IMG/VR virus record: IMGVR_UViG_3300019487_000003
Span: 1-64,000 of that record
Length of the DNA: 64,000 nt
Direction: 5' to 3' (one strand)
Source of the DNA: a virus
Shown here: one piece after another, positions 1-64,000 of the stretch
How positions within the stretch are numbered: position 1 is the stretch's first letter
How the letters are laid out: every line of letters begins with the position of its first letter
Program-made: the position numbers and the translations under genes
Notes under the pieces: model-generated
What the model saw: only the letters and a program-made list of their open reading frames with translations
Databases searched by the model: none
Told to the model about the DNA's origin: nothing

Positions 1-236
1 ACGCGGCGGTCACTATGAGAAACCCCAACAATTTTCGAGGGCCCTGGACAATCGTAACACCAGATGCCGGAGGATTAACATATAAAGCCGTTATTCCATC
101 TGTTGCATCATTCTTTGGTGGGGTATTACCAAAGAAGTGGGGTTTTGTTGTCGAAAATAGAACAGGACTTGCCTTTAACGCAACTGAAGGAAACCACACT
201 AAACAGTATACCGGCATATATCTAACTTCATCATAA
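1..236 (+). CDS. C-terminal fragment of an ORF open to the window edge (function unknown, probably virion-associated)
   Basis: Frame 3 is open from nt 3 to the stop at 234-236. The true start lies upstream of the window. Confidence 0.35.
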   Translation, partial: AAVTMRNPNNFRGPWTIVTPDAGGLTYKAVIPSVASFFGGVLPKKWGFVVENRTGLAFNATEGNHTKQYTGIYLTSS

Positions 237-255
237 TCTTTCGAGGTAATGAAAA

Positions 256-3200
256 GTGAGTGCCAAGTACCCTTTTCGTAGATCATATCTAACACAACCA
301 CCTCCAGGGGTAGAAATAAACCCTGGCCACCCTCTCTCAAAGGGTCTTGTGTCCTATTGGACATTTGCTACTACTGGAAAAAGAGTATATGATCTTGGTC
401 CTGCTCAGAAACATGGCCCATTTTCTGGTGTTATATCAATAAATCGAACAAATAATCATAGAATTTCCGGAAATTGTGTTGAAACAACTAACAGTAACGG
501 AGAATTCATCAATTTTGGAACAAGCACACTTTATCCTATTGGTGCCGCAGCAAGAACCATTACTTTTTGGGTGCAACCAGATACAGATACAGCAAGAAAC
601 TGGGTAGATTATTCATCTAATACTTCAAATATCCTTAATATTGGACAAAGATTTAGAATTTATACCCAAAATGGTGCTATCAGAATGGATTTTGGTCTAC
701 ATTCTGTAAGAACACCAAACAACGTAATTCTACCTAACGAAACTTGGGCTTTCGTGGCAGTTGTTGTTCCTGTTGGTGCCACAACAACAGGACAAGTCCA
801 AATATATTTACAAGGAGTTTTACAAACTCTTACAGCTACTAGTGGAACAAGTCAAACACTCAATACCACAAATATTAACGTTCAAGTTGGAGAAGGATTT
901 GATGGGACAAATTCTGAAGGAAAACTTACAGAATTAAGAATTTATAATAGAGCATTATCAAATTCAGAAATCATTCAATTGAAGAATATGCCTTGGGCGA
1001 ACTTCACTGAACCAACTTATTTAACTGATCTTCAACCGGCACCAGCTACACAAATTATTTCTCCAACTAGTATTGCAAGTGCAGAAGCATTTGGTTCTCA
1101 TCTTGTAAATCAAAATATTTTACCAAATGCTATTCCTTCAGCAGAAGCAATAGGCCTTGCACAATTAAATCAATTTATTATTGCACCAAGTTCTATTCCT
1201 TCAGCAGAAGCGTTTGGGACAGATATAATTGTGCATGAAATTGAACCATCTTCTATTCCAAGTGGTGAAAATTTTGGGTTGCCACTTGTTATGACAAATG
1301 TTATAACAATTTTTCCTACCGGGCCGCCTTCTGAAGAAGCGTTTGGTACTCCCCTTCTTATACAACATATAAACCCTTCAAGCATCAACTCAGATGAGGC
1401 TTTAGGTACTCCAACTTTAGCATTTGGAGTGATAACACTTCTACCAGTCGGTATTACCTCACAAGAGGCGATTGGAAATCATCAAATAAATTTAGAAACA
1501 GAAGAAATTGGTATTGCCTCTGGAGAAGCCTTTGGTATACCATTAATTATTCAAACAATTATCGCTCCAACTTCTATCTCAAGTGGCGAAGCCTTCGGCA
1601 CACCCCTAATAGTTCAACACATTCATGCTATTTCAATAAATTCTCAAGAGGCTTTTGGTACTCCAACAGTTTCTACAGGATTTGTAACTATACTTCCAGA
1701 TGATATGGGTTCCGAAGAAGATTTTGGAATTCCTTTTGTAAGTTCACCATCTACTATAATTGTTCTAGGAATTCCTTCCGAAGAAGATGTAAATGAACCT
1801 ATAATTGTTCACAAAATTTTCAACTTCACACTAAACTCTGAAGAAGATTTCGGCCTTGCAAAATTTAATTCAAAAATACATAATCCGACAAGTATACCAA
1901 CAGAAGAAGTATTTGGCACACCTGAATTACTTGTAGGAAATACAAATGTTCTTCCTAGTTCTATTGCTCCTTCAGAAGCATTTGGTAATACAACATTAGT
2001 ATTGTATTTACAACCAAGTTCTATAGCTTCCGAAGAATCTGTAGGTACACCAGAACTAGATGTGATACTAGATAACTTTACTATACCATCACTCGAAAAT
2101 GTTCCACCACCAACTATAGTTACATCTGGTATTAGTGTTAGTGTTACTTCAATTGCTTCAGAGGAAGCATTTGGTACACCTCAATTAATGGTTCATATAC
2201 ACCCTATTGGGATCACTTCTCAATCAGATTTTGGTGTAATTTATATTTTATCAAAGATAGTTCCATTTTCTATTCCTTCTGAAGAAATTTTTGGTGCCAC
2301 AAAAATAAATAGCCACATTCAACCATCTGGTATAGTTTCTGGTGAGACAATTGGTTCTCATACACTTAGTTATGTTATTAAACCAAGTTCTATAGGATCT
2401 AATGAATTTTTTGGTTCTCCAACAATTGTAACTCCAATTGCACCATTGCTTCCTACAAGTATTGGTTCTCAAGAAACTTTTGGTAATACGCAAGTTAATT
2501 TAAAACTATTCACAACAGGAATACCATCCGAAGAAGCATTTGGTTCTGATAGTTTAAATGAAAATATTAAACCATCTAGCATACCTTCTACTGAAGCATT
2601 TGGAACATTAAAAATAAATCAAAATGTCTATCCTGTTTCTATATCTTCAAATGAAGTCTTTGGGACTCCTAGTGTTATTCCTGAAATAGATGAAACATCT
2701 ATACCTTCTGCTGAAGCATTTGGTTTAGCGCAACTAAACCTCAAACTGTATCAATCATCTATACCTTCTGCTGAAGCATTTGGTTTAGCAAAATTGAAAT
2801 TATATGTTGCTCCATCAAGTATAGGTTCTTCTGAAGCCTTTGGCTCACACTCTGTTGGATATAAAATAAAACCAACTGCAATACCATCTGGACAAATATT
2901 CGGTGCACCAACTATTATTCCTGGTGCAGTTAGTATAATTGTTCCTTCTATAGGTTCATCTGAAGCCTTTGGTTCACATAAGATTAATCACAAAATTAAT
3001 CCAAGTAGTATTGCCTCGGCTCAGATGTTTGGTTCATCGAATGTTACACAAGAAGTTGATAGATTTTCTATCCCTTCCGCAGAAGCATTTGGTATACCTA
3101 AAGTCAAAAAGTTTGTTCATCAAATATCTATACCTTCGGCAGAAGTTGTTCCTGCTCCTAAAGTTAACCTTAAGATTAAACCTACAGGAATTCCAAGTGA

Positions 3201-4131
3201 AGAAAGTGTTCCTAATGTTAATATAGAGGTTGGTCCTGTTTTTGTTGTTCCTCCTTCTATTCCTTCTGCGGAAGATGTTTCGACCAGTGATAGAATTAGA
3301 ATTAGAATACACTTAAATCCTGGACTTGGTATACCAACACAACAAGCATTTGGTATACCTCAATTAAACTTTATTTTGCATCCACAAGGATTCAATCAAA
3401 CAATTGTTCCTAGTCCTATTATTGTTACAGGTAACACAAATATATCTGTATTTGGATTAATTACAAGAGAACATTTTGGTACACCTAAACTTGTATTTGA
3501 AATTGATACAACTGGCATACCTTCTGCTGAAATTTTTGGATCACACTCAATTCTGAAAAAGATAAAAGTTACATCTATTTTATCGAACGAAAGTTTTGGA
3601 TCTCATAAGGTTGTAAAGATATTGGGTGTAACTGGAATTGCAACTGGGGAATCTTTTGGTTCTGTAAATGTTGTTCCTGAAATTGATCCTATAGGTATTC
3701 CTTCTGAAGAAAATGTTCCTACCATCAATCTTATTCAATCTGCCGCCCCTCTTGGGACAGTTTCTATCGGAAGCGGAGAAACATTTGGAAGTTTGAAAGT
3801 CAATCTTTCTATTATTGATGCGGGCAATATAGAATCCGGGGAAGATTTCTTAAATGCAGAAATTTTTGAAATGGGAATTGAGTCAGAAGAAGAATTTGGG
3901 CTTCCACTTCTATTAAAACAATCAGTCATATTGCCATTAGGAATTCCTTCTCAAGAACAATTCGGTGGAAACACAAGGGTATTCCAACAACTAATTACGC
4001 TTGAAGATAATCACGACGGAATCCCAACAAATGAAGGATTAGGTATTCCATGGTTAGTCAACCACAGAGACAGAGCTTTTGTAACATTGTCTGCAAGTAA
4101 AAGAAATTATAAATATCTCGTGAGAAAATAA
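256..4131 (+). CDS. Giant fibre/adhesin-like protein: N-terminal LamG/concanavalin-like domain followed by about 48 tandem ~20-aa repeats (consensus I-x-P-S-S-I-P-S-A-E-A-F-G-x-P-x-L)
   Basis: Uninterrupted 1291-aa ORF with a GTG start 8 nt after GAGG. 'GKLTELRIYNRALSNSEI' is typical of the end of LamG_3-type domains. Repeats were parsed by eye from the translation. Confidence 0.8.
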   Translation: MSAKYPFRRSYLTQPPPGVEINPGHPLSKGLVSYWTFATTGKRVYDLGPAQKHGPFSGVISINRTNNHRISGNCVETTNSNGEFINFGTSTLYPIGAAARTITFWVQPDTDTARNWVDYSSNTSNILNIGQRFRIYTQNGAIRMDFGLHSVRTPNNVILPNETWAFVAVVVPVGATTTGQVQIYLQGVLQTLTATSGTSQTLNTTNINVQVGEGFDGTNSEGKLTELRIYNRALSNSEIIQLKNMPWANFTEPTYLTDLQPAPATQIISPTSIASAEAFGSHLVNQNILPNAIPSAEAIGLAQLNQFIIAPSSIPSAEAFGTDIIVHEIEPSSIPSGENFGLPLVMTNVITIFPTGPPSEEAFGTPLLIQHINPSSINSDEALGTPTLAFGVITLLPVGITSQEAIGNHQINLETEEIGIASGEAFGIPLIIQTIIAPTSISSGEAFGTPLIVQHIHAISINSQEAFGTPTVSTGFVTILPDDMGSEEDFGIPFVSSPSTIIVLGIPSEEDVNEPIIVHKIFNFTLNSEEDFGLAKFNSKIHNPTSIPTEEVFGTPELLVGNTNVLPSSIAPSEAFGNTTLVLYLQPSSIASEESVGTPELDVILDNFTIPSLENVPPPTIVTSGISVSVTSIASEEAFGTPQLMVHIHPIGITSQSDFGVIYILSKIVPFSIPSEEIFGATKINSHIQPSGIVSGETIGSHTLSYVIKPSSIGSNEFFGSPTIVTPIAPLLPTSIGSQETFGNTQVNLKLFTTGIPSEEAFGSDSLNENIKPSSIPSTEAFGTLKINQNVYPVSISSNEVFGTPSVIPEIDETSIPSAEAFGLAQLNLKLYQSSIPSAEAFGLAKLKLYVAPSSIGSSEAFGSHSVGYKIKPTAIPSGQIFGAPTIIPGAVSIIVPSIGSSEAFGSHKINHKINPSSIASAQMFGSSNVTQEVDRFSIPSAEAFGIPKVKKFVHQISIPSAEVVPAPKVNLKIKPTGIPSEESVPNVNIEVGPVFVVPPSIPSAEDVSTSDRIRIRIHLNPGLGIPTQQAFGIPQLNFILHPQGFNQTIVPSPIIVTGNTNISVFGLITREHFGTPKLVFEIDTTGIPSAEIFGSHSILKKIKVTSILSNESFGSHKVVKILGVTGIATGESFGSVNVVPEIDPIGIPSEENVPTINLIQSAAPLGTVSIGSGETFGSLKVNLSIIDAGNIESGEDFLNAEIFEMGIESEEEFGLPLLLKQSVILPLGIPSQEQFGGNTRVFQQLITLEDNHDGIPTNEGLGIPWLVNHRDRAFVTLSASKRNYKYLVRK
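1054..4060 (+). repeat. In-frame degenerate tandem array with ~60-nt period (about 48 units)
   Basis: Recurrent 'ccttc(t/a)gc(t/a)gaagcatttgg' cores. Units starting at 2701 and 2761 share their first 29 nt exactly. Confidence 0.85.
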
Positions 4132-4161
4132 TCTTACTTCAGATTTATAGGAGAAAAGACA

Positions 4162-4569
4162 ATGGCAAATGCACTCTATGATAAAGGTCGTGAAGCATTT
4201 CTTAATGGCGATATTGACTGGCTGAATGATGACATTAGAGTTATCCTTGTCGATTTGGCCGATTATACACCTAACCTTGCTACTCATGATTTCTTGGACG
4301 ATGTTCCTGGTGCCGCTCGTGTAGCTGTATCTGGAGCTCTTGCATCTAAGACATCAACAAATGGTGTTGCCGATGCTGCTGACGTTACTTGGTCTCTTGT
4401 AACTGGTGATCAATCCGAAGCTATCGTTCTTTACAAGCACACAGGTGTTGAAGCTACTTCAAACCTTATTGCTTATATCGATACTGCTACAGGTCTTCCT
4501 GTAACACCAAACGGTGGGGATATCACTGTTCAATGGGATAACGGCGCAAACAAGATTTTCAAATTGTAA
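4162..4569 (+). CDS. Small conserved phage protein, probably structural (function unknown)
   Basis: AGGAG 7 nt upstream of the ATG. Codon choice resembles the capsid gene. No catalytic motif recognised. Confidence 0.6.
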   Translation: MANALYDKGREAFLNGDIDWLNDDIRVILVDLADYTPNLATHDFLDDVPGAARVAVSGALASKTSTNGVADAADVTWSLVTGDQSEAIVLYKHTGVEATSNLIAYIDTATGLPVTPNGGDITVQWDNGANKIFKL

Positions 4570-4592
4570 TCTAAACACGGCGCAGGTTATTA

Positions 4593-4934
4593 ATGGCCAT
4601 AGATCGCCGTCAACAGTTTACCAAACAGCCCTCCGAAAAACTACCAGTAGACCTGGATTTTGGAAGGGCTATCCCTGTCGGCTCAGACCACATTGTAGAT
4701 GCTTCCGCAACGGCTGTAAAATGGCCGCGGAAGCAGCCTACTGTTAAAACAGATGCTACCTCTGAAATACTTTTAAGCGATGTTCCAGTGATTGTTGGTG
4801 TCAGTCAAACAAAACTTAGATTGATGGTAATTGATGGATTGGATGAATTTGAGTATCAAATCAGCGTCATTTCCATATGGGATAATGGTGCGGAATTGGA
4901 AGATGAAATATATGTTAGAGTTAGGGAAGAATAA
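4593..4934 (+). CDS. Small phage protein, probably structural (function unknown)
   Basis: 113-aa ORF packed between neighbours, all-beta-looking sequence, no motif recognised. Confidence 0.5.
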   Translation: MAIDRRQQFTKQPSEKLPVDLDFGRAIPVGSDHIVDASATAVKWPRKQPTVKTDATSEILLSDVPVIVGVSQTKLRLMVIDGLDEFEYQISVISIWDNGAELEDEIYVRVREE

Positions 4935-4936
4935 TT

Positions 4937-4944
4937 TATAAATA
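4937..4944 (+). promoter_or_regulatory. T4-type late promoter TATAAATA upstream of the scaffold gene
   Basis: Perfect TATAAATA in an intergenic spacer. A gp55 late sigma is encoded in this window. The 17-nt block 4935-4951 is identical to 48272-48288. Confidence 0.6.
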
Positions 4945-4997
4945 TCTTCATCATATACAAAAATTTTTGTTGAATGACAATTTAGGAGTATTTTCAA

Positions 4998-6314
4998 ATG
5001 GCAGCAAAGAAGTCTTTCAAGGCACTTCGAGAAGATCAAAACAAATTGCTCCCTACACATCCTTCCGATGCTGGGAAACAAGTTCCAGATAAGTGGGCAG
5101 ATCGTAAAGCAACTTCCGAACAAGATAAGAGCAAGTCTTTGCTCCCTACACATTCATCTGACGCAAGCGCAGAAGTTCCAGATTCACTAGAAGGAAAAGT
5201 TGGTAAAAGAGCAGTAAAGCCATCTCAAGATGGTCAAGCTATTGCTTGGGCCGCTGGTAAGCACGGAAATGCAGAAGCAGCACAACTTCCTGAATCTGAA
5301 GATAAAGAAGATTGGGATAAGGAAGAAGTCAAGGAAGAGGAAGAAAAGGACGAGGACAAGGAAGTAAAAGAACATGATGAAAAGGGTGAAGAGGAAGAAG
5401 AACTGAAGGAAGGGGATGACTGGGAAGAAGACCTTGACAAGATGGACGAAGAAGTTGAAGACGAGTTGAAGAAGGATGAAGTGAAGGAAGAAGATGAGAA
5501 GGATGAAGACAAGGAAGAAGTGAAGGAAGACGAAGATAAAGACGCTGATAAGTCTGAGGACGATGAAGACGAAGAACTTAAGGAACATCTTGCCGCTCTT
5601 ACTGCTGGTGATTTCCTTTCTGAAGATACAAAGGGTCGCGTAAAGACTATTTTTGAAACTGCTGTTCGTTCGTCTGTTCAAAAGAAACTTTCTGGAGAAA
5701 GAAAGAAGCTCCAAGAAGCGTTTTCTAAAGTGTCAAAGCGAAAGATTCGCAAGATGCACGAAAATATGGCAGAACGTATTAATTCCTACCTCGACTACAT
5801 TGTAGAAGAATGGTTGAAGGAAAACTCTGTAGCTGTAGAAGCTGGTCTTCGCACAGAACTTGCAGAAGAATTCATGTCAAAGTTGAAGAATCTTTTGGAA
5901 GATCATTTCGTTGAAGTTCCTGAAAGCAAGAAAGATTTGCTCGGAGAACAAGCAGAAAAAATCGAAGCACTTGAAAAAGAATTGAATGATGAAATCAACA
6001 AGAATGTTGATTTGTCAAAGAAGATCAATGAGGGTGAAAAAGAAGCATTAGTCACCTCTCTTTGTGAAGGGCTTACCGCACTTGAAGCAGAAAAATTCAA
6101 AAAGCTCATTGTAGCTGTAGATTTTTCTTCAAAAGAACAGTATGGTAAGAAACTTCAAATCATCAAAGAAAGCTATTTTGGAATCAAATCCAAGGCTGGT
6201 GATGTAGCTGGAGCCCTTGTTGAGGAAGGTGGAATCGAAGCTCAAAAGAGTGGACAAATTAATGATGAGATGGATCATTATGCTGTTGCGATTTCACAAA
6301 GTTTGAAAAAGTAA
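4998..6314 (+). CDS. gp22: Prohead core scaffold protein (T4 gp22-like) with a hyper-acidic central tract
   Basis: AGGAG SD; sits directly upstream of the gp23 homologue. The C-terminal half has the gp22-like 'NSYLDYIVEEWLKEN' region and coiled coil. About 110 aa of D/E/K-rich tract. Confidence 0.7.
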   Translation: MAAKKSFKALREDQNKLLPTHPSDAGKQVPDKWADRKATSEQDKSKSLLPTHSSDASAEVPDSLEGKVGKRAVKPSQDGQAIAWAAGKHGNAEAAQLPESEDKEDWDKEEVKEEEEKDEDKEVKEHDEKGEEEEELKEGDDWEEDLDKMDEEVEDELKKDEVKEEDEKDEDKEEVKEDEDKDADKSEDDEDEELKEHLAALTAGDFLSEDTKGRVKTIFETAVRSSVQKKLSGERKKLQEAFSKVSKRKIRKMHENMAERINSYLDYIVEEWLKENSVAVEAGLRTELAEEFMSKLKNLLEDHFVEVPESKKDLLGEQAEKIEALEKELNDEINKNVDLSKKINEGEKEALVTSLCEGLTALEAEKFKKLIVAVDFSSKEQYGKKLQIIKESYFGIKSKAGDVAGALVEEGGIEAQKSGQINDEMDHYAVAISQSLKK

Positions 6315-6319
6315 TGTTT

Positions 6320-6327
6320 TATAAATA
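6320..6327 (+). promoter_or_regulatory. T4-type late promoter TATAAATA upstream of the major capsid gene
   Basis: Perfect TATAAATA in the 54-nt spacer. AAGGAG SD follows before the ATG at 6369. Confidence 0.65.
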
Positions 6328-6368
6328 AAATTTAGAACTGCATAGCTTAATAGATAAGGAGTGCTAAA

Positions 6369-7658
6369 ATGTTCAAGACTGAAGACTTACAAAAGAAATG
6401 GGAGAAGGTCCTAAATCATCCTGAACTTTCTCCTATCAGAGACGCCTATCGTAAGGCTGTCGTAACTATCCTTCTCGAAAATCAAAAGAAGGAAAACGAC
6501 AATTCTGGCACAGGCGGATACGCAACTTTGAACGAAGCTGTTCCAGCTAACGTTGCAAACGGATTCCCAAATAACGCAAACTTGAAAGGATACGATCCAG
6601 TTTTGATCGCTCTCGTTCGTAGAGCGATGCCACAATTGATCGCTTTCGATGTTTGTGGTGTTCAACCAATGGACGGTCCTACTGGATTAATCTTCGCTCT
6701 TAAGAGCCGTTACACTTCACAAAGCGGTGCAGAAGCACTTCATTTTGAAGCAGATACAGCTTTCAGCGGAACAGGAACCCATACAGATCCTCTCGATCCA
6801 ACTGGCGCTCTTACTTCTGGTTCTGGTCTTGCTACATTCGACGGCGAAAAACTCGGCACTGGCGCTCCTGAGCCTGAGTTTCCTGAAATGGCACTTAGCA
6901 TCGACAAAGTAACTGTTGAAGCTAAGACTCGTGCGTTGAAAGCAGAATACACAATGGAAATTGCACAAGACCTTAAAGCAATTCACGGTCTTGATGCTGA
7001 AAGCGAACTTGCTAACATCCTTTCTGCTGAAATTCTTGCAGAAATCAACCGTGAAGTTATCCGTGAAATCTACCGTATCGCTGAAGTCGGTGCTCAACAC
7101 GATGTTGCGACTGCGGGAACTTTCGATCTCGATGTTGATAGCAATGGTCGTTGGCTCGTTGAAAAGTTCAAGGGTCTTATGTACCAACTTGAACGTGATG
7201 CTAACCAAATCGCAAAGAGAAGCCGTCGTGGACGTGCTAACTTCTTGCTTTGTTCTTCTGACGTTGCTTCTGCTTTTGCAGTAGCAGGGTTGCTCGACAA
7301 TGCAACTTCTCTTTCAAATAGCTTGAATGTTGATGAAACAGGAAATACTTTTGCTGGTGTTCTTAACGGACGCTATAAAGTATACATCGATCCTTATGCG
7401 TTGAACAACGTAAACTTCGCAGTTCTTGGATATAAGGGTTCAAATGCTTATGATGCTGGTCTTTTCTACTGCCCATACGTTCCTCTCCAAATGGTACGTG
7501 CGGTTGGTGAAAACAGTTTCCAACCAAAAATTGGATTCAAGACACGTTACGGACTCCGTTGCAACCCATTCAGCAACCTTGCTGGTAACTCAGACGGATC
7601 GCTTGTTTCAAACACAAACGTATACTACCGTAAGATTAAGATTACAAATCTTCTCTAA
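6369..7658 (+). CDS. gp23: Major capsid protein (T4 gp23 family)
   Basis: 'LVRRAMPQLIAFDVCGVQPMDGPTGLIFALKSRY' matches the T4 gp23 segment 'MVRRAIPNLIAFDICGVQPMNSPTGQVFALRAVY'. Strong SD and a terminator downstream. Confidence 0.93.
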   Translation: MFKTEDLQKKWEKVLNHPELSPIRDAYRKAVVTILLENQKKENDNSGTGGYATLNEAVPANVANGFPNNANLKGYDPVLIALVRRAMPQLIAFDVCGVQPMDGPTGLIFALKSRYTSQSGAEALHFEADTAFSGTGTHTDPLDPTGALTSGSGLATFDGEKLGTGAPEPEFPEMALSIDKVTVEAKTRALKAEYTMEIAQDLKAIHGLDAESELANILSAEILAEINREVIREIYRIAEVGAQHDVATAGTFDLDVDSNGRWLVEKFKGLMYQLERDANQIAKRSRRGRANFLLCSSDVASAFAVAGLLDNATSLSNSLNVDETGNTFAGVLNGRYKVYIDPYALNNVNFAVLGYKGSNAYDAGLFYCPYVPLQMVRAVGENSFQPKIGFKTRYGLRCNPFSNLAGNSDGSLVSNTNVYYRKIKITNLL

Positions 7659-7680
7659 TCTGAATTAGAAAGATTAAAGA

Positions 7681-7712
7681 AAAAGAGGCGCCGTTGTAAG
7701 CGCCTCTTTTTT
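7681..7712 (+). terminator. Rho-independent terminator after the capsid gene
   Basis: AAAAGAGGCGC (7681-7691) pairs with GCGCCTCTTTT (7700-7710), 8-nt loop, T-run follows. Confidence 0.85.
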
Positions 7713-7818
7713 GGCCCTGATTCTGAGTTGTGGATAGATTTATTTTCTATCCAACTGATATTTCTTTTAATCCAAGTCTGGAATCATTCAAGTTGACTCT
7801 TTTGCTGTTATGTGTAAA

Positions 7819-7826
7819 AATAAATA
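7819..7826 (+). promoter_or_regulatory. Late-promoter-like AATAAATA (one mismatch) upstream of 7865
   Basis: Intergenic, 38 nt upstream of the ATG. Weaker than the perfect sites. Confidence 0.3.
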
Positions 7827-7864
7827 GTAATGAGAACTTTATTCCATTCACTAGTAGGTAAACA

Positions 7865-8431
7865 ATGCCATTTCAGACAGAAAATAAGAATTTTCAGTCT
7901 CAATTAAACTTTGAGTTTACCATTCATCGTATCCCAGATGTTGCCTTTAACTTGCAAAGAATTGTTTTGCCGGGTGTTGAAATTACACCGATAAAGGTTC
8001 CATCTGTAGTAAACAAATTTCATGTCCCAGGAGATGAAGTAGTTTATGGACAACTTGAGGTTGAATTTAAGGTTCAAGAAGGTATGAGAGATTGGTACGA
8101 AATCTTTCAATGGGTCACAAGTTTAGCTTTTCCTGAAACACATGATCAATATGCTAACATTCGCCGAGGCCGTTTGAAAAATCTTGATGGGAAGAATGTT
8201 CCTCTACAAGATCCAAACCCAGATGGCGGGAGAAAATTGCAAAATCTTTTCTCAGATATTACTTTACACATTTTGACAAGCAAAGAAAACCCTTATCTTG
8301 AATTTACATTCAAAGATGCCTTTCCAGTTTCATTGGGGCCACTGACTTTTAATACTACTGACGCCGATGTTAATTATCTTAGTTCCTCGATACGATTTCA
8401 ATATGACACCTACAATGTTAGAAAACCATAG
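7865..8431 (+). CDS. Tail tube / baseplate-tube family protein (T4 gp19/gp48/gp54-like fold family)
   Basis: N-terminal pattern 'F-x-F-x-I-x-R-x-P...Q-x-V-x-LPG' and later 'W' motifs resemble the gp19 family. Assignment made from memory of the family pattern. Confidence 0.5.
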   Translation: MPFQTENKNFQSQLNFEFTIHRIPDVAFNLQRIVLPGVEITPIKVPSVVNKFHVPGDEVVYGQLEVEFKVQEGMRDWYEIFQWVTSLAFPETHDQYANIRRGRLKNLDGKNVPLQDPNPDGGRKLQNLFSDITLHILTSKENPYLEFTFKDAFPVSLGPLTFNTTDADVNYLSSSIRFQYDTYNVRKP

Positions 8432-8439
8432 AGTGCTAT

Positions 8440-8823
8440 ATGAAAAATAAAGTTACTAGACGACCACGAAAGATTAAGATTAAAGACGCCGAATACAAAG
8501 TAAAGGCGAAAAAGAATTTTTATGGCTTCAAGAAGCATAAAAAAGCTCTTAAGAAAGAAAAGTTGCATGGACGAATTGACTTCAATAAAGAATTAGTTGA
8601 AGTTGAGGAAGTTCAACCAACTGACGAGATGATCGATACTGTCATTCACGAAGTAATGCATGGCATCGTCCGAGAATGGCCTATCGAAGTAGATGGAAGA
8701 AAAGAAGAAAGATTCGTTACAGAACTTGCAAACGGACTAACTTCAGTTTTCATCGATAATCCAAAACTTGTTGGTTGGATGCACGAAAGAATCCTTGCTA
8801 TACTCGCTGCTAGAAACGTCTAA
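8440..8823 (+). CDS. Small basic protein with an HExxH zincin motif (HEVMH)
   Basis: 127 aa, Lys-rich N-terminus, 'VIHEVMHGI' at aa ~69-77. Confidence 0.5.
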   Translation: MKNKVTRRPRKIKIKDAEYKVKAKKNFYGFKKHKKALKKEKLHGRIDFNKELVEVEEVQPTDEMIDTVIHEVMHGIVREWPIEVDGRKEERFVTELANGLTSVFIDNPKLVGWMHERILAILAARNV

Positions 8824-8827
8824 GCAT

Positions 8828-9073
8828 ATGGCCAGTCCACCCTGGATCTTGCAACTCAAAAAGGGAGATGAATTGCTTTTGGAGTTTCCCTTTACAGGAA
8901 ATATGAGATATGCTATCATTGTTGAGATATTAGATTGGGGAATCGTGGTCGACTATGACGACAAAAAGCACGATTATCTTGACTTTCAGAATTATAATCT
9001 TCAAGATTCTCAATGGGAGAATTGGAAAGCATATAAAGTTGAAAAAGATGCGAGTAATAATAGCAGGGACTAG
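8828..9073 (+). CDS. Hypothetical protein
   Basis: ATG at 8828 lies 5 nt after the upstream stop. The longer track ORF (8768) would overlap the preceding gene. Confidence 0.45.
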   Translation: MASPPWILQLKKGDELLLEFPFTGNMRYAIIVEILDWGIVVDYDDKKHDYLDFQNYNLQDSQWENWKAYKVEKDASNNSRD

Positions 9074-9473
9074 AACATTTACTGATTATAAGGCTTTTCA
9101 ATCAAAGCTGTTCGATCTTTTTTGTGATTATCTTTTGAAAGAACAAGAATTAAAAATTACAGAAGTTATTTCTGGTGGTGCCAGAGGTGTTGACAAGCTA
9201 GGCATGAAATATGCCAGTTTGAATAAGATTCCCTGCACATTATTCCCTGCTGAATGGAATAAACATGGTTTAGGTGCTGGTCCTATAAGAAATAAAAGAA
9301 TGGCTGAATATGGTGATTTACTTATTGCATTTTGGGATGGTAAAAGTTCTGGAACAAAAAATATGATTGAAGAAATGCAAGCATTAAATAAACCCGTTCA
9401 TATTATAGACATTCCTGTGGCGAAACCAGTCCAAAGACCCTCGTTAGGGAAACACTTGGTTGAAAAAGAATGA
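9048..9473 (+). CDS. SLOG / DUF2493-like (DprA-Smf/LOG-related Rossmannoid) protein
   Basis: 'MRVIIAGTRTF...VISGGARGVDKLGMKYA' matches the SLOG/DUF2493 signature. The internal ATG at 9048 is preferred over 8955. Confidence 0.55.
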   Translation: MRVIIAGTRTFTDYKAFQSKLFDLFCDYLLKEQELKITEVISGGARGVDKLGMKYASLNKIPCTLFPAEWNKHGLGAGPIRNKRMAEYGDLLIAFWDGKSSGTKNMIEEMQALNKPVHIIDIPVAKPVQRPSLGKHLVEKE

Positions 9474-9691
9474 ATCCTGTTGAATATAAGATTTCTCCTC
9501 TTTGCCATCATTGCAAAAAGCATTTTGTTGTTCATTGCAGTTGTGAGTTGGGAAGATGTGCATATCCTAATTGCGGAAATGTGACTGATCTCAGATTTAG
9601 TCCTATAAATGGAAACGAACACTGCACAATTCATGCTGTTGAATTTTTAGAAGGCGATAGATCGTATCTGGTGAATCATAATGAAGATTGA
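9470..9691 (+). CDS. Small Cys/His-rich (zinc-binding-like) protein
   Basis: 73 aa with CHHC...CSC...C..C and further C/H residues. ATGA overlap with the upstream gene. Confidence 0.45.
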   Translation: MNPVEYKISPLCHHCKKHFVVHCSCELGRCAYPNCGNVTDLRFSPINGNEHCTIHAVEFLEGDRSYLVNHNED

Positions 9692-10115
9692 GGAGATAGA
9701 AGACTTCTGGTCAGAAGATTCCAAAATAGATAGAACAAATCTTGATGGTGAATCACTCAAAATCCCCGAACTACATAATAAGTATTACAAAATTTACATT
9801 AGAGAAAAGGTTTTACTTTCTAAGAAACAAACCGAATTAGATGTCTTATTAAAAGACAAATGGGAATTATATACAGGGAAATTAGATAAACAAACACTTC
9901 AAGAAAGAGGTTGGGAGCAATTTGATTACGTTGTATTGAAGGGTGATATTGAAAAATATCTTGATGCTGATTCTGAATTGATTGAAAAGAAACTTGAAGT
10001 CTCTATTAATAGGGAAAAGGTTCAATATCTCCAGGATATTATTTCTGTTATTAACAACCGTTCTTTTCACATTAAGAACGCAATTGAATATTTAAAATGG
10101 ACACAAGGCGCATAA
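9681..10115 (+). CDS. uvsY: Recombination mediator UvsY
   Basis: Size and pattern match T4 UvsY, including the C-terminal 'RSFHIKNAIEYLKW' versus T4 'RGFAIKHIQDMRAF'. Adjacent to uvsW. Confidence 0.75.
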   Translation: MKIEEIEDFWSEDSKIDRTNLDGESLKIPELHNKYYKIYIREKVLLSKKQTELDVLLKDKWELYTGKLDKQTLQERGWEQFDYVVLKGDIEKYLDADSELIEKKLEVSINREKVQYLQDIISVINNRSFHIKNAIEYLKWTQGA

Positions 10116-10321
10116 ACAAAAGAATGGCTGATAGAGTTAAATTGAATAGAAGAAATACAAATCTTTTCTTATCAATTTCCTTGGTTGTGGTATTACTATT
10201 GTTAATAGCATTGTTTAGTTTGACATACAAATTCATTTCAACGAGAAAAAATGCTGTAATAAATATCCTCAGAGATTCTTATTCTGAGGTAAGTGATGTA
10301 TCGAGAACTAATCAAAGTTAA
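10097..10321 (+). CDS. Small single-pass membrane protein (tentative)
   Basis: Basic N-terminus followed by the hydrophobic stretch 'LFLSISLVVVLLLLIALFSL'. Overlaps both neighbours slightly. Confidence 0.35.
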   Translation: MDTRRINKRMADRVKLNRRNTNLFLSISLVVVLLLLIALFSLTYKFISTRKNAVINILRDSYSEVSDVSRTNQS

Positions 10322-11765
10322 AAAGCATAACGAAGTTTATGCTGTTATTTTAGCTGATTCTGGAATTCTTAAAGAATTATCAGAATATTTCAAATTTAGA
10401 GTCCCAGGATATCAATTCATGCCTAGTTATAAGTCTAGGATGTGGGATGGTTACATTCGACTTTTCAATTCTCTGACGTGCCAATTATATCTAGGTCTTG
10501 TAAAATATCTAAAAGTTTTTGCTAAAGAAAGAGAATATGATATAGAAATAGACGATGAGATTTATGAATGTGAGCAAGAAGTAACAAAAGAAAAGATAGA
10601 TTCATTCATAGAAAATTTATCTCTCCCACATAAACTTAGAGATGCACAATATCTTGCACTTCAAGAGGCTATTACAAAGGGTCGAAATCTACTATTAAGT
10701 CCTACCGCTTCAGGAAAATCCCTAATCATTTACACTCTGATTAGATGGTTTGAAACAGAAAAAGTTTTGATAATAGTTCCAACAATTGGACTAGTAACAC
10801 AGATGATTGATGATTTTAAATCATACGGATTTAATACAAAACATTGTCATGGGATTTATGAATCTCAATCTAAAGAAACAGATAAAAGAATAGTTGTATC
10901 TACATGGCAATCAATTTACAAGCTACCCAAATCTTGGTTTAAACAATTTGGTGTTGTCATTGGTGATGAAGCACACCTTTACAAAGCTGAATCTATTAAA
11001 AAGATAATGCAAAATCTTGAAACCTGTAAATATAGATTTGGCACAACTGGAACACTTGATGGAACACAAACAAATAAACTTGTATTAGAAGGTTTATTTG
11101 GTCCTGTCTTTCAAGTTACTACAACAAAAAAATTGATGGATGAGGGTCATCTTGCAAAACTTAAAATAGATTGTTTGTTATTGAAATATGATGTTGAAGA
11201 ATGTAAGAACTTGAGAGATTCAACATACAGAGATGAAGTTAAATTTATTATAGAAAATAACAAAAGAAATTCTTTCATAACAAACTTAGCAGTTAATTTA
11301 GAGAATAACACGATGGTTCTTTTTCAGTATGTTGATAAACATGGAAAAATTCTATATGAATCTATTAAAAAGAAAGCAAAGGGAAGAAAGGTCTTCTATG
11401 TTTCTGGTGAAACAGATGCAGAATCAAGAGAACAAGTCAGAAAAATAACAGAAAAAGAAAGAGGTGTTATTATTGTTGCATCTTCTGGTGTATTCAGCAC
11501 AGGCATCAATATAAGAAACTTAGATAATATCATTTTTGTCTTCCCTAGTAAATCGAGAATCAAGACATTGCAAAGCATCGGCCGCGTTTTACGTGTAGGA
11601 GATTATTCAAATAAAGCTACATTATATGATATAGTTGATGACCTCAGTTATAAAGCATACAAGAATTTTGCACTAACACATTTTTTGGAGAGAGCTAAGA
11701 TATACAACTCCGAAAAATTCGATTACAAGATTCATAAAATCGACTTTGCTTCCAAAAAGAGCTAA
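10296..11765 (+). CDS. uvsW: UvsW-type SF2 DNA helicase
   Basis: UvsW-like N-terminal domain ('FKFRVPGYQFMPSYKSRMWDGYIRLF'), Walker A 'SPTASGKS', 'GDEAH' box, helicase C motifs. Confidence 0.88.
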   Translation: MYRELIKVKKHNEVYAVILADSGILKELSEYFKFRVPGYQFMPSYKSRMWDGYIRLFNSLTCQLYLGLVKYLKVFAKEREYDIEIDDEIYECEQEVTKEKIDSFIENLSLPHKLRDAQYLALQEAITKGRNLLLSPTASGKSLIIYTLIRWFETEKVLIIVPTIGLVTQMIDDFKSYGFNTKHCHGIYESQSKETDKRIVVSTWQSIYKLPKSWFKQFGVVIGDEAHLYKAESIKKIMQNLETCKYRFGTTGTLDGTQTNKLVLEGLFGPVFQVTTTKKLMDEGHLAKLKIDCLLLKYDVEECKNLRDSTYRDEVKFIIENNKRNSFITNLAVNLENNTMVLFQYVDKHGKILYESIKKKAKGRKVFYVSGETDAESREQVRKITEKERGVIIVASSGVFSTGINIRNLDNIIFVFPSKSRIKTLQSIGRVLRVGDYSNKATLYDIVDDLSYKAYKNFALTHFLERAKIYNSEKFDYKIHKIDFASKKS

Positions 11766-11797
11766 ATATCTTTGTAGACAAAACAAAGGATATTTGG

Positions 11798-12223
11798 ATG
11801 TCAATACTCAAATTGTTCCGATTAACGAATGGAGATGACATCATTGGATTTCTTGAAGACGTTGATAAAGAAATTGTCGCCGAATTAAATGGTGATAGTG
11901 ATAAAAATGTTAACTACGATCATATTGTTTTTGTAAGAGATCCTCTAAGACTTATATGGAGCTATGATGCTTCAACAAAAGGACATCAATTGTTCTTAAC
12001 AAGATGGATGCCCTTTAGTGACGATACATTCTTTGCAATTCCAAAAGATAAGGTTGTTACGATAGCTGATCCCATGATGGAGGTTGAAAAGCACTATTAT
12101 GAAATCAGTGACGAAACATTTCTTCCTGGCCAGATAGAAAAGGAACAAGATCCTCAAAAGAAACAGTATATGGAATTCTTGAAGGGTTGGGACATCGATC
12201 CTGATAAAGAAGAACCCCATTAA
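11798..12223 (+). CDS. Hypothetical protein, distant paralogue of 27167..27508
   Basis: Both share 'RL-x-(N/S)G(D/E)(D/E)(I/L)(I/L)' and later P/L/W and 'KxV' positions (alignment by eye). Confidence 0.5.
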   Translation: MSILKLFRLTNGDDIIGFLEDVDKEIVAELNGDSDKNVNYDHIVFVRDPLRLIWSYDASTKGHQLFLTRWMPFSDDTFFAIPKDKVVTIADPMMEVEKHYYEISDETFLPGQIEKEQDPQKKQYMEFLKGWDIDPDKEEPH

Positions 12224-12355
12224 CTTTCAATCCTAAGCTGCCGCGTTGTCATGGCTGAGGTCTTTGAGTCAATTTTATATCTGACCCTATTATTACCTTA
12301 ATATTGCAATCCAACCCACTATTTTAATTTATTTTACATGGAACAAAAATAATTG

Positions 12356-12384
12356 TTGTTTTTACTTGAAATGGGTGCTATATA
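12356..12384 (+). promoter_or_regulatory. Candidate orphan promoter TTGTTT-17-TGcTATATA inside the long non-coding region
   Basis: Extended -10 context TGn. No ORF follows for about 190 nt. Confidence 0.3.
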
Positions 12385-12455
12385 TCCGTAGTCCTTCCGG
12401 TACTGACCAGTAACTAACCAGTTCTAGTATATACCAAGTCCAAAATACCAGATAC

Positions 12456-12518
12456 CAAACACCCGAACGAAGTGAGGGTGTTTGATGCGAAGCATCCAAA
12501 ACAACTTCGTTGTTTTGG
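12456..12518 (+). other. Three abutting perfect hairpins: 9-bp stem, GATGC-GAA-GCATC containing the GCGAAGC mini-hairpin, and a 10-bp stem with TTC loop
   Basis: CAAACACCC (12456-64) pairs with GGGTGTTTG (12476-84). Second hairpin 12484-12496. CCAAAACAAC (12496-12505) pairs with GTTGTTTTGG (12509-18). Confidence 0.7.
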
Positions 12519-12542
12519 GCCTAAGTCCTTTTCATGTATAAT
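12515..12542 (+). promoter_or_regulatory. Promoter candidate TTGGGC-16-TATAAT upstream of gene 55
   Basis: Perfect TATAAT at 12537-12542, 40 nt upstream of the ATG. The -35 is weak. Confidence 0.4.
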
Positions 12543-12581
12543 ATAACTTGATCTTCCTTTAAGAAGATGTTAATGTGAAAT

Positions 12582-13145
12582 ATGGCAAAGGCAGAAAAAG
12601 ATAAAATTCACTACGTGGATAATAAGGAGTTCCTCAAAGCGATGAAGGAGCACCGTAAAGCCTTTCTAAAATCCAAAAAAGAAGGGACTCCAAAACCAAG
12701 AGTTTCAGAATACATAGGTGAATGTATTTTAAAGATAGCACAGAAACTAGCCAACAAATCAAACTTCATCAATTACACATTTAGAGAAGATATGATCAAT
12801 GATGGCATAGAAAATTGTCTCATGTATATCAATAACTTCAATCCTAACAAATCAAAACAACCATTCGCATACTTCACTCAAATAGTTTACTATGCCTTCA
12901 TTAGAAGAATTGCCCGAGAAAAGAAACATCTATACACCAAATTTAAAATGATTGAACAAGCAATGACAAATGATTTCTTTGAAACAAATGAAGATTCACC
13001 TGTCAATGCTCCAACAAAATACGGTTCAGAACATTCAAATAATTACATGCATGAATTTATGGACAATTTTGAAAAGCATAAGAACGAAAAGAAAGCAAAA
13101 ACAACTAAAAAGAAAAAGAAATCCTTAGAAAAATTTCTGGAGTAA
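12582..13145 (+). CDS. gp55: Late-transcription sigma factor gp55
   Basis: 'HYVDNKEFLKAM', 'NFINYTFREDMINDGIENCL' and 'PFAYFTQIVYYAFIRRIAREKK' align with T4 gp55 ('NYVNNKELLQAI', '[21 protein letters not shown]', '[22 protein letters not shown]'). Confidence 0.9.
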   Translation: MAKAEKDKIHYVDNKEFLKAMKEHRKAFLKSKKEGTPKPRVSEYIGECILKIAQKLANKSNFINYTFREDMINDGIENCLMYINNFNPNKSKQPFAYFTQIVYYAFIRRIAREKKHLYTKFKMIEQAMTNDFFETNEDSPVNAPTKYGSEHSNNYMHEFMDNFEKHKNEKKAKTTKKKKKSLEKFLE

Positions 13146-13147
13146 TT

Positions 13148-13939
13148 ATGTCTGCATTTTCTTATAGATGGCAATACTATGTTAAGCATCCTATCCAAGT
13201 ATTAAATGATCTTGAACGTTGGATAGCGTTTCGGACATATGATAGATATAACAGGGTTGAAATCCCTACATTAGAACCCAATTATTATGATAAAGATACA
13301 ATATTGCTACATTCATGCTTTGCACTTCTAACAGAATATGTTGAACTTGAATTAGGTGGAGAACAATATTGGGCCGATAATTTTGATCATGAAAAGTTTG
13401 ATAGAAGATATGAAAAAGAGTCAGATTTGGAACGGAAGGGTAAGAAATATCAATTAGCTCTTTATAAATTCTGGAATGAATTACATTGGCCAAAATTTAT
13501 TACACGTTTAGCCCCTTATAGGGGTTCGCGGGAATTGGGATTGAAAAATCTTGATCAAAGAATAGAAGACGCCACTGATCCTAATCTTCATGAAGATGAA
13601 AAATATTTTTATCAACATCATTCTGAAATTGCAAGAGAGATGAAGGTTTTATATCTTTGGTGGCATGACATCTTTCTCAAAAGAACAGATCCGAGTGATC
13701 GTTGCGGCCTTACAAAATATGTTGACGAACTTTATAAGAAATATGGAAGGACGCATAGATTTGTCCCTACTGGAACAAATGGTAAAGCATTTGAAAGAAT
13801 TTTTAATGGAACAAAGGAAGAGGAAGAAAAATATAGTGAACTTATCAAAGAGATGTTTGATATAGAACAGGATGATAGTTTAGAAGAAACAAACATGCTA
13901 AAAAGATTAATAGACGTTAAAGACAGACTTTGGAGTTAA
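13148..13939 (+). CDS. Hypothetical protein
   Basis: 263-aa ORF tightly packed after gene 55. No motif recognised. Confidence 0.55.
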   Translation: MSAFSYRWQYYVKHPIQVLNDLERWIAFRTYDRYNRVEIPTLEPNYYDKDTILLHSCFALLTEYVELELGGEQYWADNFDHEKFDRRYEKESDLERKGKKYQLALYKFWNELHWPKFITRLAPYRGSRELGLKNLDQRIEDATDPNLHEDEKYFYQHHSEIAREMKVLYLWWHDIFLKRTDPSDRCGLTKYVDELYKKYGRTHRFVPTGTNGKAFERIFNGTKEEEEKYSELIKEMFDIEQDDSLEETNMLKRLIDVKDRLWS

Positions 13940-13940
13940 T

Positions 13941-14330
13941 ATGGTATCGAAAGAAAAAATTTTGGACAGTCTATACAGCAATTGTCAAAATCGTTCGTTG
14001 TCAACTAAAGAAGTTACAACAAAAATGATGAAAGATTTGGGTATTGTTTTGAACGATCAACAAATCAAAGACCTTCAGGATGCAATTCGTCCATATAAGA
14101 ATAGTGGAGCTGGTTTAGAAAAAACCATTCATGTTGTTGAATGTATCATCAATTCAAATACATTTGGCCACGGAAATTATTGCTATTCTCAACCCACGAG
14201 TTTAGATGCCGCAGATTTAACTTGGAATAAAATAGAATTAAACTCTATGGATAATTCTGATCTGCAATCAATCACCGACAAAATTTTTGATAATTTCTGG
14301 AAGACTTTTTTAACTTTACCAAATAATTGA
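13941..14330 (+). CDS. Hypothetical protein
   Basis: 129-aa ORF starting 2 nt after the upstream stop. Confidence 0.5.
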   Translation: MVSKEKILDSLYSNCQNRSLSTKEVTTKMMKDLGIVLNDQQIKDLQDAIRPYKNSGAGLEKTIHVVECIINSNTFGHGNYCYSQPTSLDAADLTWNKIELNSMDNSDLQSITDKIFDNFWKTFLTLPNN

Positions 14331-14343
14331 AATATGTTATAAT
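14315..14343 (+). promoter_or_regulatory. Sigma70-type promoter TTTACC-17-TGtTATAAT, 6 nt before the ATG at 14350
   Basis: Hexamers, spacer and extended -10 read directly. No SD lies between the -10 and the ATG. Confidence 0.6.
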
Positions 14344-14349
14344 CTTCCA

Positions 14350-15456
14350 ATGAAGATTGGTATAGTTACTGACAATCATGCTGGTTGTCGAAATGACAGC
14401 CCTGTTTTTGTCGAATATTGCATTTCATTTTTTGAAAAGCAGTTCATACCCTATTTGTTAGAGAACAAAATAGATTACGTCATTCATCTAGGCGACGTTT
14501 TTGATCGTCGCAAATATGTCAATTTCAATACTCTGTTTCAATGGCGCAACAGAGTTTTTGATGTCTTACAAAAACATAATATTAAAATGGATATCCTTTT
14601 GGGTAACCATGACATCTATTATAAGAATACAAACGATATTAATAGTGTTTATGAGTTACTGAGAGGATATACTAACATAACAATATATGATAAACCTTTA
14701 ACAATCGAAGTAGATAATCTTCCAATATTCTTTTTACCGTGGACTCCACAAGGGGGAGAAGAAAATACTTTTAATGCAATAAAAGAAACTAACTCAGATG
14801 TTTGTATGGGACATCTTGAGATTAAGGGTTTTGAAATGCACGCCGGACAAGTTAATAGAGAACATGGTTTTGACCATAATCTTTTTGATAAGTTCGATAT
14901 AGTTCTTAGTGGCCACTTTCATCATAAGTCGAATAAGGGTAATATTTACTATCTAGGTGCACCATATCAAATGACTTGGAATGATTGGGGTGATATAAGA
15001 GGATTTCATACATTTGATACACAAACAAGAGAATTGATTTTTATAGAGAATAAAAGACAGATTTTCACAAAACTTTTTTACAATGACGAGAATAAAACCT
15101 TTCAGCAAGTCATGAAGGAGAAATCCGCAATCACTCGTAGGAATGGAGAGCTAATAAACAATGATGATTTTTTTGAAGGTTTAAAAGAACTATATGTAAA
15201 AATCATTGTAGAAAGAAAAGACAATCCATATTGGTATGATCAGTTCCTAGATAAAGTTTATGCTTCAAGCCCTGCTGACGTTTCTATAGTTGATCAAACT
15301 TTACAATCATATTCAGAGGAAGAAATAGATAGCGCAAAAGATACATTAACAATATTAAAAGAGCATGTATCATCCTTAGGTATACCTCAGGAAGATGATT
15401 TGAACTTGTTGTTATCGAATCTTTACAACGAGGCTTTGTCATTGGATATTGAATGA
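14350..15456 (+). CDS. gp47: Mre11/SbcD-type recombination nuclease gp47
   Basis: Calcineurin-like phosphoesterase motifs 'TDNHAG', 'LGDVFD', 'GNHD', 'GHLE', 'GHFH'. Upstream of and overlapping gp46. Confidence 0.88.
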   Translation: MKIGIVTDNHAGCRNDSPVFVEYCISFFEKQFIPYLLENKIDYVIHLGDVFDRRKYVNFNTLFQWRNRVFDVLQKHNIKMDILLGNHDIYYKNTNDINSVYELLRGYTNITIYDKPLTIEVDNLPIFFLPWTPQGGEENTFNAIKETNSDVCMGHLEIKGFEMHAGQVNREHGFDHNLFDKFDIVLSGHFHHKSNKGNIYYLGAPYQMTWNDWGDIRGFHTFDTQTRELIFIENKRQIFTKLFYNDENKTFQQVMKEKSAITRRNGELINNDDFFEGLKELYVKIIVERKDNPYWYDQFLDKVYASSPADVSIVDQTLQSYSEEEIDSAKDTLTILKEHVSSLGIPQEDDLNLLLSNLYNEALSLDIE

Positions 15457-17168
15457 TAATTTTCAAGAAAATAAGTTGGAAGAACTTTCTTTCAACTGGT
15501 AACACTCCAACTGTTATAGAACTTGATAAATGTTCTACTACCATTCTTGTCGGTGAATCTGGATCAGGGAAAAGCACTTTGTTAGATGCAATAACATTTG
15601 GGCTTTTTAATAAACCATTCAGAAATATCATCAAAAATAATATGATAAATTCTATCAATCAAAAAGATTGTTTGGTAGAAGTAGAGTTTGATATTGGGTC
15701 TAAAGAGTATCTTGTCAGAAGAGGAATCAAACCAAATATTTTTGAAATATATTGTGATGGTGAATTGATTAACCAGGACTCATCTGCAAGGGATTATCAA
15801 ATATATCTTGAAAAACAGATCCTTAAATTCAACTGTCGGTCATTCACTCAAATTATAGTATTAGGTGCAAGTAACTTCACTCCATTCATGCTATTAAAGC
15901 CTGTAGATAGAAGATTGATTATTGAGGAGCTATTGGATATACAAATCTTCTCTGTAATGAACACCCTCCTAAAACAGGCGATGGCAAACAACAAAACTGC
16001 AATCCACGAAAACGAGAATTTAATTTCTTTGATGGTCGAAAAAATCAAAGTTCATGAGAAGTATATTGGTGATTTAGAAAAAGATAACCAAGAGCATATT
16101 CATGATGCTGAAAATAAAATTGCAGGTAATCATCAACAGATTAGTAGAATTGAATCAGAAATAGAAGAAATTAAACTTAAGATTTCAGAGCAGAAAGAAT
16201 TGGTTGCCTTTGAAATAGAAGTTAATGCAAAACTGAAACAGCTTCTTGAACTTGAATCCAAATTAGAGAACAAGTCTCGTAAAGAAAAGAAGGAAATTGA
16301 ATTCTATAAAAAGAACGATGATTGTCCAACTTGTAAACAACATTTAGATGACCTTTTTAAAAATTCAGAGATTGAAAAGAAAACGCAGCTATTGGAAGAA
16401 ATAGAATCTGGGATGTTAAAGATAACAGAAAATGTTCAACGTTTAGAAGAAAAGAAATTAGTAGCTAATCAAATCAATAAAAAAATTGAATCGTTTGAAG
16501 TTGATATAGCAAAGAAAAATTCTTCTATCATGGCAATCAAAACCTTTATTCGTAAACTTGAAAGAGAAGTTGATGACTTAAAGAAACCGAAAAATAAAGT
16601 TGCAGAAGAAATGGATGTGTTATCTGGATTTAAATCGGAGATAGATAATCTTGAGAGACAAAAGGAGCAGCTTATTAAGGAAAGAAATTTGCAAGACTTA
16701 GCAAATGCTTTATTGAAAGACACTGGAGTTAAAGCAAGAATCATTAAACAATATTTACCACTTATCAACAAGTATACAAATAAATATTTGAATGATATGT
16801 CCTTCTTTGTTACATTCAGTATGAATGAAAATTTTGAGGAAGCAATTAAGGCTCGTGGTCGGGATGATTATTCTTACGGAAATTTTAGCGATGGTGAAAA
16901 ACAAAGATTAGATTTGGCTCTTTTGTTTACTTGGAGAGAAATAGCAAAGGTTAAAAACTCGATTAATACAAACCTACTTATTCTGGACGAAATAGCGGAT
17001 TCATATTTGGACTTAGAGTCCACAGAGAATATTCTCCAATTGTTGACATCTGATATTTTTCGTGGTATGAATATTATAGTAATCAGTCATAAAAATACTA
17101 TTGCAGATAAGTTTCAACGTGTGTTAAGATTTAAGAAAGAGAAAAATTTCAGTCGTATATTGGTGTAA
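15453..17168 (+). CDS. gp46: Rad50/SbcC-type ATPase gp46
   Basis: Walker A 'GESGSGKST', long coiled coil with zinc hook 'CPTC', signature 'FSDGEKQRL', Walker B 'LLILDE'. Confidence 0.9.
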   Translation: MIIFKKISWKNFLSTGNTPTVIELDKCSTTILVGESGSGKSTLLDAITFGLFNKPFRNIIKNNMINSINQKDCLVEVEFDIGSKEYLVRRGIKPNIFEIYCDGELINQDSSARDYQIYLEKQILKFNCRSFTQIIVLGASNFTPFMLLKPVDRRLIIEELLDIQIFSVMNTLLKQAMANNKTAIHENENLISLMVEKIKVHEKYIGDLEKDNQEHIHDAENKIAGNHQQISRIESEIEEIKLKISEQKELVAFEIEVNAKLKQLLELESKLENKSRKEKKEIEFYKKNDDCPTCKQHLDDLFKNSEIEKKTQLLEEIESGMLKITENVQRLEEKKLVANQINKKIESFEVDIAKKNSSIMAIKTFIRKLEREVDDLKKPKNKVAEEMDVLSGFKSEIDNLERQKEQLIKERNLQDLANALLKDTGVKARIIKQYLPLINKYTNKYLNDMSFFVTFSMNENFEEAIKARGRDDYSYGNFSDGEKQRLDLALLFTWREIAKVKNSINTNLLILDEIADSYLDLESTENILQLLTSDIFRGMNIIVISHKNTIADKFQRVLRFKKEKNFSRILV

Positions 17169-17169
17169 T

Positions 17170-18858
17170 ATGGGTAAGTGGTTTTACGAAAAGAATAATG
17201 AATTGATAGACAATCCAGAAATCAATAAGAAATTTGAGGAGATTCTTTGGATGAGTCAAAATGAATTTATTGAATGGATGAGAACTATGAGAGCCTCAGT
17301 AGTCCAATTATGGGATGAAAAGGGTTTACCTCCTCGTGTAGGATTTGATGAAGCAGAAATAGTTGATCAGTTTAAGAAATTAGAGGCCTTCAATACAACA
17401 CAATTTATTGTTAAGGATGAATTGACACAGACATATGATGTAATCAGAAACAATTCTGTTCTTGGTAATGCAGCGAATCAATGGTTTCCAACCATGATGA
17501 AAACGAAGATTGCATATAATAAGAATGAGGGCCTTTCTATCTACGATCATTTTAAGGAAGAGTCTTTATTCGAGAAAACAATCACATACGCAAAAAGACA
17601 TTTCAAGCGAGACTCTTTTTATCATTATTCAAACCCCGTCAAAAGTTTGCCAAAAAATGCTTCTCAAAATGATTTGAAAAAGAATCTAATAGCATCTACC
17701 TCTGCAATAGAATGGATAGCAAAATTTGAAACACAATTCAGAAGCAAAAAATTAAACAATGTAGAATACGATTATTGGCTTGAAACAAAGGAAGAGGAAG
17801 AAAGTGTTTATACGGGCTATAATGAGGAACTGAAGAAAGCTAAGTGGCTGAAAATGAATGAGTCGGAATTTAACAGTATCAGCGATATGATACCTGATAA
17901 ATGCAAAACGAATCTTAATTGGTCGAAAGGAAAGTTTTGCCAAATTAGACTCTATGAATATGGACAACGTGTGTTTCCTTTAGGTCTTAAGGCTTTCAGA
18001 ATATCGTGGTGCCAATACGCTGTTAACTTTCCTCCTTTGACCGCAAAACATTTATATGAAGAATTCACAAAAGACTTAGTTGGGAAGCAAGATGTAATTA
18101 CATTGTGGGATCCTTCTTCTGGATGGGGTGGTCGTATATTGGGTGCAATGTCCATCAAAGAGGGACAAAAATATCATTATATTGGTACTGATCCTAATAC
18201 AGATCACAACACAGAGAAGGGTAGAACAAAGTATCATGAGTTAGCAGATTTCTATAATAAATGTTCCTATCGACAATCGCCGATTATTAATCAGTCAAAT
18301 AGCTATGAAATTTTTCAATGTGGTTCTGAAGAAATGAGAGAGCAAGAAAGATTTCATGAATATAAAGGGAAGGTTGATTTAGTCTTCACAAGTCCACCAT
18401 ATTTCTGTAAAGAAATTTATTCACAAGACGCCAATCAATCCTGTCATAAATTTAATGGGTATGAAGAATGGAGAGATGGTTTTTTAAGACCTACACTTGA
18501 AATAGCAGTTGAGTGGTTAAACAATGATAGATACCTACTCTGGAATATTGCGGACATTAAATTGGGTAAAGATATTCTTCCTCTTGAAGAAGACTCTAAG
18601 AAAATCTTAGAATCTTTGGGTATGAAGTTTATTAAGAAGATAAAGATGTGCCTCGCACAAATGCCGGGTGGTAATCGAATCGATCCTGATACAGGGGAAC
18701 CGATGGCAAAGAATTTTTGTAAGGTCCTTGATAGAGCAAATACAAAATTAATTACCTACGAAGAAGTCACCGCCGGTCAGGGGCCTAAGAAGAAAACAGA
18801 GCAATCCAAGGAAATATGGTTTAAATACGAACCAATCTTTGTTTTCCACAAAACTTGA
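17170..18858 (+). CDS. SAM-dependent methyltransferase-like protein (SPPY motif) with a ~300-aa N-terminal extension
   Basis: 'LWDPSSGWGGRILGA' (motif I-like) followed ~90 aa later by 'DLVFTSPPYF' (motif IV, (S/D/N)PP(Y/F)). Confidence 0.5.
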   Translation: MGKWFYEKNNELIDNPEINKKFEEILWMSQNEFIEWMRTMRASVVQLWDEKGLPPRVGFDEAEIVDQFKKLEAFNTTQFIVKDELTQTYDVIRNNSVLGNAANQWFPTMMKTKIAYNKNEGLSIYDHFKEESLFEKTITYAKRHFKRDSFYHYSNPVKSLPKNASQNDLKKNLIASTSAIEWIAKFETQFRSKKLNNVEYDYWLETKEEEESVYTGYNEELKKAKWLKMNESEFNSISDMIPDKCKTNLNWSKGKFCQIRLYEYGQRVFPLGLKAFRISWCQYAVNFPPLTAKHLYEEFTKDLVGKQDVITLWDPSSGWGGRILGAMSIKEGQKYHYIGTDPNTDHNTEKGRTKYHELADFYNKCSYRQSPIINQSNSYEIFQCGSEEMREQERFHEYKGKVDLVFTSPPYFCKEIYSQDANQSCHKFNGYEEWRDGFLRPTLEIAVEWLNNDRYLLWNIADIKLGKDILPLEEDSKKILESLGMKFIKKIKMCLAQMPGGNRIDPDTGEPMAKNFCKVLDRANTKLITYEEVTAGQGPKKKTEQSKEIWFKYEPIFVFHKT

Positions 18859-18878
18859 ATCCACAAATAATGGATTAT

Positions 18879-18907
18879 TTGACAACTGTTCCCCGATATG
18901 ATACAAT
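18879..18907 (+). promoter_or_regulatory. Sigma70-type promoter TTGACA-17-TGaTACAAT, 6 nt before the ATG at 18914
   Basis: Consensus -35, 17-nt spacer, extended -10. No SD before the ATG. Confidence 0.7.
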
Positions 18908-18913
18908 GTTCAT

Positions 18914-20950
18914 ATGAAGGCTGACAAACAACGACGCAAGCTGGAAATCGTGGCAAAGCTCATGGCCACAGAAAATATAGTTGTTGAGCATAGAAAAGTA
19001 TCTACAGCAGCATTTAATATTTCTCAACGGAAACTTATCCTTCCTGTCTGGAAGGAGATGAGTGAAGACCTTTATTCGATGTTAACAGCGCATGAGGTGG
19101 CCCATGCACTATACACAGAAAAAGATGTCTTCATGGAGAAGATTGTTAAACCGAAAGATTTAAGGATTAAGTCTGTCTTTAATTTGTTAGAAGATTCTCG
19201 TATAGAAAAATTAATACAAAAAAAGTTTCCTGGTCTTAAGCAGTCATTCAAAGTAGCTTACAAGGATATCTTTGAAAGAGATTTGTTAAAGACGCACGGA
19301 AAGGATATTAATAAAATCAAGTTTTTAGATAGAATTAATATCTATTACAAACTTGAATCACATGGGCTTGTAAAAGTAAATTTTTCCGAAAAAGAGTTAG
19401 AGTGGATAGATTTGATAGATAATTGCAAAACTATTAATCAAGTTATAGATTTATCTCATAAACTTTTAAAATATCTCGATGAGCAACAGGAAGAAGTTCC
19501 TGAGGATCAAGATGAAAATAATTCTGAGGAGAAATCGAGCGATGAAGAAGGCGATCCAGAAGAGATCCAAGATTCTTATGACCCAGCTCAATCAGATACC
19601 CAAGATGCACTAGATCAAGCGATAAAAAATTTACAAGATAATAATGCAAAAGATCCAGCATACCTAAATTTAGGTAAATTTGATCTTCCTAAAATTGTAA
19701 CTAATTTTAAGACAGTTCATAAAGAGATAAGAAGTCATTATGCTAGATATGCATCTGAATGGTCCGATGCCAAAAAAGCATTTGATGAATTTAAATTAAA
19801 AACGTTTCCTACTGTTAGTTATATGGCGCGTTTGTTTGAAATGAAAAAACGAGCAAAGGAAAGTTCGTTAATTAGGGTATCAAAAACTGGTATCTTAAAT
19901 ATGAACAAAATTTATAGCTACCAATATAACGATGATATATTCGAGAAGATGACAACAGCTTTAACTGGTAAAAGTCATGGACTGATAATGTATATAGATA
20001 TGTCCGCGAGCATGGAAGGTAACATGCGCGGGACAATAGAACAATTAATTTGTTTGGTTCTTTTTTGCCGAAAAGTCAAAATCCCTTTTGCTGTTTATGG
20101 TTTCAATGATATAAAATCAACAGGCAGAGAATATGGTATTTACCCTATAAGCGATTATCATAAATCTAACCTATCTGAAATATTGATTAGGAAGGGATTT
20201 GAGTTGAGAGAGTATTTTTCCTCAGAAATGACCCAAAGTGAATTATCTTTGGCATTTACAAATATGATGGCAGTTGCTTCTTTCTATGCAACAGAAAGGG
20301 GTATAGAAAGAACATGCCCTCCAACAGAAAGATTGGGTTCAACGCCCTTAAACGAAACTTTATTTTGTGCAACACAGATGGTTTCAGAATTTAAAAATAG
20401 GAACAAGATTGATATTGTCAATGTTGTTTTCTTAACAGACGGAGAGGCAACAGGTTCTTTAGTATATCAATCTGACGAAGGATATCCTAGATATGTTCAT
20501 GAACACGAACTTATATATCTTTATAGCAAAAAGAAAAAGAAAACATATTTACTCAAATCTGTTGAAGGTGGTTTCATGACAAATACTGATACCACAGAAT
20601 GTTTATTGAAAATTTTAAAAGATGTTTGTGATACAAATGTTATAGGTTTTTATATTTCATCGTCCGGTTTATCTCATTATGTTTCAAATGTAATGGATAA
20701 AGGTTCGCAGTCTTCGACAGTAAAAAATGCACAAAAAACTTTTCATGAAAATGGTGTTGTAGAACTTTCAAATGTGGGTTATGATTCCTATTTTATTATC
20801 AAGGGTGGAAAAAGTTTGAGGGCAACTGGGCATGAAATGTCTAATGATTATAGATATAAAGAATCCATATCAGATGATTTTCTTAAATACATGCAATCTA
20901 AAGTAGGAAGTAAAGGAATACTATCCAAATTCATACAAATAATTGCTTGA
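18914..20950 (+). CDS. cobT: CobT-like protein: N-terminal HExxH region, acidic linker, C-terminal vWA domain with MIDAS motif
   Basis: 'AHEVAHALYT', an acidic tract (aa ~190-230), 'MYIDMSASMEG' (DxSxS). Followed by a CobS/MoxR-like ATPase. Confidence 0.6.
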   Translation: MKADKQRRKLEIVAKLMATENIVVEHRKVSTAAFNISQRKLILPVWKEMSEDLYSMLTAHEVAHALYTEKDVFMEKIVKPKDLRIKSVFNLLEDSRIEKLIQKKFPGLKQSFKVAYKDIFERDLLKTHGKDINKIKFLDRINIYYKLESHGLVKVNFSEKELEWIDLIDNCKTINQVIDLSHKLLKYLDEQQEEVPEDQDENNSEEKSSDEEGDPEEIQDSYDPAQSDTQDALDQAIKNLQDNNAKDPAYLNLGKFDLPKIVTNFKTVHKEIRSHYARYASEWSDAKKAFDEFKLKTFPTVSYMARLFEMKKRAKESSLIRVSKTGILNMNKIYSYQYNDDIFEKMTTALTGKSHGLIMYIDMSASMEGNMRGTIEQLICLVLFCRKVKIPFAVYGFNDIKSTGREYGIYPISDYHKSNLSEILIRKGFELREYFSSEMTQSELSLAFTNMMAVASFYATERGIERTCPPTERLGSTPLNETLFCATQMVSEFKNRNKIDIVNVVFLTDGEATGSLVYQSDEGYPRYVHEHELIYLYSKKKKKTYLLKSVEGGFMTNTDTTECLLKILKDVCDTNVIGFYISSSGLSHYVSNVMDKGSQSSTVKNAQKTFHENGVVELSNVGYDSYFIIKGGKSLRATGHEMSNDYRYKESISDDFLKYMQSKVGSKGILSKFIQIIA

Positions 20951-20975
20951 AAATTTAAATTGATTGTGATAGAAT
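20947..20975 (+). promoter_or_regulatory. Sigma70-type promoter TTGAAA-17-TGaTAGAAT (21-nt leader with AGAGG SD)
   Basis: Read directly. Overlaps the stop codon of the upstream gene. Confidence 0.55.
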
Positions 20976-20996
20976 AATCCTATAACGTAGAGGTAA

Positions 20997-21947
20997 ATGG
21001 AAACGCAGTCCTTAATCCCACAACTTAATCCTTTGTATGTAAAGTTTGGTCACTTCGATGATATTAAAACAATCATTGAGTCACGAAAATTTTACCCGAT
21101 TTTTATCACAGGTTTATCTGGTAATGGTAAAACATTAATGTCCGAGCAAATTTGCGCTTTATTAAAGCGCCGATTGTTCAGAGTCAATATAACTATTGAA
21201 TCAGATGAAGATGATACCTTGGGTGGTATGAGAATGTCAAATGGCACAACGACATGGCACGATGGACCGGTTGTCCAGGCTATGGAGGGTGGTGATATTC
21301 TTTTATTAGATGAAGTTGATTTAGCCTCTACAAAAATTATGTGTTTGCAACCGATCCTCGAAGGATCGGGAATCTACTTGAAAAAGATAAACCGTTATGT
21401 AAAACCTAAAGAGGGTTTCAACATAATTGCAACTGCAAATACTAAGGGTCAAGGAACAGAAAGCGATAAGTTTGTTGGAACAAATGTTTTGAATGAGGCC
21501 TTCTTAGAAAGATTCGCAGTAACCTTTGAACAACCTTATCCTAAAGCCGCAGTAGAAAGAACGATCTTAAAAAAGGTCTTTCAAAGCAATCTTCAAGACG
21601 ACGACGAATTTATTGAATTGCTTCTACAATGGGCAGACTCTATAAGAACAACTTTTGATAAAGATGGTATTTCAGAAGTTATTTCAACCCGTAGGCTTGT
21701 TCATATAGCTAATGCTTATGCAATGTTCAAGGATAGAAAGAAAGCACTAGAACTTTGCATTAATCGTTTTGACGAAACAATAAAGACTGGATTCTTAAGT
21801 CTTTTTGAAAAGTATGAACAGACTAAGGATGTTGCTCAATCAATAGAAAAGAAGGAACCGAAACCCCACCCTAAGGGAATGGATTTAGATTCAATTTTAG
21901 CCACAAATATTGATGTGGATAAGTTGATGAGTAAAATCAAGCCTTGA
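20997..21947 (+). CDS. cobS: CobS/MoxR-type AAA+ ATPase
   Basis: Walker A 'GLSGNGKT', Walker B 'ILLLDEVD', MoxR/CobS-like length and layout. Confidence 0.7.
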   Translation: METQSLIPQLNPLYVKFGHFDDIKTIIESRKFYPIFITGLSGNGKTLMSEQICALLKRRLFRVNITIESDEDDTLGGMRMSNGTTTWHDGPVVQAMEGGDILLLDEVDLASTKIMCLQPILEGSGIYLKKINRYVKPKEGFNIIATANTKGQGTESDKFVGTNVLNEAFLERFAVTFEQPYPKAAVERTILKKVFQSNLQDDDEFIELLLQWADSIRTTFDKDGISEVISTRRLVHIANAYAMFKDRKKALELCINRFDETIKTGFLSLFEKYEQTKDVAQSIEKKEPKPHPKGMDLDSILATNIDVDKLMSKIKP

Positions 21948-21953
21948 CAAGGA

Positions 21954-21982
21954 TAAGAATTTTTGTTACAGTAAATGAGTGA
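21954..21982 (+). promoter_or_regulatory. Sigma70-type promoter TTGACA-17-TGtTACAGT
   Basis: Consensus -35, 17-nt spacer, TGn extended -10. Intergenic. Confidence 0.6.
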
Positions 21983-22024
21983 TGGTGGGAAAGTCTCATC
22001 AATATTAATAAAATGGAGAAACAT

Positions 22025-22237
22025 ATGGCAACTACACAATTGGACAAGATTGTAAATTTCTTGGTCACAGGCAATCAGCTTACAAAGACTGAGGCCCGCA
22101 AGCGTCTAGGTGTCCGCCGTTTGGCAGCTCGTATTTTTGATCTTCGCAATGAAGGTTATATCATCTATACGAATACCGGTACGGTTCGAGGACGCAAGGT
22201 AACGCAGTATCGCTTGGATAATTCGCAACAGTTCTAA
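22025..22237 (+). CDS. Small winged-helix/HTH DNA-binding-like protein
   Basis: GGAG 6 nt upstream of the ATG at 22025. 'LTKTEARKRLGVRRLAARIFDLRNEGYII' looks like an HTH plus wing. Confidence 0.5.
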   Translation: MATTQLDKIVNFLVTGNQLTKTEARKRLGVRRLAARIFDLRNEGYIIYTNTGTVRGRKVTQYRLDNSQQF

Positions 22238-22251
22238 AAAAACAGAAGTTT

Positions 22252-22310
22252 CCTGGGAGGAGGTCACCTCCTTAAACTGCGTTAAGTATTTCCTCCCAGG
22301 TTTTATTTTT
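22252..22310 (+). terminator. Rho-independent terminator with a nested inner hairpin
   Basis: CCTGGGAGGA (22252-61) pairs with TCCTCCCAGG (22291-22300). Inner hairpin GGAGG-TCA-CCTCC. TTTTATTTTT follows. Confidence 0.75.
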
Positions 22311-22324
22311 ATATAAGGCATATT

Positions 22325-22981
22325 ATGAAATTAAGTGATAATACTGTTACAATTCTCAAAAATTTTTCGACAATCAACCAATCAATTCAATTTAGAAAGG
22401 GTGATGTTTTGACAACTATTGCACCCTCTAATGCAATTCTCGGCGAAGCAAAACTTGCTGAATCACTTCCTAGGGATTTTGCAATTTATGATCTTCCTAA
22501 GTTCCTTGCAGCACACGATCTGATTGACAACCCCGATTTCACTTTCAAGGACAACCACGTTGTAATGTCTGCTGGTAAGAGACACGTTAGCGTTGTTTAT
22601 GCAGATCCTTCGGCTGTTAAATCTTTTAACAAGAAAGTTCAAATGCCTAAGGCAGAACTTGTTGTAGATTTGAATGAAAAGGATTGGTCAAGTTTGAAGA
22701 AGGCCGCAAGTGTTCTTGGTGTACCACACCTTACGATTTCTGGAAATGGAAAAAGCATTGTTTTTACTGTTCTTGATAATAAGAATACTGCTTTAGGAAA
22801 TTTCACTGTCGAATCAGAACAAGAGACAGATAAGACTTTTGAACTTGTTTTACACTTCGATAATTTGAAGATTGTTGATGGTACATACAAGATTTATATC
22901 TCAACTGAAATTGTTAATTTGAAGCATGTATCTGGGACTCTCCAATATTGGGTAGCAGCAGAAGCAAATAGCGGCATTTAA
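22325..22981 (+). CDS. gp45: Sliding clamp gp45
   Basis: 'MKLSDNTVTILKNFSTINQSI...FAIYDLPKFL' aligns with T4 gp45 'MKLSKDTTALLKNFATINSGI...VAIYDLNGFL'. Confidence 0.92.
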   Translation: MKLSDNTVTILKNFSTINQSIQFRKGDVLTTIAPSNAILGEAKLAESLPRDFAIYDLPKFLAAHDLIDNPDFTFKDNHVVMSAGKRHVSVVYADPSAVKSFNKKVQMPKAELVVDLNEKDWSSLKKAASVLGVPHLTISGNGKSIVFTVLDNKNTALGNFTVESEQETDKTFELVLHFDNLKIVDGTYKIYISTEIVNLKHVSGTLQYWVAAEANSGI

Positions 22982-23277
22982 TGAATAAAGAAGAAAAATA
23001 CGTCATCCCCGACCTACTTAAAATTTCTGAACATCCTCAGATTAAAGAGGCAGTTCTTAAAAGAGTTAGCGGAAAGATTCGTCTTTTACTTGATCCTCTT
23101 TATTACGCTTATGGTGCAGTCTCTACAATTGAAGAACACCTTAAGCATGTTAAATCTCCTAAACGAAAAGCCAAACTTGAATTCAAATTGAACCATTGGA
23201 AAAAAGTTATCCAGGTGTTAGAGGAAGACGCAAATGCCAAAAAAGACACAGAAACCAAAGAAGCAAAAGATAGTTAA
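22981..23277 (+). CDS. Hypothetical protein
   Basis: 98 aa, TAATG overlap with gp45. Confidence 0.45.
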   Translation: MNKEEKYVIPDLLKISEHPQIKEAVLKRVSGKIRLLLDPLYYAYGAVSTIEEHLKHVKSPKRKAKLEFKLNHWKKVIQVLEEDANAKKDTETKEAKDS

Positions 23278-23455
23278 GTTCACTCCAACTGAAATTAGTT
23301 TGGACTTTCTGAAATATAATGTTTATTTGCTTTTTAAGGCAACATGCGCTAATGCTGTTGTAGCTAATTCAAGCACACCGGACTTATCACCATCCGAAAT
23401 TGCAGCTAAAGCAGATATATTAGCGGCACTTTTAGATACAAACATAAAGTTGTAA
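23234..23455 (+). CDS. Hypothetical small protein (start uncertain)
   Basis: 73-aa ORF overlapping the upstream ORF by 44 nt. Fills the gap before gp44. Confidence 0.35.
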   Translation: MPKKTQKPKKQKIVKFTPTEISLDFLKYNVYLLFKATCANAVVANSSTPDLSPSEIAAKADILAALLDTNIKL

Positions 23456-23456
23456 T

Positions 23457-24401
23457 ATGTCAGAACGTGAGCATTTTCTTTGGGTTGAAAAATATCGTCC
23501 ACGTGATATTGAGTCCTGTATTCTTCCAGAAATAACAAAACAAATATTTAAGGGTATGGTTAAAGAACAGAGAGTTAACCATCTTCTTTTAACTGGTGGT
23601 GCCGGCCAGGGTAAAACAACTGTTGCAAGAGCATTGTGCCATGAGGTTAATGCCGATTATCTTTTTGTAAACGGATCTGACGAAAGAGGGATCGATACTT
23701 TAAGAACAAAGATTAAGGGATATGCTTCATCACTTTCAGTTCTTGGTGGACAAAAAGTTATCATCATTGATGAGGCCGATTATTTAACACCAGAAGCACA
23801 AGCAGCTTTGCGTGGTGTAATGGAAGAATTTGCTAAGAACTGTTCTTTCATTTTTACCTGTAACTTCAAAAACAAAATTATTGATGCTTTACATTCAAGA
23901 TGTGGTGTTGTTGAGTTTAGAATTCCTAAAGAAGACAAATCAAAACTTATTGAATCAGCTTATAAGAGAATATCTGAAATTCTTAAGTTAGAGGATGTAA
24001 AGTTTGAACCAAAAGTAGTTGGACAATTGATTGTTCAATTTTTTCCTGATTATCGCAGAACGATTAATGAACTGCAAAAGTATGCAAAGATTAATGGTGA
24101 AATTAATGAGGGTGTGCTTTCTCAGGCATTTGAAATTGATATTGTTTCGCTTTTCTCATCTCTTAAGGATAAAGACTTTGAAAAGGTTCGTCAATGGGTC
24201 ATATCAAATTTAGATAATGATCAAGCAAAGATTTATCGCAAAATTTATGATGCACTGAGGGGAAGAATGGTTCCCGAAAGTGTTCCTCAAGCTATTTTAC
24301 ACTTAGCTGATTATCAATATAAAAGCGCGATGAGTGCTGACCCAGAAATTTGCTTGTTGGCGTGTCTCGTGCAACTCATGATCGACTGTCAATGGAAGTA
24401 A
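23457..24401 (+). CDS. gp44: Clamp loader large subunit gp44 (RFC-like AAA+)
   Basis: 'WVEKYRP', Walker A 'GGAGQGKTT', Walker B 'IIIDEAD', 'SRC' box 'LHSRCGVVEF'. Confidence 0.92.
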   Translation: MSEREHFLWVEKYRPRDIESCILPEITKQIFKGMVKEQRVNHLLLTGGAGQGKTTVARALCHEVNADYLFVNGSDERGIDTLRTKIKGYASSLSVLGGQKVIIIDEADYLTPEAQAALRGVMEEFAKNCSFIFTCNFKNKIIDALHSRCGVVEFRIPKEDKSKLIESAYKRISEILKLEDVKFEPKVVGQLIVQFFPDYRRTINELQKYAKINGEINEGVLSQAFEIDIVSLFSSLKDKDFEKVRQWVISNLDNDQAKIYRKIYDALRGRMVPESVPQAILHLADYQYKSAMSADPEICLLACLVQLMIDCQWK

Positions 24402-24805
24402 AAGAACGTAAATCCTATTTGTTCGATTTTTTAAATTCTATCTCATTCAACAAAGACAATCTTTTAGATTCTTTGGAAGAGAAGGAATATAATGCCTATA
24501 TGATCAATAGGTATCTATCTTTTGAACCCGATACTTTGATGTATGCCCAAGAAATGAATCAAAGATATTATCTGCCGCAGATGATTCAATTCGATTTTTT
24601 GAGATTCGGAATCAGAAAGAAAAAGAGATTTTTCAAATATATCAAAAAAGAAAAAGAAGAAAACATCAATATTGTTAAAGAATATTATGGATATTCAAAC
24701 AAAACAGCAAGAGAAGCACTGGAAATTCTTTCTGAAGATGAACTAGCATATATGCAATCAAGAATGGAAAAAGGGGGCAAGAAGGGTAAGAAAGACGTGG
24801 AATAA
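24392..24805 (+). CDS. gp62: Clamp loader small subunit gp62 (by position and size)
   Basis: ATG at 24392 overlaps the end of gp44. Sits in the T4 44-62-regA position. Sequence similarity not verifiable by eye. Confidence 0.55.
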   Translation: MEVKERKSYLFDFLNSISFNKDNLLDSLEEKEYNAYMINRYLSFEPDTLMYAQEMNQRYYLPQMIQFDFLRFGIRKKKRFFKYIKKEKEENINIVKEYYGYSNKTAREALEILSEDELAYMQSRMEKGGKKGKKDVE

Positions 24806-24832
24806 GATTAAAGCTATCAAGACTTCGAGGAA

Positions 24833-24840
24833 TATAAATA
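24833..24840 (+). promoter_or_regulatory. Perfect TATAAATA upstream of regA
   Basis: Intergenic, 17 nt upstream of the ATG at 24858. Confidence 0.4.
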
Positions 24841-24857
24841 TTTCTGAGAACTAAAGT

Positions 24858-25274
24858 ATGAAGGATAATATGGATATACTTGATAGCTTAATTGAAGTTA
24901 CGCTTAAAAAACCCGACGATTTTCTCAAGATTCGTGAAACATTAACACGTATAGGTGTTGCATCCCGTCACGAAAAAGTCTTGTATCAATCTTGCCATAT
25001 CTTACATAAAAGACAAAGATATTACCTTGTTCATTTCAAAGAATTGTTTAAGTTAGATGGTAAACCTTCTTCATTAAGTGAAGATGATTTAGCAAGAAGA
25101 AATACAATAGCAAACGTATTAGCGGAATGGGGCCTTTTAAATCTTGTTGATGCAAAGAAAAGTGAATCTCCTGTATGCGCTATAGGGCAAATAAAAATTC
25201 TTCCTTTCAAAGAAAAGAAAGAATGGAAGTTAGAAGCGAAGTATAATATTGGAGCAAAGAAACAAGTATTCTAA
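24858..25274 (+). CDS. regA: Translational repressor RegA
   Basis: 'IEVTLKKPDDFLKIRETLTRIGVA...KVLYQSCHILHKR..YYLVHFKELF' aligns with T4 RegA 'IEITLKKPEDFLKVKETLTRMGIA...KVLYQSCHILQKKGLYYIVHFKEML'. Alternative start at 24870 after AAGGA. Confidence 0.92.
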   Translation: MKDNMDILDSLIEVTLKKPDDFLKIRETLTRIGVASRHEKVLYQSCHILHKRQRYYLVHFKELFKLDGKPSSLSEDDLARRNTIANVLAEWGLLNLVDAKKSESPVCAIGQIKILPFKEKKEWKLEAKYNIGAKKQVF

Positions 25275-25281
25275 AATTATT

Positions 25282-25734
25282 ATGAAACCTGTGCTTAAAG
25301 TTTATCGTGAAACTCACGATGCAATTCTTCCAAAATATTCTACAGAAAGTTCGGCATGTTTTGATATTCATGCCTATCTTCCATTTGCTCCAAAATCTCT
25401 ATTGTTGCGTCTTGAAAGTAGAGTTTTAGTTCCGACTGGTTTGATATTCGATATACCCTCTGGATATTCATTACGTTTGCATCCCCGTTCTGGCCTTGCA
25501 TTAAAACAGGGCATAACTCTCGTAAACGCAGAAGGTGTGGTTGATGAAGATTATACACAACCAGTTAGTGTAATTTTGTTAAATACATCTAAAGAAGATG
25601 TTGTGATAAATCATGGAGACAGAATATGCCAAGCGGAACTTGTTCTTGATACTCGTTGCACAATAGAAGAAATACAATCACAACCAAAAATCAAAACGAA
25701 TAGAACAGGCGGGTTTGGCTCAACTGGCAAATAG
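25282..25734 (+). CDS. dut: dUTPase (trimeric type)
   Basis: Motifs 'SACFDI', 'HPRSGLALK', 'GVVDEDY', 'RICQ', C-terminal 'RTGGFGSTG'. Confidence 0.9.
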   Translation: MKPVLKVYRETHDAILPKYSTESSACFDIHAYLPFAPKSLLLRLESRVLVPTGLIFDIPSGYSLRLHPRSGLALKQGITLVNAEGVVDEDYTQPVSVILLNTSKEDVVINHGDRICQAELVLDTRCTIEEIQSQPKIKTNRTGGFGSTGK

Positions 25735-25737
25735 ACC

Positions 25738-25935
25738 TTGTGGGCTGATAAAAAACAAGATACCGTTACTGTAACGATTAATATAGAAATCGTGGAATAT
25801 ATCGATAATCCTGTTCCATGCTTCCAAGCATCGTGCGAAAAGTTCAATATTACCGCTATTGGAAAAAGTCCTTGCGAAGCCAAGCAAAAGATGATACAAT
25901 TGATAGAGAGCACTGAATTTTTGCAGAAAAGATAA
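25738..25935 (+). CDS. Small protein with a HicB/UPF0150-like pattern (tentative); TTG start
   Basis: 'FQASCEKFNITAIGKSPCEAKQKMIQLIE' resembles the 'vA.vPdlpGc.a.G.T.eEA' core of HicB-fold proteins. Weak evidence. Confidence 0.3.
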   Translation: MWADKKQDTVTVTINIEIVEYIDNPVPCFQASCEKFNITAIGKSPCEAKQKMIQLIESTEFLQKR

Positions 25936-25936
25936 T

Positions 25937-26614
25937 ATGAGACTAGTTTGTTTTTCAGATACGCACACGTATCACAATTCTATAACTGATAAGCTACCTG
26001 AAGCTGACGTCCTACTTTTTTCTGGAGATTCTTGTGGCAGAGGCTCACTTTTTGAGGTAGAGGATTTTGGACTTTGGTTGAGCAGTATTTCTTCTCGATA
26101 CAAAAAAATTCTTGTGATTGCAGGTAATCATGATTGGGCCTTCGAGCGCAATCCTACACAAGCAAAAGAACTTATAGAAATCGAAAGTAACATAACATAC
26201 CTAAGAGATGAAGCTATAACATTTGAAGGTGTAAATTTTTACGGAAGCCCCTGGCAACCGGAATTTTGTAATTGGGCATTTAATGTCCCGAGAGGCCCCC
26301 GACTGGCCGAAATCTGGAGTAAAATTCCAGATAATACCGATGTTCTGATTACTCATGGTCCAGTTTATGGTGTTTGTGATTTTACAGAATACGATAAAAT
26401 CAATGTTGGTTGTCAAGACCTCCTAGAACGTGTAAATGTGATTAAACCACTTCTACACCTTTTTGGTCATATACATGAAGGTTATGGAATTGTTGAGAAG
26501 GATGGTGTAGTTTATGCAAATGCATCTATTTGCACCCTTCGATACAAACCAATAAACGATCCTTTTGTATTCGACCTTGACATCAAGGAAAGAAAACTTA
26601 CCAAAGTTTCATAG
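25937..26614 (+). CDS. Metallophosphoesterase (calcineurin-like)
   Basis: 'FSDTH', 'SGD', 'GNHD', 'THGP', 'GHIHEG'. Confidence 0.8.
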   Translation: MRLVCFSDTHTYHNSITDKLPEADVLLFSGDSCGRGSLFEVEDFGLWLSSISSRYKKILVIAGNHDWAFERNPTQAKELIEIESNITYLRDEAITFEGVNFYGSPWQPEFCNWAFNVPRGPRLAEIWSKIPDNTDVLITHGPVYGVCDFTEYDKINVGCQDLLERVNVIKPLLHLFGHIHEGYGIVEKDGVVYANASICTLRYKPINDPFVFDLDIKERKLTKVS

Positions 26615-26631
26615 CTTCTAATCATTTGTGC

Positions 26632-26639
26632 AATAAATA
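26632..26639 (+). promoter_or_regulatory. Late-promoter-like AATAAATA upstream of the lysozyme gene
   Basis: One mismatch to TATAAATA. Intergenic, 28 nt before the ATG, with an AGGAG SD between. Confidence 0.35.
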
Positions 26640-26667
26640 GTTGCATAAATGTATTAGGAGTTAACAA

Positions 26668-27120
26668 ATGAAAACAAGTTCTCAAGGAATCGATTTAATT
26701 AAACAATTCGAGGGGTGTGAACTAGATGCTTATTTGGATGCAGTTGGTGTTCCAACAATAGGTTACGGAACAACACTCATTGGAGGAAAGCCAGTCCCAA
26801 TGGGTCTATCTATTACAGAACAGCAGGCCGAAGAATATCTTGCATTTGATTTAGTGAAATTTGAAAAGGCGATTAACAATCTTGTAAAAGTAAACTTGAC
26901 ACAAGAGATGTTCGATGCTTTAGTTTGTTTCACATATAATCTTGGAGTTGGAGCTTTTGGGGGTTCCACTTTATTGAAACTTTTAAATAATGGGGAATAC
27001 GAAAAAGTTCCAGCACAATTTCTACGTTGGTCCAAGGCTAAAGGAAAAGTTCTTCCCGGTCTTGTTCGTAGAAGACGTGCCGAGGCAGAATTATTTCGTT
27101 CTGGAATAGCAAACTTGTAA
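26668..27120 (+). CDS. Endolysin, GH24 lysozyme
   Basis: 'GIDLIKQFEGCELDAYLDAVGVPTIGYGTT' carries the E-x8-D-x5-T catalytic pattern of phage GH24 lysozymes. Confidence 0.9.
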   Translation: MKTSSQGIDLIKQFEGCELDAYLDAVGVPTIGYGTTLIGGKPVPMGLSITEQQAEEYLAFDLVKFEKAINNLVKVNLTQEMFDALVCFTYNLGVGAFGGSTLLKLLNNGEYEKVPAQFLRWSKAKGKVLPGLVRRRRAEAELFRSGIANL

Positions 27121-27149
27121 TTGCTATTTTTGAATAGTTTTGTTATAAT
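27121..27149 (+). promoter_or_regulatory. Sigma70-type promoter TTGCTA-17-TGtTATAAT
   Basis: Read directly. Followed by an AAGGAG SD and the ATG at 27167. Confidence 0.6.
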
Positions 27150-27166
27150 GAGTGAAGGAGATTGTT

Positions 27167-27508
27167 ATGGGATTTAATGAAGACAAAGTTTATATCGTTC
27201 GTTTAGTTTCTGGTGAAGAACTTCTGGCATTAGTTGAAACAGTTGGTGAAGGAATAGAAAAGGTTCATAATATTGAAGCACCATTTTTTGTATCACTTAA
27301 CCCAGGACCAAGTGGTGCCCCGCAAGTTCATCTTCAACCATTTCTTTTTATGCTTGATGAAGAAGATGAGACCAAACCTCTTCAACTCCCTGATAAAATT
27401 GTTGCTTTTAAATATCGTCCAGCAAAGGACATAAGAAGTAAATATAACGAAATTTATGTTAAAGCAACCACAGGACTTATCCTCCCGTCCACGAATCTAA
27501 AAATTTGA
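27167..27508 (+). CDS. Hypothetical protein, distant paralogue of 11798..12223
   Basis: The ATG after AAGGAG is preferred over the GTG at 27152. Pattern shared with 11798. Confidence 0.5.
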   Translation: MGFNEDKVYIVRLVSGEELLALVETVGEGIEKVHNIEAPFFVSLNPGPSGAPQVHLQPFLFMLDEEDETKPLQLPDKIVAFKYRPAKDIRSKYNEIYVKATTGLILPSTNLKI

Positions 27509-27533
27509 CAACAGATTTTAATTCTGTTATCAT
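27505..27533 (+). promoter_or_regulatory. Sigma70-type promoter TTGACA-17-TGtTATCAT, 6 nt before the ATG at 27540
   Basis: Consensus -35 overlapping the upstream stop codon, extended -10, no SD. Confidence 0.65.
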
Positions 27534-27539
27534 GGTGTT

Positions 27540-28988
27540 ATGAGTCAAGAGTTTTATACTAACTGCGTAACAGTTGGAAATAGAGTTTTATACCGAGGAT
27601 ATAAAAATGGTTCTCGTGTTCATCGTTCTATAGAATACAAACCTTCACTTTTCATATCCTCAAACAAATCTAGTAAATTTAAAACCCTTGAAGGTAAATC
27701 TGTTGAGAAAATAGAATTCTCTGGTATAGAGGATGCAAGAGAGTTTCTTAAGAAATACGAGAGTATAGACAATTTCACAGTATATGGTAATACAAATTAT
27801 CATTATTGTTATTTGTCAGATACATTTACTGGACAAGTAGATTATGATCCTAATCAGGTCAAAGTAATGTTTCTTGATATTGAAACCTCATATGAAGATG
27901 GTTTTCCTAATCCTCAATCTGTTCAAGAGCCAGTTATCGCTATTACAATTAAACTTAAAGACAAATTCTATGTCTATGGCACAAAAGAGTTTAAAACAGA
28001 AGACAAAAATGTATTTTATTTTAAGTGTGATGACGAAAAAGATTTGCTATCTCGTTTCGTGCAAAAATGGCAAGAACTAGACCCTGATATTATCAGTGGT
28101 TGGAATATTGAGGAGTTTGATATACCATATCTGATCAATCGTATCTCTCGTGTCCTTTCTGAAAAGGACTCTAATTCTTTATCTCCCTGGAAAAGACTTA
28201 GAACAAGGAAGGTTAAGTTACAGGGAAGAGAATATGATAATTTTGAATTGATAGGAATTTCGACACTTGATTATCTCCAGATGTATCGAAAGTTTGTTGG
28301 CACTGCTGAAAACTATAAATTGAACACTATCGCACAAATGGAATTGGGTGAAGGAAAGGTTCAGGGTGATATGAGAGATATGTATCACAATGATCACCAA
28401 AAGTTCATAGAATATAACATTCAGGACGTTGCACTTGTTGCAAAGATAGATCAAAAGATGGGACTCATTCAGATGCTTTGTGCAATTGCTTATGATGCCA
28501 AAGTGAATATTGTTGACACTTTTGCTCAAGTAAGATTATGGGATACTATTATCTTCAATGATTTTCGTCCCAAACATCTTGTAATGCCACAGAAAGCAAA
28601 ACACGATAAGGAAACTAGATATGCAGGAGCCTTCGTAAAAGAGCCTAAAGTTGGAATGCATAAATGGGTTGCATCATTTGACTTAGATTCTCTGTATCCT
28701 CATTTGCTTGCACAATATAATATATCTCCAGAAATGTTAGTTCCAGGAGCATTTAAAACAACTGATCTTGACAAACTCTTGAAAAAGGAATATGATTTGT
28801 CCTATTTGAAAGAAAGGGGTTTAACAATGGCAGCAAACGGACATCATTTTAAAACAGATAAAGAGGGGTTTCTCCCAGCTATCTTAATGAGAATGTATCA
28901 AGATAGAAAGGTTTACAAGAATAAGATGTTAGATTCACAGAATGAACTTGAAAGGGTCGAAGCTGAATTTAAAAGACGAGGGCTATAG
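27540..28988 (+). CDS. gp43: DNA polymerase (family B, gp43) N-terminal cistron: exonuclease domain and palm motif A
   Basis: Exo I 'FLDIET', Exo II 'GWNIEEFDIPYL', Exo III 'YNIQDVALV', motif A 'SFDLDSLYPH'. Ends with TAG about 85 aa after motif A. Confidence 0.92.
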   Translation: MSQEFYTNCVTVGNRVLYRGYKNGSRVHRSIEYKPSLFISSNKSSKFKTLEGKSVEKIEFSGIEDAREFLKKYESIDNFTVYGNTNYHYCYLSDTFTGQVDYDPNQVKVMFLDIETSYEDGFPNPQSVQEPVIAITIKLKDKFYVYGTKEFKTEDKNVFYFKCDDEKDLLSRFVQKWQELDPDIISGWNIEEFDIPYLINRISRVLSEKDSNSLSPWKRLRTRKVKLQGREYDNFELIGISTLDYLQMYRKFVGTAENYKLNTIAQMELGEGKVQGDMRDMYHNDHQKFIEYNIQDVALVAKIDQKMGLIQMLCAIAYDAKVNIVDTFAQVRLWDTIIFNDFRPKHLVMPQKAKHDKETRYAGAFVKEPKVGMHKWVASFDLDSLYPHLLAQYNISPEMLVPGAFKTTDLDKLLKKEYDLSYLKERGLTMAANGHHFKTDKEGFLPAILMRMYQDRKVYKNKMLDSQNELERVEAEFKRRGL

Positions 28989-28991
28989 TGT

Positions 28992-29369
28992 ATGCCAAAA
29001 TCAAATAAAGCTAAGGAGTTTGTAAAGAAAATGGATAAGCTCCGAAATAAGAAACCCGGTGAAGTTGATTATGTTGAGGTCCTAGAAAACATTCTAATTT
29101 CTGAGGAGCCTCTTGATACTCTTGTAAGATTACCTTTTGGACAATTGATTAATGTTGGTCTGGATAAACTTTTACAGAATCTTTCTGTTTTAGCAATCGG
29201 AACAGATGACGATGGCCAATTCAAAATCGATAAGTTGGGAGTAGAACTTGCAGGAGTTGTAGATCAAGATATAGTTTTTAGAGTTACAGGAACACTTCAA
29301 AAATATAAGGTCGAGCATAAAAAATTGCCTGCGATAAAGAAATCAAAGAAGAAAAAGAAGGCCTCTTGA
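28992..29369 (+). CDS. Hypothetical protein encoded inside the split polymerase gene
   Basis: 125 aa, Lys-rich termini. Starts 3 nt after the stop of the polymerase N-cistron. No nuclease or intein motif seen. Confidence 0.55.
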   Translation: MPKSNKAKEFVKKMDKLRNKKPGEVDYVEVLENILISEEPLDTLVRLPFGQLINVGLDKLLQNLSVLAIGTDDDGQFKIDKLGVELAGVVDQDIVFRVTGTLQKYKVEHKKLPAIKKSKKKKKAS

Positions 29370-29854
29370 AAAGAACAGATTATATAAGTTGGGATCAGTA
29401 TTTCATGTCTGTTGCACTTCTTTCGGCGCAACGTAGTAAGGATCCAAGCACACAAGTTGGTGCATGTATAGTTTCTCCAAGTAAAAGAGTAGTTGGTGTT
29501 GGATACAATGGTTTCCCAAATAAATGTCCAGATGATCAATTACCTTGGGGAAAAGATTCTGAGGACGAAAACGAAACCAAATATCCCTATTGCGTTCATG
29601 CAGAACTAAATGCAATCTTAAATACAACACAAATGGGCTTGAAGAATTGCACAATTTATGTTACACTCTTCCCTTGTTCTGATTGCACTAAGGCGATCAT
29701 TCAATCTGGAATTACACACGTTATCTATTTAAATGAAATAATTAAACCAAGATACTTGCACAGTATGGAAGCATCTAAAAGAATGTTAGACCTTGCTAGT
29801 ATACCTTATTCAAAATTTGAAAAGACTGGTAGATATATCTGCCTTGAATTATGA
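29366..29854 (+). CDS. cd: dCMP deaminase
   Basis: 'WDQYFMSVALLSAQRSKDP', zinc motifs 'CVHAELNAI' and 'PCSDCTKAI'. TTG start in a TTGA overlap with the upstream stop. Confidence 0.88.
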   Translation: MKRTDYISWDQYFMSVALLSAQRSKDPSTQVGACIVSPSKRVVGVGYNGFPNKCPDDQLPWGKDSEDENETKYPYCVHAELNAILNTTQMGLKNCTIYVTLFPCSDCTKAIIQSGITHVIYLNEIIKPRYLHSMEASKRMLDLASIPYSKFEKTGRYICLEL

Positions 29855-30963
29855 TTGACCTTACAAAATTGTCAGATAAAGAATTAGTTGCATACAAGCA
29901 AAAGATTTCATTTGATGCTTCAAAATACAAGAATCTTCAGCTTGCCAAAAAAGTTCAATTAAACGCCGCCTATGGTGCTCTTGGTAATGAATACTTTCGA
30001 TTCTTTGATGTGCGTCAAGCTGAGGCAGTTACTATTTCAGGACAATTTGCCATTCGTTGGATTGAAAGAGATTTGAATTTATACCTAAACAAGGTTTTGA
30101 AGACAGAGAATGTTGATTATGTCATAGCGGCCGATACAGATTCAGTCTATTTAAATTTATCTTTTATAGTAGATGCTGGCTTTGGAGACAAGCCACAAGA
30201 GCCACAAAAGGTTGTTGATTTTCTTGATAAGTTTTCTAATCAGGGATTGCAAAAAGAAATTGAGCGTTCTTATAATGCTCTTGCAGATTACGTTAATGCA
30301 TTTTCACAAAAGATGAGAATGAAAAGAGAATCAATTGCAGATAGAGGTATTTGGACATCTAAGAAGCGTTATATAATGAATGTTTATGATGCTGAAGGTG
30401 TTAGATATACAACACCCAAACTTAAGATTATGGGAATCGAAGCAATCAAATCTTCAACTCCACAATATTGTCGAGACAAGATTAAGGAAGCAATTAAACT
30501 TATCCTGAACAAATCCGAAACAGATTTACATTCATATATCCAAGATGTAGAAAAGGAATTTAAAAATCTCCCTCCGGAAGAAGTTTCCTTTCCTCGTTCA
30601 TGTAATGGACTCATGAAATATTTTGATCATCAAAATGTTGCAAAATCTGGAACACCTATTCATGTTAGGGGTTCTTTGATATATAACAAGCTAGTAAAAG
30701 AAAAGAAACTCACTAAGAAATATCCATTGATACAAGATGGGAACAAAATCAGATTTTTATATTTGAAGGAACCCAATCCTGTCCAAAGTCATGTTCTTTC
30801 TATTGTCGATGGACTTCCTGAGGAGTTTTCACTTGAAAAGTATATCGATTATGATATACAATTCGATAAGGCATTTAAAGAGCCTCTTCGGAGCATATTG
30901 GATGCTATAGGGTGGGGAACAGAAAAGAAAAGAGATTTGTCGTCATTTTTCATTGATGGGTAA
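29851..30963 (+). CDS. gp43: DNA polymerase (family B, gp43) C-terminal cistron: motif B, motif C and thumb
   Basis: Motif B 'KKVQLNAAYGALG', motif C 'VIAADTDSVY', 'KKRY'. ATGA overlap with the cd stop codon. Confidence 0.92.
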   Translation: MIDLTKLSDKELVAYKQKISFDASKYKNLQLAKKVQLNAAYGALGNEYFRFFDVRQAEAVTISGQFAIRWIERDLNLYLNKVLKTENVDYVIAADTDSVYLNLSFIVDAGFGDKPQEPQKVVDFLDKFSNQGLQKEIERSYNALADYVNAFSQKMRMKRESIADRGIWTSKKRYIMNVYDAEGVRYTTPKLKIMGIEAIKSSTPQYCRDKIKEAIKLILNKSETDLHSYIQDVEKEFKNLPPEEVSFPRSCNGLMKYFDHQNVAKSGTPIHVRGSLIYNKLVKEKKLTKKYPLIQDGNKIRFLYLKEPNPVQSHVLSIVDGLPEEFSLEKYIDYDIQFDKAFKEPLRSILDAIGWGTEKKRDLSSFFIDG

Positions 30964-30964
30964 T

Positions 30965-32035
30965 ATGGCTAAAAAAGATAATGCATTTAAAGATATTCTT
31001 GGTTTAATTGAAAATGATTATGCGTCTGTTGTTTCAGATGGAACATACTCAGATGTTTCAGGATACATCGATACTGGATCATATACACTTAATGCGCTTC
31101 TATCGGGAAGTATTTTTAAGGGTTTGCCAAACAATAAGATTACAGCATTTGCGGGAGAACCTGCAACAGGAAAAACATATTTTGCTTTATCAATTCTTAA
31201 ACACTTTTTGAATAGTAACCCCAGTGGACTCGGAATTATTTTTGAAAGTGAAGGTGCACTTGATAAGCAGATGCTAGAACAAAGAGGATTAGATTTGAAA
31301 AGAATCTTGATTGTTCCTGTAGAAACAGTTCAACAGTTTAAAACACAAGCAATTAGAATTATCGAAAACTACTTGAAGAAGGATGAAACAGAGAAGCGTC
31401 CTATTTTTCTAATGTTAGATTCCTTGGGTATGCTTTCAACAACAAAAGAAATGGGTGATAGTGAAAGCGGTAAAGAAGTGAAAGATATGACTAGAACCCA
31501 GGAAATTAAGGCAGCATTTCGTGTTGTAACACTAAAGTTAAGTAAAGCAAAACTTCCCCTCCTGGTTACAAACCATGTTTATCAAACAATGGGAATGTTC
31601 CCAACAAAAGAGATGGCTGGTGGTGGTGGATTAAAATATGCAGCAAGTAGCATTATTGCTCTTGGTAAAAGTAAAGATAAAGATAGCGAAGGGAATTTAA
31701 CTGGTGCAATCATTAGATGCAAGAACAGCAAAGGCCGGTTGACTCGTGAGGGTGCAGAAGCAACAACTTTGCTTTCTCAGAAAGCTGGCTTAGATCGCTA
31801 TTATGGTCTTGTAGATTTGGCAGTTGAACATGGAATTTTTAAGAAGGTATCAACAAAGATAGAACTTCCAGATGGAAAGGCTGTCTTTGAAAAACACATT
31901 ACAAATAATCCTGAAAAATATTTTACAGATGAAGTTCTATCTTTGTTAGATGTTGCTGCAAATAAAGAATATTTGTATGGTATCTCAGATGCAGAAGATA
32001 CAGTTGAGGAATTGCTAAATGAGTCCGACTCCTAA
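30965..32035 (+). CDS. uvsX: RecA-family recombinase UvsX
   Basis: Walker A 'GEPATGKT', RecA/UvsX layout 'ENDYASVVSDG...TGSYTLNALLSG'. In-frame alternative starts at 30953 and 30956. Confidence 0.88.
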   Translation: MAKKDNAFKDILGLIENDYASVVSDGTYSDVSGYIDTGSYTLNALLSGSIFKGLPNNKITAFAGEPATGKTYFALSILKHFLNSNPSGLGIIFESEGALDKQMLEQRGLDLKRILIVPVETVQQFKTQAIRIIENYLKKDETEKRPIFLMLDSLGMLSTTKEMGDSESGKEVKDMTRTQEIKAAFRVVTLKLSKAKLPLLVTNHVYQTMGMFPTKEMAGGGGLKYAASSIIALGKSKDKDSEGNLTGAIIRCKNSKGRLTREGAEATTLLSQKAGLDRYYGLVDLAVEHGIFKKVSTKIELPDGKAVFEKHITNNPEKYFTDEVLSLLDVAANKEYLYGISDAEDTVEELLNESDS

Positions 32036-32351
32036 GAAGCCCAAGAGGGCATTAGCAAAATATTACGAGTTGGTTGCAGATCCTAATGATGAGGATCAGT
32101 GGCTTGTTAGATTAAAGAAAAAGCCATGGGCTGGAGTGACATATAAGTATCTAGGATTTAAATTAAAGGAAGATGCCCCAAACGATCAATTGATTTGCAC
32201 ATTTAATTATGACATCATAACTGTTCCTCCAGAATTAAAAGATGTTATTTTTCCAGATGAAATGGGTAAAGAATTTGTTGACTTAATTGGTGGTATCGCG
32301 TTAGAATTGTTAGAAGATACAATAGAAACACGATATGATGTTAACGGATAG
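32019..32351 (+). CDS. Hypothetical protein
   Basis: 110-aa ORF between uvsX and gene 41, overlapping both ends. Confidence 0.45.
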   Translation: MSPTPKKPKRALAKYYELVADPNDEDQWLVRLKKKPWAGVTYKYLGFKLKEDAPNDQLICTFNYDIITVPPELKDVIFPDEMGKEFVDLIGGIALELLEDTIETRYDVNG

Positions 32352-33768
32352 ATTGGAAAGACTCATTCTCAGTGGTTTACTGAGTAGTGATAGTTATACT
32401 CGAAAAGTTCTTCCAATACTACAACCAGATTTTTTTCAAGATAATTCCGAAAAAATTGTTTTCTCGCAGATACAATTATTCATAACAAAATACAATAATC
32501 TTCCTACCAAAGAATCACTTCTAATACAGGTTAGTCAAATCAATGGATTGAAACCTGAAGTCTTTAAAGAAGTTTCCGAAATTATTTCTCATCTCTCTTA
32601 TGAGAAGCCTGTTAATGAAGAATTTTTATTAGAGCAAACAGATAATTTTGCAAAGGGCAGTGCTTTCTTTGGTGCTCTTAAAAAGAGTGTTCTTTTAGCA
32701 GAAGAATTTCAACAGACAAAATCTCCTCAGAGTTTAGGTCAAGCAACAAAATATTTTCAAGATGCGTTATCAATATCTCTTGATCCTAAAGTTGGTCATT
32801 CATATACAGAAGATTACCACGAAAGATACGAATACATGCACCGAAAGATTGAAAAGGTGCCATTCGATTTAACATACTTGAATAAGATAACAGGTGGTGG
32901 GACAGAAAAGGGAACACTTAATATCATCCTAGCAGGAACAGGTGTCGGAAAAACTCTTGCAATGTGCCACCTTGCTGCGGCAGCGTTCATGGATGGTAAG
33001 AATGTATTATACATTACTCTTGAAATGTCCGAAGAAAAAATCCTTCAAAGAATAGATGCAAACCTTTTAAATGTTGCTATTGATGAACTTGATAAACTTC
33101 CTGAAGATATATGGCAAAAGAAAGTAGAAGGTGTTAAAAATAAGACCTTAGGAAAATTACAAGTAAAAGAATATCCTACAGCACAAGCTGGAGTAAATCA
33201 TTTTAGACATTTGATAACAGAACTGGCATTAAAGAAAAAATTTGTTCCAGATATTATATTTGTGGATTATCTGAATATAGCTATTAGCTCAAGAATTAAA
33301 CCTGGGACAAGAACAAATAGTTATGAATATGTTAAAGCTATTGCAGAAGAATTAAGAGGCCTTGCCTGCGAAGCGGGAGTCCCATTGTGGAGCGCAACTC
33401 AAACAAATAGAGCAGGATTCAATTCAAGTGATGTTGGATTGGATGATACCTCTGAAAGTTTTGGTGTTCCTATGACTGCGGATTTAATGATTGCATTGAC
33501 AAGAACAGAGGAACTTGATAAAATAGGACAGATGGCAATAACTCAGTTAAAGAATCGTTATGGAGATTTGGCCTATTATCGTCGTTTTATTATTGGTGTG
33601 GATAGGTCCAAGATGCGTCTTTTTGATGTTGAGCAAAAAGCACAAGAAGGACTGATCGACGCGGGCCATGATAAAGAAGACAAGCCAGCATTTGATGTTT
33701 CTCGTTTTGGTAAAGGTATGACTGCTGAGAAAAAAGATTTCAGTGCTATCAAATTTTCGGATGATTAA
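32335..33768 (+). CDS. gp41: Replicative DnaB-family helicase gp41
   Basis: Walker A 'AGTGVGKT', 'IFVDYLN', DnaB-type C-terminal domain. T4-like position next to uvsX. Confidence 0.88.
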   Translation: MMLTDRLERLILSGLLSSDSYTRKVLPILQPDFFQDNSEKIVFSQIQLFITKYNNLPTKESLLIQVSQINGLKPEVFKEVSEIISHLSYEKPVNEEFLLEQTDNFAKGSAFFGALKKSVLLAEEFQQTKSPQSLGQATKYFQDALSISLDPKVGHSYTEDYHERYEYMHRKIEKVPFDLTYLNKITGGGTEKGTLNIILAGTGVGKTLAMCHLAAAAFMDGKNVLYITLEMSEEKILQRIDANLLNVAIDELDKLPEDIWQKKVEGVKNKTLGKLQVKEYPTAQAGVNHFRHLITELALKKKFVPDIIFVDYLNIAISSRIKPGTRTNSYEYVKAIAEELRGLACEAGVPLWSATQTNRAGFNSSDVGLDDTSESFGVPMTADLMIALTRTEELDKIGQMAITQLKNRYGDLAYYRRFIIGVDRSKMRLFDVEQKAQEGLIDAGHDKEDKPAFDVSRFGKGMTAEKKDFSAIKFSDD

Positions 33769-34744
33769 AAACACAATTCTATTAGGCGATTGCCGATTAA
33801 GATTAAAAGATATTCCTAATAGCACTATTGATGCTGTTGTAACAGATCCTCCTTATGAACTTGGGTTTATGGCAAAGAGTTGGGATGCTTCTGGTGTTGC
33901 CTATAATATTTCTGTTTGGGAAGAAATTTTAAGAGTTTTAAAACCTGGTGGACATTTACTTTCTTTTGGGGGAACAAGAACCTACCATAGAATGGTTTGT
34001 GCTGTTGAAGATGCTGGATTCGAGATAAGAGATCAGTTGCAATGGCTTTACGGTCAAGGATTCCCAAAGAACATGGACATTTCAAAAGCAATTGATAGTA
34101 AACTTGGAGCAACAATAGAAGATCAAGCAAAAAAGTGGGAAGGCTGGGGGACTGCGTTGAAACCTGCTAATGAACCAATCGTATTAGCAAGAAAGCCGAT
34201 TTCTGAAAAGACAATAGCTGAAAATGTTTTAAAATATGGAACAGGTGGTATCAATATTAATGATACCCGAATCAACTTACAGTATGATTCTGAAGATGAC
34301 AGGTGCCGATGGCCAGCTAACATTATATTAGATGAGGAAGCTGGAGCAATCTTGGATTCGCAACAAGAAGGCACTTCCCGATTCTTCTATTGTGCTAAAC
34401 CTAGTAAGAAAGAAAAAGATGCAGGCCTTGAGAATAGGGTCAAAAAGAACGTAAATGACGGTAGACAGACATCCATTGATAACCCATATCAAAGGGGTGA
34501 TACAGAAAGATTAAACACTCATCCAACCGTTAAACCGATAATGTTGATGGAATATTTGATAACTCTTATTACTCCATCGAATGGTATCGTATTAGACCCT
34601 TTCGCCGGGAGCGGAACCACTCTTATTGCTGCCAAAAATCTAGGGTTTGACTATCTTGGTATAGAGATGGACCCTGAGTTTGTAGATATTGCAAATCTTA
34701 GATTGAATAGTGCTAAGAGTTTAAATAAGTTTTTAACAGAATAA
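33761..34744 (+). CDS. Beta-class DNA N6-adenine/N4-cytosine methyltransferase
   Basis: Motif IV 'VVTDPPYE' near the N-terminus and motif I 'LDPFAGSGTT' near the C-terminus. ATG at 33761 overlaps the gp41 stop. Confidence 0.85.
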   Translation: MIKNTILLGDCRLRLKDIPNSTIDAVVTDPPYELGFMAKSWDASGVAYNISVWEEILRVLKPGGHLLSFGGTRTYHRMVCAVEDAGFEIRDQLQWLYGQGFPKNMDISKAIDSKLGATIEDQAKKWEGWGTALKPANEPIVLARKPISEKTIAENVLKYGTGGININDTRINLQYDSEDDRCRWPANIILDEEAGAILDSQQEGTSRFFYCAKPSKKEKDAGLENRVKKNVNDGRQTSIDNPYQRGDTERLNTHPTVKPIMLMEYLITLITPSNGIVLDPFAGSGTTLIAAKNLGFDYLGIEMDPEFVDIANLRLNSAKSLNKFLTE

Positions 34745-34773
34745 ATATGATTTAGCTTCACTTAAAGGTTCAA

Positions 34774-35679
34774 ATGGCTTCAAACACCGATCTTGCAGAT
34801 ATTAACGAAATATTGCTCGGATATTATCTGAATGGTCAAGAATGGTATGATAATGATGCAAAGAAGCAATATGAGAAAAAGAAAAAGGTTGCCACTGAGC
34901 AAGAGCTATTAGCACAGGATAGACGTGCTTCAGCAATGGCCGATGAAGTTATCAAATGGGCTAAAGCTAATGGCTTTTCTGGAAAAGTTTCAATGGTATG
35001 GTGGACAGCCCGTCCGGGTGTTTTAGCAAATGCAGTTGGTAAAGACGTTGACTCACGAAAAAATCCAACAGACATTTTAATCAAATTTTCAGATAAGAAG
35101 TTTTTGGGTGTCTCGGCCAAATCAACAAAAGGTAAGGGAGATATTGGATTTAAAAATCCTGGGATGGGAACAATAGAAAAAAGTTTGAAAATAGATTTGA
35201 AATCTGTATATCAAAAGTTTGAAGCAGATGCGATTAAGAAATATAAACTTCCTTCTTCTACTTCAGAACGAAAATCAAAAATTAGAAAAGACCCAGCACT
35301 TCAATCTAAAACTCAAGCATTGGGATCGAAAGCATTAGAATCTATTAGAGATGCGATGTTTAAGAAATTAAATTCAATGTCTCAAAATGACATTAAGAAA
35401 TATATTATGACTGACTGGATGGATTCATCTCAGGGTCTTTATCCACCTTATATCAAGGCAACAGGAATGGGAAACAAAGAACCATTTACAGCTAAGATTG
35501 ACGATCCTCTTAATAACGATAAACTTAAATCTCTCCAAAAATCGCAGATAAAACTAGAAAAGATTGGGAATGAATCGATTGGAGTTTCCGCTGGTGGCAA
35601 AAAGATTATGAAAATGAGAGCAAAGTTTGAATCAGAAAAACTTGCAAGTTCAATAAAATTTAGTGGCGATCCCTGGTAA
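34774..35679 (+). CDS. Hypothetical protein with a possible degenerate PD-(D/E)xK-like nuclease core
   Basis: 'NPTDILIKFSDKKFLGVSAKSTKGKG' (D-x14-S-x-K). Sits directly downstream of the methyltransferase. Weak, pattern-level evidence only. Confidence 0.3.
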   Translation: MASNTDLADINEILLGYYLNGQEWYDNDAKKQYEKKKKVATEQELLAQDRRASAMADEVIKWAKANGFSGKVSMVWWTARPGVLANAVGKDVDSRKNPTDILIKFSDKKFLGVSAKSTKGKGDIGFKNPGMGTIEKSLKIDLKSVYQKFEADAIKKYKLPSSTSERKSKIRKDPALQSKTQALGSKALESIRDAMFKKLNSMSQNDIKKYIMTDWMDSSQGLYPPYIKATGMGNKEPFTAKIDDPLNNDKLKSLQKSQIKLEKIGNESIGVSAGGKKIMKMRAKFESEKLASSIKFSGDPW

Positions 35680-36896
35680 TGAGAAACTTTAAACAACATT
35701 TAGCTGAAAGCAAGAATATTCACCTTGAACATATAGAAGATGAAATATTCAATAGGGGCGCTATAGGTTTAAGAGAAGCTATCAATTTTCTTTTGAGTTT
35801 GCGTAACATGCTTTTGGGTCATAGTAATTCGCGTGTTAATGTCACTGTAAAATGGGATGGTGCTCCAGCTATAGTTGTTGGGACTGATCCTCAATCAAAG
35901 AAATTTTTTGTTGCAACAAAAAGTGCTTTCAACAAAAATCCAAAAGTAAATTATTCAACCTCAGACATCTATAAAAATCATTCGGGGCCTTTAGCAGATA
36001 AATTGGCAACAGTATTCACATTGTTAAAACCATTAAACATTAAAGAAATTTTACAAGGGGATCTTTTATATCTTGCTGAAGATTTAAAGACTGTAGTTAT
36101 AGATGGTGAGAAGTGTATTGCCTTCCGACCAAATACAATAACATATGCAGTGCCACTAGAAAGCGATTTGGGTAAAAAAATTGCAAGAACAAAACTGGGC
36201 GTAGTGTTTCATACAACATACACTGGAGACTCTATTAAAGATTTGAAAGCATCCTTTGGTGCCAATGTTAACAAGTATAAAAATGCTTCAAATTCATTAT
36301 GGATCAATGATGCTTATTATAAAGATGAAAGCGGAACAGCTACTTTAACTGCCGATGAGAGCGCACAAGTTACAGCCCTATTATCTCTAGCAGGACATCT
36401 ATTTCAGGCTATTGATTCTAGCTTTCTAAATAGTTTAGCTAGAGATGAGACATTACGAAATCTCATCAAAACTTTTAACAATTCCAAAGTTAAAGCTGGG
36501 CAACCTATTGGGAATGTTAAAAGTCATGTTACTGAATTGTTAGCTTTTATTGATCAAAAGTTTCAATCAGAAATAGATGCACTGAAGACAGAAAAGGGAA
36601 AGCAGTCAAGAGAAGATAAACTAAAATCTATCAAATCTTTCATTAGAAAATCTCGGGGAGCTTTCTTGGGTGTGTTTGAAATGTATAATTTGTTAACACA
36701 AACAAAAAACATTATCATTCGGAAGTTGCAATCTGTTAAAAGTCTAGGCACATTTATAGAAACCTCAGATGGTTTTAGAGTAACAACTCCCGAAGGGTTT
36801 GTTGCTGTTGATAATATTAGTGGCAAGGCAGTCAAATTAGTTGATAGATTAGAATTCAGTTACGCAAACTTTACTGTTGCAAAAGATTGGAGTTAA
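35679..36896 (+). CDS. KxDG nucleotidyltransferase (ligase/capping-enzyme superfamily)-like protein
   Basis: Candidate motif I 'VKWDGAPA', III 'LQGDLLY', IV 'PEGFVAVD', V 'GKAVKLVDR'. No OB domain after motif V. ATG overlaps the upstream TAA by 1 nt. Confidence 0.4.
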   Translation: MRNFKQHLAESKNIHLEHIEDEIFNRGAIGLREAINFLLSLRNMLLGHSNSRVNVTVKWDGAPAIVVGTDPQSKKFFVATKSAFNKNPKVNYSTSDIYKNHSGPLADKLATVFTLLKPLNIKEILQGDLLYLAEDLKTVVIDGEKCIAFRPNTITYAVPLESDLGKKIARTKLGVVFHTTYTGDSIKDLKASFGANVNKYKNASNSLWINDAYYKDESGTATLTADESAQVTALLSLAGHLFQAIDSSFLNSLARDETLRNLIKTFNNSKVKAGQPIGNVKSHVTELLAFIDQKFQSEIDALKTEKGKQSREDKLKSIKSFIRKSRGAFLGVFEMYNLLTQTKNIIIRKLQSVKSLGTFIETSDGFRVTTPEGFVAVDNISGKAVKLVDRLEFSYANFTVAKDWS

Positions 36897-36897
36897 G

Positions 36898-37923
36898 ATG
36901 AAATCAGTTTTTGATATATTTGAGGGGGTAAGAGGTAAGAAGGCGGTGTTCACGTTTGGTAGATTTAATCCTCCGACCAAGGGGCATGAACTTCTTGTGA
37001 ATAAGGTGTTAAATTACGCTCGTGCTGAAGGTGCAACCCCATTTATTTTTGTATCACATTCACAAGATAGTAAAAAAAATCCTCTTTCGTTTAGCGATAA
37101 AGTCAAATATATTGAATTGGGTATAGATGGTGCAAAAGGCCTTGTCCAAAAAGATCCTTCTGTTAGAACACCATTTGATGCAGTAGAAAAGTTGGGTAGG
37201 GCTGGATTCACAGATGTTATTATGGTTGTTGGATCTGATAGAGTAGCAGAATTTCAAACAACAATTTCAAAGTATATAGGACATCCAGATCCGAATAAAC
37301 GATTATCCATTGAAAGATTTTATGTTGTTTCAGCCGGTGAAAGAGATCCAGATTCAGATACGTTATCAGGTTTAAGCGCATCAAAAATGCGAGATGCTGC
37401 CTTGAGAAAGGATTTATCTTTATTCATGTTGGGTGCACCTTCAAAGTTATCAGCAAGATTTGGTAAAGAGATGTTTGATAAAGTCAGACAAGAACTTACC
37501 GAACAGGTCGCTGATTCAGGAAGTGGACTTAGTTATACTCGCGAAGAAATGCCACAAATACAGGCTGATTATGTAGATGAGTTTATCGATCTGTTAGTTT
37601 CTCAGGGAGTAAAAGTTGTTTCACAAGAGTTATCAATTGACTTACTTAAACCAACCCAATCCGAAATCAATACAGATAAGGTAGATCAAAAATTTGATGA
37701 TTTAGTTGCAGGAAATGTAGCAAGCAATTTTATTCCGTTCATTACATCAAATGACTATAGAATCATCGATAGACATCACCAGCTTTTTGCTTTAAAGAAA
37801 TGGGCTCCAGGAATGAAAGTTCCTGCCTTTGTTATCGACTTAGATATTCATGATTTGTTGGATAAAGCAAAATGGTTTTCCAAAACTACCTATAAAGATA
37901 TTGATGGAAACTCTATTAAATAA
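36898..37923 (+). CDS. Fusion of a NadM/archaeal-type NMNAT-like cytidylyltransferase-fold domain and a ParB/Srx-like (ParBc_2-like) domain
   Basis: 'FTFGRFNPPTKGHELL' ((H/T)xGH) and 'LSASKMRDA' (ISSTxxR-like) in the N-terminal half. 'LLKPTQSEIN' and 'IIDRHHQLFAL' in the C-terminal part. GGAG SD. Confidence 0.55.
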   Translation: MKSVFDIFEGVRGKKAVFTFGRFNPPTKGHELLVNKVLNYARAEGATPFIFVSHSQDSKKNPLSFSDKVKYIELGIDGAKGLVQKDPSVRTPFDAVEKLGRAGFTDVIMVVGSDRVAEFQTTISKYIGHPDPNKRLSIERFYVVSAGERDPDSDTLSGLSASKMRDAALRKDLSLFMLGAPSKLSARFGKEMFDKVRQELTEQVADSGSGLSYTREEMPQIQADYVDEFIDLLVSQGVKVVSQELSIDLLKPTQSEINTDKVDQKFDDLVAGNVASNFIPFITSNDYRIIDRHHQLFALKKWAPGMKVPAFVIDLDIHDLLDKAKWFSKTTYKDIDGNSIK

Positions 37924-37930
37924 ATAATAT

Positions 37931-38257
37931 ATGGTCAAGAGTTTCAAAAATTACATTTCCGAAGAACCAGCTAAGAAGACTGATAAACCACCCACAGAAG
38001 TCGATAGGGTTCGTTCAAGACAAAAGCAATTGAAGAAAGATACGAAAGCAAAAGAAACTTCTGAATTGAAAAGAGCGAGAGAAATAGATTTCCAGCGTTC
38101 TGAGGCAGAGAAAGAACGTAAGATGAAACAAGGAGAGGCAGAAAAGAGAGCAAAAGAAGCGTCAACATCTGAGAGTTTGGAACTTCAAACCGAAGTTTTA
38201 GAGGTTGGCACAGAAACAACGGTTAGAAACTATAGAGAGAAAGTACCAGGGCAGTAA
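37931..38257 (+). CDS. Highly charged K/E/R-rich small protein
   Basis: 108-aa ORF, low complexity. Confidence 0.4.
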   Translation: MVKSFKNYISEEPAKKTDKPPTEVDRVRSRQKQLKKDTKAKETSELKRAREIDFQRSEAEKERKMKQGEAEKRAKEASTSESLELQTEVLEVGTETTVRNYREKVPGQ

Positions 38258-38272
38258 TGGAAGTCTGGGATG

Positions 38273-38280
38273 TATAAATA
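38273..38280 (+). promoter_or_regulatory. T4-type late promoter TATAAATA upstream of the fibre module
   Basis: Perfect match, intergenic, 51 nt before the GTG at 38332. Confidence 0.55.
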
Positions 38281-38331
38281 ACCATACCAAATTTTTGATT
38301 GCTTCTTAATGGATATTGATTGGAGTGAATT

Positions 38332-38592
38332 GTGAGCGGCACACAATACATAAGGCCTTTAGTAATACGCCATGTCGAAAATGAACTTCCGACAGGTTTA
38401 ATTGATGGATTGAATAGTTCCTATTCAACCGAATTTAAATTTCAGGCTGGAACCTTGAAGGTGTATCTAAATGGATTGAGACTAGTGTCCGGAATTGGAA
38501 ACGATTACACAATTACTGACAATCAGAATTTTGTTATGAATTATACTCCCTTAACTGGGGATATGTTATTGGTTGATTACTTAAGACAATAA
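38332..38592 (+). CDS. Stand-alone copy of the C-terminal domain of the adjacent fibre protein
   Basis: GTG start after GGAGTG. 'VYLNGLRLVSGIGNDYTITDN...TGDMLLVDY' parallels 'VFLNGLLQNAGGGNDYTISGD...TGDILLVSY' at the end of 38624..39940. Confidence 0.6.
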   Translation: MSGTQYIRPLVIRHVENELPTGLIDGLNSSYSTEFKFQAGTLKVYLNGLRLVSGIGNDYTITDNQNFVMNYTPLTGDMLLVDYLRQ

Positions 38593-38623
38593 ATACGGTA
38601 AGTAACTTTAAAGGAAAAATAAA

Positions 38624-39940
38624 ATGGCTGTTACAAAAATTCGTGGCAATACACAAATTATTGCCGGAACAATCACAAACACTGAAATCGCTGCTTCTGC
38701 GAATATCGCAACCAGCAAATTAGCTGATGGTGCATTGTTTATTAAGTCTGATGGATCTGTTGCATTTGCGGCCGATCAATCAATGGGAAACTTTAAGCTG
38801 ACTAACTTGGCTGCGCCTGTTTCTGCTAACGATGCTGCAAGACTTGCAGATGTTCAAGCAGCAACAGCAGGTCTTGATGTCAAGGCTTCTGTTCGTGTTG
38901 CTTCAACAGCAAACCTCGATCCTTCTACAGATTTGGAAGACGGGGACACTGTTGACGGAGTGCTTCTTGCAACTGGAGATCGTGTTCTTTTGAAAGATCA
39001 AACAGATGCAAGTGAAAATGGTATCTATGTTGTTCCTGCTTCAGGTGCAGCATCCCGTGCCGCTGACTTTGTTAACCCATATGTATCACCAAATGCTTTT
39101 GTGTTTGTTGAAGAAGGAACTGCAAACGCTGATAGCGGTTGGGTTCTTATCACAGACGGATCAATTGATGTTGGTACAGATGACCTCGACTTTACTGCTT
39201 TCTTCGGTTCAGGTGCAAGCGTAACAGCTTCTAACTTGGGCGGAGGAGCACAAGTGTTCAAGCAAAAGGTTGCAAATGATTTGCAATTCCGTTCCTTGTC
39301 ACAAGGTTCTGGTAAGGTAACTGTTACTCAAAACGCAAACGATATTTCGTTTGATATTGGTGCAGGTACTCTTGTTAACGCAGACATCAATGCTTCTGCC
39401 GCGATTGCTCGTAGCAAATTAGCTGCTGGTTCTGCAAACCATGTTGTAATCAATGACGGTTCTGGTAACTTCAGCTCTGAAGCTCAACTAGCAGTAAGCC
39501 GTGGTGGTACAAATAGTGGTGCTGCTCTTAACAACAACCGCGTAATGGTTTCATCTGGTGGTGCAATTGTTGAAGCTGCCGCAATTACTGCTGCTCGTGC
39601 TTTGATTTCCGATGCAAACGGAATTCCAACTCACTCTGCTGTAACTGCAACAGAACTTGGATACCTTTCTGGTGTAACAAGTGCTATTCAAACACAGTTG
39701 GATGCTCGTGTAGAAGAAAGCAAATATATTCGACGTGAAGTACCAAGTGGAGCAATCAACGGTTCTAACGTAACCTTCACACTTGCTAACACACCTCTTG
39801 CTGGTAAAGAAGATGTTTTCTTGAACGGTCTTCTGCAAAATGCTGGTGGTGGTAACGACTATACTATTTCTGGAGACACAATTACATATAACAGTGCTCC
39901 GCAAACTGGCGACATTTTGCTAGTTTCTTACATTTACTAA
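38624..39940 (+). CDS. Tail fibre-like protein
   Basis: Fibre-type N-terminus 'ITNTEIAASANIATSKLADG', repeated at 'INASAAIARSKLAAG'. Gly/Ala/Ser-rich. Terminator downstream. Confidence 0.7.
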   Translation: MAVTKIRGNTQIIAGTITNTEIAASANIATSKLADGALFIKSDGSVAFAADQSMGNFKLTNLAAPVSANDAARLADVQAATAGLDVKASVRVASTANLDPSTDLEDGDTVDGVLLATGDRVLLKDQTDASENGIYVVPASGAASRAADFVNPYVSPNAFVFVEEGTANADSGWVLITDGSIDVGTDDLDFTAFFGSGASVTASNLGGGAQVFKQKVANDLQFRSLSQGSGKVTVTQNANDISFDIGAGTLVNADINASAAIARSKLAAGSANHVVINDGSGNFSSEAQLAVSRGGTNSGAALNNNRVMVSSGGAIVEAAAITAARALISDANGIPTHSAVTATELGYLSGVTSAIQTQLDARVEESKYIRREVPSGAINGSNVTFTLANTPLAGKEDVFLNGLLQNAGGGNDYTISGDTITYNSAPQTGDILLVSYIY

Positions 39941-39956
39941 TTTGTAAATGTGAAAT

Positions 39957-39991
39957 GGGTGAGGGAGAAATCCCTCACCCATCTATTTTTG
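39957..39991 (+). terminator. Rho-independent terminator with GAAA tetraloop
   Basis: GGGTGAGGGA (39957-66) pairs with TCCCTCACCC (39971-80). A T-rich tail follows. Confidence 0.8.
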
Positions 39992-40007
39992 TTACTATTG
40001 GATTATT

Positions 40008-40541
40008 ATGTCAAGAACTGAAGTTACTAGTGGTCAAATTAAAGATGGAGAGGTCAAACGATCCGACCTCAATATTGCTACTTCTGGTTCTGCTGTTATT
40101 ACTCGTCTTCTTGCCGGCTCAGGCATCTCAATCGATAGTTCAACTGGTGCTGATTCTGGAACAGGTGATGTAACTATTTCTGCTCCTGGTGGAGCAACAG
40201 TTGTTAGTCAAACAACAACAAACGCAACTCCAACACTTTTAACTTCTCTTACTCCTGCCGGAAGTTCTGTAACTTGGTTTAAACTTTTTCTTGCTGCTCG
40301 ATTAGATGATACTGGTACAAATAAAAGTTATTGGGCAGAGGTTGTTGGTGCTGTAAGAAGAAACAATAACGGAACCGCAGTATTAGTTGGCCAAACATTA
40401 ATTTTTGATGATCATGAAAACGCTTCTGGATATGCTGTTACAGTCTCGGTTTCTGGAAATGATTTACAAATTTTTGTTACTGGAGCAGCCTCAGAAACAG
40501 TTCATTGGAATGGAAGTTTGTCTTATCAATCAGCAGTTTAA
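40008..40541 (+). CDS. Small fibre-like / structural protein
   Basis: 'SGQIKDGEVKRSDL' fibre-like N-terminus, Ser/Thr/Gly-rich. Confidence 0.5.
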   Translation: MSRTEVTSGQIKDGEVKRSDLNIATSGSAVITRLLAGSGISIDSSTGADSGTGDVTISAPGGATVVSQTTTNATPTLLTSLTPAGSSVTWFKLFLAARLDDTGTNKSYWAEVVGAVRRNNNGTAVLVGQTLIFDDHENASGYAVTVSVSGNDLQIFVTGAASETVHWNGSLSYQSAV

Positions 40542-40544
40542 TGA

Positions 40545-40572
40545 TTGACATTATTTTATAAAGTGATACAAT
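40545..40572 (+). promoter_or_regulatory. Sigma70-type promoter TTGACA-16-TGaTACAAT
   Basis: Read directly. GGAGTG SD and the ATG at 40593 follow. Confidence 0.6.
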
Positions 40573-40592
40573 ATGAATTGGAGTGAATAATT

Positions 40593-40883
40593 ATGTCCGA
40601 ACAAACAGAACAACAAGCCCCAACTGTAGAAACAACTCCTGTTGAGCAAAAGGAGATCCGTATTAATGTTGATGATATGAGTCAACAAGATAGGTTGGTA
40701 GTTCTCCAACATCTTTATGGATTTTTCTCATCTTTTGATAGAGTCCCAGGAGCACTTGCTAAACAATGGGGTTCTTCCCTTGATGCTCTTGCCGCTGTAG
40801 CAAATTCTATCAATTCTGAAATTGCTGCTAGTGCAAAGTCAAAGGCCAGTAAGAAGAAGTTGGCCGACAAGAAAAAGAAATAA
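40593..40883 (+). CDS. Hypothetical protein
   Basis: 96 aa, SD GGAGTG, Lys-rich tail. Confidence 0.5.
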   Translation: MSEQTEQQAPTVETTPVEQKEIRINVDDMSQQDRLVVLQHLYGFFSSFDRVPGALAKQWGSSLDALAAVANSINSEIAASAKSKASKKKLADKKKK

Positions 40884-40890
40884 TCCCTTC

Positions 40891-40898
40891 TATAAATA
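40891..40898 (+). promoter_or_regulatory. Perfect TATAAATA 6 nt before the ATG at 40905
   Basis: Intergenic. No SD can fit between the motif and the ATG. Confidence 0.5.
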
Positions 40899-40904
40899 AC
40901 TTAT

Positions 40905-41093
40905 ATGGCTCTTTATGAGTATCAATGTAAGTTATGTGGAATAATTGAAGTTCATCAAAAGATAGATGAGCCTCATTTAAAATCTTGTCCAAAGTGTCAA
41001 GGACATGATTTAATTAAACTCATATCACGATCAAGTTTTGTCTTGAAAGGGCCAGGATTTTACCAAACAGATTACAAGAAAAAAGTAATATGA
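40905..41093 (+). CDS. FmdB-family zinc-ribbon protein
   Basis: 'YEYQCKLCG...LKSCPKCQG' followed by 'GPGFY', typical of the CxxC-x(n)-CxxC FmdB family. Confidence 0.65.
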   Translation: MALYEYQCKLCGIIEVHQKIDEPHLKSCPKCQGHDLIKLISRSSFVLKGPGFYQTDYKKKVI

Positions 41094-41998
41094 GTTTGAT
41101 CGCGGCCAAGTTTTTTCCAGAAAAGGGGTGGGTTCTTGTCAAGAATAGAGACAGGGCATACAAACCCAAGATTAGATTACGGAAATCATTTCGTAAAGGT
41201 GTTGAAAGATTATACGCCTGGGACGACTTTACAAAGTATTCTGAAGGTATCAATGAATTTGGTGTTGCTATCATTTCATGCGATATTACAACCAAAGACG
41301 ATGATCTTGAGGGTGCAAAACAAGCAAGAGAAGATACAGAAGTTCAAAAGGAAATTCGTCGATTCTATTCACCTATTGGTCTAAGAATTAGAAAAGCATT
41401 GTTTGAGAAAACAATATATGATGTATGCAATAAACTTGTTGAATTGGAAGTAATAGGAAATACATTAATTGCTGATCGTAGAACTTGTTTCCTTCTTGAG
41501 GGTGCATACATCAAATCTGAAGAAGGTGAAGAATACGTTTACAAAATCAAAGAAGTTCCTACAAGCAAAGTTGTTGTAAGAACAAATCATGGAATTTTAT
41601 TACCTTGGACAGGATATTCTTTAGAAAATCCAGAAGAAAAAGAGGATAGATTAAGTTCTGAGGCACGATTCGCCAAGGCACTTGAACTTGTCAAAGCAGC
41701 TAAAGACCCCGATCAATTGCTCGATGCTTGTTCCGACAAGAGCAATGAAGATCCACAAATGAACCCATTACGGATGGATGATAATAAGAACGTAATGCGA
41801 ACAACAGGCCAAATTATAGTTGTTCCTAAGGATATGACTCTTTATTATCGTCCAATATGGTGTGAGACGCTATTCAACCTCGAAACCCTAAATAAACAAG
41901 ACGAAAAAACATTCTTTGAAATCATAAGTAGTCGCAAGCTCTTAAAGATGAAGGATGTTATGGAAATGCGAAATTTCAGACAGTTTCTAGGAGCTTAA
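41090..41998 (+). CDS. Hypothetical protein
   Basis: 302-aa ORF, ATGA overlap upstream. No secure motif. Confidence 0.5.
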   Translation: MSLIAAKFFPEKGWVLVKNRDRAYKPKIRLRKSFRKGVERLYAWDDFTKYSEGINEFGVAIISCDITTKDDDLEGAKQAREDTEVQKEIRRFYSPIGLRIRKALFEKTIYDVCNKLVELEVIGNTLIADRRTCFLLEGAYIKSEEGEEYVYKIKEVPTSKVVVRTNHGILLPWTGYSLENPEEKEDRLSSEARFAKALELVKAAKDPDQLLDACSDKSNEDPQMNPLRMDDNKNVMRTTGQIIVVPKDMTLYYRPIWCETLFNLETLNKQDEKTFFEIISSRKLLKMKDVMEMRNFRQFLGA

Positions 41999-41999
41999 G

Positions 42000-42662
42000 A
42001 TGTCTTTTAAAGATATACCACAAGGGTTGGTTGATGCAGTTAATGAGGTTGTGTTAACAGAAGATGACATGCCCAATGATGGTGTTTATCACAAAGATGG
42101 TAATGAAGATGGTCCTAAGAAGCAAGAATTAGATGACGATTGCGGACTCCTTCCAGGAGAACGCGAAACAATGGGAGAGTCCGCTCCACCAGATCCTAAA
42201 ATCGAACAGTGGATTAAAGACAATAAAGATAATTTTAAAAATGAATATGGTGAAGAAAAGGGAGAAGAAGTTCTTTACGCAAAGGCATGGGATATGTATA
42301 ACAAAAAAGAATCAGTAAACGAAAACATAGCAATTCCTCCTAGTGAATTAGCAAACCCTGAACCACGTTCAGCTATAGGTCAAAGAACATCTGCACCACC
42401 TAAGCATGTTGATGTTGTTCAAGAAGACGATTTTCGTCCTACTTCTGCTGAAGGCCTTCATTCAACTGGATACAGATTGTTGATTCAATATTCTACAAAT
42501 GAAAGACCAGAATTTTGGCCACCATTAAGTTTACCCGCTGCACCAACTCTTGAGGCTCTTGGAGCTATGTGTCCTGGTGATGTAGAATGTTCCGAAGCGT
42601 TAGCTCGTGCAGCTTCCCGCCCATGTAATGATCCTCATTTCAAGGGCAATGATCGTAAATAA
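42000..42662 (+). CDS. Hypothetical acidic protein
   Basis: 220-aa ORF starting 2 nt after the upstream stop. Confidence 0.45.
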   Translation: MSFKDIPQGLVDAVNEVVLTEDDMPNDGVYHKDGNEDGPKKQELDDDCGLLPGERETMGESAPPDPKIEQWIKDNKDNFKNEYGEEKGEEVLYAKAWDMYNKKESVNENIAIPPSELANPEPRSAIGQRTSAPPKHVDVVQEDDFRPTSAEGLHSTGYRLLIQYSTNERPEFWPPLSLPAAPTLEALGAMCPGDVECSEALARAASRPCNDPHFKGNDRK

Positions 42663-42665
42663 TGA

Positions 42666-43223
42666 ATGACAAAAACATTTAAGCAATTCATTGTAGAAGA
42701 AAAATTACCAACCATCTATTGTGACATGGATGGTGTCCTTGCAGACTTCGAGCGCGGAGCAAATCAAACTCTAATTGGATTTGGATATCCTGATTGGTTT
42801 TCTAACCATTGGAAAGAATATCCACAAGAAAAGGCAGATGAGTTACGCTGGGAGATCATAAAAAAGAAAAAATTTTTCTGGCGAGACCTACCTCCAATGG
42901 GTGACGCATTAGCCTTGTGGAGATTCATTCAAAAGTATAATCCTCACATTTTAAGTCATGCTATTAAATACATGCCAACTGCCAAGCCCGAAAAAACACA
43001 ATGGCTTAAAAGGGTAGTAGGACTAAATAATCCAAGCGTTACACATCTTGTTGATAACAGGGGCGACAAACGAAAATATGCCACTTATAATGGCCACCCA
43101 AATATTTTGATTGATGATTATGGTAAGAATTGTGCAGAGTGGAAAGACGCAGGCGGGATTGCAATTCATCATACAAGTGCTGTTAAAACAATAAGTGAAC
43201 TAAAAAGTTTGGGATTTAAATAA
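42666..43223 (+). CDS. 5'(3')-deoxyribonucleotidase-like HAD phosphatase (NT5C family)
   Basis: HAD motif I 'IYCDMDGVLADF'. Size and 'LIDD' motif are consistent with NT5C. Confidence 0.7.
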   Translation: MTKTFKQFIVEEKLPTIYCDMDGVLADFERGANQTLIGFGYPDWFSNHWKEYPQEKADELRWEIIKKKKFFWRDLPPMGDALALWRFIQKYNPHILSHAIKYMPTAKPEKTQWLKRVVGLNNPSVTHLVDNRGDKRKYATYNGHPNILIDDYGKNCAEWKDAGGIAIHHTSAVKTISELKSLGFK

Positions 43224-43233
43224 GGAGAAACAT

Positions 43234-43740
43234 ATGGGACTTTGGGACTTAAATAATCCACCTCGATTCAAAAACCCTAAGGGTAAGGATCTAGTTGCTA
43301 CAACAAAAGGATGGGAAGATCCAGATACGGGAGAAGTTCTAGTTGCTATTGGACAACTCACATCGAAAGCTGGAGCAGCGGATGTTCTTGCTTGCGAATT
43401 CGGAGAATCAGAATATCTTCGCCTTGATCCTATTTCAGTAATTGTTCGATTCAATGAAAGAGTAGATGTTACAGTTGGTGCATCTATTGAAGTTTCTTGG
43501 TCTGGTATGGCCGGCAACTTTACTCTTAATGCTGCCGCACAATTAAATACACATGAAGTTGTATTCGATAAGCAATCAGATAATACTACACCTGAAGTAG
43601 TTCCTAACGAAGCCGGGGATCTTTCACTTGCAGCGCAATCAATTCTAGGAACAGTTAAAGATGCTGGAACACTTGTTTCGTCAAACTTAGCTGTTAGTGG
43701 TGATGCCGCAGCATTAGCCGGCGTTATTGAAGTAGCGTAA
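43234..43740 (+). CDS. Structural-like protein; N-terminus paralogous to 62368..62607
   Basis: 'MGLWDLNNPPRF...ATTKGWEDPDTGEVLVAIGQL' versus 'MSLWGLNKKPTF...ATARGWVDPSTGEIVVAISQL'. AGGAG SD. Confidence 0.55.
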   Translation: MGLWDLNNPPRFKNPKGKDLVATTKGWEDPDTGEVLVAIGQLTSKAGAADVLACEFGESEYLRLDPISVIVRFNERVDVTVGASIEVSWSGMAGNFTLNAAAQLNTHEVVFDKQSDNTTPEVVPNEAGDLSLAAQSILGTVKDAGTLVSSNLAVSGDAAALAGVIEVA

Positions 43741-43754
43741 GCGACAACTTTATT

Positions 43755-44183
43755 ATGTTACAATTGAGTATGGCAGAAAAGTTCAGAATATCTGAATCAA
43801 ATTTTACGATCTATGCAATGCGGAACTACGAAAATCCGCATTGTATAGATCAAAAAGAATTTCAAGATGACATTAAGCGCATCAAATATATTAAACGATT
43901 ATTGAATCGTTTCGCCGCAACAGGCGATTTAAAAGAAAGACTATTACTAAATCACATCATTCTCTTATATAACGTCTTTGGATGCGAAGCAGCTACAAGG
44001 ATGTTATTTTACAAAATAGATACCAATCTTTGGCCATCTCTAAAAACATTTCTAATATTTCTTGGATATATGCCCGAGAGAGTTTCGGGTGTCTTAGAGG
44101 AAGATATTATCTCAACAAATATCCCCATAAATATGAAAGTGGCAGATGCTTTGAGAAATATCAAAAATGTCCAACAAAACTAA
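43755..44183 (+). CDS. Hypothetical protein
   Basis: 142-aa ORF, no motif. Confidence 0.45.
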   Translation: MLQLSMAEKFRISESNFTIYAMRNYENPHCIDQKEFQDDIKRIKYIKRLLNRFAATGDLKERLLLNHIILLYNVFGCEAATRMLFYKIDTNLWPSLKTFLIFLGYMPERVSGVLEEDIISTNIPINMKVADALRNIKNVQQN

Positions 44184-44790
44184 AAATATATTCTTAACAG
44201 AGTCAGTTATTTTCGACTCGTTTCTGCTTTATCAGTTCCTAAAGAAACTGACCACACCTTTCAAAGATACAGAAGCATTTAAATTAGGGATCATCGATGC
44301 CGAAGGAAAGGTTCTTCGTAAAAGAAGTTCTCTAAAAAAGCCCGAAGAAAAATCCGCATATACTATCTTTGATACAGTTATTTTTAATATCAAAAAATTG
44401 ATTCAAAAACTCCCAGCAGGTAAATCTATGCTTGCATCTTATCTTGCTGCATTACTTCTTTTGAAAGAACAAAAAGAAATTCATTTATACGAAGATGAAG
44501 ATTTAACATATGAACTATTTCACGATTTTGTAGACGCAATTTCTACTGATAAAAAGAGTGCTCAATCGATTTCAAAATTCTTAAAAGAAGACACATCAAT
44601 TTTGGAAGACGATGAACAAACACTACAAGAGTTAGCCGCCGAATTATCAATAACGCTTTCAAAAGATGTTGTTGAGGATGTTCCAGCAAATACATCTGGT
44701 GGAGGTGGAATAGCAGGTCTACAAGGCGATCCTCCAATTCATTTGAGAAAGAAAAAGAAAAAGAAGGATTTCGAAGACTTTCACTATTAG
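44167..44790 (+). CDS. Hypothetical protein
   Basis: 207-aa ORF, no motif. Confidence 0.45.
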   Translation: MSNKTKNIFLTESVIFDSFLLYQFLKKLTTPFKDTEAFKLGIIDAEGKVLRKRSSLKKPEEKSAYTIFDTVIFNIKKLIQKLPAGKSMLASYLAALLLLKEQKEIHLYEDEDLTYELFHDFVDAISTDKKSAQSISKFLKEDTSILEDDEQTLQELAAELSITLSKDVVEDVPANTSGGGGIAGLQGDPPIHLRKKKKKKDFEDFHY

Positions 44791-44819
44791 TTGACAGAAT
44801 CTAAATACGTGTATATCAT
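44791..44819 (+). promoter_or_regulatory. Sigma70-type promoter TTGACA-17-TATCAT
   Basis: Starts immediately after the upstream stop codon. ATG at 44838 downstream. Confidence 0.55.
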
Positions 44820-44837
44820 ATAATATGAGTGATTAAT

Positions 44838-45884
44838 ATGAAAAAAGTTTTGTTTGTAATTATCACAATTTTTGTTCTAGCTTGTGGATCTGGTGGTGGT
44901 TCAGGTGATGAAGCAGAATCTTTTCCGACAAGACTTCAAAATCCTGTTTTTGAAAATATTAGTCCAATAGGACTCTCATCATTTTCTCTTGGCGTTCCAG
45001 ATAAATTTCCTTTTGAAGACGCACAACAAACACCAGAGGGTATCGGTTTTAAAACAGTTGCTCGTTCTGTTAGACATATAGCCACAAACGAATTGTTTAA
45101 CTTTCCTGAGCCTGCAAGTAAACTTCAAGTTGAAGCATATCTTAAATCTTTTGTTGACGCTGGGCATATAGTTACCCATGAAATACACATTTTAAACGGC
45201 CCCGGAATGCGTAAAGAAGGGGATGAATATGTTAATGCGTTTTATGGTAAAAATATAGGTGATAAAAAGTTTGTCGCAGATTTGCCACACAATGCAGGTC
45301 TCCAAGAATATATCCGAAAAAGATTTGTGGAGGCAGTAGAACATGCTAGAGTTTTGGAGAGTTATGGTATTCAAGTTTTGATTTGTCCAGAGTTAGAAGA
45401 TAATCACGATGCTGATACGGAATCAAAAAATGCTAAACTAACTTCTTATGGGATATTAATTAAGTTTTTAACAGATGCGGGTTGGTCGCGCCAAAGTATT
45501 GTTAGAAATGGTGGTAAAATTCATGCAATCCCAGACATAAGATACGAAAGACACCCAGGCCAACCTAAGGATGCAAACTCTGTTTTAGCAGGTTTGCGCC
45601 CAGGTGATGTATTCAATATGGATGGTGTATCATTTCGTTTTGATGACGAGTCAGGAAAGGAATGTATCTATTCAGAAGATCAGGTCAGAAAAATAAGAGA
45701 CGAGGCAATGAATCGAGGAATTATATTCTACATCTGGCATTCCGATCTACAAGGATTATATTATAATGGGTGTGCATATAAACACGTACCCCATAGAAAT
45801 AACCGTATCTATACTTTAGTGAAACCAATTCGTTTCATTAGTATATTATTGGGAATACGTCCCGAAGAAGTTGTGATTGAATAA
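44838..45884 (+). CDS. Predicted lipoprotein (function unknown)
   Basis: 'MKKVLFVIITIFVLACGSGGG' is a signal peptide with a lipobox-like VLAC followed by a Gly/Ser linker. Confidence 0.6.
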   Translation: MKKVLFVIITIFVLACGSGGGSGDEAESFPTRLQNPVFENISPIGLSSFSLGVPDKFPFEDAQQTPEGIGFKTVARSVRHIATNELFNFPEPASKLQVEAYLKSFVDAGHIVTHEIHILNGPGMRKEGDEYVNAFYGKNIGDKKFVADLPHNAGLQEYIRKRFVEAVEHARVLESYGIQVLICPELEDNHDADTESKNAKLTSYGILIKFLTDAGWSRQSIVRNGGKIHAIPDIRYERHPGQPKDANSVLAGLRPGDVFNMDGVSFRFDDESGKECIYSEDQVRKIRDEAMNRGIIFYIWHSDLQGLYYNGCAYKHVPHRNNRIYTLVKPIRFISILLGIRPEEVVIE

Positions 45885-45897
45885 ATAATGGTGTAAT

Positions 45898-46212
45898 ATG
45901 AGCGACCCAAAAACTCTTGATGATCTTGGATTAGAAGTAGGTTCAACTGAAGTAGAAGTTGGACAAACATATCCTCTTTTAGGATTGATAACAAAATTAA
46001 TTAAAGATGAGCCAGGGAATTTAGTTGTTGAGTTTAATCATAATATTGAATTGACTTTGATTGTTTCTAGTCAAGAATCTATAGATATTGTTAAATCAAG
46101 AGCTTTTGAAACAGGAATTTTTATAACAGAAATTTTAGAAGTTTCTCCTGTAATCAAGGGTGTTTGTAGAGCAATTATATTTGGAAGGAAACAAACGGGA
46201 CAAATGCAGTGA
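45898..46212 (+). CDS. Hypothetical protein
   Basis: 104-aa ORF. Confidence 0.4.
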   Translation: MSDPKTLDDLGLEVGSTEVEVGQTYPLLGLITKLIKDEPGNLVVEFNHNIELTLIVSSQESIDIVKSRAFETGIFITEILEVSPVIKGVCRAIIFGRKQTGQMQ

Positions 46213-46571
46213 AAGATGCGATTCAAAAAGAAGTTGTTAAGACTGTGATCGCCGATTATTGTAACGCATTAGAAATTGTGTTACAAAATATTGCATTTAC
46301 TTATGAAAAGAATGAATCCAAATTGCCCAGCCCTCAAAAAGAAGTAATCGTTGCCAGAATCAAAAATTACATAGAAGTTCAAGGAAAAGTTAAAGATATT
46401 TCTTTGGACATAGACAAAGTAATGGAACAAGACTCTCGTGGAGAATTATTGCGCCTATGTAATTTGATATTAAAATATCACTCTTTTATCAAAGAAGATT
46501 CACAACATCTAATCCAATATATTAAAACTGGAATCAGTTCTGATTCATATCAAAAAGATACTTTACATTAA
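46209..46571 (+). CDS. Hypothetical protein (GTG start in a GTGA overlap)
   Basis: 120-aa ORF, coupled to the upstream ORF. Confidence 0.4.
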   Translation: MKDAIQKEVVKTVIADYCNALEIVLQNIAFTYEKNESKLPSPQKEVIVARIKNYIEVQGKVKDISLDIDKVMEQDSRGELLRLCNLILKYHSFIKEDSQHLIQYIKTGISSDSYQKDTLH

Positions 46572-46590
46572 ATTTCCTTTGTGCTACAAT
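46562..46590 (+). promoter_or_regulatory. Sigma70-type promoter TTTACA-17-TGcTACAAT
   Basis: Read directly. GGAG SD at 46617-20 precedes the ATG at 46628. Confidence 0.55.
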
Positions 46591-46627
46591 TGAGCTGAAA
46601 TATTATTTCTTATAATGGAGAATTATT

Positions 46628-48220
46628 ATGTGTAGAAATATAGTGTATCTGTGTTGTCTTCTTTGTTGCTGTTGCGTGTTTGCAACTCCAGCATTTGCTT
46701 GGCATCCTGCGGTAAAGTCAGTATGTAAGCAACAAGATGGTTCACAGAAAGTTGTTTTCGATTGGTTCGGTGATGGAAATACTTATAAGATTTCAGCCGG
46801 AAATACAGGAACAACTGGGAGCCCAAATTGCTTGAAGAATAATTCCTCTGATTGGAATAGTTCTGATTGCAAAAATTACTTTAGTCCAGATCCTAAATCT
46901 CGACCAAATCAACCCACGACATTTCCCTCAGGGAATGTTGGTTCCTTCTTCACTACTACCTTCACAGGAAATAGTTTAGCATGGCGTGTTGGCCCTTCAA
47001 CTGCAACTGTATATAAGACAGAAACTTTGTGTCCAGTACCAGATTGTAAGGGTGTTCTTAATGGCCCAAACAAGTTAGATTTGTGTGGAGTTTGTGATTC
47101 AAATTCTTACAATGATAACAGCACTTGTAAAGATTGTGCTGGAACCCCTAATGGTCAAGCTGTAAAAGATGAATGTGGTGTTTGTAACGGCGATGGATCG
47201 TCTTGTAAAGATTGCGCTGGAGTTACGAATGGTAAATCTGAAGTAGACCTTTGTGGTATCTGCGGTGGAGATAATTCATCTTGTAAAGATTGTGCTGGAA
47301 CCCCTAACGGTCAAGCATATCTTGATCAGTGCGGAGTTTGTAACGGTGATGGTTCAACCTGTGCTGGTTGCGATGGTGTTCCTAATTCTGAAAAAGAATA
47401 CGATCAGTGCGAAGTTTGTGGTGGAGATGGATCGTCTTGCCAAGACTGTGCTGGAATTCCTAATGGTCAATCAGTAATTGATGCCTGCGGTGTTTGCGGT
47501 GGAGATTCTTCTACTTGTAAAGATTGCGCCGGAACTCCTAACGGAGAAGCAAGACTTGACGAATGTGGTGTTTGTAACGGCGATGGTTCGTCCTGTAAAT
47601 GCCCTGTTGTTGCTGTTGATTACGATGTTTTGACTCTTGTTACACAATTGAAAACAATTGCTAATGAAAAGACAATCGAATATTACAGTAAGGGACACAA
47701 GTGCCGACATAAGAAACTTGCAAAGAAAATTTCTTCAGCACTAAAGAGCTTGGATAAAGCTAATAAGAGTGTTCTTAAGGCAGTTGCATCTTTGGATAAA
47801 GCAGTCTTGAGTGGTAATGCTAAGAAGATTGCGAAGGCCCAAAAGGCGTTAGTAAAAGCACAAGCAAAGGTTGCGAAATATCTTGCAGCTTTAGCAGCTC
47901 TGTATGCACAAGACGGGGAAGCTGAAAGTAAGATTGTTATTGTTCAATCTTTGTTGACTGAATACATTGAATTGGCAAACTCTCTACCATTTATTGTAGA
48001 AGTATGCCCTGGCGAATGTATCGATGAAAAGAACAAGCCAACTCTGGATCGAATGTCAGAAATTGTAGAATTAGTTTATGACTACGCTTCAGATGCTCAA
48101 CACTCTTACAGAGGATTTTGTAAAGTGAGTGGTAAGGGCAACAAGGGTACCCGTCCTTTAGCTGATAAGTTGAAGACGGATATTGATTCTTGTCACGGCA
48201 AAGATAAAGTTTGTCGATAA
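46628..48220 (+). CDS. Secreted Cys-rich protein with seven tandem 'C-x-D-C-A-G-x-P-N-G-x(5-6)-D-x-C-G-V-C-x-G-D-x-S-x-C' modules and an Ala/Lys-rich helical C-terminal region
   Basis: Signal peptide 'CLLCCCCVFATPAFA|W'. Repeats lie at aa ~139-324. Confidence 0.75.
   Translation: MCRNIVYLCCLLCCCCVFATPAFAWHPAVKSVCKQQDGSQKVVFDWFGDGNTYKISAGNTGTTGSPNCLKNNSSDWNSSDCKNYFSPDPKSRPNQPTTFPSGNVGSFFTTTFTGNSLAWRVGPSTATVYKTETLCPVPDCKGVLNGPNKLDLCGVCDSNSYNDNSTCKDCAGTPNGQAVKDECGVCNGDGSSCKDCAGVTNGKSEVDLCGICGGDNSSCKDCAGTPNGQAYLDQCGVCNGDGSTCAGCDGVPNSEKEYDQCEVCGGDGSSCQDCAGIPNGQSVIDACGVCGGDSSTCKDCAGTPNGEARLDECGVCNGDGSSCKCPVVAVDYDVLTLVTQLKTIANEKTIEYYSKGHKCRHKKLAKKISSALKSLDKANKSVLKAVASLDKAVLSGNAKKIAKAQKALVKAQAKVAKYLAALAALYAQDGEAESKIVIVQSLLTEYIELANSLPFIVEVCPGECIDEKNKPTLDRMSEIVELVYDYASDAQHSYRGFCKVSGKGNKGTRPLADKLKTDIDSCHGKDKVCR
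47042..47599 (+). repeat. Seven in-frame ~75-84-nt repeats encoding the Cys-rich module
   Basis: 'tgtaaagattg(t/c)gctggaac(c/t)cctaa(t/c)gg' recurs at about 47125, 47281 and 47515. Confidence 0.8.
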
Positions 48221-48243
48221 GATAAATTCACATGGATGTGTCG

Positions 48244-48274
48244 AAGGGGAGCTTTATGCTCCCCTTTTTGTTTT
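48244..48274 (+). terminator. Rho-independent terminator
   Basis: AAGGGGAGC (48244-52) pairs with GCTCCCCTT (48258-66). TTTTTGTTTT tail. Confidence 0.8.
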
Positions 48275-48281
48275 ATAAATA
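48274..48281 (+). promoter_or_regulatory. Perfect TATAAATA 5 nt before the ATG at 48287
   Basis: Follows the terminator directly. Lies in a 17-nt block identical to 4935-4951. Confidence 0.55.
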
Positions 48282-48286
48282 TCTTC

Positions 48287-48697
48287 ATGAGGACAGTTTT
48301 CATACTCAACAATTTAAAAGTTAATCCTTTCATTTTGAACGATGCTCCTCTCCCAGGGTTTGATTTATTAGCTTGGGAGCATGAATGTTCTGTTAAAGGA
48401 ACATTATGGGATATAGGATATGATGCTGGATATACATTCATAGGCAATACAGACGTAAAAGGTCAATTATGGATTGCTGAAACTGTTAGTGCTGTTAAAG
48501 AACTGGAAGAATTTGTTGGTGTTAATTCTGGATTAACTGAACCGATGAAAGTCAAAGTTGAAATTACTCCAGAGCCTTTAATAAAGGAAGTTGTGGATGC
48601 TGTTGTTTATAAGTTGACAAAAATAAAGAATGAGTATAAAATAGTCCATACTGGTAATTGGATGTTGAAAAGAACCCAAGATAAATTTGTGTTATAA
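48287..48697 (+). CDS. Gamma-glutamyl cyclotransferase (AIG2/GGACT)-fold-like protein (tentative)
   Basis: 'VKGTLWDIGYDAGYTFIGNTDVKGQLWIAE' resembles the 'G.LyDlG.yPal....V.GeL' core. The canonical N-terminal YGTL is not intact. Start moved to 48287 because 48236-48286 covers the terminator. Confidence 0.35.
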   Translation: MRTVFILNNLKVNPFILNDAPLPGFDLLAWEHECSVKGTLWDIGYDAGYTFIGNTDVKGQLWIAETVSAVKELEEFVGVNSGLTEPMKVKVEITPEPLIKEVVDAVVYKLTKIKNEYKIVHTGNWMLKRTQDKFVL

Positions 48698-48698
48698 T

Positions 48699-49121
48699 AT
48701 GTTTGCTCCATTTTTCTCTTATATCGCAACGAATAAGTATATTATTGGTGCTGTATTATTGGTAACAGTTTTTACAAGTGCGTATATATATTATTTAAGA
48801 ACCTCTTCAAAGATTGAAAAATTGGAGCATGATAATCAAATCTTGCAATTAGAAAATGACTCCCTCAAACAGGCCATTGTCCAAATTCAAAAAGACTACC
48901 AAGCAATTATTGAAGCTAAAGAATCTCTTTCTGAAAGAACCGCAGAACTTGAGAAGCAAACGAAAAACATTAAAGACACACTATACAGAGAAAACCAAAA
49001 GAAAAAATCATTGGAAGAGCTGGCGATCAAAAAGACATCCTTAATACAGAAGAAAGTTAATGATGCAACAGGAAAAGTATTAGAGTGTTTTGAAACATTA
49101 AGTAAAGGTGGAGATTGTTAA
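48699..49121 (+). CDS. Type II membrane protein with a coiled-coil ectodomain (i-spanin candidate)
   Basis: N-terminal TM 'YIIGAVLLVTVFTSAYIYYL' followed by heptad-like 'LEHDNQILQLENDSLKQAIVQIQ'. A lipoprotein gene follows immediately. Confidence 0.4.
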   Translation: MFAPFFSYIATNKYIIGAVLLVTVFTSAYIYYLRTSSKIEKLEHDNQILQLENDSLKQAIVQIQKDYQAIIEAKESLSERTAELEKQTKNIKDTLYRENQKKKSLEELAIKKTSLIQKKVNDATGKVLECFETLSKGGDC

Positions 49122-49122
49122 A

Positions 49123-49539
49123 ATGAAATATTTGATTTTGTTATGTATGATGTTGTGTTCTTGTTCTGCAACAACTTCCTTAATTAGTAAACCATTAGAT
49201 AGACCCCCATTGAATCTTGCTGATCCCGAAGCACTTGATTTGCAAGACGTAAAATTTGTTGTCATTCATGAGGATAATGCAACGAAAGTTTTTGCTGACT
49301 TGAAAGCAAGGGGAGTTGAGCCTGTTGTGTTTGCTTTATCAGGAGACGATTATAAAGCATTGGCAACCAACATTCAAGATATTAAGACATATATAAAGTT
49401 ACAGAAACACATCCTCTTACTATATAGGAATTACTATGAGCCAGGAAAAGAAGAAAAGAAAGAAGAAGGAAAAGGAAGCAACGGTAACAGTATCTTCGCA
49501 CCCCAGCGAACCTGGTTCGAAAGACTTCTCGGATTATAA
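49123..49539 (+). CDS. Lipoprotein (o-spanin candidate, unusually long)
   Basis: 'MKYLILLCMMLCSCSATT' is a signal peptide with an L-C-S-C lipobox-like site and a Pro-containing segment after the Cys. Confidence 0.4.
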   Translation: MKYLILLCMMLCSCSATTSLISKPLDRPPLNLADPEALDLQDVKFVVIHEDNATKVFADLKARGVEPVVFALSGDDYKALATNIQDIKTYIKLQKHILLLYRNYYEPGKEEKKEEGKGSNGNSIFAPQRTWFERLLGL

Positions 49540-49750
49540 GTTTGTCCCAGCGACAGAATTTGATTCTACAAAACCTATTGTAGTTAATACTCCATTCTTC
49601 CCTAAGGTATTAAAGGCTAAACGCTCGAAAAGAGCACAGCCTGTTACTCCCGGGACAGAGCCGGCGAAAACTATTAGGTTCAATCCTAGATTGATACTTG
49701 AAAAACTTTCAGAGCTTGAAGCAAGAATCAAAAAACTTGAAGAAAAATAG
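49436..49750 (+). CDS. Basic hypothetical protein overlapping the upstream gene by 104 nt (start uncertain)
   Basis: The ORF fills the otherwise empty 49540-49750. C-terminal coiled coil 'LEKLSELEARIKKLEEK'. Confidence 0.35.
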   Translation: MSQEKKKRKKKEKEATVTVSSHPSEPGSKDFSDYKFVPATEFDSTKPIVVNTPFFPKVLKAKRSKRAQPVTPGTEPAKTIRFNPRLILEKLSELEARIKKLEEK

Positions 49751-49765
49751 TATTCATGTTATACT
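49737..49765 (+). promoter_or_regulatory. Sigma70-type promoter TTGAAG-17-TGtTATACT, 6 nt before the ATG at 49772
   Basis: Read directly. No SD. Confidence 0.6.
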
Positions 49766-49771
49766 ATTAAC

Positions 49772-50791
49772 ATGAGTTTTTATAATGATGTTACTTACAT
49801 TTGTCTTCTTTCTGGTTCTCTAAGGAACTTTAAAAGAAAGAAGGACGATCTCTTTAATTGCTCCTGCCCTTATTGCGGCGATAGTCAAAAGGATAAACAT
49901 AAAGCACGAGGCTACTTCTTTAAGCAAGGAGATAGCATGATTTACAAGTGTCATAATTGCGGCCAGTCTGCAAGCACCGCAAATGTATTAAAGTTTCTGA
50001 ACCCACAACTTTATCAAGAATATATCTTTCATCGTTATAAGGAAAATGCAAACACTCCTGAAAAGGAAACAAATTCTCTAAAAGAAAATGTTACACAAAC
50101 TATAAAGTTTAAATCAGTAGATTTGCCATCTATCAAAGATTTGCCCGATGAGCACTATGCAAAAAAGTATATTCTTGCTCGAAAAATTCCTTCCAATAAG
50201 TTAGATAGACTATTCTTCGCAGATAGGTGGGGACAATGGGTTGAGAAGTATATTGATAAGAAATATTCAAACGAACCTCAAGATCATAGAATTGTAATGC
50301 CTTTCTTTGATGAAAAGGGAAATCTTGTTGGTGCTCAAGGAAGATCACTTTCTGCCGACAAAAGGATGCGGTACCTATCTGCTAAAGCAACAGATGTTTT
50401 ACATATGACATTTGGTTTAGAAAGATGGAACAAATTTGAAAAGACTTATGTAGTTGAAGGTCCTATTGATAGCCTGTTCTTACCAAATGCTTTAGCAGCA
50501 TCTACCTCAGATTTACATTCTGTGATTGATCGTGTCCCAGAATTGAACAAAGAAAATACAATCTTTGTTTTTGATAATGAACCACATTCAAAGGAAATTG
50601 GGGAATTGATGAGGAAAGTTATTGATGATGGATATAAAATTACTTTCTGGCCAAAAACTTTGAAAGAGAAGGATGTCAATGATATGGTTTTATCTGGGTT
50701 GACTCTTGAAAAGATTATTGATATAATCGAGTCTGGGACAAAATCTGGTTTAAGAGCAGAGATAGAATTTGCTTCCTGGAAGAAATATTAA
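49772..50791 (+). CDS. gp61: DNA primase gp61 (zinc ribbon plus TOPRIM)
   Basis: 'CSCPYCGDS...YKCHNCG' zinc ribbon. TOPRIM 'YVVEGPIDSLFL' and 'FVFDNEP'. Confidence 0.88.
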   Translation: MSFYNDVTYICLLSGSLRNFKRKKDDLFNCSCPYCGDSQKDKHKARGYFFKQGDSMIYKCHNCGQSASTANVLKFLNPQLYQEYIFHRYKENANTPEKETNSLKENVTQTIKFKSVDLPSIKDLPDEHYAKKYILARKIPSNKLDRLFFADRWGQWVEKYIDKKYSNEPQDHRIVMPFFDEKGNLVGAQGRSLSADKRMRYLSAKATDVLHMTFGLERWNKFEKTYVVEGPIDSLFLPNALAASTSDLHSVIDRVPELNKENTIFVFDNEPHSKEIGELMRKVIDDGYKITFWPKTLKEKDVNDMVLSGLTLEKIIDIIESGTKSGLRAEIEFASWKKY

Positions 50792-50792
50792 T

Positions 50793-51026
50793 ATGGAATG
50801 GAAATATGGTCAAGATATGGCAGTAATTAATTTAGATGATATTTTATTGATCAATTTCAAAAATGTTTCTTCTATAGAAAAGGCATTTAGTCCAACATCT
50901 CCTGATCCTAGATGGTGTATTATTATTCGAGAAGTTGGTGTTGAAGAAAAAAGAACTTTAGAATTTGAATCTGAGGAGTTAGCAACGAACGTTTGGGTTG
51001 CCATTAAGTCAGTTTACGGCCTATGA
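50793..51026 (+). CDS. Hypothetical small protein
   Basis: ATG 2 nt after the primase stop. Confidence 0.4.
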   Translation: MEWKYGQDMAVINLDDILLINFKNVSSIEKAFSPTSPDPRWCIIIREVGVEEKRTLEFESEELATNVWVAIKSVYGL

Positions 51027-51244
51027 ATTTGCTCCAGCTTAATCCTCCAATATGGTTAACGACTCCTTTGGGCCCTGCAATTTGCTATGTTCTTATTGAT
51101 TATGGTGCCGATTACAATCTAGTCTGGGTTTGTTTTTTGGAAGAAAATGGTGAGTGTTGGTCTTTCGACAATACAGAAGTAACATTGCAGGAAAATAAAA
51201 CATTAGGAAGGAATTATGCAAAAAGAAATAAAAGTTCTCGATAG
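51023..51244 (+). CDS. Hypothetical small protein
   Basis: 73-aa ORF, ATGA overlap upstream. Confidence 0.4.
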   Translation: MNLLQLNPPIWLTTPLGPAICYVLIDYGADYNLVWVCFLEENGECWSFDNTEVTLQENKTLGRNYAKRNKSSR

Positions 51245-52133
51245 GGGTTTTGTTCGTCTTGTAGATAGTATGGGTGATGATTCATCAATCGTCCAAGCGG
51301 CCCGTGTTTCCTATGGTAAAGGAACAAAGAAAACATCCGAAGATGAGGCACTAATTCGTTATTTGTTACGAAACAAACACACAACACCATTTGAAATGGT
51401 AGAATTCAAGTTTCACATTAAAGCACCGATCTTTGTTTTCAGACAGTGGCACAGACATAGAATGTGGAGTTATAATGAATACTCAGGACGTTATTCAGAA
51501 ATGAAGGATGAGTTTTATAGTCCAACAGATAGTTTGTTTACAAAACAAAATCCCACCAACAAACAAGGTGGAACTAATGAAGCAATTCCTTGGAATGACT
51601 TTAGAAGTGATTATCGCTCATGGGAAGAACAATTTAGAAATCAACAAGCCCGGGCACGTCAAGACTACGAAGTATATCTTGCAACAGGTGTGCGTAAAGA
51701 ACTTGCACGAATAAATCTTCCCCTTTCTCAATATTCAGAGATGTATGCAAAGGTTGATCTTCATAATCTATTTCATTTTCTGAAATTGCGTATGGATGCT
51801 CATGCACAATATGAAATTAGGGTTTATGGTGATGCTATAGCTGAAATAGTGAAAAATGTTGTTCCTATTGCGTATAAGGCATTTGAAGATTATATCCTTG
51901 GATCTACCACATTTAATTTCAAGGAACTTAAAAGTATCTATCTCATCTTTGATATATTTCGTTCTTCAAGACCTGTAGATAAAGAGTGGTGGGAACAAGA
52001 TGACATTCAAAGTCTTGTAGAGAAAGAAGCTAACAGAGTCTTTTCAAACAAAAGAGAAAGAGAAGAATTTCTACAAAAAGTTCTTCCTCTATTCGTTTAC
52101 GAATTTGGGAACAAAAAGTTTCCTGGTGCGTAA
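51216..52133 (+). CDS. thyX: FAD-dependent thymidylate synthase ThyX
   Basis: ThyX signature 'RHRMWSYNEYSGRY' (RHR-x7-S). 'VLDRGFVRLVD' N-terminus. Confidence 0.92.
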   Translation: MQKEIKVLDRGFVRLVDSMGDDSSIVQAARVSYGKGTKKTSEDEALIRYLLRNKHTTPFEMVEFKFHIKAPIFVFRQWHRHRMWSYNEYSGRYSEMKDEFYSPTDSLFTKQNPTNKQGGTNEAIPWNDFRSDYRSWEEQFRNQQARARQDYEVYLATGVRKELARINLPLSQYSEMYAKVDLHNLFHFLKLRMDAHAQYEIRVYGDAIAEIVKNVVPIAYKAFEDYILGSTTFNFKELKSIYLIFDIFRSSRPVDKEWWEQDDIQSLVEKEANRVFSNKREREEFLQKVLPLFVYEFGNKKFPGA

Positions 52134-52191
52134 GAAAAATTTCTAAATATCTCACACGTCATTGATCCGAGTTTGTTATTAGGAGGGAATT

Positions 52192-54117
52192 ATGCCGGCC
52201 AATCTTCCAAGTGTCTATCAGCAATACATTCATCTTTCAAGATATTCAAGATGGTTACCTGAGGAAAAAAGACGAGAGACTTGGACCGAAACAGTTGGAA
52301 GATATTTTGATTTCTTTGAGGAACATCTTAAAGAAACTCTTAACTACAAACTATCAAAAGATTTGCGAAGGGAATTGGAAACAGCAGTTCTTAATCTTGA
52401 AATCATGCCATCAATGCGGTGCCTAATGACCGCAGGACCAGCACTTAAAAGAGAAAACTTGGCCGGATTCAATTGTTCTTTTGTAGCAGTTGATTCAGTT
52501 CGTGCATTTGATGAAATCCTTTATGTTCTTATGAATGGAACGGGAGTTGGGTTTTCAGTTGAAAGACAATTCATTAACGAATTGCCCGTTATCTCAGAAG
52601 AAATGTATGAAACATCCTCAACAATTGTTGTTGATGATTCTAAAATTGGGTGGGCAAAAGCACTTAAAGAACTTGTTAGCATGTTGTATGTCGGACAAAT
52701 TCCAAAATGGGACCTAAGCAAGGTACGCCCTGCTGGAGCGATTTTAAAAACGTTCGGTGGTAGAGCTAGTGGTCCAGAACCATTGAATCAGTTATTTCAT
52801 TTTACAGTTGCAAAATTCCGCGAAGCAGCGGGAAGAAAATTAAATTCTTTGGAATGTCATGATATTATTTGTAAGATTGCAGATGTTGTAGTTGTTGGTG
52901 GAGTTAGACGTTCAGCATTGATAAGTTTGAGTAATTTGTCAGACGAAAGAATGAGACAAGCAAAATCTGGTCAATGGTGGTTAGAAAATGCCCAGAGAGC
53001 ACTTGCAAATAATTCAGCTTGTTATACAGAAAAACCTGACATGGGAATATTCATGTCAGAATGGAAAGCACTTTATGATTCTAAATCTGGTGAAAGAGGT
53101 GTCTTTAATAGAATTGCAGCTTTAGAACATTCAAAGAAATATGGAAGAAGAAATATAGATCATCATTTCGGAACAAACCCATGTGGAGAAATCATCCTTC
53201 GATCATTGGGTTTGTGCAACCTATCAGAAGTTGTTATTAAACCACATGATGAGCCAGATGATCTTAAAAGAAAAATAAGACTGGCAACGATACTTGGGAC
53301 ATTTCAGTCAACATTGGTTAATTACAAGTATGTAAGAAAGGCTTGGTATAACAATGCTATTGAAGAATCTCTTTTGGGAGTATCTCTTACAGGTATAATG
53401 GATAACTCTCTTTTGAACCAGGCATCTTGCGGTAAACAACTTCCCTTGGGAATTCTCTTGGAAGATTTGAGAGAGGTTGCGGTTAAAACAAATAAGGAGT
53501 GGGCAAAGAAATTAGATATTAATGAAAGTGTAGCAATCACAACTGTTAAACCATCCGGGACTGTATCTCAGCTTGTAGATTGTGCTTCTGGTATTCATGC
53601 AAGACATTCTGAATATTACATAAGAACAGTTAGAGCCGATAACAAAGATCCGCTTTGTATAATGATGAAAGAGATGGGTTTTCCTAATGAGCCAGATGTA
53701 ACAAAACCAGAACATACAACTGTCTTTAGTTTTCCTATAAAGTCTCCTCCCAATTCTACTTTAAGGTGCGACTTAACTGCTGTAGATCAACTTGAATTTT
53801 GGAAGGTTTATCGAAATCATTATTGCGAACACAACCCATCAATAACAGTGAGTGTTAAAGAAAATGAATGGTTAGAAGTCGCCGCATGGGCCTATAAACA
53901 TTTCAATGAAATTGGTGGAGTTTCTTTCTTACCATTCAGTGATTATGTTTATAGACAAGCACCATATCAAGAATGTTCCAAAGAAGAATACGAAAAATTG
54001 TTAGAACAAATTCCAAAGGATGTTGACTGGTCACAACTTTCCAACTACGAAAAAGAAGATATGACATCTGGAATGCAGGAACTTTCTTGTGTTGCTGGGA
54101 CCTGTGAGATTATCTAA
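52192..54117 (+). CDS. nrdJ: Ribonucleotide reductase, class II (adenosylcobalamin-type, NrdJ-like)
   Basis: Active-site 'TNPCGEI', single-chain 641 aa, C-terminal Cys pair 'CVAGTCEII'. No NrdB-like gene in the window. Confidence 0.8.
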   Translation: MPANLPSVYQQYIHLSRYSRWLPEEKRRETWTETVGRYFDFFEEHLKETLNYKLSKDLRRELETAVLNLEIMPSMRCLMTAGPALKRENLAGFNCSFVAVDSVRAFDEILYVLMNGTGVGFSVERQFINELPVISEEMYETSSTIVVDDSKIGWAKALKELVSMLYVGQIPKWDLSKVRPAGAILKTFGGRASGPEPLNQLFHFTVAKFREAAGRKLNSLECHDIICKIADVVVVGGVRRSALISLSNLSDERMRQAKSGQWWLENAQRALANNSACYTEKPDMGIFMSEWKALYDSKSGERGVFNRIAALEHSKKYGRRNIDHHFGTNPCGEIILRSLGLCNLSEVVIKPHDEPDDLKRKIRLATILGTFQSTLVNYKYVRKAWYNNAIEESLLGVSLTGIMDNSLLNQASCGKQLPLGILLEDLREVAVKTNKEWAKKLDINESVAITTVKPSGTVSQLVDCASGIHARHSEYYIRTVRADNKDPLCIMMKEMGFPNEPDVTKPEHTTVFSFPIKSPPNSTLRCDLTAVDQLEFWKVYRNHYCEHNPSITVSVKENEWLEVAAWAYKHFNEIGGVSFLPFSDYVYRQAPYQECSKEEYEKLLEQIPKDVDWSQLSNYEKEDMTSGMQELSCVAGTCEII

Positions 54118-54150
54118 GCTATATAGCCATAGTGCAAATGCACCTATACT

Positions 54151-54384
54151 ATGGAGAAAATGATGCGTAAAAAGAAAGTTGATTTGACTTGTGATTCATG
54201 TGATCTATCTTTTAGTGTCCAACATTCAACTAAAGAGCCAGTTTTATTTTGCACATTTTGTGGAGAAGAATTAACAATCAATAAGGCACATGAACGGCCT
54301 TTGTTAGATTCTTTTGAAGAATTGGATGAATTTGATGAAGAAACTTATATCGATGACGATGAAGATTATTCTGAGGAGGAATAA
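54151..54384 (+). CDS. Zinc-ribbon protein with an acidic tail
   Basis: 'CDSCDLSF...CTFCGEEL' followed by a D/E-rich C-terminus. Alternative starts at 54160 and 54163. Confidence 0.5.
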   Translation: MEKMMRKKKVDLTCDSCDLSFSVQHSTKEPVLFCTFCGEELTINKAHERPLLDSFEELDEFDEETYIDDDEDYSEEE

Positions 54385-55025
54385 TGGTAATTGTTGGCAT
54401 CGATTACTCAATGAGTTGTCCTGCTCTAACTATTCATTTGGGTGAGAAATGGAGTTTTGATAATTGCAAATTTTGTTTTCTGACTCATAAGAAAAAATAT
54501 CTCGATTCGTCTTTACCAAATATTTTAATAGGTCAATACCATTCAAGCCAAAAATTTTATATTGATCGATTTGAAGATTATCTTTCTGAAGAAGATAGAT
54601 TTTATAGATTAGCAAGACAGACACACGAATTTTTTACAAATTGGGCAAACATTGCCAACTCAGCCGTATTCATAGAAGGCTATTCATTTGGCTCTAAAGG
54701 AAAGGTTTTTGAAATTGGTGAGGCCTGCGGAGCATTGAAATCAAGGATATGGGAAGCAGGATACGAATATCAAACTGTTCCACCAACAGTTGTTAAAAAG
54801 TTTGCGTCGGGAAAGGGAAACGCAAAGAAAGACATGATGCACGAATCATTTCTGAAAGAAACACAATTTGATATTTCAGAATATTTTGGATGTGGAATTG
54901 GAAAGAGTCCCGGTTCAGATATAGTGGATTCGTATTATATAGCAAAGTATGGATTCTATTTGAAAAATGACTTACTTTCTGAAACAGTCAATAAAAGACA
55001 GTCTAAGTCAAAGAAAGAACAATAA
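54384..55025 (+). CDS. RuvC-like Holliday junction resolvase
   Basis: 'VIVGIDYS', 'FIEGYSFGSKG', 'VPPTVVKKFASGKGNAKK' and 'SDIVDSYYIA' follow the RuvC-fold acidic-residue layout. Confidence 0.7.
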   Translation: MVIVGIDYSMSCPALTIHLGEKWSFDNCKFCFLTHKKKYLDSSLPNILIGQYHSSQKFYIDRFEDYLSEEDRFYRLARQTHEFFTNWANIANSAVFIEGYSFGSKGKVFEIGEACGALKSRIWEAGYEYQTVPPTVVKKFASGKGNAKKDMMHESFLKETQFDISEYFGCGIGKSPGSDIVDSYYIAKYGFYLKNDLLSETVNKRQSKSKKEQ

Positions 55026-55061
55026 AACCCCGTATAGCTCGTTTTTGGGGGTCCTATGCGC

Positions 55062-55090
55062 TTTACAAGTGCTGTTAGGTTTGCTATAAT
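55062..55090 (+). promoter_or_regulatory. Sigma70-type promoter TTTACA-17-TGcTATAAT
   Basis: Read directly. An ATG (55098) 7 nt downstream opens only a 17-codon ORF. The main ATG is at 55132. Confidence 0.55.
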
Positions 55091-55131
55091 GAATCTAATG
55101 CAGCTTATCAATCCATTGACAGATCCACACG

Positions 55132-56256
55132 ATGTCCCGAAAACGTATTAGAAATTCCTATGGTTCGCCAGGGGAACCCAAGTATGATCCAAATAATCAA
55201 GATGAGTTTCATTTTTCTCATGTCTTGAATTGGTATTCACAAAATAGATCCTCAAAAGATGCGAAGAAGTATCTTATCGAATACTTAGAAAGTATCGGCA
55301 CAAGCAACGATCAAATTAAACATATTAAAAAGGTATCCGAGAAATCTCTAGTAAACACTGCTGGGTGGTTGTCTCGAATTCATACCCGCTCTGGTACATT
55401 ACCAGAAAATGGAATTCAACATCTCAACAAATATGTTTCAGATGCCTTAGCTCAAGATATTGATGTTGATTCAGATGAAGAAAGTTCTGAACCAAAGATT
55501 GGTGTTCAAGAAAGAATAAAATTACAAGTTGCCACATATGTTGGTGAAATAGATGAGCACATAGATTTGTTCATAGAGAAAATAACTAAGAGTATCAACC
55601 CAGTTGGAATGTTTGATTCTTATTCCTTTTTAAAAGAAAAATATATACTACCAATTCAAACCACTCGAATAATCGAACACTATGAAACAACTATTTTAAA
55701 GGAATTGAAGGACGCCCGTTCCGGCAAGTGTCCACAATTAAAAGAGGCCTATTCATATTTGAAAAAGATCCAACTAGAATACTTCATAACATTCATAGAA
55801 GGAATTATTGAGGGCGCTCAAAAATGGTATGATGAAGTTAGACACGAAACAAAAGCAACTAGAAAGCCCCGCAAGAGAAAGATTAAAACTCCCGAACAAC
55901 TTGTTTCTAAAATAAAGATTCAAAACGAATATCCAGAATATGATCTAAAGAGTTTGAATCCAACGAAACTTGTTGGTGCAAATCAACTTTGGGTCTTTAA
56001 TACAAAGACAAGATTTTTGGGAATATATGTTTGCAACAATCCTCATGGACTTTCAATCAAAGGAACAACCTTGTTAAATTTCGACGAAAAGGAATCTTTT
56101 TCAAAAAAGGTTAGGAAACCAAAAGAAGTTCTTCCAAAAATACTTCAGGGTGGAAAAATCGCATGTAAAAAGATGCTATCCCAAATCAAGGCAAAGGAAA
56201 AATACTTGAATGGACGTTTAAATTCTGATACAATACTACTAAAGGTGATACAATGA
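55132..56256 (+). CDS. Hypothetical protein
   Basis: 374-aa ORF, no motif recognised. Confidence 0.55.
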   Translation: MSRKRIRNSYGSPGEPKYDPNNQDEFHFSHVLNWYSQNRSSKDAKKYLIEYLESIGTSNDQIKHIKKVSEKSLVNTAGWLSRIHTRSGTLPENGIQHLNKYVSDALAQDIDVDSDEESSEPKIGVQERIKLQVATYVGEIDEHIDLFIEKITKSINPVGMFDSYSFLKEKYILPIQTTRIIEHYETTILKELKDARSGKCPQLKEAYSYLKKIQLEYFITFIEGIIEGAQKWYDEVRHETKATRKPRKRKIKTPEQLVSKIKIQNEYPEYDLKSLNPTKLVGANQLWVFNTKTRFLGIYVCNNPHGLSIKGTTLLNFDEKESFSKKVRKPKEVLPKILQGGKIACKKMLSQIKAKEKYLNGRLNSDTILLKVIQ

Positions 56257-57629
56257 GCAGATTAGTTATTTTCGATTTAGAAACTTCCGAAAGATATGCA
56301 TTAGGCCAAATTTTGAATTTGGCAGCTATTGCAGTTAATGAAAACTTTGAAGTTGTAGATAAGTTGGCGTTGGACGTAAAGATTTCCAGAACACAACTCC
56401 CTAGCCCTGAAGCATTGTTGGTTAACAAAGTAAACCCTATAGAACAACAAAGCAAAGCAAAGCTAAATGAGCGCCAAGCGATCACTAAACTTTTTGAGTT
56501 TGTTGACAAGCAAAGAAATGATAATAGGGCAGGAAAGGTTATTGTTGGTGGACAAAATACAGCCAAATTTGACTTAGAGTTTTTGAGAAGTAATTCTTTA
56601 CGCTCAGGAATCTATCCTTACTTCCCTAAGGATGTTGTTTATACAGATTTGATCTTCCTAAGCAAAAAGTTAGTTGTCAGTGATCCAAGTGTTCGTAAAA
56701 TCTTAACAAAGGAAAATGGTGACATTTCTGTTAGTTTAGAATGGTTAACTAATGCTTTAGGAATCTCAAAGAGTAAACAAACTCACGATTCTTTAGGTGA
56801 TGTTCTTTTAACGCTAGATGTTTTCAAACATTACATAAAAGAATATGATTTGAATGTATTCAGTTATAATTCATATGAAGTTGATAGATTTAAACCAAAG
56901 TATGGAGATGTATATCGAGTTGTAAATCTGGAAAACTATAAACTAGTCGAAAGACTATATGCACTTCACTGGCATGATTCAAAGTATGCTTTGTGGTTGA
57001 ATGTTACAGATTTTGATCCTGCAAAGGGGAAAAGAAATTTGTGGTGGAAGACCAAAAAGAATAGTGCTTTCTTTACAGTAGAAAAGGTCACTGATCCTAA
57101 CACTATCAATTTAGCACAAGATATGCTCGATCATCCAGATATTGTAAATGTGGATGTCAATAGTTATTTTGATGTTCCTGATTGTGATGCTGAATTGCAT
57201 GTTACAACTGTTAAATATGATAACATGCAAGCGGCATTGGATTATATGAATAATGGTAGTGAGGTTTTGATTCAACATCTATCAAACCGCGACACGGCAT
57301 CATATAATAATATGTTAGAATATATAAAGCGTTACACAATGCTTTATAAGAAGGGTCAATTCCCCGATAAACTTTTTAAGAAGTATTGCTTGGAAAGATA
57401 TTCGGGAAAATTTAAGACAGAAAAGAATATTTTTGGTGAGGATCCAGATTACGCTAACAGGCCTAATAAAGAAGTATATCATCCTTCTCTGAAACAAAGA
57501 TTGCAAACTATTGAAGAAAAATTAGTAGAGAAGAAAGATCCAGTTGATCAAAGTGTTTTACTAGCTCTCAAGGAATATATTTTGACATCTGAAGTTGTAA
57601 AAACTTGCCCTGAGTTATTGAATGAGTGA
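56253..57629 (+). CDS. DEDDh 3'-5' exonuclease (exonuclease I / SbcB-like architecture)
   Basis: Exo I 'VIFDLETSE', Exo II 'GGQNTAKFDLEFL', Exo III 'THDSLGDVLLT'. A ~250-aa C-terminal extension as in ExoI. Confidence 0.7.
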   Translation: MSRLVIFDLETSERYALGQILNLAAIAVNENFEVVDKLALDVKISRTQLPSPEALLVNKVNPIEQQSKAKLNERQAITKLFEFVDKQRNDNRAGKVIVGGQNTAKFDLEFLRSNSLRSGIYPYFPKDVVYTDLIFLSKKLVVSDPSVRKILTKENGDISVSLEWLTNALGISKSKQTHDSLGDVLLTLDVFKHYIKEYDLNVFSYNSYEVDRFKPKYGDVYRVVNLENYKLVERLYALHWHDSKYALWLNVTDFDPAKGKRNLWWKTKKNSAFFTVEKVTDPNTINLAQDMLDHPDIVNVDVNSYFDVPDCDAELHVTTVKYDNMQAALDYMNNGSEVLIQHLSNRDTASYNNMLEYIKRYTMLYKKGQFPDKLFKKYCLERYSGKFKTEKNIFGEDPDYANRPNKEVYHPSLKQRLQTIEEKLVEKKDPVDQSVLLALKEYILTSEVVKTCPELLNE

Positions 57630-57888
57630 TAAGATTGTTGTTAAAAAGCAACCAGCGGAGTCAGTTGATCCTTTTGACTACGTTATAAGTGTATTAGAAT
57701 ACGCCAAATTTGATCTATCATATCAACGACGACTGACAGAACAAAGAGTTGTTGTTCCTTTAACTGAAGCCGAAAAAGAATATTTTGCAGATATTGTTGC
57801 TCATTTGGGTAACGCTCAAGAGGTTCTTATTGTTTTGAAAGAAAAGCATAATTCTAAAAAAAGAAAATGGTTTTTTGGTTTATTCTAA
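57622..57888 (+). CDS. Hypothetical small protein
   Basis: 88-aa ORF overlapping the upstream stop. Confidence 0.4.
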   Translation: MSDKIVVKKQPAESVDPFDYVISVLEYAKFDLSYQRRLTEQRVVVPLTEAEKEYFADIVAHLGNAQEVLIVLKEKHNSKKRKWFFGLF

Positions 57889-57965
57889 CTTCGTTTATTG
57901 TTGGATTTTTGTTGGGTTACCGCAAATGTCGTAATGATATGGTCAGAGTCAAACTAAAGAGATAG
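57867..57965 (+). CDS. 32-aa single-pass membrane peptide (below the ORF-track cutoff)
   Basis: Manual translation gives MVFWFILTSFIVGFLLGYRKCRNDMVRVKLKR. It fills the 57889-57967 gap. Confidence 0.35.
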   Translation: MVFWFILTSFIVGFLLGYRKCRNDMVRVKLKR

Positions 57966-57967
57966 TT

Positions 57968-58600
57968 ATGACTTGGGAAGATGTTCTAAAGGAAGAGGTT
58001 GAAAAGCCTTACTTTAAAAAACTTGGAGAAAGAGTCAAGAATGATCGCAAGGTCAACACAGTCTTTCCAGAAACAGCGAACATTTTAAGGGCCTTTGAAT
58101 TGACTCCATTTGAGAAAATTAAGGTAGTAATACTTGGTCAAGATCCTTATCATGGTGAAGGTCAAGCCCACGGACTGTCATTTTCTGTTACTGAAGGAAA
58201 TAAATTGCCACCATCTTTGAGAAATATTTTCAAAGAGCTAAAAGACGATTTGGGTATAGAAAATACTATAGGAGATTTGACACCTTGGGCGAAGCAAGGT
58301 GTGTTTTTGTTAAATGCTATTTTGACAGTTGCGAAAAATAAACCAGGCTCTCACTCTAATTTGGGGTGGGAAAATTTCACATCATTTGTCATTAAACAAA
58401 TTTCTGATAAAAGAGATAGAGTAGTTTTTGTTTTGTGGGGAAAATTTGCTAAGTCCAAAAAGGTACACATAGACACCAAGAAACATTTAGTTTTGGAATC
58501 TTCTCACCCTTCTCCATTTTCAGCAGCGGAAGGATTCTTCGGAAGCAAACCCTTTTCAAAAATAAACGAAATTTACAACATCGATTGGAAGACAAACTAA
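57968..58600 (+). CDS. ung: Uracil-DNA glycosylase, family 1 (Ung)
   Basis: 'VVILGQDPYHGEGQAHGLSFSV', 'GVFLLNAILTV', 'ESSHPSPFSA'. Confidence 0.9.
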   Translation: MTWEDVLKEEVEKPYFKKLGERVKNDRKVNTVFPETANILRAFELTPFEKIKVVILGQDPYHGEGQAHGLSFSVTEGNKLPPSLRNIFKELKDDLGIENTIGDLTPWAKQGVFLLNAILTVAKNKPGSHSNLGWENFTSFVIKQISDKRDRVVFVLWGKFAKSKKVHIDTKKHLVLESSHPSPFSAAEGFFGSKPFSKINEIYNIDWKTN

Positions 58601-58602
58601 AT

Positions 58603-58803
58603 ATGACTGAAGCTAAACAAATTAGAAAATGCAGAAGATTAGTTTCTGAATATTTTAATGGGTGTAAGTGGAAATGTGAATTGTGGTTTAAAACACCCAA
58701 TCCTATGTTAGGTGAAATATCTCCAAATAGTATGATCAAAATGGGAAGAGTCAAAAAATTATTAGAATTTATACAGGATGCTCGACATGGCAATACCCCA
58801 TAA
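58603..58803 (+). CDS. Stand-alone DUF2384-like domain (C-terminal toxin-binding domain of Xre/MbcA/ParS antitoxins)
   Basis: 'ELWFKTPNPMLGEISPNSMIKMGRVKKLLEFIQDARHG' fits the 'W..tPnpaLGG.sP.e......G...V..lL.ri..G' signature. No HTH domain attached. Confidence 0.5.
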   Translation: MTEAKQIRKCRRLVSEYFNGCKWKCELWFKTPNPMLGEISPNSMIKMGRVKKLLEFIQDARHGNTP

Positions 58804-59194
58804 ATGTCCAGTCTGTGAAGGGTCTGGGAAATTATTTCAATCTGACGTAGCAAGTTCTCCATTTACAATACCCACAACAGCACCTCTCCCAACTTATTAT
58901 AAGTCTTGCAATAGTTGCAATGGAACAGGAATTGTATGGGAGCCAGAACATCTTGTTGTGGGCCCAAGTTACCCATGGCCTCAATTAATACCTGATAGTC
59001 CAGATGTAGAACATATACCAAACGCACCACAATTTTTTCCATTTGATCCAGTTGCGCCACTTATTTTTGATGAAAAGGAAATACCAAAAAAAGTTCGGGA
59101 AAATAGTAGAAAGCAACTGATTCAAACATTGAAAAAGTGGATTTCAGATTTAAGTAAAGATGAAGATAAAGATGAGGAAGAATTTTGTGACTAA
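58787..59194 (+). CDS. Protein with two DnaJ-type CxxCxGxG zinc-finger motifs
   Basis: 'CPVCEGSG' and 'CNSCNGTG', with an acidic tail. Confidence 0.5.
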   Translation: MAIPHKCPVCEGSGKLFQSDVASSPFTIPTTAPLPTYYKSCNSCNGTGIVWEPEHLVVGPSYPWPQLIPDSPDVEHIPNAPQFFPFDPVAPLIFDEKEIPKKVRENSRKQLIQTLKKWISDLSKDEDKDEEEFCD

Positions 59195-59363
59195 AAATAT
59201 AGTCGTAATTCAAAAAGAATACACTGACGAATCATTATTAGATGTTGACCAAGACATCATTTTTGCTGTTGATGAGATGGATGCGCCCGATGAGAAAGAT
59301 GAGAATGGTTTCTATCGCGGGCACTTTGAATTGAGTTTAATATACGTTCCGAAGAAAAAATAA
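59160..59363 (+). CDS. Hypothetical small acidic protein (start uncertain)
   Basis: 67-aa ORF. TAATG junction with the next gene. Confidence 0.35.
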   Translation: MKIKMRKNFVTKNIVVIQKEYTDESLLDVDQDIIFAVDEMDAPDEKDENGFYRGHFELSLIYVPKKK

Positions 59364-59926
59364 TGGCAACATTCTTTACTGCTGATACACATTTTGGTCA
59401 TGGTAATATTGTAAACTACTGCGATAGACCTTTTCAAAATTTAGAAGAACATAACAGATGTCTAATAGAAAATTGGAACAGTATTGTTGGGCCCAAAGAT
59501 CATGTTTATCATTTGGGTGATTTTGGCTGGGGCCCTATTGACGAACTAACAAAACTTGCCGGGAAACTTAGAGGAAAAATTCACCTAATAGCAGGGAATC
59601 ATGATCCTAATGTAAAGAGACCACCTCTTTCCGGAAGATTTAGTTTCATTAAAGACGTTCATTACTATAAAGGTTATAATGGTGACGAAAAGGTAGAAAT
59701 CTTTTTGTCTCATTATCCTCATCGTTCATGGCTTCATTCTTTTCATGGTTCTTTTCATTTGTTCGGTCATACACATTCTCGATTAGGACCACATGGACTT
59801 TCTTTCGATGTTGGTGTGGACAACATCTACAAACTTTTTGGTGCTTATAGACCAATTTCATTAAGAGAAGTTTGCCAAGTTATGGATACCTTGAGAAAGG
59901 ATTTTGATCCAGAGAAAATAAGATAG
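59363..59926 (+). CDS. Metallophosphoesterase
   Basis: 'FFTADTHFGH', 'LGDFG', 'GNHD', 'GHTH'. Confidence 0.8.
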   Translation: MATFFTADTHFGHGNIVNYCDRPFQNLEEHNRCLIENWNSIVGPKDHVYHLGDFGWGPIDELTKLAGKLRGKIHLIAGNHDPNVKRPPLSGRFSFIKDVHYYKGYNGDEKVEIFLSHYPHRSWLHSFHGSFHLFGHTHSRLGPHGLSFDVGVDNIYKLFGAYRPISLREVCQVMDTLRKDFDPEKIR

Positions 59927-59927
59927 C

Positions 59928-59956
59928 TTTACATATTTTCGATTTTGTTATAGAAT
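59928..59956 (+). promoter_or_regulatory. Sigma70-type promoter TTTACA-17-TAGAAT, 6 nt before the ATG at 59963
   Basis: Read directly. No SD. Confidence 0.6.
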
Positions 59957-59962
59957 AGATAA

Positions 59963-60835
59963 ATGATCGTCGTTGACTTTAACCAAACCCTTATTTCTAG
60001 TTTGATGAGCCAAATTGGTTCAAACCCAAACAAAGAACTTTCAGAAAATCTTATCAGACACATGGTATTGTCTGCTATTCTATCATACAAGAAAAAATTC
60101 GGGGCCGAATTTGGGCAACTTGTGTTTGCTGCCGATGACAAAAATTATTGGAGAAAGGATATTTTTCCTTACTATAAGGCAGGGCGAAAGAAGATGAGAG
60201 AGGAGTCAGGTTTTGACTGGAAACTTATCTTCAATACTCTTAACAAGATTCGTGACGAAATCAAGGAATACTTTCCTTATAAGGTTATCCAGGTAGACAA
60301 GGCAGAAGCAGATGATATTATTGCCACACTTTGCAAACATGCTCCAGTTAAACGTGTAGGATTGTTTGAACAAGAAGAACCTATCCTAATTGTATCAGGA
60401 GACAAAGACTTTCTCCAATTACACAAGTATAGTAACGTAAAACAATATTCACCTATCCTGAAAAAGTATCTTTATACAGATTCACCAGAAAAATATTTAA
60501 AGGAACATATTCTCAAGGGTGACAGAGGAGATGGAATACCAAACTTCTTGTGTGAAGATTCGAGAATAGTTGATGGAATAAAACAGACTGGAATTTCAGA
60601 AAAGAAATTATTTGTTTGGGTGCAACAAAATCCAGAAGATTTTTGTAACGAAGCTCAATTAAGGAACTATAATCGTAACAAACAATTAGTTGATCTTACA
60701 TATATACCAGAGAACATTGAGAAACAAATATTGGAAAAGTTTGCGGAAGAACCAAAGGGTGCAAAAAGCAAACTGTTCAATTATTTTGTGAGCAATGGAT
60801 TGAAACATTTAATGGAGAATTTGGCGGACTTTTAA
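59963..60835 (+). CDS. rnh: RNase H / 5'-3' flap exonuclease (T4 rnh)
   Basis: 'YWRKDIFPYYKAGRK', 'KAEADDIIA' and 'SGDKDFLQLHKYSNVKQYSP' align with T4 RNase H 'YWRRDFAYYYKKNRG', 'KYEADDHIA' and 'SSDGDFTQLHKYPNVKQWSP'. Confidence 0.92.
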   Translation: MIVVDFNQTLISSLMSQIGSNPNKELSENLIRHMVLSAILSYKKKFGAEFGQLVFAADDKNYWRKDIFPYYKAGRKKMREESGFDWKLIFNTLNKIRDEIKEYFPYKVIQVDKAEADDIIATLCKHAPVKRVGLFEQEEPILIVSGDKDFLQLHKYSNVKQYSPILKKYLYTDSPEKYLKEHILKGDRGDGIPNFLCEDSRIVDGIKQTGISEKKLFVWVQQNPEDFCNEAQLRNYNRNKQLVDLTYIPENIEKQILEKFAEEPKGAKSKLFNYFVSNGLKHLMENLADF

Positions 60836-60836
60836 T

Positions 60837-61442
60837 ATGACAACACAACCCCTTCGATACAATTCAAAACTAACAGTTGCAGAAATTTTCAACCTTGTTA
60901 GAGTAGCTGAAACTGATAAAGATAAAATTCAAGTTTTAGAAGTATACAAAAGAAGCGAAGCACTAAAGAGTATAATTCGTTTACAGTTTGATTCTCGTTT
61001 TAAGTTTGCATTACCAGAGGGGACTCCGCCTAATGTAAAACCCAATGTCACACCAGCAGGCCTTGGTGAAGAAGGTCTTCATCGTGCTTATAAGAAACTT
61101 TATGTTTTTATCGAAGGTGCATCTAATTTGAAACAATCAAAGAGGGAACTTTTGTTTGTTGGATTACTAGAAACACTAGATAAAGATGAGGCAGAATTAC
61201 TTAAGACTGTCAAGGATAAAAAGTTAAGTGTTGGATTGACGAAAGAAGTTATTGATCATGTTTATCCTGGACTTATTCCTGTGGAACATTTTGGTGGTGA
61301 AAAGTCGGAGGCAGAAGCCGAAGTTGTAACACCAAAAGCTCCAAAAGTAAAAAAGCCGCGTTCAAAATCTCTTAAGGCAAAAGATTCTAACGATGAAAAA
61401 GGACAGGGGCAAAAAACAGTCGGCGGCGATTCGGGTCTATAA
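60837..61442 (+). CDS. Hypothetical protein with a basic C-terminus
   Basis: 201-aa ORF starting 2 nt after the rnh stop. Confidence 0.5.
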   Translation: MTTQPLRYNSKLTVAEIFNLVRVAETDKDKIQVLEVYKRSEALKSIIRLQFDSRFKFALPEGTPPNVKPNVTPAGLGEEGLHRAYKKLYVFIEGASNLKQSKRELLFVGLLETLDKDEAELLKTVKDKKLSVGLTKEVIDHVYPGLIPVEHFGGEKSEAEAEVVTPKAPKVKKPRSKSLKAKDSNDEKGQGQKTVGGDSGL

Positions 61443-61638
61443 TATCGTCCTGACTTACGATACAAAGAGAAAAGATTCAGAACTAGAACAATATAGTATA
61501 GAACTTATTTCTTATATCAACAAAGTCCTTAGAGAGCACCTTCCTGCTGATCTTCCCCAATTTAGTATAGAAATTGGGCAAAATGAGAAATTAAAAATAG
61601 GGATTCGTCCTCATGACGAGGATGAAGTCGTAGAATAG
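61393..61638 (+). CDS. Hypothetical small protein (doubtful start; 50-nt overlap)
   Basis: It is the only ORF covering 61443-61638. Confidence 0.3.
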   Translation: MKKDRGKKQSAAIRVYNIVLTYDTKRKDSELEQYSIELISYINKVLREHLPADLPQFSIEIGQNEKLKIGIRPHDEDEVVE

Positions 61639-61691
61639 CAATCCACGATCCTTCAGTTCGCTAAATAAATTAGCAACATAAGGATCATCAA

Positions 61692-62363
61692 ATGCCAAGA
61701 AAAAAGCAGTCAACCTTAATAGCCTCGTTGTGGAAATTTTGTTATGTCTGTCTTAATTTGTTCTTTTGGAGTTTGCCCACATTTGTTCTATTATTTCTAA
61801 TTAACTCGGGCACAATTGAAGTGCCCGGGCCATATCCCGTTGTCAAACATAGTTCTCCTGATAATATTCATGAACTTTTACCAAACACTCATTGGGGTAG
61901 TTTGAAACCATGTGGTGTATTATTTGACGAGAAACTAGAATTTGAATTAGCATTACAATGTGTTAATGAAAAGGTATGGCCAGAATCACCTTTGCCTATG
62001 GACCAGGAGGAATTTCCTATTCCTAGATGCTACATTGTCAGTGCTGAAAGTCCAGATGTTTTCGGAAATGAAGTTTTTAATTTTGTTCCTGTTGTAACTG
62101 TTTTTGGAACTGGTGCTGTTCTAGGATTTTATCAACCAGAATCAAAAACAGTTTTCATAGTCGAAAATGTTGATGCTGCAATGATCTATAGACATGAGTT
62201 GCAACACTTATTTTTACACCTTCATGATCCAGAAACAAGAGGGATGGGACATGATCAAGATATATGGTACAAGTGTGAAGCACCAAGATATACACCTTCT
62301 GTTAGTGCTGAAGTTATTGGATCATTAATGAACGATATTCGAACCCACGGACAAGATAAATAA
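61692..62363 (+). CDS. Membrane-anchored protein with an HExxH motif
   Basis: N-terminal TM 'FCYVCLNLFFWSLPTFVLLFLI'. 'YRHELQHLFLHLHD' near the C-terminus. AAGGA SD. Confidence 0.5.
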   Translation: MPRKKQSTLIASLWKFCYVCLNLFFWSLPTFVLLFLINSGTIEVPGPYPVVKHSSPDNIHELLPNTHWGSLKPCGVLFDEKLEFELALQCVNEKVWPESPLPMDQEEFPIPRCYIVSAESPDVFGNEVFNFVPVVTVFGTGAVLGFYQPESKTVFIVENVDAAMIYRHELQHLFLHLHDPETRGMGHDQDIWYKCEAPRYTPSVSAEVIGSLMNDIRTHGQDK

Positions 62364-62367
62364 ACGC

Positions 62368-62607
62368 ATGTCACTTTGGGGATTAAATAAAAAACCAACA
62401 TTTTTGCCAAATGCTATTGCAACAGCAAGAGGCTGGGTCGATCCTTCAACAGGAGAAATTGTTGTAGCTATTAGTCAATTAGAAGAAAAGAGACACGATT
62501 TTCTTGACGATTCAGCAGAAAATTTATTGTTAGAAGATGGTGGATTGTTTTTGCTTGAACCAAATATTGGTGATGAAGGCCCTGACTTTTTAGTTTTAGA
62601 TTTATAG
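62368..62607 (+). CDS. Small protein paralogous to the N-terminus of 43234..43740
   Basis: See 43234. GATAAATA lies 5 nt upstream of the ATG. Confidence 0.5.
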   Translation: MSLWGLNKKPTFLPNAIATARGWVDPSTGEIVVAISQLEEKRHDFLDDSAENLLLEDGGLFLLEPNIGDEGPDFLVLDL

Positions 62608-62616
62608 TAGGAATTT

Positions 62617-64000
62617 ATGGCAGATAAGAAAATTAGCGAATTAACAGCAGCAGGACCATTATCAGGAACAGAAGTGGTTCCTGTAGTTCAATCAGGTGTA
62701 ACAAAGAAAACAACTGCCGCAGACATCGCAGCACTAGGTGGCGGCGGTGGTGCTGTATCGAGTGTTAATGGTGAAATGGGGGCAGTTGTTCTTGATGCGC
62801 TAGAAATAGATGTAGCATCATTAGTTCCTAGTGAATATACGCCCGCTGATTCATCTGTAGAAGGACATTTGTCTGGTATAGATACTGCATTTTCTAATTT
62901 AAGTGATGTTGCATTTTCAGGAGATTATAGTGATTTGTTAAATCTTCCAACCTTAGGTACTGCCGCGGATAATGATGAAGGTGATTTTGCAACTTCAGGA
63001 CAAGGAACGCTTGCTGATAGTGCTGTTCAACCAGAGGATATGATTTATGATAATGTTTATTATGTTGCCAAGCACGGAAGCGATTCAAATCCGGATGGTT
63101 CTTTTTCAGCACCATTTTTAACAATTCAGAAGGCAGCAGATTTTATAGGTTCTGCATCAAACTCATCTGAATTCAACGATTCATCATTGAGATTTTTTAG
63201 AGTAAATGTTGGGCCTGGAGTATATACTGAAAACGTTACTTTTGGGACTCGTCCACATATCGTTTTAGACTTAGGTGATGCATTGGTTGTGGGTGATATA
63301 ACAGCTCAATATGATCAAGGGGGAACGTTTGGTGGCACTTTTCAAGCAACCCATCTTTCAATCTTAGGTTCAAATCTTAGAAGCTATACTGCCTCAACTA
63401 TACCTAGACTTGGTGTTGAAGGTCAAGTTATTTTAGAGAGTATAGGTAGTGGTAGCTCTTTGTTTATGCTATTGAGTCTAATCAATACCGGAGTTAGCTC
63501 TAACATTCGTAAAAGACTTGGCTCTGGTGGAGGAACTTTTACTGGACAAGTTTTCATAGATAGCACAAATGTCGGCGGATCAGTTATCAATGAAGTTGGA
63601 TCAGGAAGCACCACTTTATATGCTGCAAATTCTGATACATCTTCAACACAAGCAATCGGCGGAGTTAGTGGAGCTGTAAATTTAAATTCTATTAGAAATG
63701 TTCGTTTTAATGGCGCTGTTGTCGTAAACTCTGCCCACGGAAGATGGTTTAACGTAGAATTTAAATCGGGCCAGGCCCATGATTTCACTGGTTCTTCTGG
63801 TGCAATTTCTGTAGATGCTAATTCTTACGCAAGCTATTTCAATAATGTCCCAACAAAGGGATCAGAAACGTTTACTTTTTTGGATGAAGCAAGGGGAATT
63901 AAGACCGCAGTTACAGCAACAAATTATTCTGCTGGAAGTGATAACTTGAAAACTCACCTTGAGGGCGTTGATACTGCTTTAGGATTACGTGCAAGACGTG
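62617..64000 (+). CDS. Tail fibre / tailspike, 5' part (runs off the window; absent from the ORF track because no stop is reached)
   Basis: Manual translation gives MADKKISELTAAGPLSGTEVVPVVQSGVTKKTTAADIA... (a common fibre N-terminus). 'YYVAKHGSDSNPDGSFSAPFLTIQKAADFIG' is typical of the N-cap of a right-handed beta-helix. Frame 1 is open to nt 63999. Confidence 0.7.
   Translation, partial: MADKKISELTAAGPLSGTEVVPVVQSGVTKKTTAADIAALGGGGGAVSSVNGEMGAVVLDALEIDVASLVPSEYTPADSSVEGHLSGIDTAFSNLSDVAFSGDYSDLLNLPTLGTAADNDEGDFATSGQGTLADSAVQPEDMIYDNVYYVAKHGSDSNPDGSFSAPFLTIQKAADFIGSASNSSEFNDSSLRFFRVNVGPGVYTENVTFGTRPHIVLDLGDALVVGDITAQYDQGGTFGGTFQATHLSILGSNLRSYTASTIPRLGVEGQVILESIGSGSSLFMLLSLINTGVSSNIRKRLGSGGGTFTGQVFIDSTNVGGSVINEVGSGSTTLYAANSDTSSTQAIGGVSGAVNLNSIRNVRFNGAVVVNSAHGRWFNVEFKSGQAHDFTGSSGAISVDANSYASYFNNVPTKGSETFTFLDEARGIKTAVTATNYSAGSDNLKTHLEGVDTALGLRARR

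Follow-up and report, generated by a model that had tools for sequence, protein, structure and literature searches.

The tail wing of phage Bxb1 (PDB 9D93), reportedly described by Freeman et al. in 2025, is said to consist of a gp30 base, a gp31 arm and a gp33 brush. According to PMC12646305, gp31 is a virion protein resolved by cryo-EM that binds gp30, encoded just upstream; deletion of gp30 causes only a modest growth defect, and the wing is a peripheral, dispensable appendage of the tail. A second system to be compared is mycobacteriophage Marvin (cluster S), in which gp88 (PHROG 13352), a protein with the repeat motif GIxSAExFG, is followed directly by a gp31-like gene (gp89). The Marvin member of the gp31-like family, to which Thibault gp37 also belongs, has been reported in virions by mass spectrometry (PMC3706429), and its family identity was verified here by sequence comparison. 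Homologs of gp31 are located in the virion in both Bxb1 and Marvin.

In the window (the whole 64,000-nt stretch of viral DNA that was analysed), the gene for a gp31 homolog likewise comes right after that for a large glycan-related accessory protein (table 1). This 1291-aa protein, whose reading frame had been given correctly in the preliminary description, runs from a LamG/ConA-like domain through a repeat array to a basic C-terminal tail, and its array shares the Marvin motif. The best reading of the locus is a mobile, length-variable accessory adhesin fibre, and we put at roughly 60% the probability that the gene encodes a long accessory adhesin fibre exposed on the particles of a T4-like phage. 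The N-terminal LamG lectin would then be distal and bind a surface glycan, about 45 repeat units would form an extended all-beta stalk whose length evolution could alter through gain or loss of units, and the short basic C-terminal tail would hold the protein on the particle. The next two genes, the gp31-like gene and that of the Gp77-like 'fibre-tail adaptor', would be part of the fibre apparatus; with the fibre gene they would make up a portable cassette, whose insertion here separates the gene for the prohead protease (gp21) from that for the scaffold (gp22). As a virion component the protein would probably act in reversible host adsorption, and the peripheral and dispensable nature of the Bxb1 wing fits an accessory adhesin.

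Table 1. Features of the fibre locus in the window.
Feature	Position	Strand	Basis or remarks
Upstream ORF, 73 aa	15..236	+	Corresponds by synteny to the C-terminal portion of a 160-aa ORF in contigs L019-L022
LamG-repeat fibre protein gene (proposed)	256..4131	+	GTG start, 1291 aa, end coordinate includes the stop codon
LamG/concanavalin-A-like lectin domain, N-terminal (~aa 25-245)	328..990	+	Pfam PF13385, PHROG matches
Repeat array, 45-46 tandem ~20-aa units (aa 267-1265)	1054..4050	+	Unit HMM, autocorrelation, phrog_13352
C-terminal basic tail, 26 aa (WLVNHRDRAFVTLSASKRNYKYLVRK, pI ~11)	4051..4128	+	Composition; similar ending in contig L090
T4-type late-promoter-like motif TATAAATA	4108..4115	+	Precedes the start codon of the gp31-like gene by 47 nt
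135-aa partner, homolog of Bxb1 gp31 'tail wing arm' (phrog_644)	4162..4569	+	PDB 9d93 chain Ra, phrog_644
113-aa Gp77-like protein, candidate fibre-tail adaptor	4593..4934	+	Pfam PF23148, sub-threshold

The likeness to the two described systems is partial. [quoted passage not shown] Marvin gp89 is 64% identical to the gp31-like protein of the window, but Marvin gp88 has only four units, which are N-terminal and precede about 590 aa of globular sequence, whereas the window protein has 45 units between its N-terminal LamG domain and a short tail. The C-terminal region of gp88 has no match anywhere in the window, so that the overall architecture is not shared and the polarity is reversed. Marvin is a siphovirus and the window derives from a T4-like myovirus, and their hosts differ.

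The N-terminal lectin-like domain, which had been recognized beforehand from the sequence, was recovered by Laminin_G_3 (PF13385) at aa 97-239 (E 6.1e-13; 49.6 bits, above the Pfam gathering score of 27.6), the alignment spanning profile positions 16-150 of 151, and PHROG matches widen the domain to about aa 29-259. The region is 32-33% identical to its counterparts in L019-L022 and L029; a sequence search of the PDB found no solved relative. We propose that this domain may be the distal, glycan-binding end. At the other end, the 26-aa tail contains two short beta-strand-like motifs and resembles the C-terminus of the relative in L090 (...RNYSIFIGSK); short tails with two to four aromatic/hydrophobic alternating motifs recur among the homologs. 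This tail is proposed as the virion-proximal anchor, a role that would leave the C-terminus of the protein proximal.

Between these ends, a unit HMM found 45 units at domain E <= 0.01 within aa 267-1237 and one degenerate unit at 1255-1265, against a mean of 0.02 units (maximum 1) in 50 shuffled controls; with an HMM made from the units of homologs only, 38 units were still found. Residue autocorrelation is highest at lag 20 (0.246, with a median of 0.073) and has lesser peaks at 40, 43, 60 and 63, and the spacing of units is mostly 20, with 21-24 frequent. The tandem array of the preliminary description therefore stands, while its count of about 48 comes down to 45-46 because of the unit HMM results. 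The unit consensus is h-x-P-S-S-I-P-S-A-E-A-F-G-x-P-x-h in the window and xIxP(T/S)GIASAEAFGT(P/A)x(L/V)N(L/Q) family-wide. The array, our proposed stalk, lacks Cys and Trp and is acidic, with a pI of 4.5 and a net charge of about -61. At the DNA level most units are, as had been said, diverged (mostly 60-75% identical), and Tandem Repeats Finder reported no array in the gene. The two neighbours once cited as near-identical (2690-2749 and 2750-2809) agree at 77% of positions over 60 nt and share an identical core of about 33 nt, and in one further pair (2820 and 2949) identity reaches 93% across a stretch of 30 nt; the near-identity thus holds for short cores and not beyond them, and the recent unit duplication that had been read from it becomes doubtful. 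The whole array is old and diverged, and its conservation resides in the peptide motif.

Searches of Pfam and NCBIfam, of the PDB both by sequence and by profile, and of a literature collection by motif gave no match to the repeat, in agreement with the earlier view that it is not a named repeat. The profile phrog_13352, "minor tail protein", matches the 1291-aa protein at E 6.5e-117 in 12 stretches, the best of which covers profile positions 17-117 of 702, i.e. the repeat part, and the repeat matches 40 mycobacteriophage minor tail proteins. The suggestion of a phage fibre-like protein is consistent with this annotation of the family in cultured mycobacteriophages. The repeat is not rare: with clustering at 50% identity the family amounts to 1855 clusters at E <= 1e-10 and to 2832 at the looser threshold of E <= 1e-3. 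The number of units among relatives ranges from 3 to at least 49, and related T4-like phages have 12 (L090) and at least 49 (L020), so that the adjustable length foreseen for the fibre is seen across the family. Most relatives carry an N-terminal globular domain of 200-700 aa, which is LamG, DUF2341, right-handed beta-helix, TIG, He_PIG or glycosidase-like; across the family, lectins, β-helices and similar glycan-related domains make up most of the non-repeat ends. L090 encodes its 826-aa beta-helix protein separately, ahead of the 12-unit stalk protein. We define the SAEAFG-repeat fibre family by at least three tandem HMM units and a same-strand gp31-like gene within about 4 kb; the 1291-aa protein has 45 units, and the gp31-like start codon lies 31 nt past its stop codon.

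Members of the family end either in a fused λ gpFII-like domain, in which case the gene occupies the neck position, or, like the window protein, in a short tail. Many members combine a lectin or enzyme domain, the same repeats and a gpFII-like domain, and are encoded at the head-tail joining position of λ gpFII-type joining proteins; 16 of the 120 top homologs end in PF05354. In L002/L003, L094 and L095 the fused gene lies between the capsid and tail genes and is followed by a tail-terminator-like gene, sheath and tube. This is the position of a neck protein, and the N-terminal part would therefore point outward. Together with the N-terminal globular domains of most relatives, these termini suggest that the C-terminus is the virion-proximal end, and the fused members indicate most clearly how the family is oriented and where in the virion it is located. 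An N-terminal lectin, which had seemed unusual for a receptor-binding fibre, may be accounted for in this way, but only partly, since the 1291-aa protein has no gpFII-like domain and some relatives are reversed. In that minority (Marvin gp88, Rctr197k_090, P0026, P0105, P0111) a few N-terminal units precede a C-terminal globular part, and a proximal C-terminus is therefore no family-wide rule. A Pfam search found no PF05354 domain in the 1291-aa protein, an HMM made from 15 gpFII-like domains of homologs found nothing in any ORF of the 64 kb window, and profile-profile comparison found no similarity of these domains to the Gp77-like or gp31-like proteins.

The same kind of fibre could be attached to the neck or head, as a collar/whisker-like or capsid decoration fibre, which we hold to be possible but clearly less probable than the main reading. 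On the one hand, the gpFII-fused genes occur where head-tail joining proteins are encoded, the window, L020 and L090 have the cassette within their block of head genes, and there are analogies in T4. T4 fibritin whiskers are attached to the neck, and T4 Hoc, a dispensable surface protein, binds the capsid through its C-terminal domain and carries its N-terminal binding domains distally, an arrangement similar to the distal binding domain and C-terminal anchoring region proposed here. On the other hand, the 1291-aa protein is without the gpFII-like domain, its partners (the Bxb1 tail wing arm and the fibre-tail adaptor family) point to the tail periphery, and gene position is unreliable since the cassette moves between genomic settings. 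The protein also differs from Hoc in being far longer and made from a different repeat, and Pfam and PHROG searches found neither Ig-like domains nor Hoc homology in it.

In the shafts of known viral fibres, such as the adenovirus/reovirus triple beta-spiral and the repeats of T4 gp12, gp34 and gp37, short periodic units have Gly or Pro in turns and alternating hydrophobic residues, and the number of units sets the length of the shaft. The array resembles them in its short periodic units, conserved Gly/Pro and alternating hydrophobic positions; there is, however, no sequence or reliable structural match to either group, and to our knowledge the near-invariant Ser-x-Glu of the array is not a feature of these repeats. 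The beta-solenoid fold suggested in the preliminary description would make the array a self-sufficient monomeric rod in which each 20-aa unit forms one coil, giving a length of about 22 nm with 45 units. The conserved hydrophobic positions 2, 7, 13 and 18 with Pro4, Gly6 and Gly14 would leave about four positions in every 20 residues pointing inward, and the low-confidence model is all-beta, its best weak fold matches being left-handed beta-helices. We nevertheless consider such a rod unlikely: the two AlphaFold2 monomer models are unreliable (pLDDT 57.9 and 46.8, no residue above 90), Foldseek gave weak local matches to those helices at TM ~0.2 and no fold match at E <= 0.001, and a near-invariant Glu in each unit would stack 45 charges. 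Since the alignments had little depth (30 and 58 sequences), the failure of modelling is not decisive either way. With both models unreliable, the term 'stalk' reflects sequence pattern and analogy.

The 135-aa product of the gp31-like gene matches PDB 9d93 chain Ra at E 2.5e-19 and phrog_644 at E 1.1e-51, and is 60-70% identical to the products of repeat-adjacent genes in L001, L002, L004 and L090 and 51% identical to Thibault gp37. This gene and the Gp77-like gene, both directly downstream, had been overlooked previously. A same-strand gp31-like gene lies within 4 kb at 40 of 41 non-redundant well-flanked IMG/VR repeat loci and is found in every other metagenomic repeat context examined, whereas only 473 of 50,697 GenBank phage records contain the protein; the co-occurrence is near-obligate. 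In the main reading the gp31-like protein would bind the 1291-aa protein. A stronger version would have it bind the repeat units themselves, the stalk folding or bundling only as a hetero-complex and the array scaffolding many gp31-like copies. Several features argue for this: co-occurrence of 98%; identity of 60-72% between gp31-like proteins of phages of unrelated hosts, against about 30-36% for the remaining fibre, with the motif likewise conserved; presence of the partner with both polarity classes, whose sole common part is the repeat; a late-promoter-like motif of its own; and the failure of monomer folding. Against it, Bxb1 gp31 binds a partner, gp30, without such a motif, and Pseudomonas phages encode a gp31-like protein (about 58% identical) and no detectable repeat protein, from which it follows that the partner is not repeat-specific, and we regard the stronger version as rather improbable. 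The TATAAATA motif before the gp31-like gene also precedes both the scaffold gene (4937) and the capsid gene (6320), but with seven occurrences window-wide against 5.5 by chance it is not above chance, and its placement is for that reason suggestive only.

The 113-aa product of the third gene aligns full-length with PF23148, the family of podophage GP4 gp77, at 19.6 bits (E 1.3e-3), below the cut-off of 27. Its syntenic counterparts, also matching over their full length, score 35.7 (L001), 23.0 (L004) and 20.9 bits (L090), of which one exceeds the cut-off; the L001 protein links to those of the window and L090 by BLAST and jackhmmer, and the window protein is 48% identical to its L090 ortholog. 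A search of a literature collection found no description of GP4 gp77, and a search of the PDB no match to the 113-aa protein. Gp77-like proteins recur at the syntenic position, and such genes occur in few other repeat loci. In the related T4-like contig L090 the three genes are arranged in the same order, and the C-terminal tail is similar too. The cassette lies between the prohead protease and scaffold genes in the window, L020 and L090, and overall its setting varies, from the head cluster to replication genes or a place next to the terminase; position is therefore uninformative on the site of attachment.

The possibility of a non-virion product, exported or released at lysis, for example, and binding host or environmental glycans, should also be considered. 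In its favour, the cassette can sit among replication genes. Nevertheless, homologs bear the annotation of minor tail protein; in some of them a neck-protein domain is fused and the gene occupies the head-tail joining position; members of the partner family belong to the virion of Bxb1 and reportedly to that of Marvin; and in the window the cassette lies within a structural gene block with late-promoter-like motifs before its neighbours. We therefore judge a product outside the virion very improbable.

Accessory fibres and lectin-type adhesins help to determine the cells and particles to which a phage sticks, and in environmental phages they are mostly unannotated. A large family of about 2,800 clusters (at 50% identity), described by no curated domain library, is now defined, and the rule by which it is recognized, the repeat with a gp31-like neighbour, ties hundreds of 'hypothetical' metagenomic proteins to the sole solved partner structure (Bxb1) and to the culturable model Marvin. 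If the modular layout holds, with exchangeable head, variable-length stalk and exchangeable anchor, it could serve as a template for engineering the host range and reach of phages and improve the annotation of the receptor-binding apparatus in marine T4-like phages. A far-reaching and speculative extension, to which we give little credence at present, is that the SAEAFG repeat and the gp31-like protein constitute a new portable fibre system, with a new fold, a hetero-complex stalk and interchangeable glycan heads, on the neck or tail of myo-, sipho- and podoviruses. In such a system the head could be almost any glycan-binding or glycan-degrading domain, the number of units (3 to at least 49) would tune reach over an order of magnitude, and the carriers would infect unrelated hosts.

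The small ORF upstream of the fibre gene has no Pfam or PHROG match. In L019-L022 a 160-aa ORF directly precedes the LamG-repeat gene (gene order of L020), and by blastn positions 56-193 of the window are 74% identical to positions 8458-8595 of L019, L020 and L022 and 5031-5168 of L021.

The best-supported reading of the genes in the table is that they form a mobile three-gene cassette for a length-variable accessory adhesin fibre, in which the LamG lectin would be the head, the repeats the stalk and the basic tail the anchor, and which would assemble with the gp31-like 'arm' protein and probably also with the Gp77-like adaptor. Repeat-built, lectin-tipped phage fibres are already known, as is a PHROG label on this family. 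Four aspects are new: first, an uncharacterised repeat is defined as a large family; second, the arrays are extremely long, with 45 units in the window protein and at least 49 in relatives; third, a globular N-terminal layout predominates, combined with two classes of C-terminus; fourth, in widely differing phages the repeat and the Bxb1 wing-arm family form an almost obligate pair.

Features of the cassette in the window and of the fibre genes in the related record L090
Feature	Positions	Strand	Remarks
LamG-repeat fibre gene	256-4131	+	GTG start, 1291 aa
Basic C-terminal tail	4051-4128	+	last 26 residues, pI about 11, RAFVTL...YKYLVRK
Late-promoter-like motif TATAAATA	4108-4115, 4937-4944, 6320-6327	+	consensus match
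gp31-like gene	4162-4569	+	135 aa, own Shine-Dalgarno, start 31 nt after repeat-gene stop
Gp77-like gene	4593-4934		113 aa, full-length, sub-threshold Pfam Gp77 match (19.6 bits, cut-off 27)
L090 beta-helix and stalk ORFs	2701-6152		ORFs overlap by 16 nt

The coordinates and length of the fibre gene in the preliminary description agree with the reading of the sequence. The Laminin_G_3 (concanavalin-A-like lectin) domain occupies aa 97-239 (Pfam; E 6.1e-13; 49.6 bits, cut-off 27.6) in a globular region that reaches from about aa 29 to 259 by PHROG matches, and the periodic sequence begins at aa 267. Here a 20-position unit HMM (domain E <= 0.01) detects 45 units and a degenerate one at 1255-1265, and an HMM trained solely on the units of other proteins recovers 38; 50 shuffles of the same 999 residues gave a mean of 0.02 units and a maximum of 1, and the autocorrelation of the array peaks at lag 20 (0.246 versus a median of 0.073). 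The tandem array described before thus stands, whereas its count of about 48 units has to be lowered. Recent unit duplication, which had been proposed from locally near-identical neighbours, is weakly supported, since the two units of the cited pair (2690/2750) agree at 77% of 60 nt and are fully identical in a core of about 33 nt, and the DNA identity between units is mostly 60-75%. This low identity, together with the fact that Tandem Repeats Finder called no array within the fibre gene, points to an old array with its peptide motif under selection and without recent expansion. The array has a pI of 4.5 (97 Asp and Glu, 36 Lys and Arg) and contains neither Cys nor Trp.

Among 5.8 billion clustered proteins the fibre protein as a whole has no close relative, the best match being 36% identical. 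The repeat itself is common, as was found by the profile search of protein databases that had been suggested earlier: a two-unit profile detects it in 2832 clusters (50% identity) at E <= 1e-3 and in 1855 at E <= 1e-10. The family consensus, taken from 568 exact 20-aa units, is x-I-x-P-(T/S)-G-I-A-S-A-E-A-F-G-T-(P/A)-x-(L/V)-N-(L/Q), with a conservation of 99% at Gly14, 95% at Glu11, 94% at Ile7 and 89% at Ser9. The initial impression that this is not a named fibre repeat is borne out, as the repeat is unmatched in Pfam and NCBIfam models, neither the full fibre protein nor the two-unit profile has a meaningful sequence match in the PDB, and a search of a paper library with the motif strings returned solely an unrelated haemoglobin review; NCBIfam has no match to the fibre or to its two partners either. 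The only label on the repeat is PHROG 13352, 'minor tail protein' (with a weaker match to 8501), and this label goes back to mycobacteriophages, Marvin among them, and to prophages of M. abscessus.

The conserved hydrophobic positions of the unit (2, 7, 13 and 18) and its Pro/Gly at 4, 6 and 14 are compatible with a 20-residue solenoid coil, and equally with an intertwined oligomer to which each unit contributes two strands. The beta-solenoid that had been proposed therefore fits the pattern without being singled out by it, and AlphaFold2 monomer models do not decide the matter: those of 10 units (aa 687-889, in-register alignment of 30 sequences) and of 7 perfectly periodic units (aa 750-889, in-register alignment of 58 sequences) are all-beta but of low confidence (pLDDT 57.9 and 46.8). 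Foldseek matched the first model weakly and locally to left-handed beta-helices (TM about 0.2), to which no evidential weight was given. The rise per unit is 4.8 Å in known solenoids and 13 Å in triple beta-spirals, so that an array of 45 units would be between roughly 22 nm and about 60 nm long, according to its fold.

That the length of the fibre is adjustable, as had been supposed, is supported by the copy numbers of its relatives, which range from 5 to 38 units in the best 120 homologs (median 16) and from 3 to at least 49 in IMG/VR loci. Most members carry an N-terminal non-repeat region of 200-700 aa, in which LamG, DUF2341, right-handed beta-helix, TIG, He_PIG or glycosidase-like domains are found. 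Their C-termini fall into two classes. In the first (16 of the 120 best homologs) the repeats are fused to a domain that is about 115 aa long and matches Pfam Phage_attach (lambda gpFII); the second, to which the window protein belongs, ends in 25-70 aa tails that contain between two and four short alternating aromatic/hydrophobic motifs, which look like candidate beta-strand docking elements. The homolog P0071, for example, has three copies of YSVxIV and P0001 has four of xFSFx, and highly variable tails of this class are also present in P0046, P0049, P0059 and the L090 stalk protein.

In three independent cases the gpFII-fused gene lies in the order capsid, small gene, gp31-like, small gene, [N-domain-repeats-gpFII], small genes, sheath, tube, and in one of them (L094) the first small gene after it weakly matches the lambda tail terminator gpU. 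This is the position of a head-tail joining protein, and judging from gene order and domain identity the fibre of these phages would attach in the neck by its C-terminus, with the lectin distal. The N-terminal lectin, which had been regarded as unusual for a receptor-binding fibre, is shared in its placement with the globular domains of most relatives, and the gpFII-fused cases offer an explanation for it. However, a minority shows the reverse polarity: in Marvin gp88 and Rctr197k_090 a few units stand at the N-terminus and the globular part is C-terminal. Moreover, Pfam detects no gpFII-like domain in the fibre protein, and an HMM of 15 such domains from homologs finds none in any window ORF; for these reasons we only infer that the C-terminus of the window protein is proximal.

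Closer relatives show which parts of the fibre vary. The capsid gene of the T4-like contig L090 is about 70% identical to that of the window at the nucleotide level, and the cassette is at the same place, with partners that are 70% (gp31-like) and 48% (Gp77-like) identical and are followed by scaffold and capsid genes. Its distal module is a right-handed beta-helix protein of its own, 826 aa long (Pfam Beta_helix, E 1.8e-7), and in its stalk protein of 330 aa a short N-terminal peptide precedes 12 units and a tail with the ending RNYSIFIGSK (RNYKYLVRK in the window), an arrangement that points to a fibre made of two polypeptides. The N-terminal peptide contains a duplicated FW(L/Q)(N/D)GLP motif and may be a docking peptide. 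The LamG-repeat genes of the related contigs L019-L022 contain 35-49 units, and these counts are lower bounds because all four genes are cut by the contig end (for instance L020, 8669-15115); assemblies thus end within the arrays, and the real unit numbers are probably higher. Therefore, the variable parts in this clade are the head module and the length of the stalk, and the tail and partners are retained.

The gp31-like protein is an almost constant partner of the repeat. It is 60-70% identical to products of genes adjoining or near the repeat gene in all metagenomic contexts examined, whereas the fibre proteins of these contexts share merely about 30-36% identity. Of the non-redundant IMG/VR loci, 41 include at least 4 kb before the repeat gene and 0.5 kb after it, and 40 of these have a gp31-like gene within 4 kb on the strand of the repeat gene. 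Across the whole non-redundant set, the gp31-like gene precedes the repeat gene in 37 loci and follows it in 10. [quoted passage not shown] The Marvin member of the family is reported to have been detected in virions by mass spectrometry (PMC3706429).

In mycobacteriophages the gene directly 5' of the gp31-like gene encodes either the carboxypeptidase wing base (Bxb1-like NEHalo, Thibault) or the repeat protein (Marvin), and this alternation suggests that the two fill equivalent roles. No shared motif that might form a common gp31-binding site was found between Bxb1 gp30 and the repeat proteins. The gp31-like family is present in only 473 of 50,697 GenBank phage records, and includes Thibault gp37 (51% identical to the window protein and 57% to Marvin gp89). 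Beside it no repeat protein was detected in Bxb1-type, Thibault-type, Pseudomonas (Hollowayvirus) and Caulobacter phiCbK-type phages; the wing-arm family therefore has other partners. The podovirus phiC725A of Pseudomonas (L010, 32873-33280) encodes a version 58% identical to that of the window, and the phiCbK-type giant siphoviruses one that is about 34% identical, in both cases with no SAEAFG repeat protein detected. In NEHalo (L005, 4923-5321) the tblastn alignment to the gp31 homolog begins 78 nt 5' of the annotated start, so the 106-aa version in the annotation and the PDB may lack an N-terminal segment conserved in the 135-aa members.

The third gene is less constant. Pfam describes Gp77 as 'podophage GP4 fiber-tail adaptor', and syntenic counterparts score 35.7 bits in L001 (the contig of P0001, the closest homolog), 23.0 in L004 and 20.9 in L090; BLAST and jackhmmer connect these counterparts with one another. 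Since Gp77-like genes were detected in only about 3 of 79 IMG/VR loci, the family is either fast-evolving or not universal, and a universal partnership with the repeat was rejected. The 113-aa protein and its profile have no match in the PDB, and a search of the paper library for 'fiber-tail adaptor' returned nothing. The idea of a split anchor, with the Gp77-like protein as a detached gpFII-like domain, is unsupported, as hhalign found no relation at the sequence level among the Gp77-like, gpFII-like and gp31-like profiles.

The window carries the markers of a T4-like phage, namely a T4-type scaffold (4998-6314), a gp23 capsid (6369-7658), UvsY and UvsW. Its capsid protein shares about 60-62% identity with the capsid proteins encoded by Methylophilales phage Melnitz and by Pelagibacter phage HTVC008M. 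Both phages have portal, protease, scaffold and capsid in this order, and every part of the cassette is absent from the examined region around their head genes. The order in L020 is terminase, sheath, tube, portal, prohead protease, two small ORFs and the LamG-repeat gene, and supplies what precedes the window; the module therefore lies between the gp21 and gp22 homologs. Elsewhere the cassette lies beside terminase (L093) or among replication genes (L091, 9499-13924, where the gp31-like gene, the LamG-repeat gene and a 128-aa ORF stand between family-B DNA polymerase and ribonucleotide reductase genes), and the placement in L091 indicates that it behaves as a mobile, moron-like unit. A recent acquisition was rejected, the base composition of the module being unremarkable (GC 34-40%, local range 30-45%).

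Because these contexts differ, genomic position was discarded as an indicator of the attachment site. The partners suggest attachment at the tail periphery; the gpFII-fused relatives and the local gene order suggest the neck or head.

The T4 late-promoter consensus TATAAATA occurs 47-60 nt 5' of three gene starts (gp31-like, scaffold and capsid); its seven copies in the window, all on the + strand, are not above chance (5.5 expected). The scaffold gene contains, chiefly at 5319-5576, a long, extremely acidic, low-complexity insert rich in Glu, Asp and Lys, which is encoded by imperfect tandem repeats of 9-27 nt. On the 3' side of the capsid gene, a 188-aa protein (7865-8431) matches the tail-tube phrog_45 (E 7.8e-30) in a T4 gp3-like position, and between its gene and UvsY lies a 172-aa protein (8955-9473) with a match to a GTP-binding-domain PHROG. 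In L001 the large terminase gene has LAGLIDADG and Hom_end matches (22445-22664 and beyond) that point to an inserted intein or homing endonuclease.

What the first reader, a model, noticed from the sequence alone, without database searches (positions are those of the whole stretch)
12224..12581. The longest non-coding stretch in the window carries an orphan promoter, ACCAG/ACCAA repeats and three stacked perfect hairpins
The window is otherwise tightly packed, but about 357 nt between 12223 and the gp55 ATG contain no plausible ORF. The region contains:
- A candidate promoter, TTGTTT-17-TGcTATATA (12356-12384).
- Five ACCAG/ACCAA(G) repeats at 12406, 12417, 12433, 12447 and 12454.
- Three directly abutting perfect hairpins at 12456-12518: a 9-bp stem, GATGC-GAA-GCATC (which embeds GCGAAGC, known as an exceptionally stable mini-hairpin), and a 10-bp stem with a TTC loop. 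CGAAG occurs twice.
- A TATAAT at 12537 for gene 55.
No T-run follows the hairpins, so this is not a canonical terminator. Possibilities are a structured sRNA or leader of about 130 nt, a processing or RNase-protection element, a protein-binding array, or a replication origin. T4 origins overlap promoters.
Basis: seen in the sequence. Interest (0 to 1): 0.62.

Follow-up and report, generated by a model that had tools for sequence, protein, structure and literature searches.

The report
Promoter plus GAA-capped hairpin cassette
The long gap before the late-sigma-factor gene of this T4-like phage holds a promoter firing into very stable hairpins whose 11-base cap recurs, on unrelated stems, in many phages including coliphage RB16, so it is a real, conserved and apparently undescribed control element whose job is still open.

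Summary
The spacer 12224-12581 is the longest gap in the window. The promoter, the ACCAG/ACCAA repeats and the three abutting hairpins are all present and exceed chance.

The element is conserved.
- Hairpin 1 (12456-12484) keeps its 11-nt cap GAACGAAGTGA in the two closest relatives, with two compensatory stem changes.
- The same cap sits on unrelated stems in at least 55 viral contigs.
- It is often paired with a GCGAAGC mini-hairpin, which is the window's hairpin 2.
- In at least 12 distant T4-like phages the pair lies by uvsW or gene 55, on either strand. Seven of these have a near-consensus sigma-70 promoter firing into it.
- Coliphage RB16 has four copies: one 215 nt upstream of gene 55 and two before uvsY. 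T4 has none.
- No Rfam family matches, and no indexed paper holds the motif in a relevant context.

The unit is therefore an autonomous promoter-plus-hairpin cassette, not simply a gene 55 leader.

My ranking of functions:
- Transcription stop or insulator that also makes a short RNA, close to the described PeSL cassettes: 0.4.
- R-loop replication origin with DNA mini-hairpins on the displaced strand: 0.25.
- Trans-acting RNA or protein decoy: 0.15.
- Gene 55 leader operator: 0.12.

The scan had not recorded this sequence on other DNA.

The parts
12224..12355 (+). Proximal part of the spacer after the DUF6561/Sm-like ORF. It is A+T-rich from 12264 (68-85% A+T). It has no terminator and no conserved ORF.
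12356..12384 (+). Promoter P1: TTGTTT, 17 nt, TG-extended TATATA. A TTGAAA word (12366-12371) lies 7 nt before the -10 box. The block is conserved in L082 (TTGTTT-18-TATATA with TTGACA embedded) and L083 (TTGATT-17-TATAAA with TTGACA embedded).
12388..12455 (+). Unstructured, G-poor transcribed tract. It starts with the conserved GTAGTCC (12388-12394). It carries AGTCC at 12390 and 12437 and ACCAG/ACCAA at 12406, 12417, 12433, 12447 and 12454.
   Evidence: for the 71-nt tract 12385-12455, C minus G = +10, in the top 2% of genome windows; word enrichment; fold z = +0.19.
12456..12484 (+). Hairpin 1 (hpY): a 9-bp stem capped by the invariant GAACGAAGTGA. The cap reads as tandem G.A pairs, then A-U and C-G pairs, then a GAA triloop.
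   Evidence: two compensatory changes among three relatives; same cap on at least 55 unrelated stems; covariation in 19 T4-like copies.
12484..12496 (+). Hairpin 2 (hpX): GATGC-GAA-GCATC, which contains the GCGAAGC mini-hairpin. It is present as GATGC-TTC-GCATC in L083. It is identical in the unrelated T4-like contig L365, where it directly follows hpY.
12496..12518 (.). Hairpin 3: CCAAAACAAC-TTC-GTTGTTTTGG. On the minus strand its apex reads AACGAAGTT, an inverted copy of the hpY cap core. It is found only in the window, not in L082 or L083.
   Evidence: covariance model hit on the minus strand, E = 0.0017..
12524..12528 (+). Third AGTCC copy, 5 nt after hairpin 3. L082 has AAGTCCA at the equivalent place after its hairpin.
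12537..12542 (+). Its -35 is weak (TTGGGC at 16 nt) and it is not conserved in L082 or L083.
12548..12581 (+). Candidate proximal gene 55 promoter: TTGATC (12548-12553), 17 nt, TAATGT (12571-12576), then 5 nt to the ATG. No Shine-Dalgarno sequence is present. It aligns with TTGATC-17-TATATT-7-ATG in L082.
   Evidence: many promoters in this genome end 6 nt before an ATG; relatives have TTGACA-17-GATAAT-6-ATG before gene 55.
12582..13145 (+). Gene 55, the late sigma factor. It is the downstream neighbour of the cassette.
11798..12223 (+). Upstream neighbour: a 141-aa DUF6561 protein with a sub-threshold Sm_like match. It follows uvsW in this whole phage group.

Best explanation
The spacer holds one copy of an autonomous cassette found in many phages.

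Shown:
- An early-type sigma-70 promoter (P1, 12356-12384) sits ahead of about 70 nt of unstructured, G-poor sequence. That sequence runs into a stack of very stable hairpins.
- The hairpin apices are fixed: GAACGAAGUGA on hairpin 1 and GCGAAGC on hairpin 2. The stems are free to vary.
- The cassette is conserved, occurs in either orientation, and recurs beside gene 55 in distant T4-like phages.

Inferred mechanism:
- The hairpin stack stops, pauses or 3'-end-protects transcription coming from either side.
- It therefore insulates gene 55 from the uvsY-uvsW operon and from P1.
- In the window and in L082, gene 55 has its own promoter-like box next to a start codon that lacks a ribosome-binding site.
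- P1 itself yields a short non-coding RNA of roughly 110-130 nt that ends in, and is stabilised by, the hairpins.

This makes the locus a variant of the composite promoter/stem-loop cassettes (PeSLs) described in T4-type phages.
For: - The structure is real. The cluster folds at -28.3 kcal/mol with z = -4.9, while the 68 nt before it are unstructured.
- Hairpin 1 is 100% paired in the window, L082 and L083, with two compensatory changes and a fixed loop.
- In 19 copies from T4-like loci, chosen only because uvsW or gene 55 lies in the locus, 78.5% of cells pair against 57% in shuffles (0 of 500 reach it). All 9 stem pairs covary. Controls with the 3' partner slid give 25-42%.
- The same cap sits on at least 55 different stems of 5-18 bp, against about 1 expected at 6 bp or more.
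- Position fits a stop or 3'-end element. In contigs with reliable ORF calls, 25 of 32 hairpins are intergenic. In about half of those the hairpin starts within 50 nt of a stop codon, on whichever strand the flanking gene lies.
- Either orientation is tolerated, as expected for a palindromic stem.
- PeSL stem-loops in RB49 terminate transcription in a reporter assay and are paired with sigma-70 promoters (PMC2839356, read; PMC4122927).
- Gene 55 has a promoter-like box right at its ATG in the window, in L082 and in the cyanophage-like relatives.
- This genome uses many such leaderless-type promoters.
Against: - No U-tract follows any hairpin, so intrinsic termination by E. coli-type polymerase would be weak.
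- In L083 no promoter separates the hairpins from gene 55, which there has a GGAGG ribosome site. Read-through must occur there.
- A pure stability role does not easily explain an identical 11-nt cap across hosts from 17% to 71% G+C.
- It also does not explain why phages with the antisense orientation keep a perfect promoter dedicated to transcribing the GAA strand.
- GCGAAGC is known for exceptional stability as DNA rather than RNA (PMC13037366).
- PeSL stem-loops sit upstream of their promoter. Here the hairpins are 71 nt downstream of P1.
Confidence: 0.4

Rival explanations
1. The cassette is a replication origin or single-strand initiation signal. The promoter makes a primer RNA, as at T4 oriF, oriG and oriE. 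The displaced non-template DNA strand carries the GAA-type caps. It folds into the exceptionally stable DNA mini-hairpins, which hold the R-loop open and give the primosome a landing site.
For: - The unit is orientation-free but always has a promoter that makes the GAA strand the non-template strand.
- The transcribed 5' tract is not conserved in sequence or length, only the promoter and hairpins are.
- GCGAAGC-type mini-hairpins are documented at the phage G4 origin, at RSF1010 ssiA and at N4 hairpin promoters (PMC13037366).
- All T4 origins are thought to work through promoter-derived primer RNAs. oriE uses an early promoter and has direct repeats (PMC3016281).
- RB16 has 3 loci, a number comparable to T4's 5 or more origins. 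One locus is directly upstream of uvsY, where T4 has oriF. Two loci are at points of divergent transcription. All three have an A+T-rich centre between inward-facing hairpins.
- Neighbouring genes are uvsW, uvsY and rnh, whose T4 homologues process or unwind origin R-loops.
- Short direct repeats often flank the hairpins.
Against: - The stretch downstream of P1 in the window is the least A+T-rich part of the spacer (53-62% against a genome mean of 64%), so there is no unwinding element where T4 origins have one.
- The RNA is C-rich and G-poor, which disfavours stable R-loops.
- Cumulative GC skew shows no inflection here, although that test is uninformative in this one-strand genome.
- T4 itself lacks the motif, and T4 has no origin at gene 55.
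- The same hairpin occurs next to integrase genes in temperate phages and right after stop codons, which suggests a more general role.
Confidence: 0.25
2. The cassette is a small RNA gene whose product acts in trans. The fixed hairpin caps are a binding or decoy site for a protein. Candidates are a host RNA chaperone or nuclease, a defence protein, or the Sm-like protein encoded just upstream. The stems only have to pair.
For: - The pattern of an invariant 11-nt cap with freely covarying stems is typical of protein-recognised hairpins.
- A dedicated strong promoter is kept even when the unit points away from every gene.
- The cap can form tandem G.A pairs plus a GAA triloop, a structured platform.
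- The upstream ORF matches Pfam Sm_like, though below threshold.
Against: - There is no terminator to define the 3' end.
- The non-hairpin part is not conserved, so there is no seed region.
- In at least 8 low-G+C cases without an obvious promoter, the cap is on the strand antisense to all neighbours.
- In RB16 the neighbour of gene 55 is rnh, not the Sm-like gene.
- Hosts are too diverse for one host protein partner. No Rfam family matches.
Confidence: 0.15
3. The hairpins are a cis-acting operator in a long 5' leader of gene 55 mRNA made from P1. The operator would control translation, anti-termination or stability. It would time the appearance of the late sigma factor, like the gene 43 or gene 32 operators of T4.
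For: - In the window, L082, L083 and L120 the unit is on the sense strand 72-100 nt upstream of gene 55. In RB16 the sense-strand copy lies 215 nt upstream.
- In L083 gene 55 has no other visible promoter, so its mRNA must include the hairpins.
- T4 gene 43 is controlled through a conserved-loop hairpin about 40 nt upstream of its start (PMC3014915).
Against: - In L365, L332, L306, L246, L398 and L391 the unit is on the opposite strand, and gene 55 there has its own promoter and short leader.
- The same hairpins occur upstream of uvsY and beside gene 3 in RB16, and in non-T4 phages.
- Gene 55 in the window lacks a ribosome-binding site and has a promoter-like box at the ATG.
Confidence: 0.12
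4. The features are a chance accumulation in a decaying spacer and have no function.
For: The first 130 nt of the spacer show nothing conserved.
Against: Fold z-scores run from -4.4 to -8.0. There is covariation. The module recurs in at least 55 contigs and in 64 cultured RB16/RB43-type phages. RB16 has 4 exact copies against 0 in the reversed-pattern control.
Confidence: 0.02

Closest known systems
PeSLs, promoter-early stem-loop cassettes of T4-type phages (Arbiol et al. 2010, PMC2839356; Comeau et al. 2014, PMC4122927)
   Same: Both are composite intergenic cassettes of T4-like phages that couple a sigma-70-type early promoter with a stable stem-loop. In PeSLs the stem-loop acts as a terminator or attenuator without needing a classic U-tract. 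Both lie between genes, and both are proposed sites of modular exchange.
   Different: - PeSL stem-loops lie just upstream of or inside the promoter. Here the hairpins are 40-110 nt downstream of it.
- PeSL stems have group-specific sequences (polyG/polyC, A3-4G3...C3T3-4) and no fixed loop. Here the stems are free and the 11-nt cap is fixed.
- PeSLs occur in dozens of copies in hyperplastic regions. This phage has one copy and RB16 has four caps at three loci, all next to core genes (55, uvsY, 3).
GCGAAGC / GCGAAAGC mini-hairpin DNA at initiation sites: phage G4 complementary-strand origin, RSF1010 ssiA, N4 virion RNA polymerase promoters (review PMC13037366)
   Same: Hairpin 2 is exactly a 5-bp stem with a GAA loop around GCGAAGC, the geometry of N4 hairpin promoters. 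Hairpin 1's apex is a CGAAG mini-hairpin. Three stacked hairpins recall the three hairpins of the G4 origin.
   Different: Those systems act on single-stranded DNA and need a dedicated primase or virion RNA polymerase. I did not test for a virion RNA polymerase gene in this phage. Here the hairpins are linked to an ordinary sigma-70 promoter, and the larger cap GAACGAAGTGA is not described there.
T4 R-loop origins oriF(uvsY), oriG(34) and the early-promoter, iteron-bearing oriE (review PMC3016281)
   Same: Both have a promoter producing an untranslated RNA in an intergenic region near recombination and replication genes. oriE has direct repeats. One RB16 copy lies at the oriF-equivalent position upstream of uvsY.
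   Different: T4 minimal origins are a MotA-dependent promoter plus an A+T-rich unwinding element, with no conserved hairpins. The window has no A+T-rich element downstream of P1. T4 lacks the motif.
Translational operators of T4 genes 43 and 32 (review PMC3014915)
   Same: Both involve a hairpin with a conserved loop in the upstream region of a key regulatory or replication gene.
   Different: Those operators are fixed in the sense leader and overlap the ribosome site. This unit occurs on either strand and also at other genes.

Membership tests
PeSL (promoter-early stem-loop cassette) | Sigma-70-like early promoter with an A+T-rich stretch upstream | tested here: met
   TTGTTT-17-TGcTATATA at 12356-12384, preceded by 68-85% A+T. 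The block is conserved in L082 and L083.
PeSL (promoter-early stem-loop cassette) | Stem-loop placed just upstream of, or overlapping, the promoter, followed by a Shine-Dalgarno sequence and start codon | tested here: inconclusive
   Relative to P1 the hairpins are 71 nt downstream, so the feature is not met. Relative to the weak proximal boxes (TATAAT 12537; TAATGT 12571) they are upstream, but gene 55 has no Shine-Dalgarno sequence.
PeSL (promoter-early stem-loop cassette) | Many copies per genome, concentrated in hyperplastic regions | tested here: not met
   One copy in the 167.8-kb genome. It lies between core genes.
PeSL (promoter-early stem-loop cassette) | The stem-loop terminates transcription in vivo | not testable with these tools
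   Needs a reporter assay or transcript end mapping.
Intrinsic (Rho-independent) terminator | G+C-rich stem followed directly by a U-tract | tested here: not met
   The scan finds 0 terminator-like sites in 11500-13300. The tails after the stems are atgcgaagca and gcctaagtcc.
T4-type R-loop origin (oriF/oriG) | Middle-mode (MotA box) promoter | tested here: not met
   No TGCTT box at -30. The promoter is of sigma-70 early type.
T4-type R-loop origin (oriF/oriG) | A+T-rich unwinding element directly downstream of the promoter | tested here: not met
   12384-12500 is 53-62% A+T, below the genome mean of 64%.
T4-type R-loop origin (oriF/oriG) | Supports autonomous replication or R-loop formation during infection | not testable with these tools
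   Requires experiments.
N4-type hairpin promoter | 5-7-bp stem with a 3-nt GAA or GGA loop | tested here: met
   GATGC-GAA-GCATC at 12484-12496. Feature definition taken from PMC13037366.
N4-type hairpin promoter | The phage encodes a virion RNA polymerase that reads it | not tested
   I did not search the genome for such a gene. T4-like phages are not known to have one (my own knowledge).
Any Rfam RNA family | Covariance-model match | tested here: not met
   No hit at gathering score in the window. No hit at E up to 10 in 12150-12650. No hit on the modules of RB16, L365, L332, L120 or L153.
T4 gene 43/32-type translational operator | Fixed sense-strand position in the leader, overlapping or next to the ribosome site of the regulated gene | tested here: not met
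   Hairpin 1 lies 98-126 nt upstream of the ATG. In six relatives the unit is on the opposite strand.

The most novel reading that the evidence does not exclude
The GAACGAAGTGA-capped hairpin, with its GCGAAGC partner and a promoter that transcribes through it, is a so far unrecognised, widely shared phage initiation signal. One reading is a replication origin in which transcription exposes the non-template strand, and ultra-stable DNA mini-hairpins lock the R-loop open and recruit the primosome. The other is a hairpin cap read by a conserved protein. Either reading would give sequence-recognisable origins or control sites in T4-like phages outside T4, including the culturable RB16/RB43 group.
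Probability: 0.3. Interest if true: 0.85.

Novelty: new variant of a known kind. Interest (0 to 1): 0.66.

Why it matters
- Origins of T4 relatives. The review of T4 replication states that no local sequence motif is shared among T4's origins. If this cassette is an origin, it would be the first sequence-recognisable one for a large part of the family.
- Expression of the late sigma factor. If it is an insulator or a small RNA, it marks a conserved control point in front of the late sigma factor, the switch to late gene expression.
- A new structural motif. An 11-nt hairpin cap that stays identical across phages of hosts from 17% to 71% G+C is unusual. It is not in Rfam.
- Testability. The cassette is present in 64 cultured coliphage-type genomes of the RB16/RB43 group, so it can be tested at once in E. 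coli laboratory strains.

Tried and rejected
- Rfam and tRNA scans found nothing.
- DNA similarity of the spacer to cultured phages found nothing relevant.
- An exact 22-mer search of viral contigs found nothing.
- The first hairpin pattern, with fixed AAAC/GTTTG stem ends, found only the known relative plus two spurious GC-rich bacterial hits.
- Searching with the fast-evolving upstream ORF found only the query itself.
- Aligning the spacer with relatives at 57% gp55 identity (L002-L007) gave no usable alignment.
- The covariance model R1 found no further copy among 90 gene 55 loci. Its weak hits inside gene 55 coding sequence are at chance level.
- A small-ORF reading was rejected. A GTG-initiated ORF starts inside the hairpin 1 loop in all three relatives. 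Its length is 14-24 aa, its C-terminus is not conserved and it has no ribosome site. The shared residues are explained by the hairpin arm.
- Loop-loop kissing between the hairpin 1 cap and a downstream CUUCG apex is strong in the window (-10.3 kcal/mol). It is weaker in L083 (-7.6) and absent in L082 (-5.0), so it is not conserved.
- A Rho-utilisation-site reading of the C-rich tract was dropped as a general explanation. The tract is G/T-rich in L306 and A-rich in L398.
- The idea that the GC-rich carriers are N4-like was rejected. L153 and L211 encode integrases and terminases.
- G.T versus A.C counting could not assign a strand (8 against 8).
- A general link to E. coli-type promoters across all carriers is not significant. 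It holds only in the T4-like subset.
- GC skew is uninformative.
Full report
**1. What the window is**

The window is the first 64 kb of a complete 167.8-kb uncultured T4-like phage with 36% G+C. The local gene order is uvsW (10293-11765), a 141-aa DUF6561 protein (11798-12223), the spacer, gene 55 (12582-13145), and then further on the gene 47 homologue. Identical copies of the spacer occur in a JGI metagenome and in a Logan assembly.

**2. Checking the observation**

The spacer 12224-12581 is the longest gap between ORFs of at least 60 aa in the window. It holds no conserved small ORF.

- ACCAG/ACCAA occurs 5 times against 0.38 expected.
- The three hairpins abut and share one base at each junction.
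- Together they fold at -28.3 kcal/mol as RNA, with z = -4.9.
- As DNA on either strand z is about -6.
- The 68 nt between the promoter and the hairpins are unstructured, with z = +0.19.
- That tract is G-poor. For the 71-nt tract 12385-12455, C minus G is +10, in the top 2% of genome windows.
- No terminator-like site is found here. The genome does have ordinary stem-plus-T-run terminators elsewhere.

**3. Close relatives**

Gene 55 has no close relative in cultured phages. The best metagenomic relatives are 68% identical (L082) and 64% identical (L083). Both keep the same layout.
- The promoter block is conserved. The -35 is TTGtTT, the spacer is 17-18 nt and the -10 is TATAtA. A TTGACA word is embedded 7 nt before the -10.
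- GTAGTCC follows directly after the -10.
- AGTCCA words are present.
- Hairpin 1 keeps its loop, GAACGA(A/TA)GTGA.
- Two stem positions changed on both sides: A:U to G:C in L082 and C:G to U:A in L083.
- All 9 pairs are intact in all three sequences.
- Hairpin 2 is present in L083 with its loop flipped (GATGC-TTC-GCATC). Hairpin 3 is unique to the window.

Relatives at 60-64% identity (L091, L093-L096, L102) have 190-300-nt spacers. These carry a TATATA promoter and repeated (A)AG(A)TCC or CCTCC words, but no hairpin 1.

Cyanophage-like relatives, including S-RSM4, have spacers of about 110-150 nt. In the metagenomic ones a TGTCAAG...CTTGACA palindrome overlaps the -35 of a TTGACA-17-GATAAT box that ends 6 nt before the gene 55 ATG. 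S-RSM4 has the same palindrome with TTGACA-17-TATACT, 26 nt before a GTG start.

The window has TTGATC-17-TAATGT ending 5 nt before the ATG, with no ribosome site. L082 has TTGATC-17-TATATT ending 7 nt before it. This genome has many promoters ending 6 nt before an ATG.

**4. The turn: the cap is widespread**

A covariance model of hairpin 1 found nothing further among 90 gene 55 loci, and only itself in its own genome.

Searching viral contigs for the loop gave hundreds of hits. One search used two fixed closing pairs. Two others used a neighbouring GCGAAGC.

Among 339 distinct contexts, 36 have stems of 6 bp or more directly flanking the 11-nt GAACGAAGTGA, against about 1 expected. Stems reach 18 bp and are all different. 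Fifty-five have stems of 5 bp or more.

Many carry a second hairpin with a GCGAAGC, or sometimes GCGGAGC or GCGAAAGC, apex. It lies 0-3 nt before or after the first. In L365 the pair reads ...GGAC-GAACGAAGTGA-GTCC-GATGCGAAGCATC. That is the same hairpin 2 as in the window.

Apparent exceptions with short stems resolve once tandem G.A pairs are allowed. One example is ATACAT-GAAC-GAACGAAGTGA-GTGA-ATGTAT. The cap itself reads as two sheared G.A pairs, then A-U and C-G pairs, then a GAA triloop.

**5. Link to T4-like phages and gene 55**

At least 12 of the fetched loci carry uvsW and/or gene 55 beside the module.
- In L120 the module lies 72 nt upstream of gene 55 on the same strand. The gene was confirmed as phrog_234.
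- In L365, L332, L306, L246, L398 and L391 it lies between the uvsW group and gene 55, but on the opposite strand.
- Read in the orientation of the cap, L365, L332, L306, L246, L398, L288 and L397 have a consensus or near-consensus sigma-70 promoter 37-95 nt upstream of the hairpins.
- In L365 that promoter is back to back with gene 55's own promoter.
- The transcribed tract between promoter and hairpins varies in length (14-95 nt) and in composition.

L188 turned out to be coliphage RB16 and L163 to be Lw1. Sixty-four cultured RB16/RB43-type phages carry the element at 3-4 places each.

RB16 has four exact caps, against none for the reversed-pattern control. All sit inside a repeat of about 150 bp with an A+T-rich centre.
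- One is 215 nt upstream of gene 55, in the divergent rnh/55 spacer.
- One is in the divergent gene 3/ORF185 spacer.
- Two convergent copies are in the gene 24/uvsY spacer.

T4, S-RSM4 and Pelagibacter phage Mosig have none.

I took 19 hairpins from T4-like loci, chosen by their neighbouring genes and not by their pairing.
- 78.5% of cells pair, against 57% in shuffles (0 of 500 reach it).
- The covariation score is 0.52 against 0.17.
- All nine stem pairs change on both sides.
- Slid controls give 25-42% pairing.

**6. What this says about function**

The unit is autonomous. It consists of a promoter, a variable tract and capped hairpins, and it is free in orientation relative to gene 55. This argues against a dedicated gene 55 leader operator. 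Even so, in L083 gene 55 must be transcribed through the hairpins.

In contigs with reliable ORF calls, 25 of 32 hairpins are intergenic. In about half of those the hairpin starts within 50 nt of a stop codon, with either cap orientation. This is the position of a terminator or a 3'-end protector.

The nearest described class is the PeSL cassette of T4-type phages. It combines a sigma-70 promoter with a stem-loop that terminates in a reporter assay. The present unit differs from it in three ways:
- the order of the parts;
- the fixed cap;
- the low copy number and the position next to core genes.

Against a purely structural role stand two facts. The 11-nt cap is identical across hosts of 17-71% G+C. 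Phages with the antisense orientation also keep a dedicated promoter that always transcribes the GAA strand.

Those two facts fit an origin-type model. In that model transcription displaces the GAA strand, and its DNA mini-hairpins stabilise the open complex.
- GCGAAGC is documented as an exceptionally stable DNA hairpin found at the G4 origin, at RSF1010 ssiA and at N4 promoters.
- T4 origins are promoter-driven, and one of them lies at uvsY.

Evidence against the origin model:
- The window lacks an A+T-rich element downstream of P1.
- The RNA is G-poor.
- T4 lacks the motif.
- The hairpin also occurs beside integrase genes of temperate phages.

Counting wobble pairs does not decide the strand.

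**7. Verdict**

The element is a real, conserved cassette. I found no match in Rfam. No paper in the searchable library holds the cap sequence in a relevant context.

I file it as a new variant of the composite promoter/stem-loop cassettes of T4-type phages. My ranking of functions is:
- transcription stop or insulator plus short RNA: 0.4;
- R-loop origin: 0.25;
- trans-acting RNA or decoy: 0.15;
- gene 55 leader operator: 0.12;
- chance: 0.02.

The earlier-findings index holds no look-alike of this sequence.

Noticed in passing
window 11798-12223: The 141-aa ORF after uvsW reaches the Pfam cut-off for DUF6561 (27.8 bits). It also matches Sm_like PF16243 at 23.5 bits, below the cut-off. The same small ORF follows uvsW in L082, L083, L091, L120 and in S-RSM4 and Mosig, where it is annotated as 'methylamine utilization'. 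It may be an Sm-fold RNA-binding protein.
   Followed up: partly
L437 2516-2786; L442 930-1130; L443 990-1170 (coliphage RB16): A repeat of about 150 bp occurs at three RB16 loci. It has GAA-capped hairpins on the top strand, then an A+T-rich centre with a CTACAT...ATGTAG inverted repeat, then GAA-capped hairpins on the bottom strand. It occurs at 3-4 places in each of 64 RB16/RB43-type phages. I found no description of it in the papers read.
   Followed up: partly
L013, L038, L017, L020, L024, L040 (about 110-130 nt before gene 55); L103 1420-1470 (S-RSM4): In cyanophage-like relatives a TGTCAAG...CTTGACA palindrome overlaps the -35 of the gene 55 promoter. In the metagenomic relatives the promoter (TTGACA-17-GATAAT) ends 6 nt before the ATG, implying a leaderless gene 55 mRNA with a possible operator at the -35. 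A conserved TAGCTATATCC...GGTACATATCTAGGGTAAC block precedes it.
   Followed up: no
L153 7082-7200; L211; L131; L239; L161; L179: In many unrelated phages the capped hairpin is followed by short direct repeats (GATTC/GAATC, CCGGTT, TTCCCCTG, C/T-rich runs). In L153 and L211 the module lies between the terminase and integrase genes, possibly in the attP region.
   Followed up: partly
L135 4699-4723: A 60% G+C contig carries the hairpin with the same 7-bp stem (AACACTC/GAGTGTT) as L083. This hints at horizontal spread of the whole hairpin.
   Followed up: no
L101 247-837: The gene 55 homologue P0114 on this ENA contig translates to the recorded protein only with TGA read as Trp. This suggests a T4-like phage using, or called under, genetic code 4.
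   Followed up: no
L153 2290-2358 (minus strand): There is a Proteo-phage-1 RNA (RF03044) match at 46.6 bits, above the gathering score, in a contig that also carries the hairpin module elsewhere.
   Followed up: no
L094 1380-1470; L091 1320-1340; L093 1440-1460: The gene 55 spacers of relatives at 60-63% identity contain several CCTCC words. One stretch, GATACCTCCTTA, resembles the 3' end of 16S rRNA (recalled from my own knowledge). They may be anti-Shine-Dalgarno mimics.
   Followed up: no
window 12366-12394: TTGAAA/TTGACA lies exactly 7 nt before the TATA box, and TAGTCC lies 17 nt after it, in the window and L082. In L083 TTGACA is also 7 nt before the TATA box, but TAGTCG follows at 19 nt. 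A second, overlapping promoter or a regulator site cannot be excluded.
   Followed up: partly

Follow-up and report, generated by a model that had tools for sequence, protein, structure and literature searches.

The window, by which is meant the whole stretch of 64,000 nt that was analyzed (positions 1 to 64,000 of IMG/VR record IMGVR_UViG_3300019487_000003), comes from an uncultured T4-like phage of JGI metagenome 3300019458 with a 167-kb genome of approximately 35% GC, and the genes in the window are closely packed and all in one orientation. The genes of principal concern are five replication/repair genes and the gene for a translational repressor.

14350-15456, + strand: gp47, an Mre11-like nuclease with a Pfam Metallophos match from residue 1, followed by gp46
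18914-20950, + strand: CobT-like gene (phrog_459), a homologue of Syn9 gp150
24858-25274: RegA translational repressor
27540-28988, + strand: DNA polymerase gp43, the N-terminal part of a split gp43
49772-50791, + strand: gp61 primase
59963-60835, + strand: RNase H

The identities that a preliminary description of this DNA had given to gp47, the CobT-like gene, the polymerase, the primase and RNase H agreed with the annotation check. Each of these five genes is preceded by a promoter-like unit, and the blocks of replication or recombination genes so headed are gp47-gp46; the CobT-like gene; gp43N to gp43C, UvsX and gp41; the primase with its downstream genes; and RNase H with its downstream genes. 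The units are as follows.

14315 to 14352, + strand: unit 1 (gp47), -35 TTTACC at 14315-14320, 17 nt, TGt, -10 TATAAT at 14338-14343, cttcca, ATG at 14350
18879 to 18916, + strand: unit 2 (CobT-like), -35 TTGACA at 18879-18884, 17 nt, TGa, -10 TACAAT at 18902-18907, gttcat, ATG at 18914
27505 to 27542, + strand: unit 3 (DNA polymerase), -35 TTGACA at 27505-27510, 17 nt, TGt, -10 TATCAT at 27528-27533, ggtgtt, ATG at 27540
49737 to 49774, + strand: unit 4 (primase), -35 TTGAAG at 49737-49742, 17 nt, TGt, -10 TATACT at 49760-49765, attaac, ATG at 49772
59928 to 59965, + strand: unit 5 (RNase H), -35 TTTACA at 59928-59933, 17 nt, -10 TAGAAT at 59951-59956, agataa, ATG at 59963

When the coordinates were read directly, the order -35, 17 nt, -10, 6 nt and ATG was exact at all five sites, and every position and spacing that the preliminary description gives for them was reproduced. 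The extended -10 element (TGn), described there as frequent, was found at four of the five sites, the exception being RNase H, where no TGn stands in register with TAGAAT. All five sites match the consensus at 9 to 11 of 12 positions with the 17-nt spacer. Sites 2 and 3 reach 11/12 and have the TG extension in addition; together with a match at 28768, which lacks the TG, they were the best + strand consensus matches in the 12-31 kb region. Unit 5 was the lowest scoring of the five with the sigma70 weight matrix (9.8-9.9) and is a marginal promoter, the weakest of the set. With respect to the upstream ORFs, the -35 of unit 1 falls within the 3' end of its neighbor (stop at 14330), the TGA within the TTGACA of unit 3 is itself the upstream stop codon, the ORF preceding unit 4 stops at 49750, and at site 2 there are 55 nt between the ORFs.

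The start codon is ATG in all five genes, as efficient leaderless initiation demands of the 5' terminus, and in each case it is the first and only possible start of the ORF. The alignments with homologues begin at residue 1 or, in the CobT-like protein, near residue 11, and the five ATGs were therefore deduced to be the true starts. This includes the CobT-like gene, whose N terminus aligns with that of Syn9 gp150, and RNase H, whose N terminus is conserved from Met1. In the related loci considered below the search for starts was restricted to ATG, so those loci say nothing about a preference for AUG.

The gene starts of the window were scanned with a sigma70 weight matrix at a threshold of at least 9.5 bits. 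The preliminary description had anticipated a spike at 6 nt in a histogram of this kind and an excess over shuffled sequence, and both were found. Five starts had a scoring promoter at a gap of 6 nt, none had one at gaps of 0-5 or 7-16 nt, and six had one at gaps of 17-27 nt, so that the predicted leader lengths in the window are bimodal, at 0 nt or at least 11 nt. In 2000 dinucleotide shuffles of the 70-nt upstream regions, the mean at gap 6 was 0.03 and the maximum at any gap was 2. Promoter matches within 30 nt of starts numbered 11 against 0.73 expected, and for 11 promoters distributed evenly over 31 offsets the probability that any offset holds at least 5 is 3.6e-4. The gap-6 pattern is far beyond chance. 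The signal resides only in the high-scoring sites, since a loose consensus scan returned 76 matches versus 75.7 in the shuffles, and the plain TANNNT motif showed no enrichment at gap 6 besides the five sites.

It had also been claimed that no Shine-Dalgarno sequence precedes the five ATGs. The absence itself was borne out by the anti-Shine-Dalgarno duplex energies, which ranged from +1.5 to -2.1 kcal/mol; as evidence it is weak and non-diagnostic, because only about 31% of the genes in the window carry such a sequence. With about 69% of genes lacking one, the absence of a Shine-Dalgarno sequence was dropped as a diagnostic of leaderless genes. Five other promoters had been cited as having normal leaders with GGAG-type sites. 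This holds for those at 20947, 27121, 40545 and 46562, which have GGAG or AGAGG leaders; the one placed at 21954 begins at 21944, and no clear Shine-Dalgarno sequence was seen before its ATG at 22013.

The reading that we consider probable, and the best explanation of these data, is that host sigma70-type promoters give rise to leaderless mRNAs for the five replication/repair genes. On this reading the host RNA polymerase with its primary, sigma70-type sigma factor would recognize all five elements as working promoters, and they would belong to the extended -10 type that is typical of T4-type early promoters. Bacterial RNA polymerase normally initiates at the 7th base past the -10 hexamer; since each hexamer ends 6 nt upstream of the ATG, the transcript would open with 5'-AUG and would have neither a 5' untranslated region nor a ribosome-binding site. 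At sites 1 and 5 the base preceding the ATG is likewise A, and the +1 could therefore shift by one. Translation is proposed to proceed by leaderless initiation, the 5'-terminal AUG being bound directly by the ribosome together with initiator tRNA. The same genes are probably also transcribed within longer read-through transcripts, in which case the leaderless promoters would add a second, separately controllable route of expression. The placement of +1 on the ATG, deduced from sequence here as in the preliminary description, is strongly favored by the sharpness of the gap and by its recurrence in relatives, and is least favored at RNase H, where the site is weak and not conserved. The suggestion that a special host is implied was not upheld, since ordinary bacteria translate leaderless mRNAs that begin with AUG, as Escherichia coli does with that of lambda cI.

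The geometry was compared across related loci. For the polymerase, gap 6 was found in 9-11 of 75 loci belonging to several lineages; in L001, 69% identical, the arrangement is TTGACT/17/TAAGAT/6/ATG with a different spacer sequence, while L251, 59% identical, has no clear promoter. For the primase, gap 7 was observed in 6 of 84 loci and gap 6 in 9, among them both near relatives, which carry TGaTATCTT-6-ATG (L248/L249) or TGaTATATT-6-ATG (L250). For gp47 the gap-6 arrangement was present in 3 of 68 loci (L269, L310 and L321), with no other short gaps. The 6-nt geometry thus appears to recur in diverged relatives for the polymerase, the primase and gp47. The CobT-like gene has the 6-nt version in one locus, L528; in marine cyanophage-like relatives its promoter lies 20-24 nt before the ATG, mostly with a purine-rich, Shine-Dalgarno-like leader. 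Conservation of the RNase H site had been expected and was not borne out, the geometry not being kept in the relatives examined, even those 69% identical. In most relatives these genes are translationally coupled to the upstream ORF and have no promoter, from which it was concluded that the arrangement is optional rather than essential. The closest cultured phages are cyanomyoviruses, whose polymerase is only about 44% identical; in both S-SSM4 and ACG-2014f the ORF before the polymerase runs past the polymerase start, which makes these two uninformative on a polymerase promoter.

A wider sample was obtained by scanning 120 IMG/VR stretches for consensus promoters and counting ATGs that open ORFs of at least 50 codons. 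Gap 6 accounted for 16 cases, against 6 for gap 5 and 5 for gap 7. The geometry is not peculiar to this phage, the same 6-nt peak being present across unrelated IMG/VR contigs. As to the host, no tRNAs were found in the window, and the proteins scanned included no auxiliary genes that would point to a particular host.

The alternative that survives best is that the promoters are real and serve the downstream operon, the first gene being translated mainly from read-through mRNAs in a Shine-Dalgarno-independent manner, with the 6-nt gap a product of genome compaction. We judge this unlikely. It draws on the large share of genes without a Shine-Dalgarno sequence, on the co-orientation and tight packing of the genes, on the -35 boxes of units 1 and 3, which overlap the ends of the preceding ORFs, and on the usual translational coupling of the same genes, without a promoter, in relatives. 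Compaction alone, however, does not predict a sharp pile-up at exactly 6 nt together with empty classes at 0-5 nt, which would cost the AUG, and at 7-16 nt; nor is site 2 short of intergenic room. Moreover, the sharp 6-nt peak also stands before long ORFs in the unrelated contigs of the IMG/VR sample.

It is less likely still, and would apply especially to RNase H, that the matches, or some of them, are due to chance or are non-promoter AT-rich sequence, such as a translation enhancer or a regulator site on read-through RNA. The low GC content and the shuffle-level frequency of loose consensus matches are compatible with chance, as are the score of site 5, its lack of TGn and its lack of conservation. 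Against this, the -35, the 17-nt spacer and TGn co-occur at four sites, the five starts at gap 6 exceed the shuffle mean by far, and plain TANNNT at gap 6 is no more frequent than expected beyond the five sites. A non-promoter role was considered for the polymerase, whose promoter spacer contains an imperfect palindrome (27506-27532) that could fold just upstream of the AUG on read-through RNA and recalls the translational operator of T4 gp43. The palindrome is not conserved in L001 and other relatives, in which the promoter geometry is kept, and for this reason an RNA operator or repressor site was rejected as an explanation of general validity. A phage-specific promoter class in place of host sigma70, either T4 middle (MotA/AsiA-dependent) or T4 late (gp55/gp33-dependent), is the least probable of all: the T4 counterparts of these genes are delayed-early/middle and the window contains 7 late-type TATAAATA boxes, all on the + strand, but these lie elsewhere and TATAAATA occurs at none of the five -10 boxes, the upstream hexamers (TTGACA, TTTACA, TTTACC and TTGAAG) stand at 17 nt with no MotA box (TGCTT near -30), and no MotA/AsiA homologue was found among the annotated proteins, a set that takes in only a minority of the small ORFs.

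We know of no resolution of how early and middle (replication) expression are separated in T4-like phages without MotA/AsiA, and replication genes with leaderless promoters of their own, if confirmed as such, would provide a concrete handle on that split. There are also practical consequences for annotation: genes of this kind may be given a wrong start by callers that demand a ribosome-binding site, and promoters lying directly against an ATG may be thrown out by prediction programs. The recurrence of the sharp geometry across metagenomic contigs suggests that leaderless initiation may be commoner in environmental phages than T4, Syn9 and phiKZ imply.

A bolder proposal, which we regard as doubtful, is that leaderless transcripts form a distinct regulatory class of replication and recombination genes in several uncultured T4-like lineages lacking MotA/AsiA, acting as a timing switch that arose independently of phiYS40 and allowing escape from RegA. 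The escape would follow from the structure of the mRNAs, which would have no upstream ribosome-binding region. If this were true, the leaderless mRNAs would also differ in their response when initiation factors change in the course of infection, and the IMG/VR 6-nt peak would indicate that leaderless expression is common and overlooked in environmental phages. The preliminary description had raised a phage-specific timing mechanism; the idea has a precedent in the Thermus phage phiYS40 and is hence not new in kind.

Leaderless mRNA is an established mechanism, as in lambda cI, phiYS40 and Deinococcus, and the present result extends this concept rather than creating one. Among the papers searched there was no report tying leaderless mRNA to T4-like phages or cyanophages, the matches for leaderless with cyanophage or T4-like being only GeneMarkS-2 citations and unrelated uses of the word.

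Compared with the early promoters of T4 and of the T4-like cyanophage Syn9, the units share the -35, the 17-nt spacer, TGn and the -10. The gene order is also that of Syn9, namely gp47-gp46, CobT-like/peptidase, CobS, gp45, gp44, regA, gp43, uvsX, gp41 and gp61, and in marine relatives a conserved promoter is likewise dedicated to the CobT-like gene. Syn9 differs in that, over the 100 kb of its 177-kb genome that was scanned, the replication genes overlap the ORFs preceding them and no such promoter was found less than 14 nt from a start. Mapped 5' ends of the Syn9 transcriptome have reportedly been published (Doron, 2016). In phiKZ, no leaderless transcript was detected.

In Deinococcus, leaderless genes were found experimentally to be driven by a -10 box lying a few bp upstream of the ORF, a specific -10 spacing being required and an added -35 producing a stronger promoter (PMC12340547). 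The sites described here resemble those of Deinococcus-Thermus, and also of Actinobacteria and Lactococcus, in having TANNNT a few bp before the start and no ribosome-binding site, and in a transcript start, predicted for the phage, that falls on the AUG or beside it. They differ in that these bacteria use leaderless initiation as a genome-wide host strategy, often with the -10 alone, whereas this phage has the -35, the -10 and, at most sites, TGn at 5 of about 72 genes, beside leadered and coupled genes. The bimodal leaders likewise recall Lactococcus cremoris, in which mapped 5' ends showed no leaders of 4-14 nt (PMC10986495), those of the phage being predicted from sequence.

The Thermus thermophilus myovirus phiYS40 has leaderless middle and late mRNAs, and its infection reportedly raises IF2 and lowers IF3, a combination that favors leaderless translation (PMC3594737). 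Both it and the present virus are large lytic phages with a gene class on mRNAs without leaders, predicted in the present case. The middle and late transcripts of phiYS40 are mostly leaderless, in contrast to the handful of replication genes here; nor is it a T4-like phage, and leaderless mRNAs are in wide use in the phylum of its host. Phage P23-45 also has leaderless middle and late mRNAs.

The classic leaderless phage mRNAs of E. coli are those of lambda cI, transcribed from P_RM, and of phage P2 gene V, such mRNAs being reportedly the subject of Shean and Gottesman (1992). The proposed arrangement is like that of cI in that a sigma70 promoter would put +1 on the A of the AUG with no Shine-Dalgarno sequence. 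The cI and gene V mRNAs serve single regulatory genes of temperate phages, whereas the candidates described here would serve a replication set in a lytic T4-like phage.

The preliminary description placed five sigma70-type promoters exactly 6 nt before an ATG, and this was borne out by direct reading at every site: -35-like and -10-like hexamers separated by a 17-nt spacer, and then 6 nt, precede the ATGs of gp47 (14350), the CobT-like gene (18914), DNA polymerase gp43 (27540), primase gp61 (49772) and RNase H (59963). TGn lies directly 5' of the -10 at the first four, which were assigned to extended -10 promoters; at RNase H there is no TGn in register. The gp47 -35 falls within the upstream ORF, and at the polymerase the upstream stop codon is the TGA within the -35 TTGACA. 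The polymerase spacer (27506-27532) is an imperfect palindrome, TGACAACAGA ... TCTGTTATCA, joining -35 to -10, that was not conserved in L001 (a polymerase locus described below) or the other relatives compared.

The window's gene starts were scored at each upstream offset with a weight matrix for sigma70 promoters (-35 and -10 separated by 16-18 nt, plus a TGn bonus). Matches were found five times at a gap (-10 end to ATG) of 6 nt and six times at 17-27, with zero at gaps 0-5 and 7-16. A comparison of the gap histogram with shuffled sequence had been proposed, and the spike at 6 nt was found, with 5 observed vs 0.03 expected from dinucleotide-shuffled upstream regions (2000 shuffles), in which no offset had more than 2. 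Within 30 nt of starts, 11 matches were observed vs a shuffle average of 0.73; for 11 promoters spread evenly over 31 offsets, the probability of at least 5 sharing one offset is 3.6e-4. Plain TANNNT at gap 6 was not enriched beyond the five sites. Because a loose consensus promoter scan gave counts no higher than shuffles, the signal was attributed to the high-scoring sites and to where they are placed.

The five ATGs are the real gene starts. Each is the first possible start past the preceding in-frame stop. The Pfam Metallophos match of gp47 begins at residue 1, and its 150 representative homologues mostly align 1-to-1; the polymerase has a conserved F5-Y6-T7 right behind Met1; primase homologues are equal in length with about 100% coverage; RNase H keeps the motif MI(V/L)(V/I)DFNQTLIS from Met1; and a conserved block of the CobT-like protein starts at about residue 11, 5' of the next Met.

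The bacterial -10 hexamer spans positions -12 to -7, so with a gap of 6, +1 coincides with the ATG's A. At the CobT-like, polymerase and primase genes this A is flanked by pyrimidines and is thus the favoured purine start; at gp47 and RNase H an A also precedes the ATG, and the true +1 could be one nt away. The predicted product is an mRNA starting 5'-AUG that would be translated via the leaderless pathway. Very short leaders perform poorly, which fits the abrupt lack of matches at gaps 7-16. The implied leaders have a bimodal length distribution (0 nt or at least 11 nt), a shape also seen in mapped 5' ends of Lactococcus cremoris, with leaders of <5 nt or ~14 nt upward (PMC10986495).

Conservation was assessed in IMG/VR loci (L-numbers; percentages are protein identity). 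For the polymerase, L001 (69%) has TTGACT/17/TAAGAT/6/ATG, with both spacer and 6-nt stretch differing from the window, and L251 (59%) showed no clear promoter. In a set of 75 loci with 41-48% identity, the scoring promoter sits at gap 6 in 9-11, spread over several distinct upstream contexts, and at gap 7 in 2; other gaps <17 are almost empty. In one clade the -10 is inserted between upstream stop and ATG in some members and others (L015, L041) are directly coupled, which points to promoter gain and loss. For the primase, TGaTATCTT-6-ATG was found in L248 and L249 (53%) and TGaTATATT-6-ATG in L250 (56%); among 84 loci the gap was 6 in 9 and 7 in 6, with a marine group at 10-12, and it was 20 in P-HM1. 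The gp47 geometry recurred in 3 of 68 loci (L269, L310, L321); none of the 68 had any other gap <24, the remainder being coupled to the upstream ORF.

Two further primase arrangements were observed. TTGAC(A/T)-N17-TATATT-N11-ATG occurs in related contigs L093, L094, L099, L122, L133, L134, L136, L142, L147 and L159, which would imply a conserved very short leader of ~4-5 nt without a Shine-Dalgarno sequence. In L248 (3250-3322) a perfect 9-bp hairpin, AATCTTGTT/AACAAGATT, abuts the extended -10 and fills the -35 position, and looks like a putative terminator followed by a promoter without a -35.

Marine cyanophage-like contigs (among L453-L532) carry a highly conserved TGcTATAAT 20-24 nt 5' of the CobT-like ATG, with mostly purine-rich, Shine-Dalgarno-like leaders; this box indicates that the gene ('peptidase') has its own promoter family-wide. 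Since L528 has TTTACT/17/TAGAAT/6/ATG, the promoter is leadered in one lineage and start-abutting in another. The RNase H geometry was not conserved in the relatives compared: L245 (69%) shows direct coupling to the ORF before it (TAGtATG), and Shine-Dalgarno leaders precede the gene in most of 70 further loci. The scan of Syn9 covered 100 kb, in which no scoring promoter lay <14 nt from a start; the Syn9 replication genes overlap upstream ORFs. An IMG/VR sample unbiased as to gap comprised at least 120 stretches with TTGACA-N14-TGN-TATAAT and an ATG within 20 nt. Among the matches listed, ATGs peaked at gap 6 (25 vs 1-16 at other gaps), more sharply for those opening ORFs of at least 50 codons (16 there, vs 6 and 5 at gaps 5 and 7, respectively, and at most 4 elsewhere).

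The phage is a T4-like myovirus, on a 167,661-bp contig from JGI metagenome 3300019458. All window genes are on the + strand (GC ~35%), in an order as in cyanomyoviruses such as Syn9: gp47-gp46, CobT-like, CobS, gp45, gp44, RegA, gp43, UvsX and gp41, with gp61, RNR and RNase H farther along. Protein identity to any cultured phage is about 44% at most. Neither tRNA genes in the window nor host-diagnostic auxiliary genes among the window proteins scanned were found. As in most metagenomic homologues (N parts ~485 aa), gp43 is in two pieces.

RegA and the gp43 region
24858-25274, + strand, RegA translational repressor homologue (PF01818, E = 7e-43)
27540-28988, + strand, gp43 N part
28992-29369, + strand, ORF without family match, between the gp43 parts
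29366-29854, + strand, dCMP deaminase (PF00383), between the gp43 parts
29851-30963, + strand, gp43 C part

A T4 late-type TATAAATA box lies at 24833, 5' of the RegA gene. The window has 7 such boxes, every one on the + strand and mostly just 5' of structural genes, a number not in excess of shuffle expectation.

A Shine-Dalgarno sequence was recognisable at only ~31% of 71 scored gene starts, so its absence at the five sites adds little. Strong ones precede mostly structural genes, plus a small number with metabolic or other roles (e.g., RNR at 52192; 54384), and many window genes are translationally coupled; in this phage, Shine-Dalgarno-independent initiation and coupling are the usual modes. 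The five genes are probably also carried on read-through transcripts from upstream promoters, and the start-abutting promoters would provide an additional, separate route of expression. Their having a timing function is speculative, as is escape of the leaderless mRNAs from the RegA repressor.

Two other start-adjacent promoters were noted. TTGACA/17/TGa-TAAAAT, which at 14.7 bits is among the window's strongest matches, lies at 33496-33534 within the 3'-terminal part of the gp41 helicase gene; an in-frame ATG (33532) follows after seven nt, 78 codons before the gp41 stop. This promoter could serve the methylase gene that lies downstream, or yield a leaderless gp41 C-terminal fragment. At 44791-44840, TTGACA/17/TATCAT and 5 nt precede a 3-codon mini-ORF, ATG AGT GAT TAA (44825-44836), one nt before ATG 44838 of a 348-aa gene with no assigned function; the mini-ORF may be leaderless and coupled to that start.

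Judged from sequence, leaderless expression from the five promoters is quite probable. The preliminary interpretation holds strongly for promoter placement and for leaderless mRNAs at four sites, and is weaker at RNase H, where TGn and conserved geometry are both missing; the special host that it named as one possible implication need not be assumed. Full-text literature searches for leaderless with cyanophage or T4-like returned nothing relevant, and a small class of replication-gene leaderless promoters in T4-like phages would be the new part, no earlier report having been found in the literature searched. Lambda cI is the classic leaderless mRNA in E. coli. In phiKZ no leaderless transcripts were detected (PMC8244752). 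Most middle and late mRNAs of Thermus phage phiYS40 are leaderless, with the IF2/IF3 balance reportedly shifted (reviewed in PMC3594737), a precedent outside T4-like phages for a timing mechanism via leaderless mRNAs. In Deinococcus, a -10 a few bp 5' of the ORF was shown by experiment to drive leaderless genes, with a spacing requirement (PMC12340547). Given the Deinococcus, phiYS40 and lambda cI precedents, the arrangement in the window is of a familiar leaderless kind.
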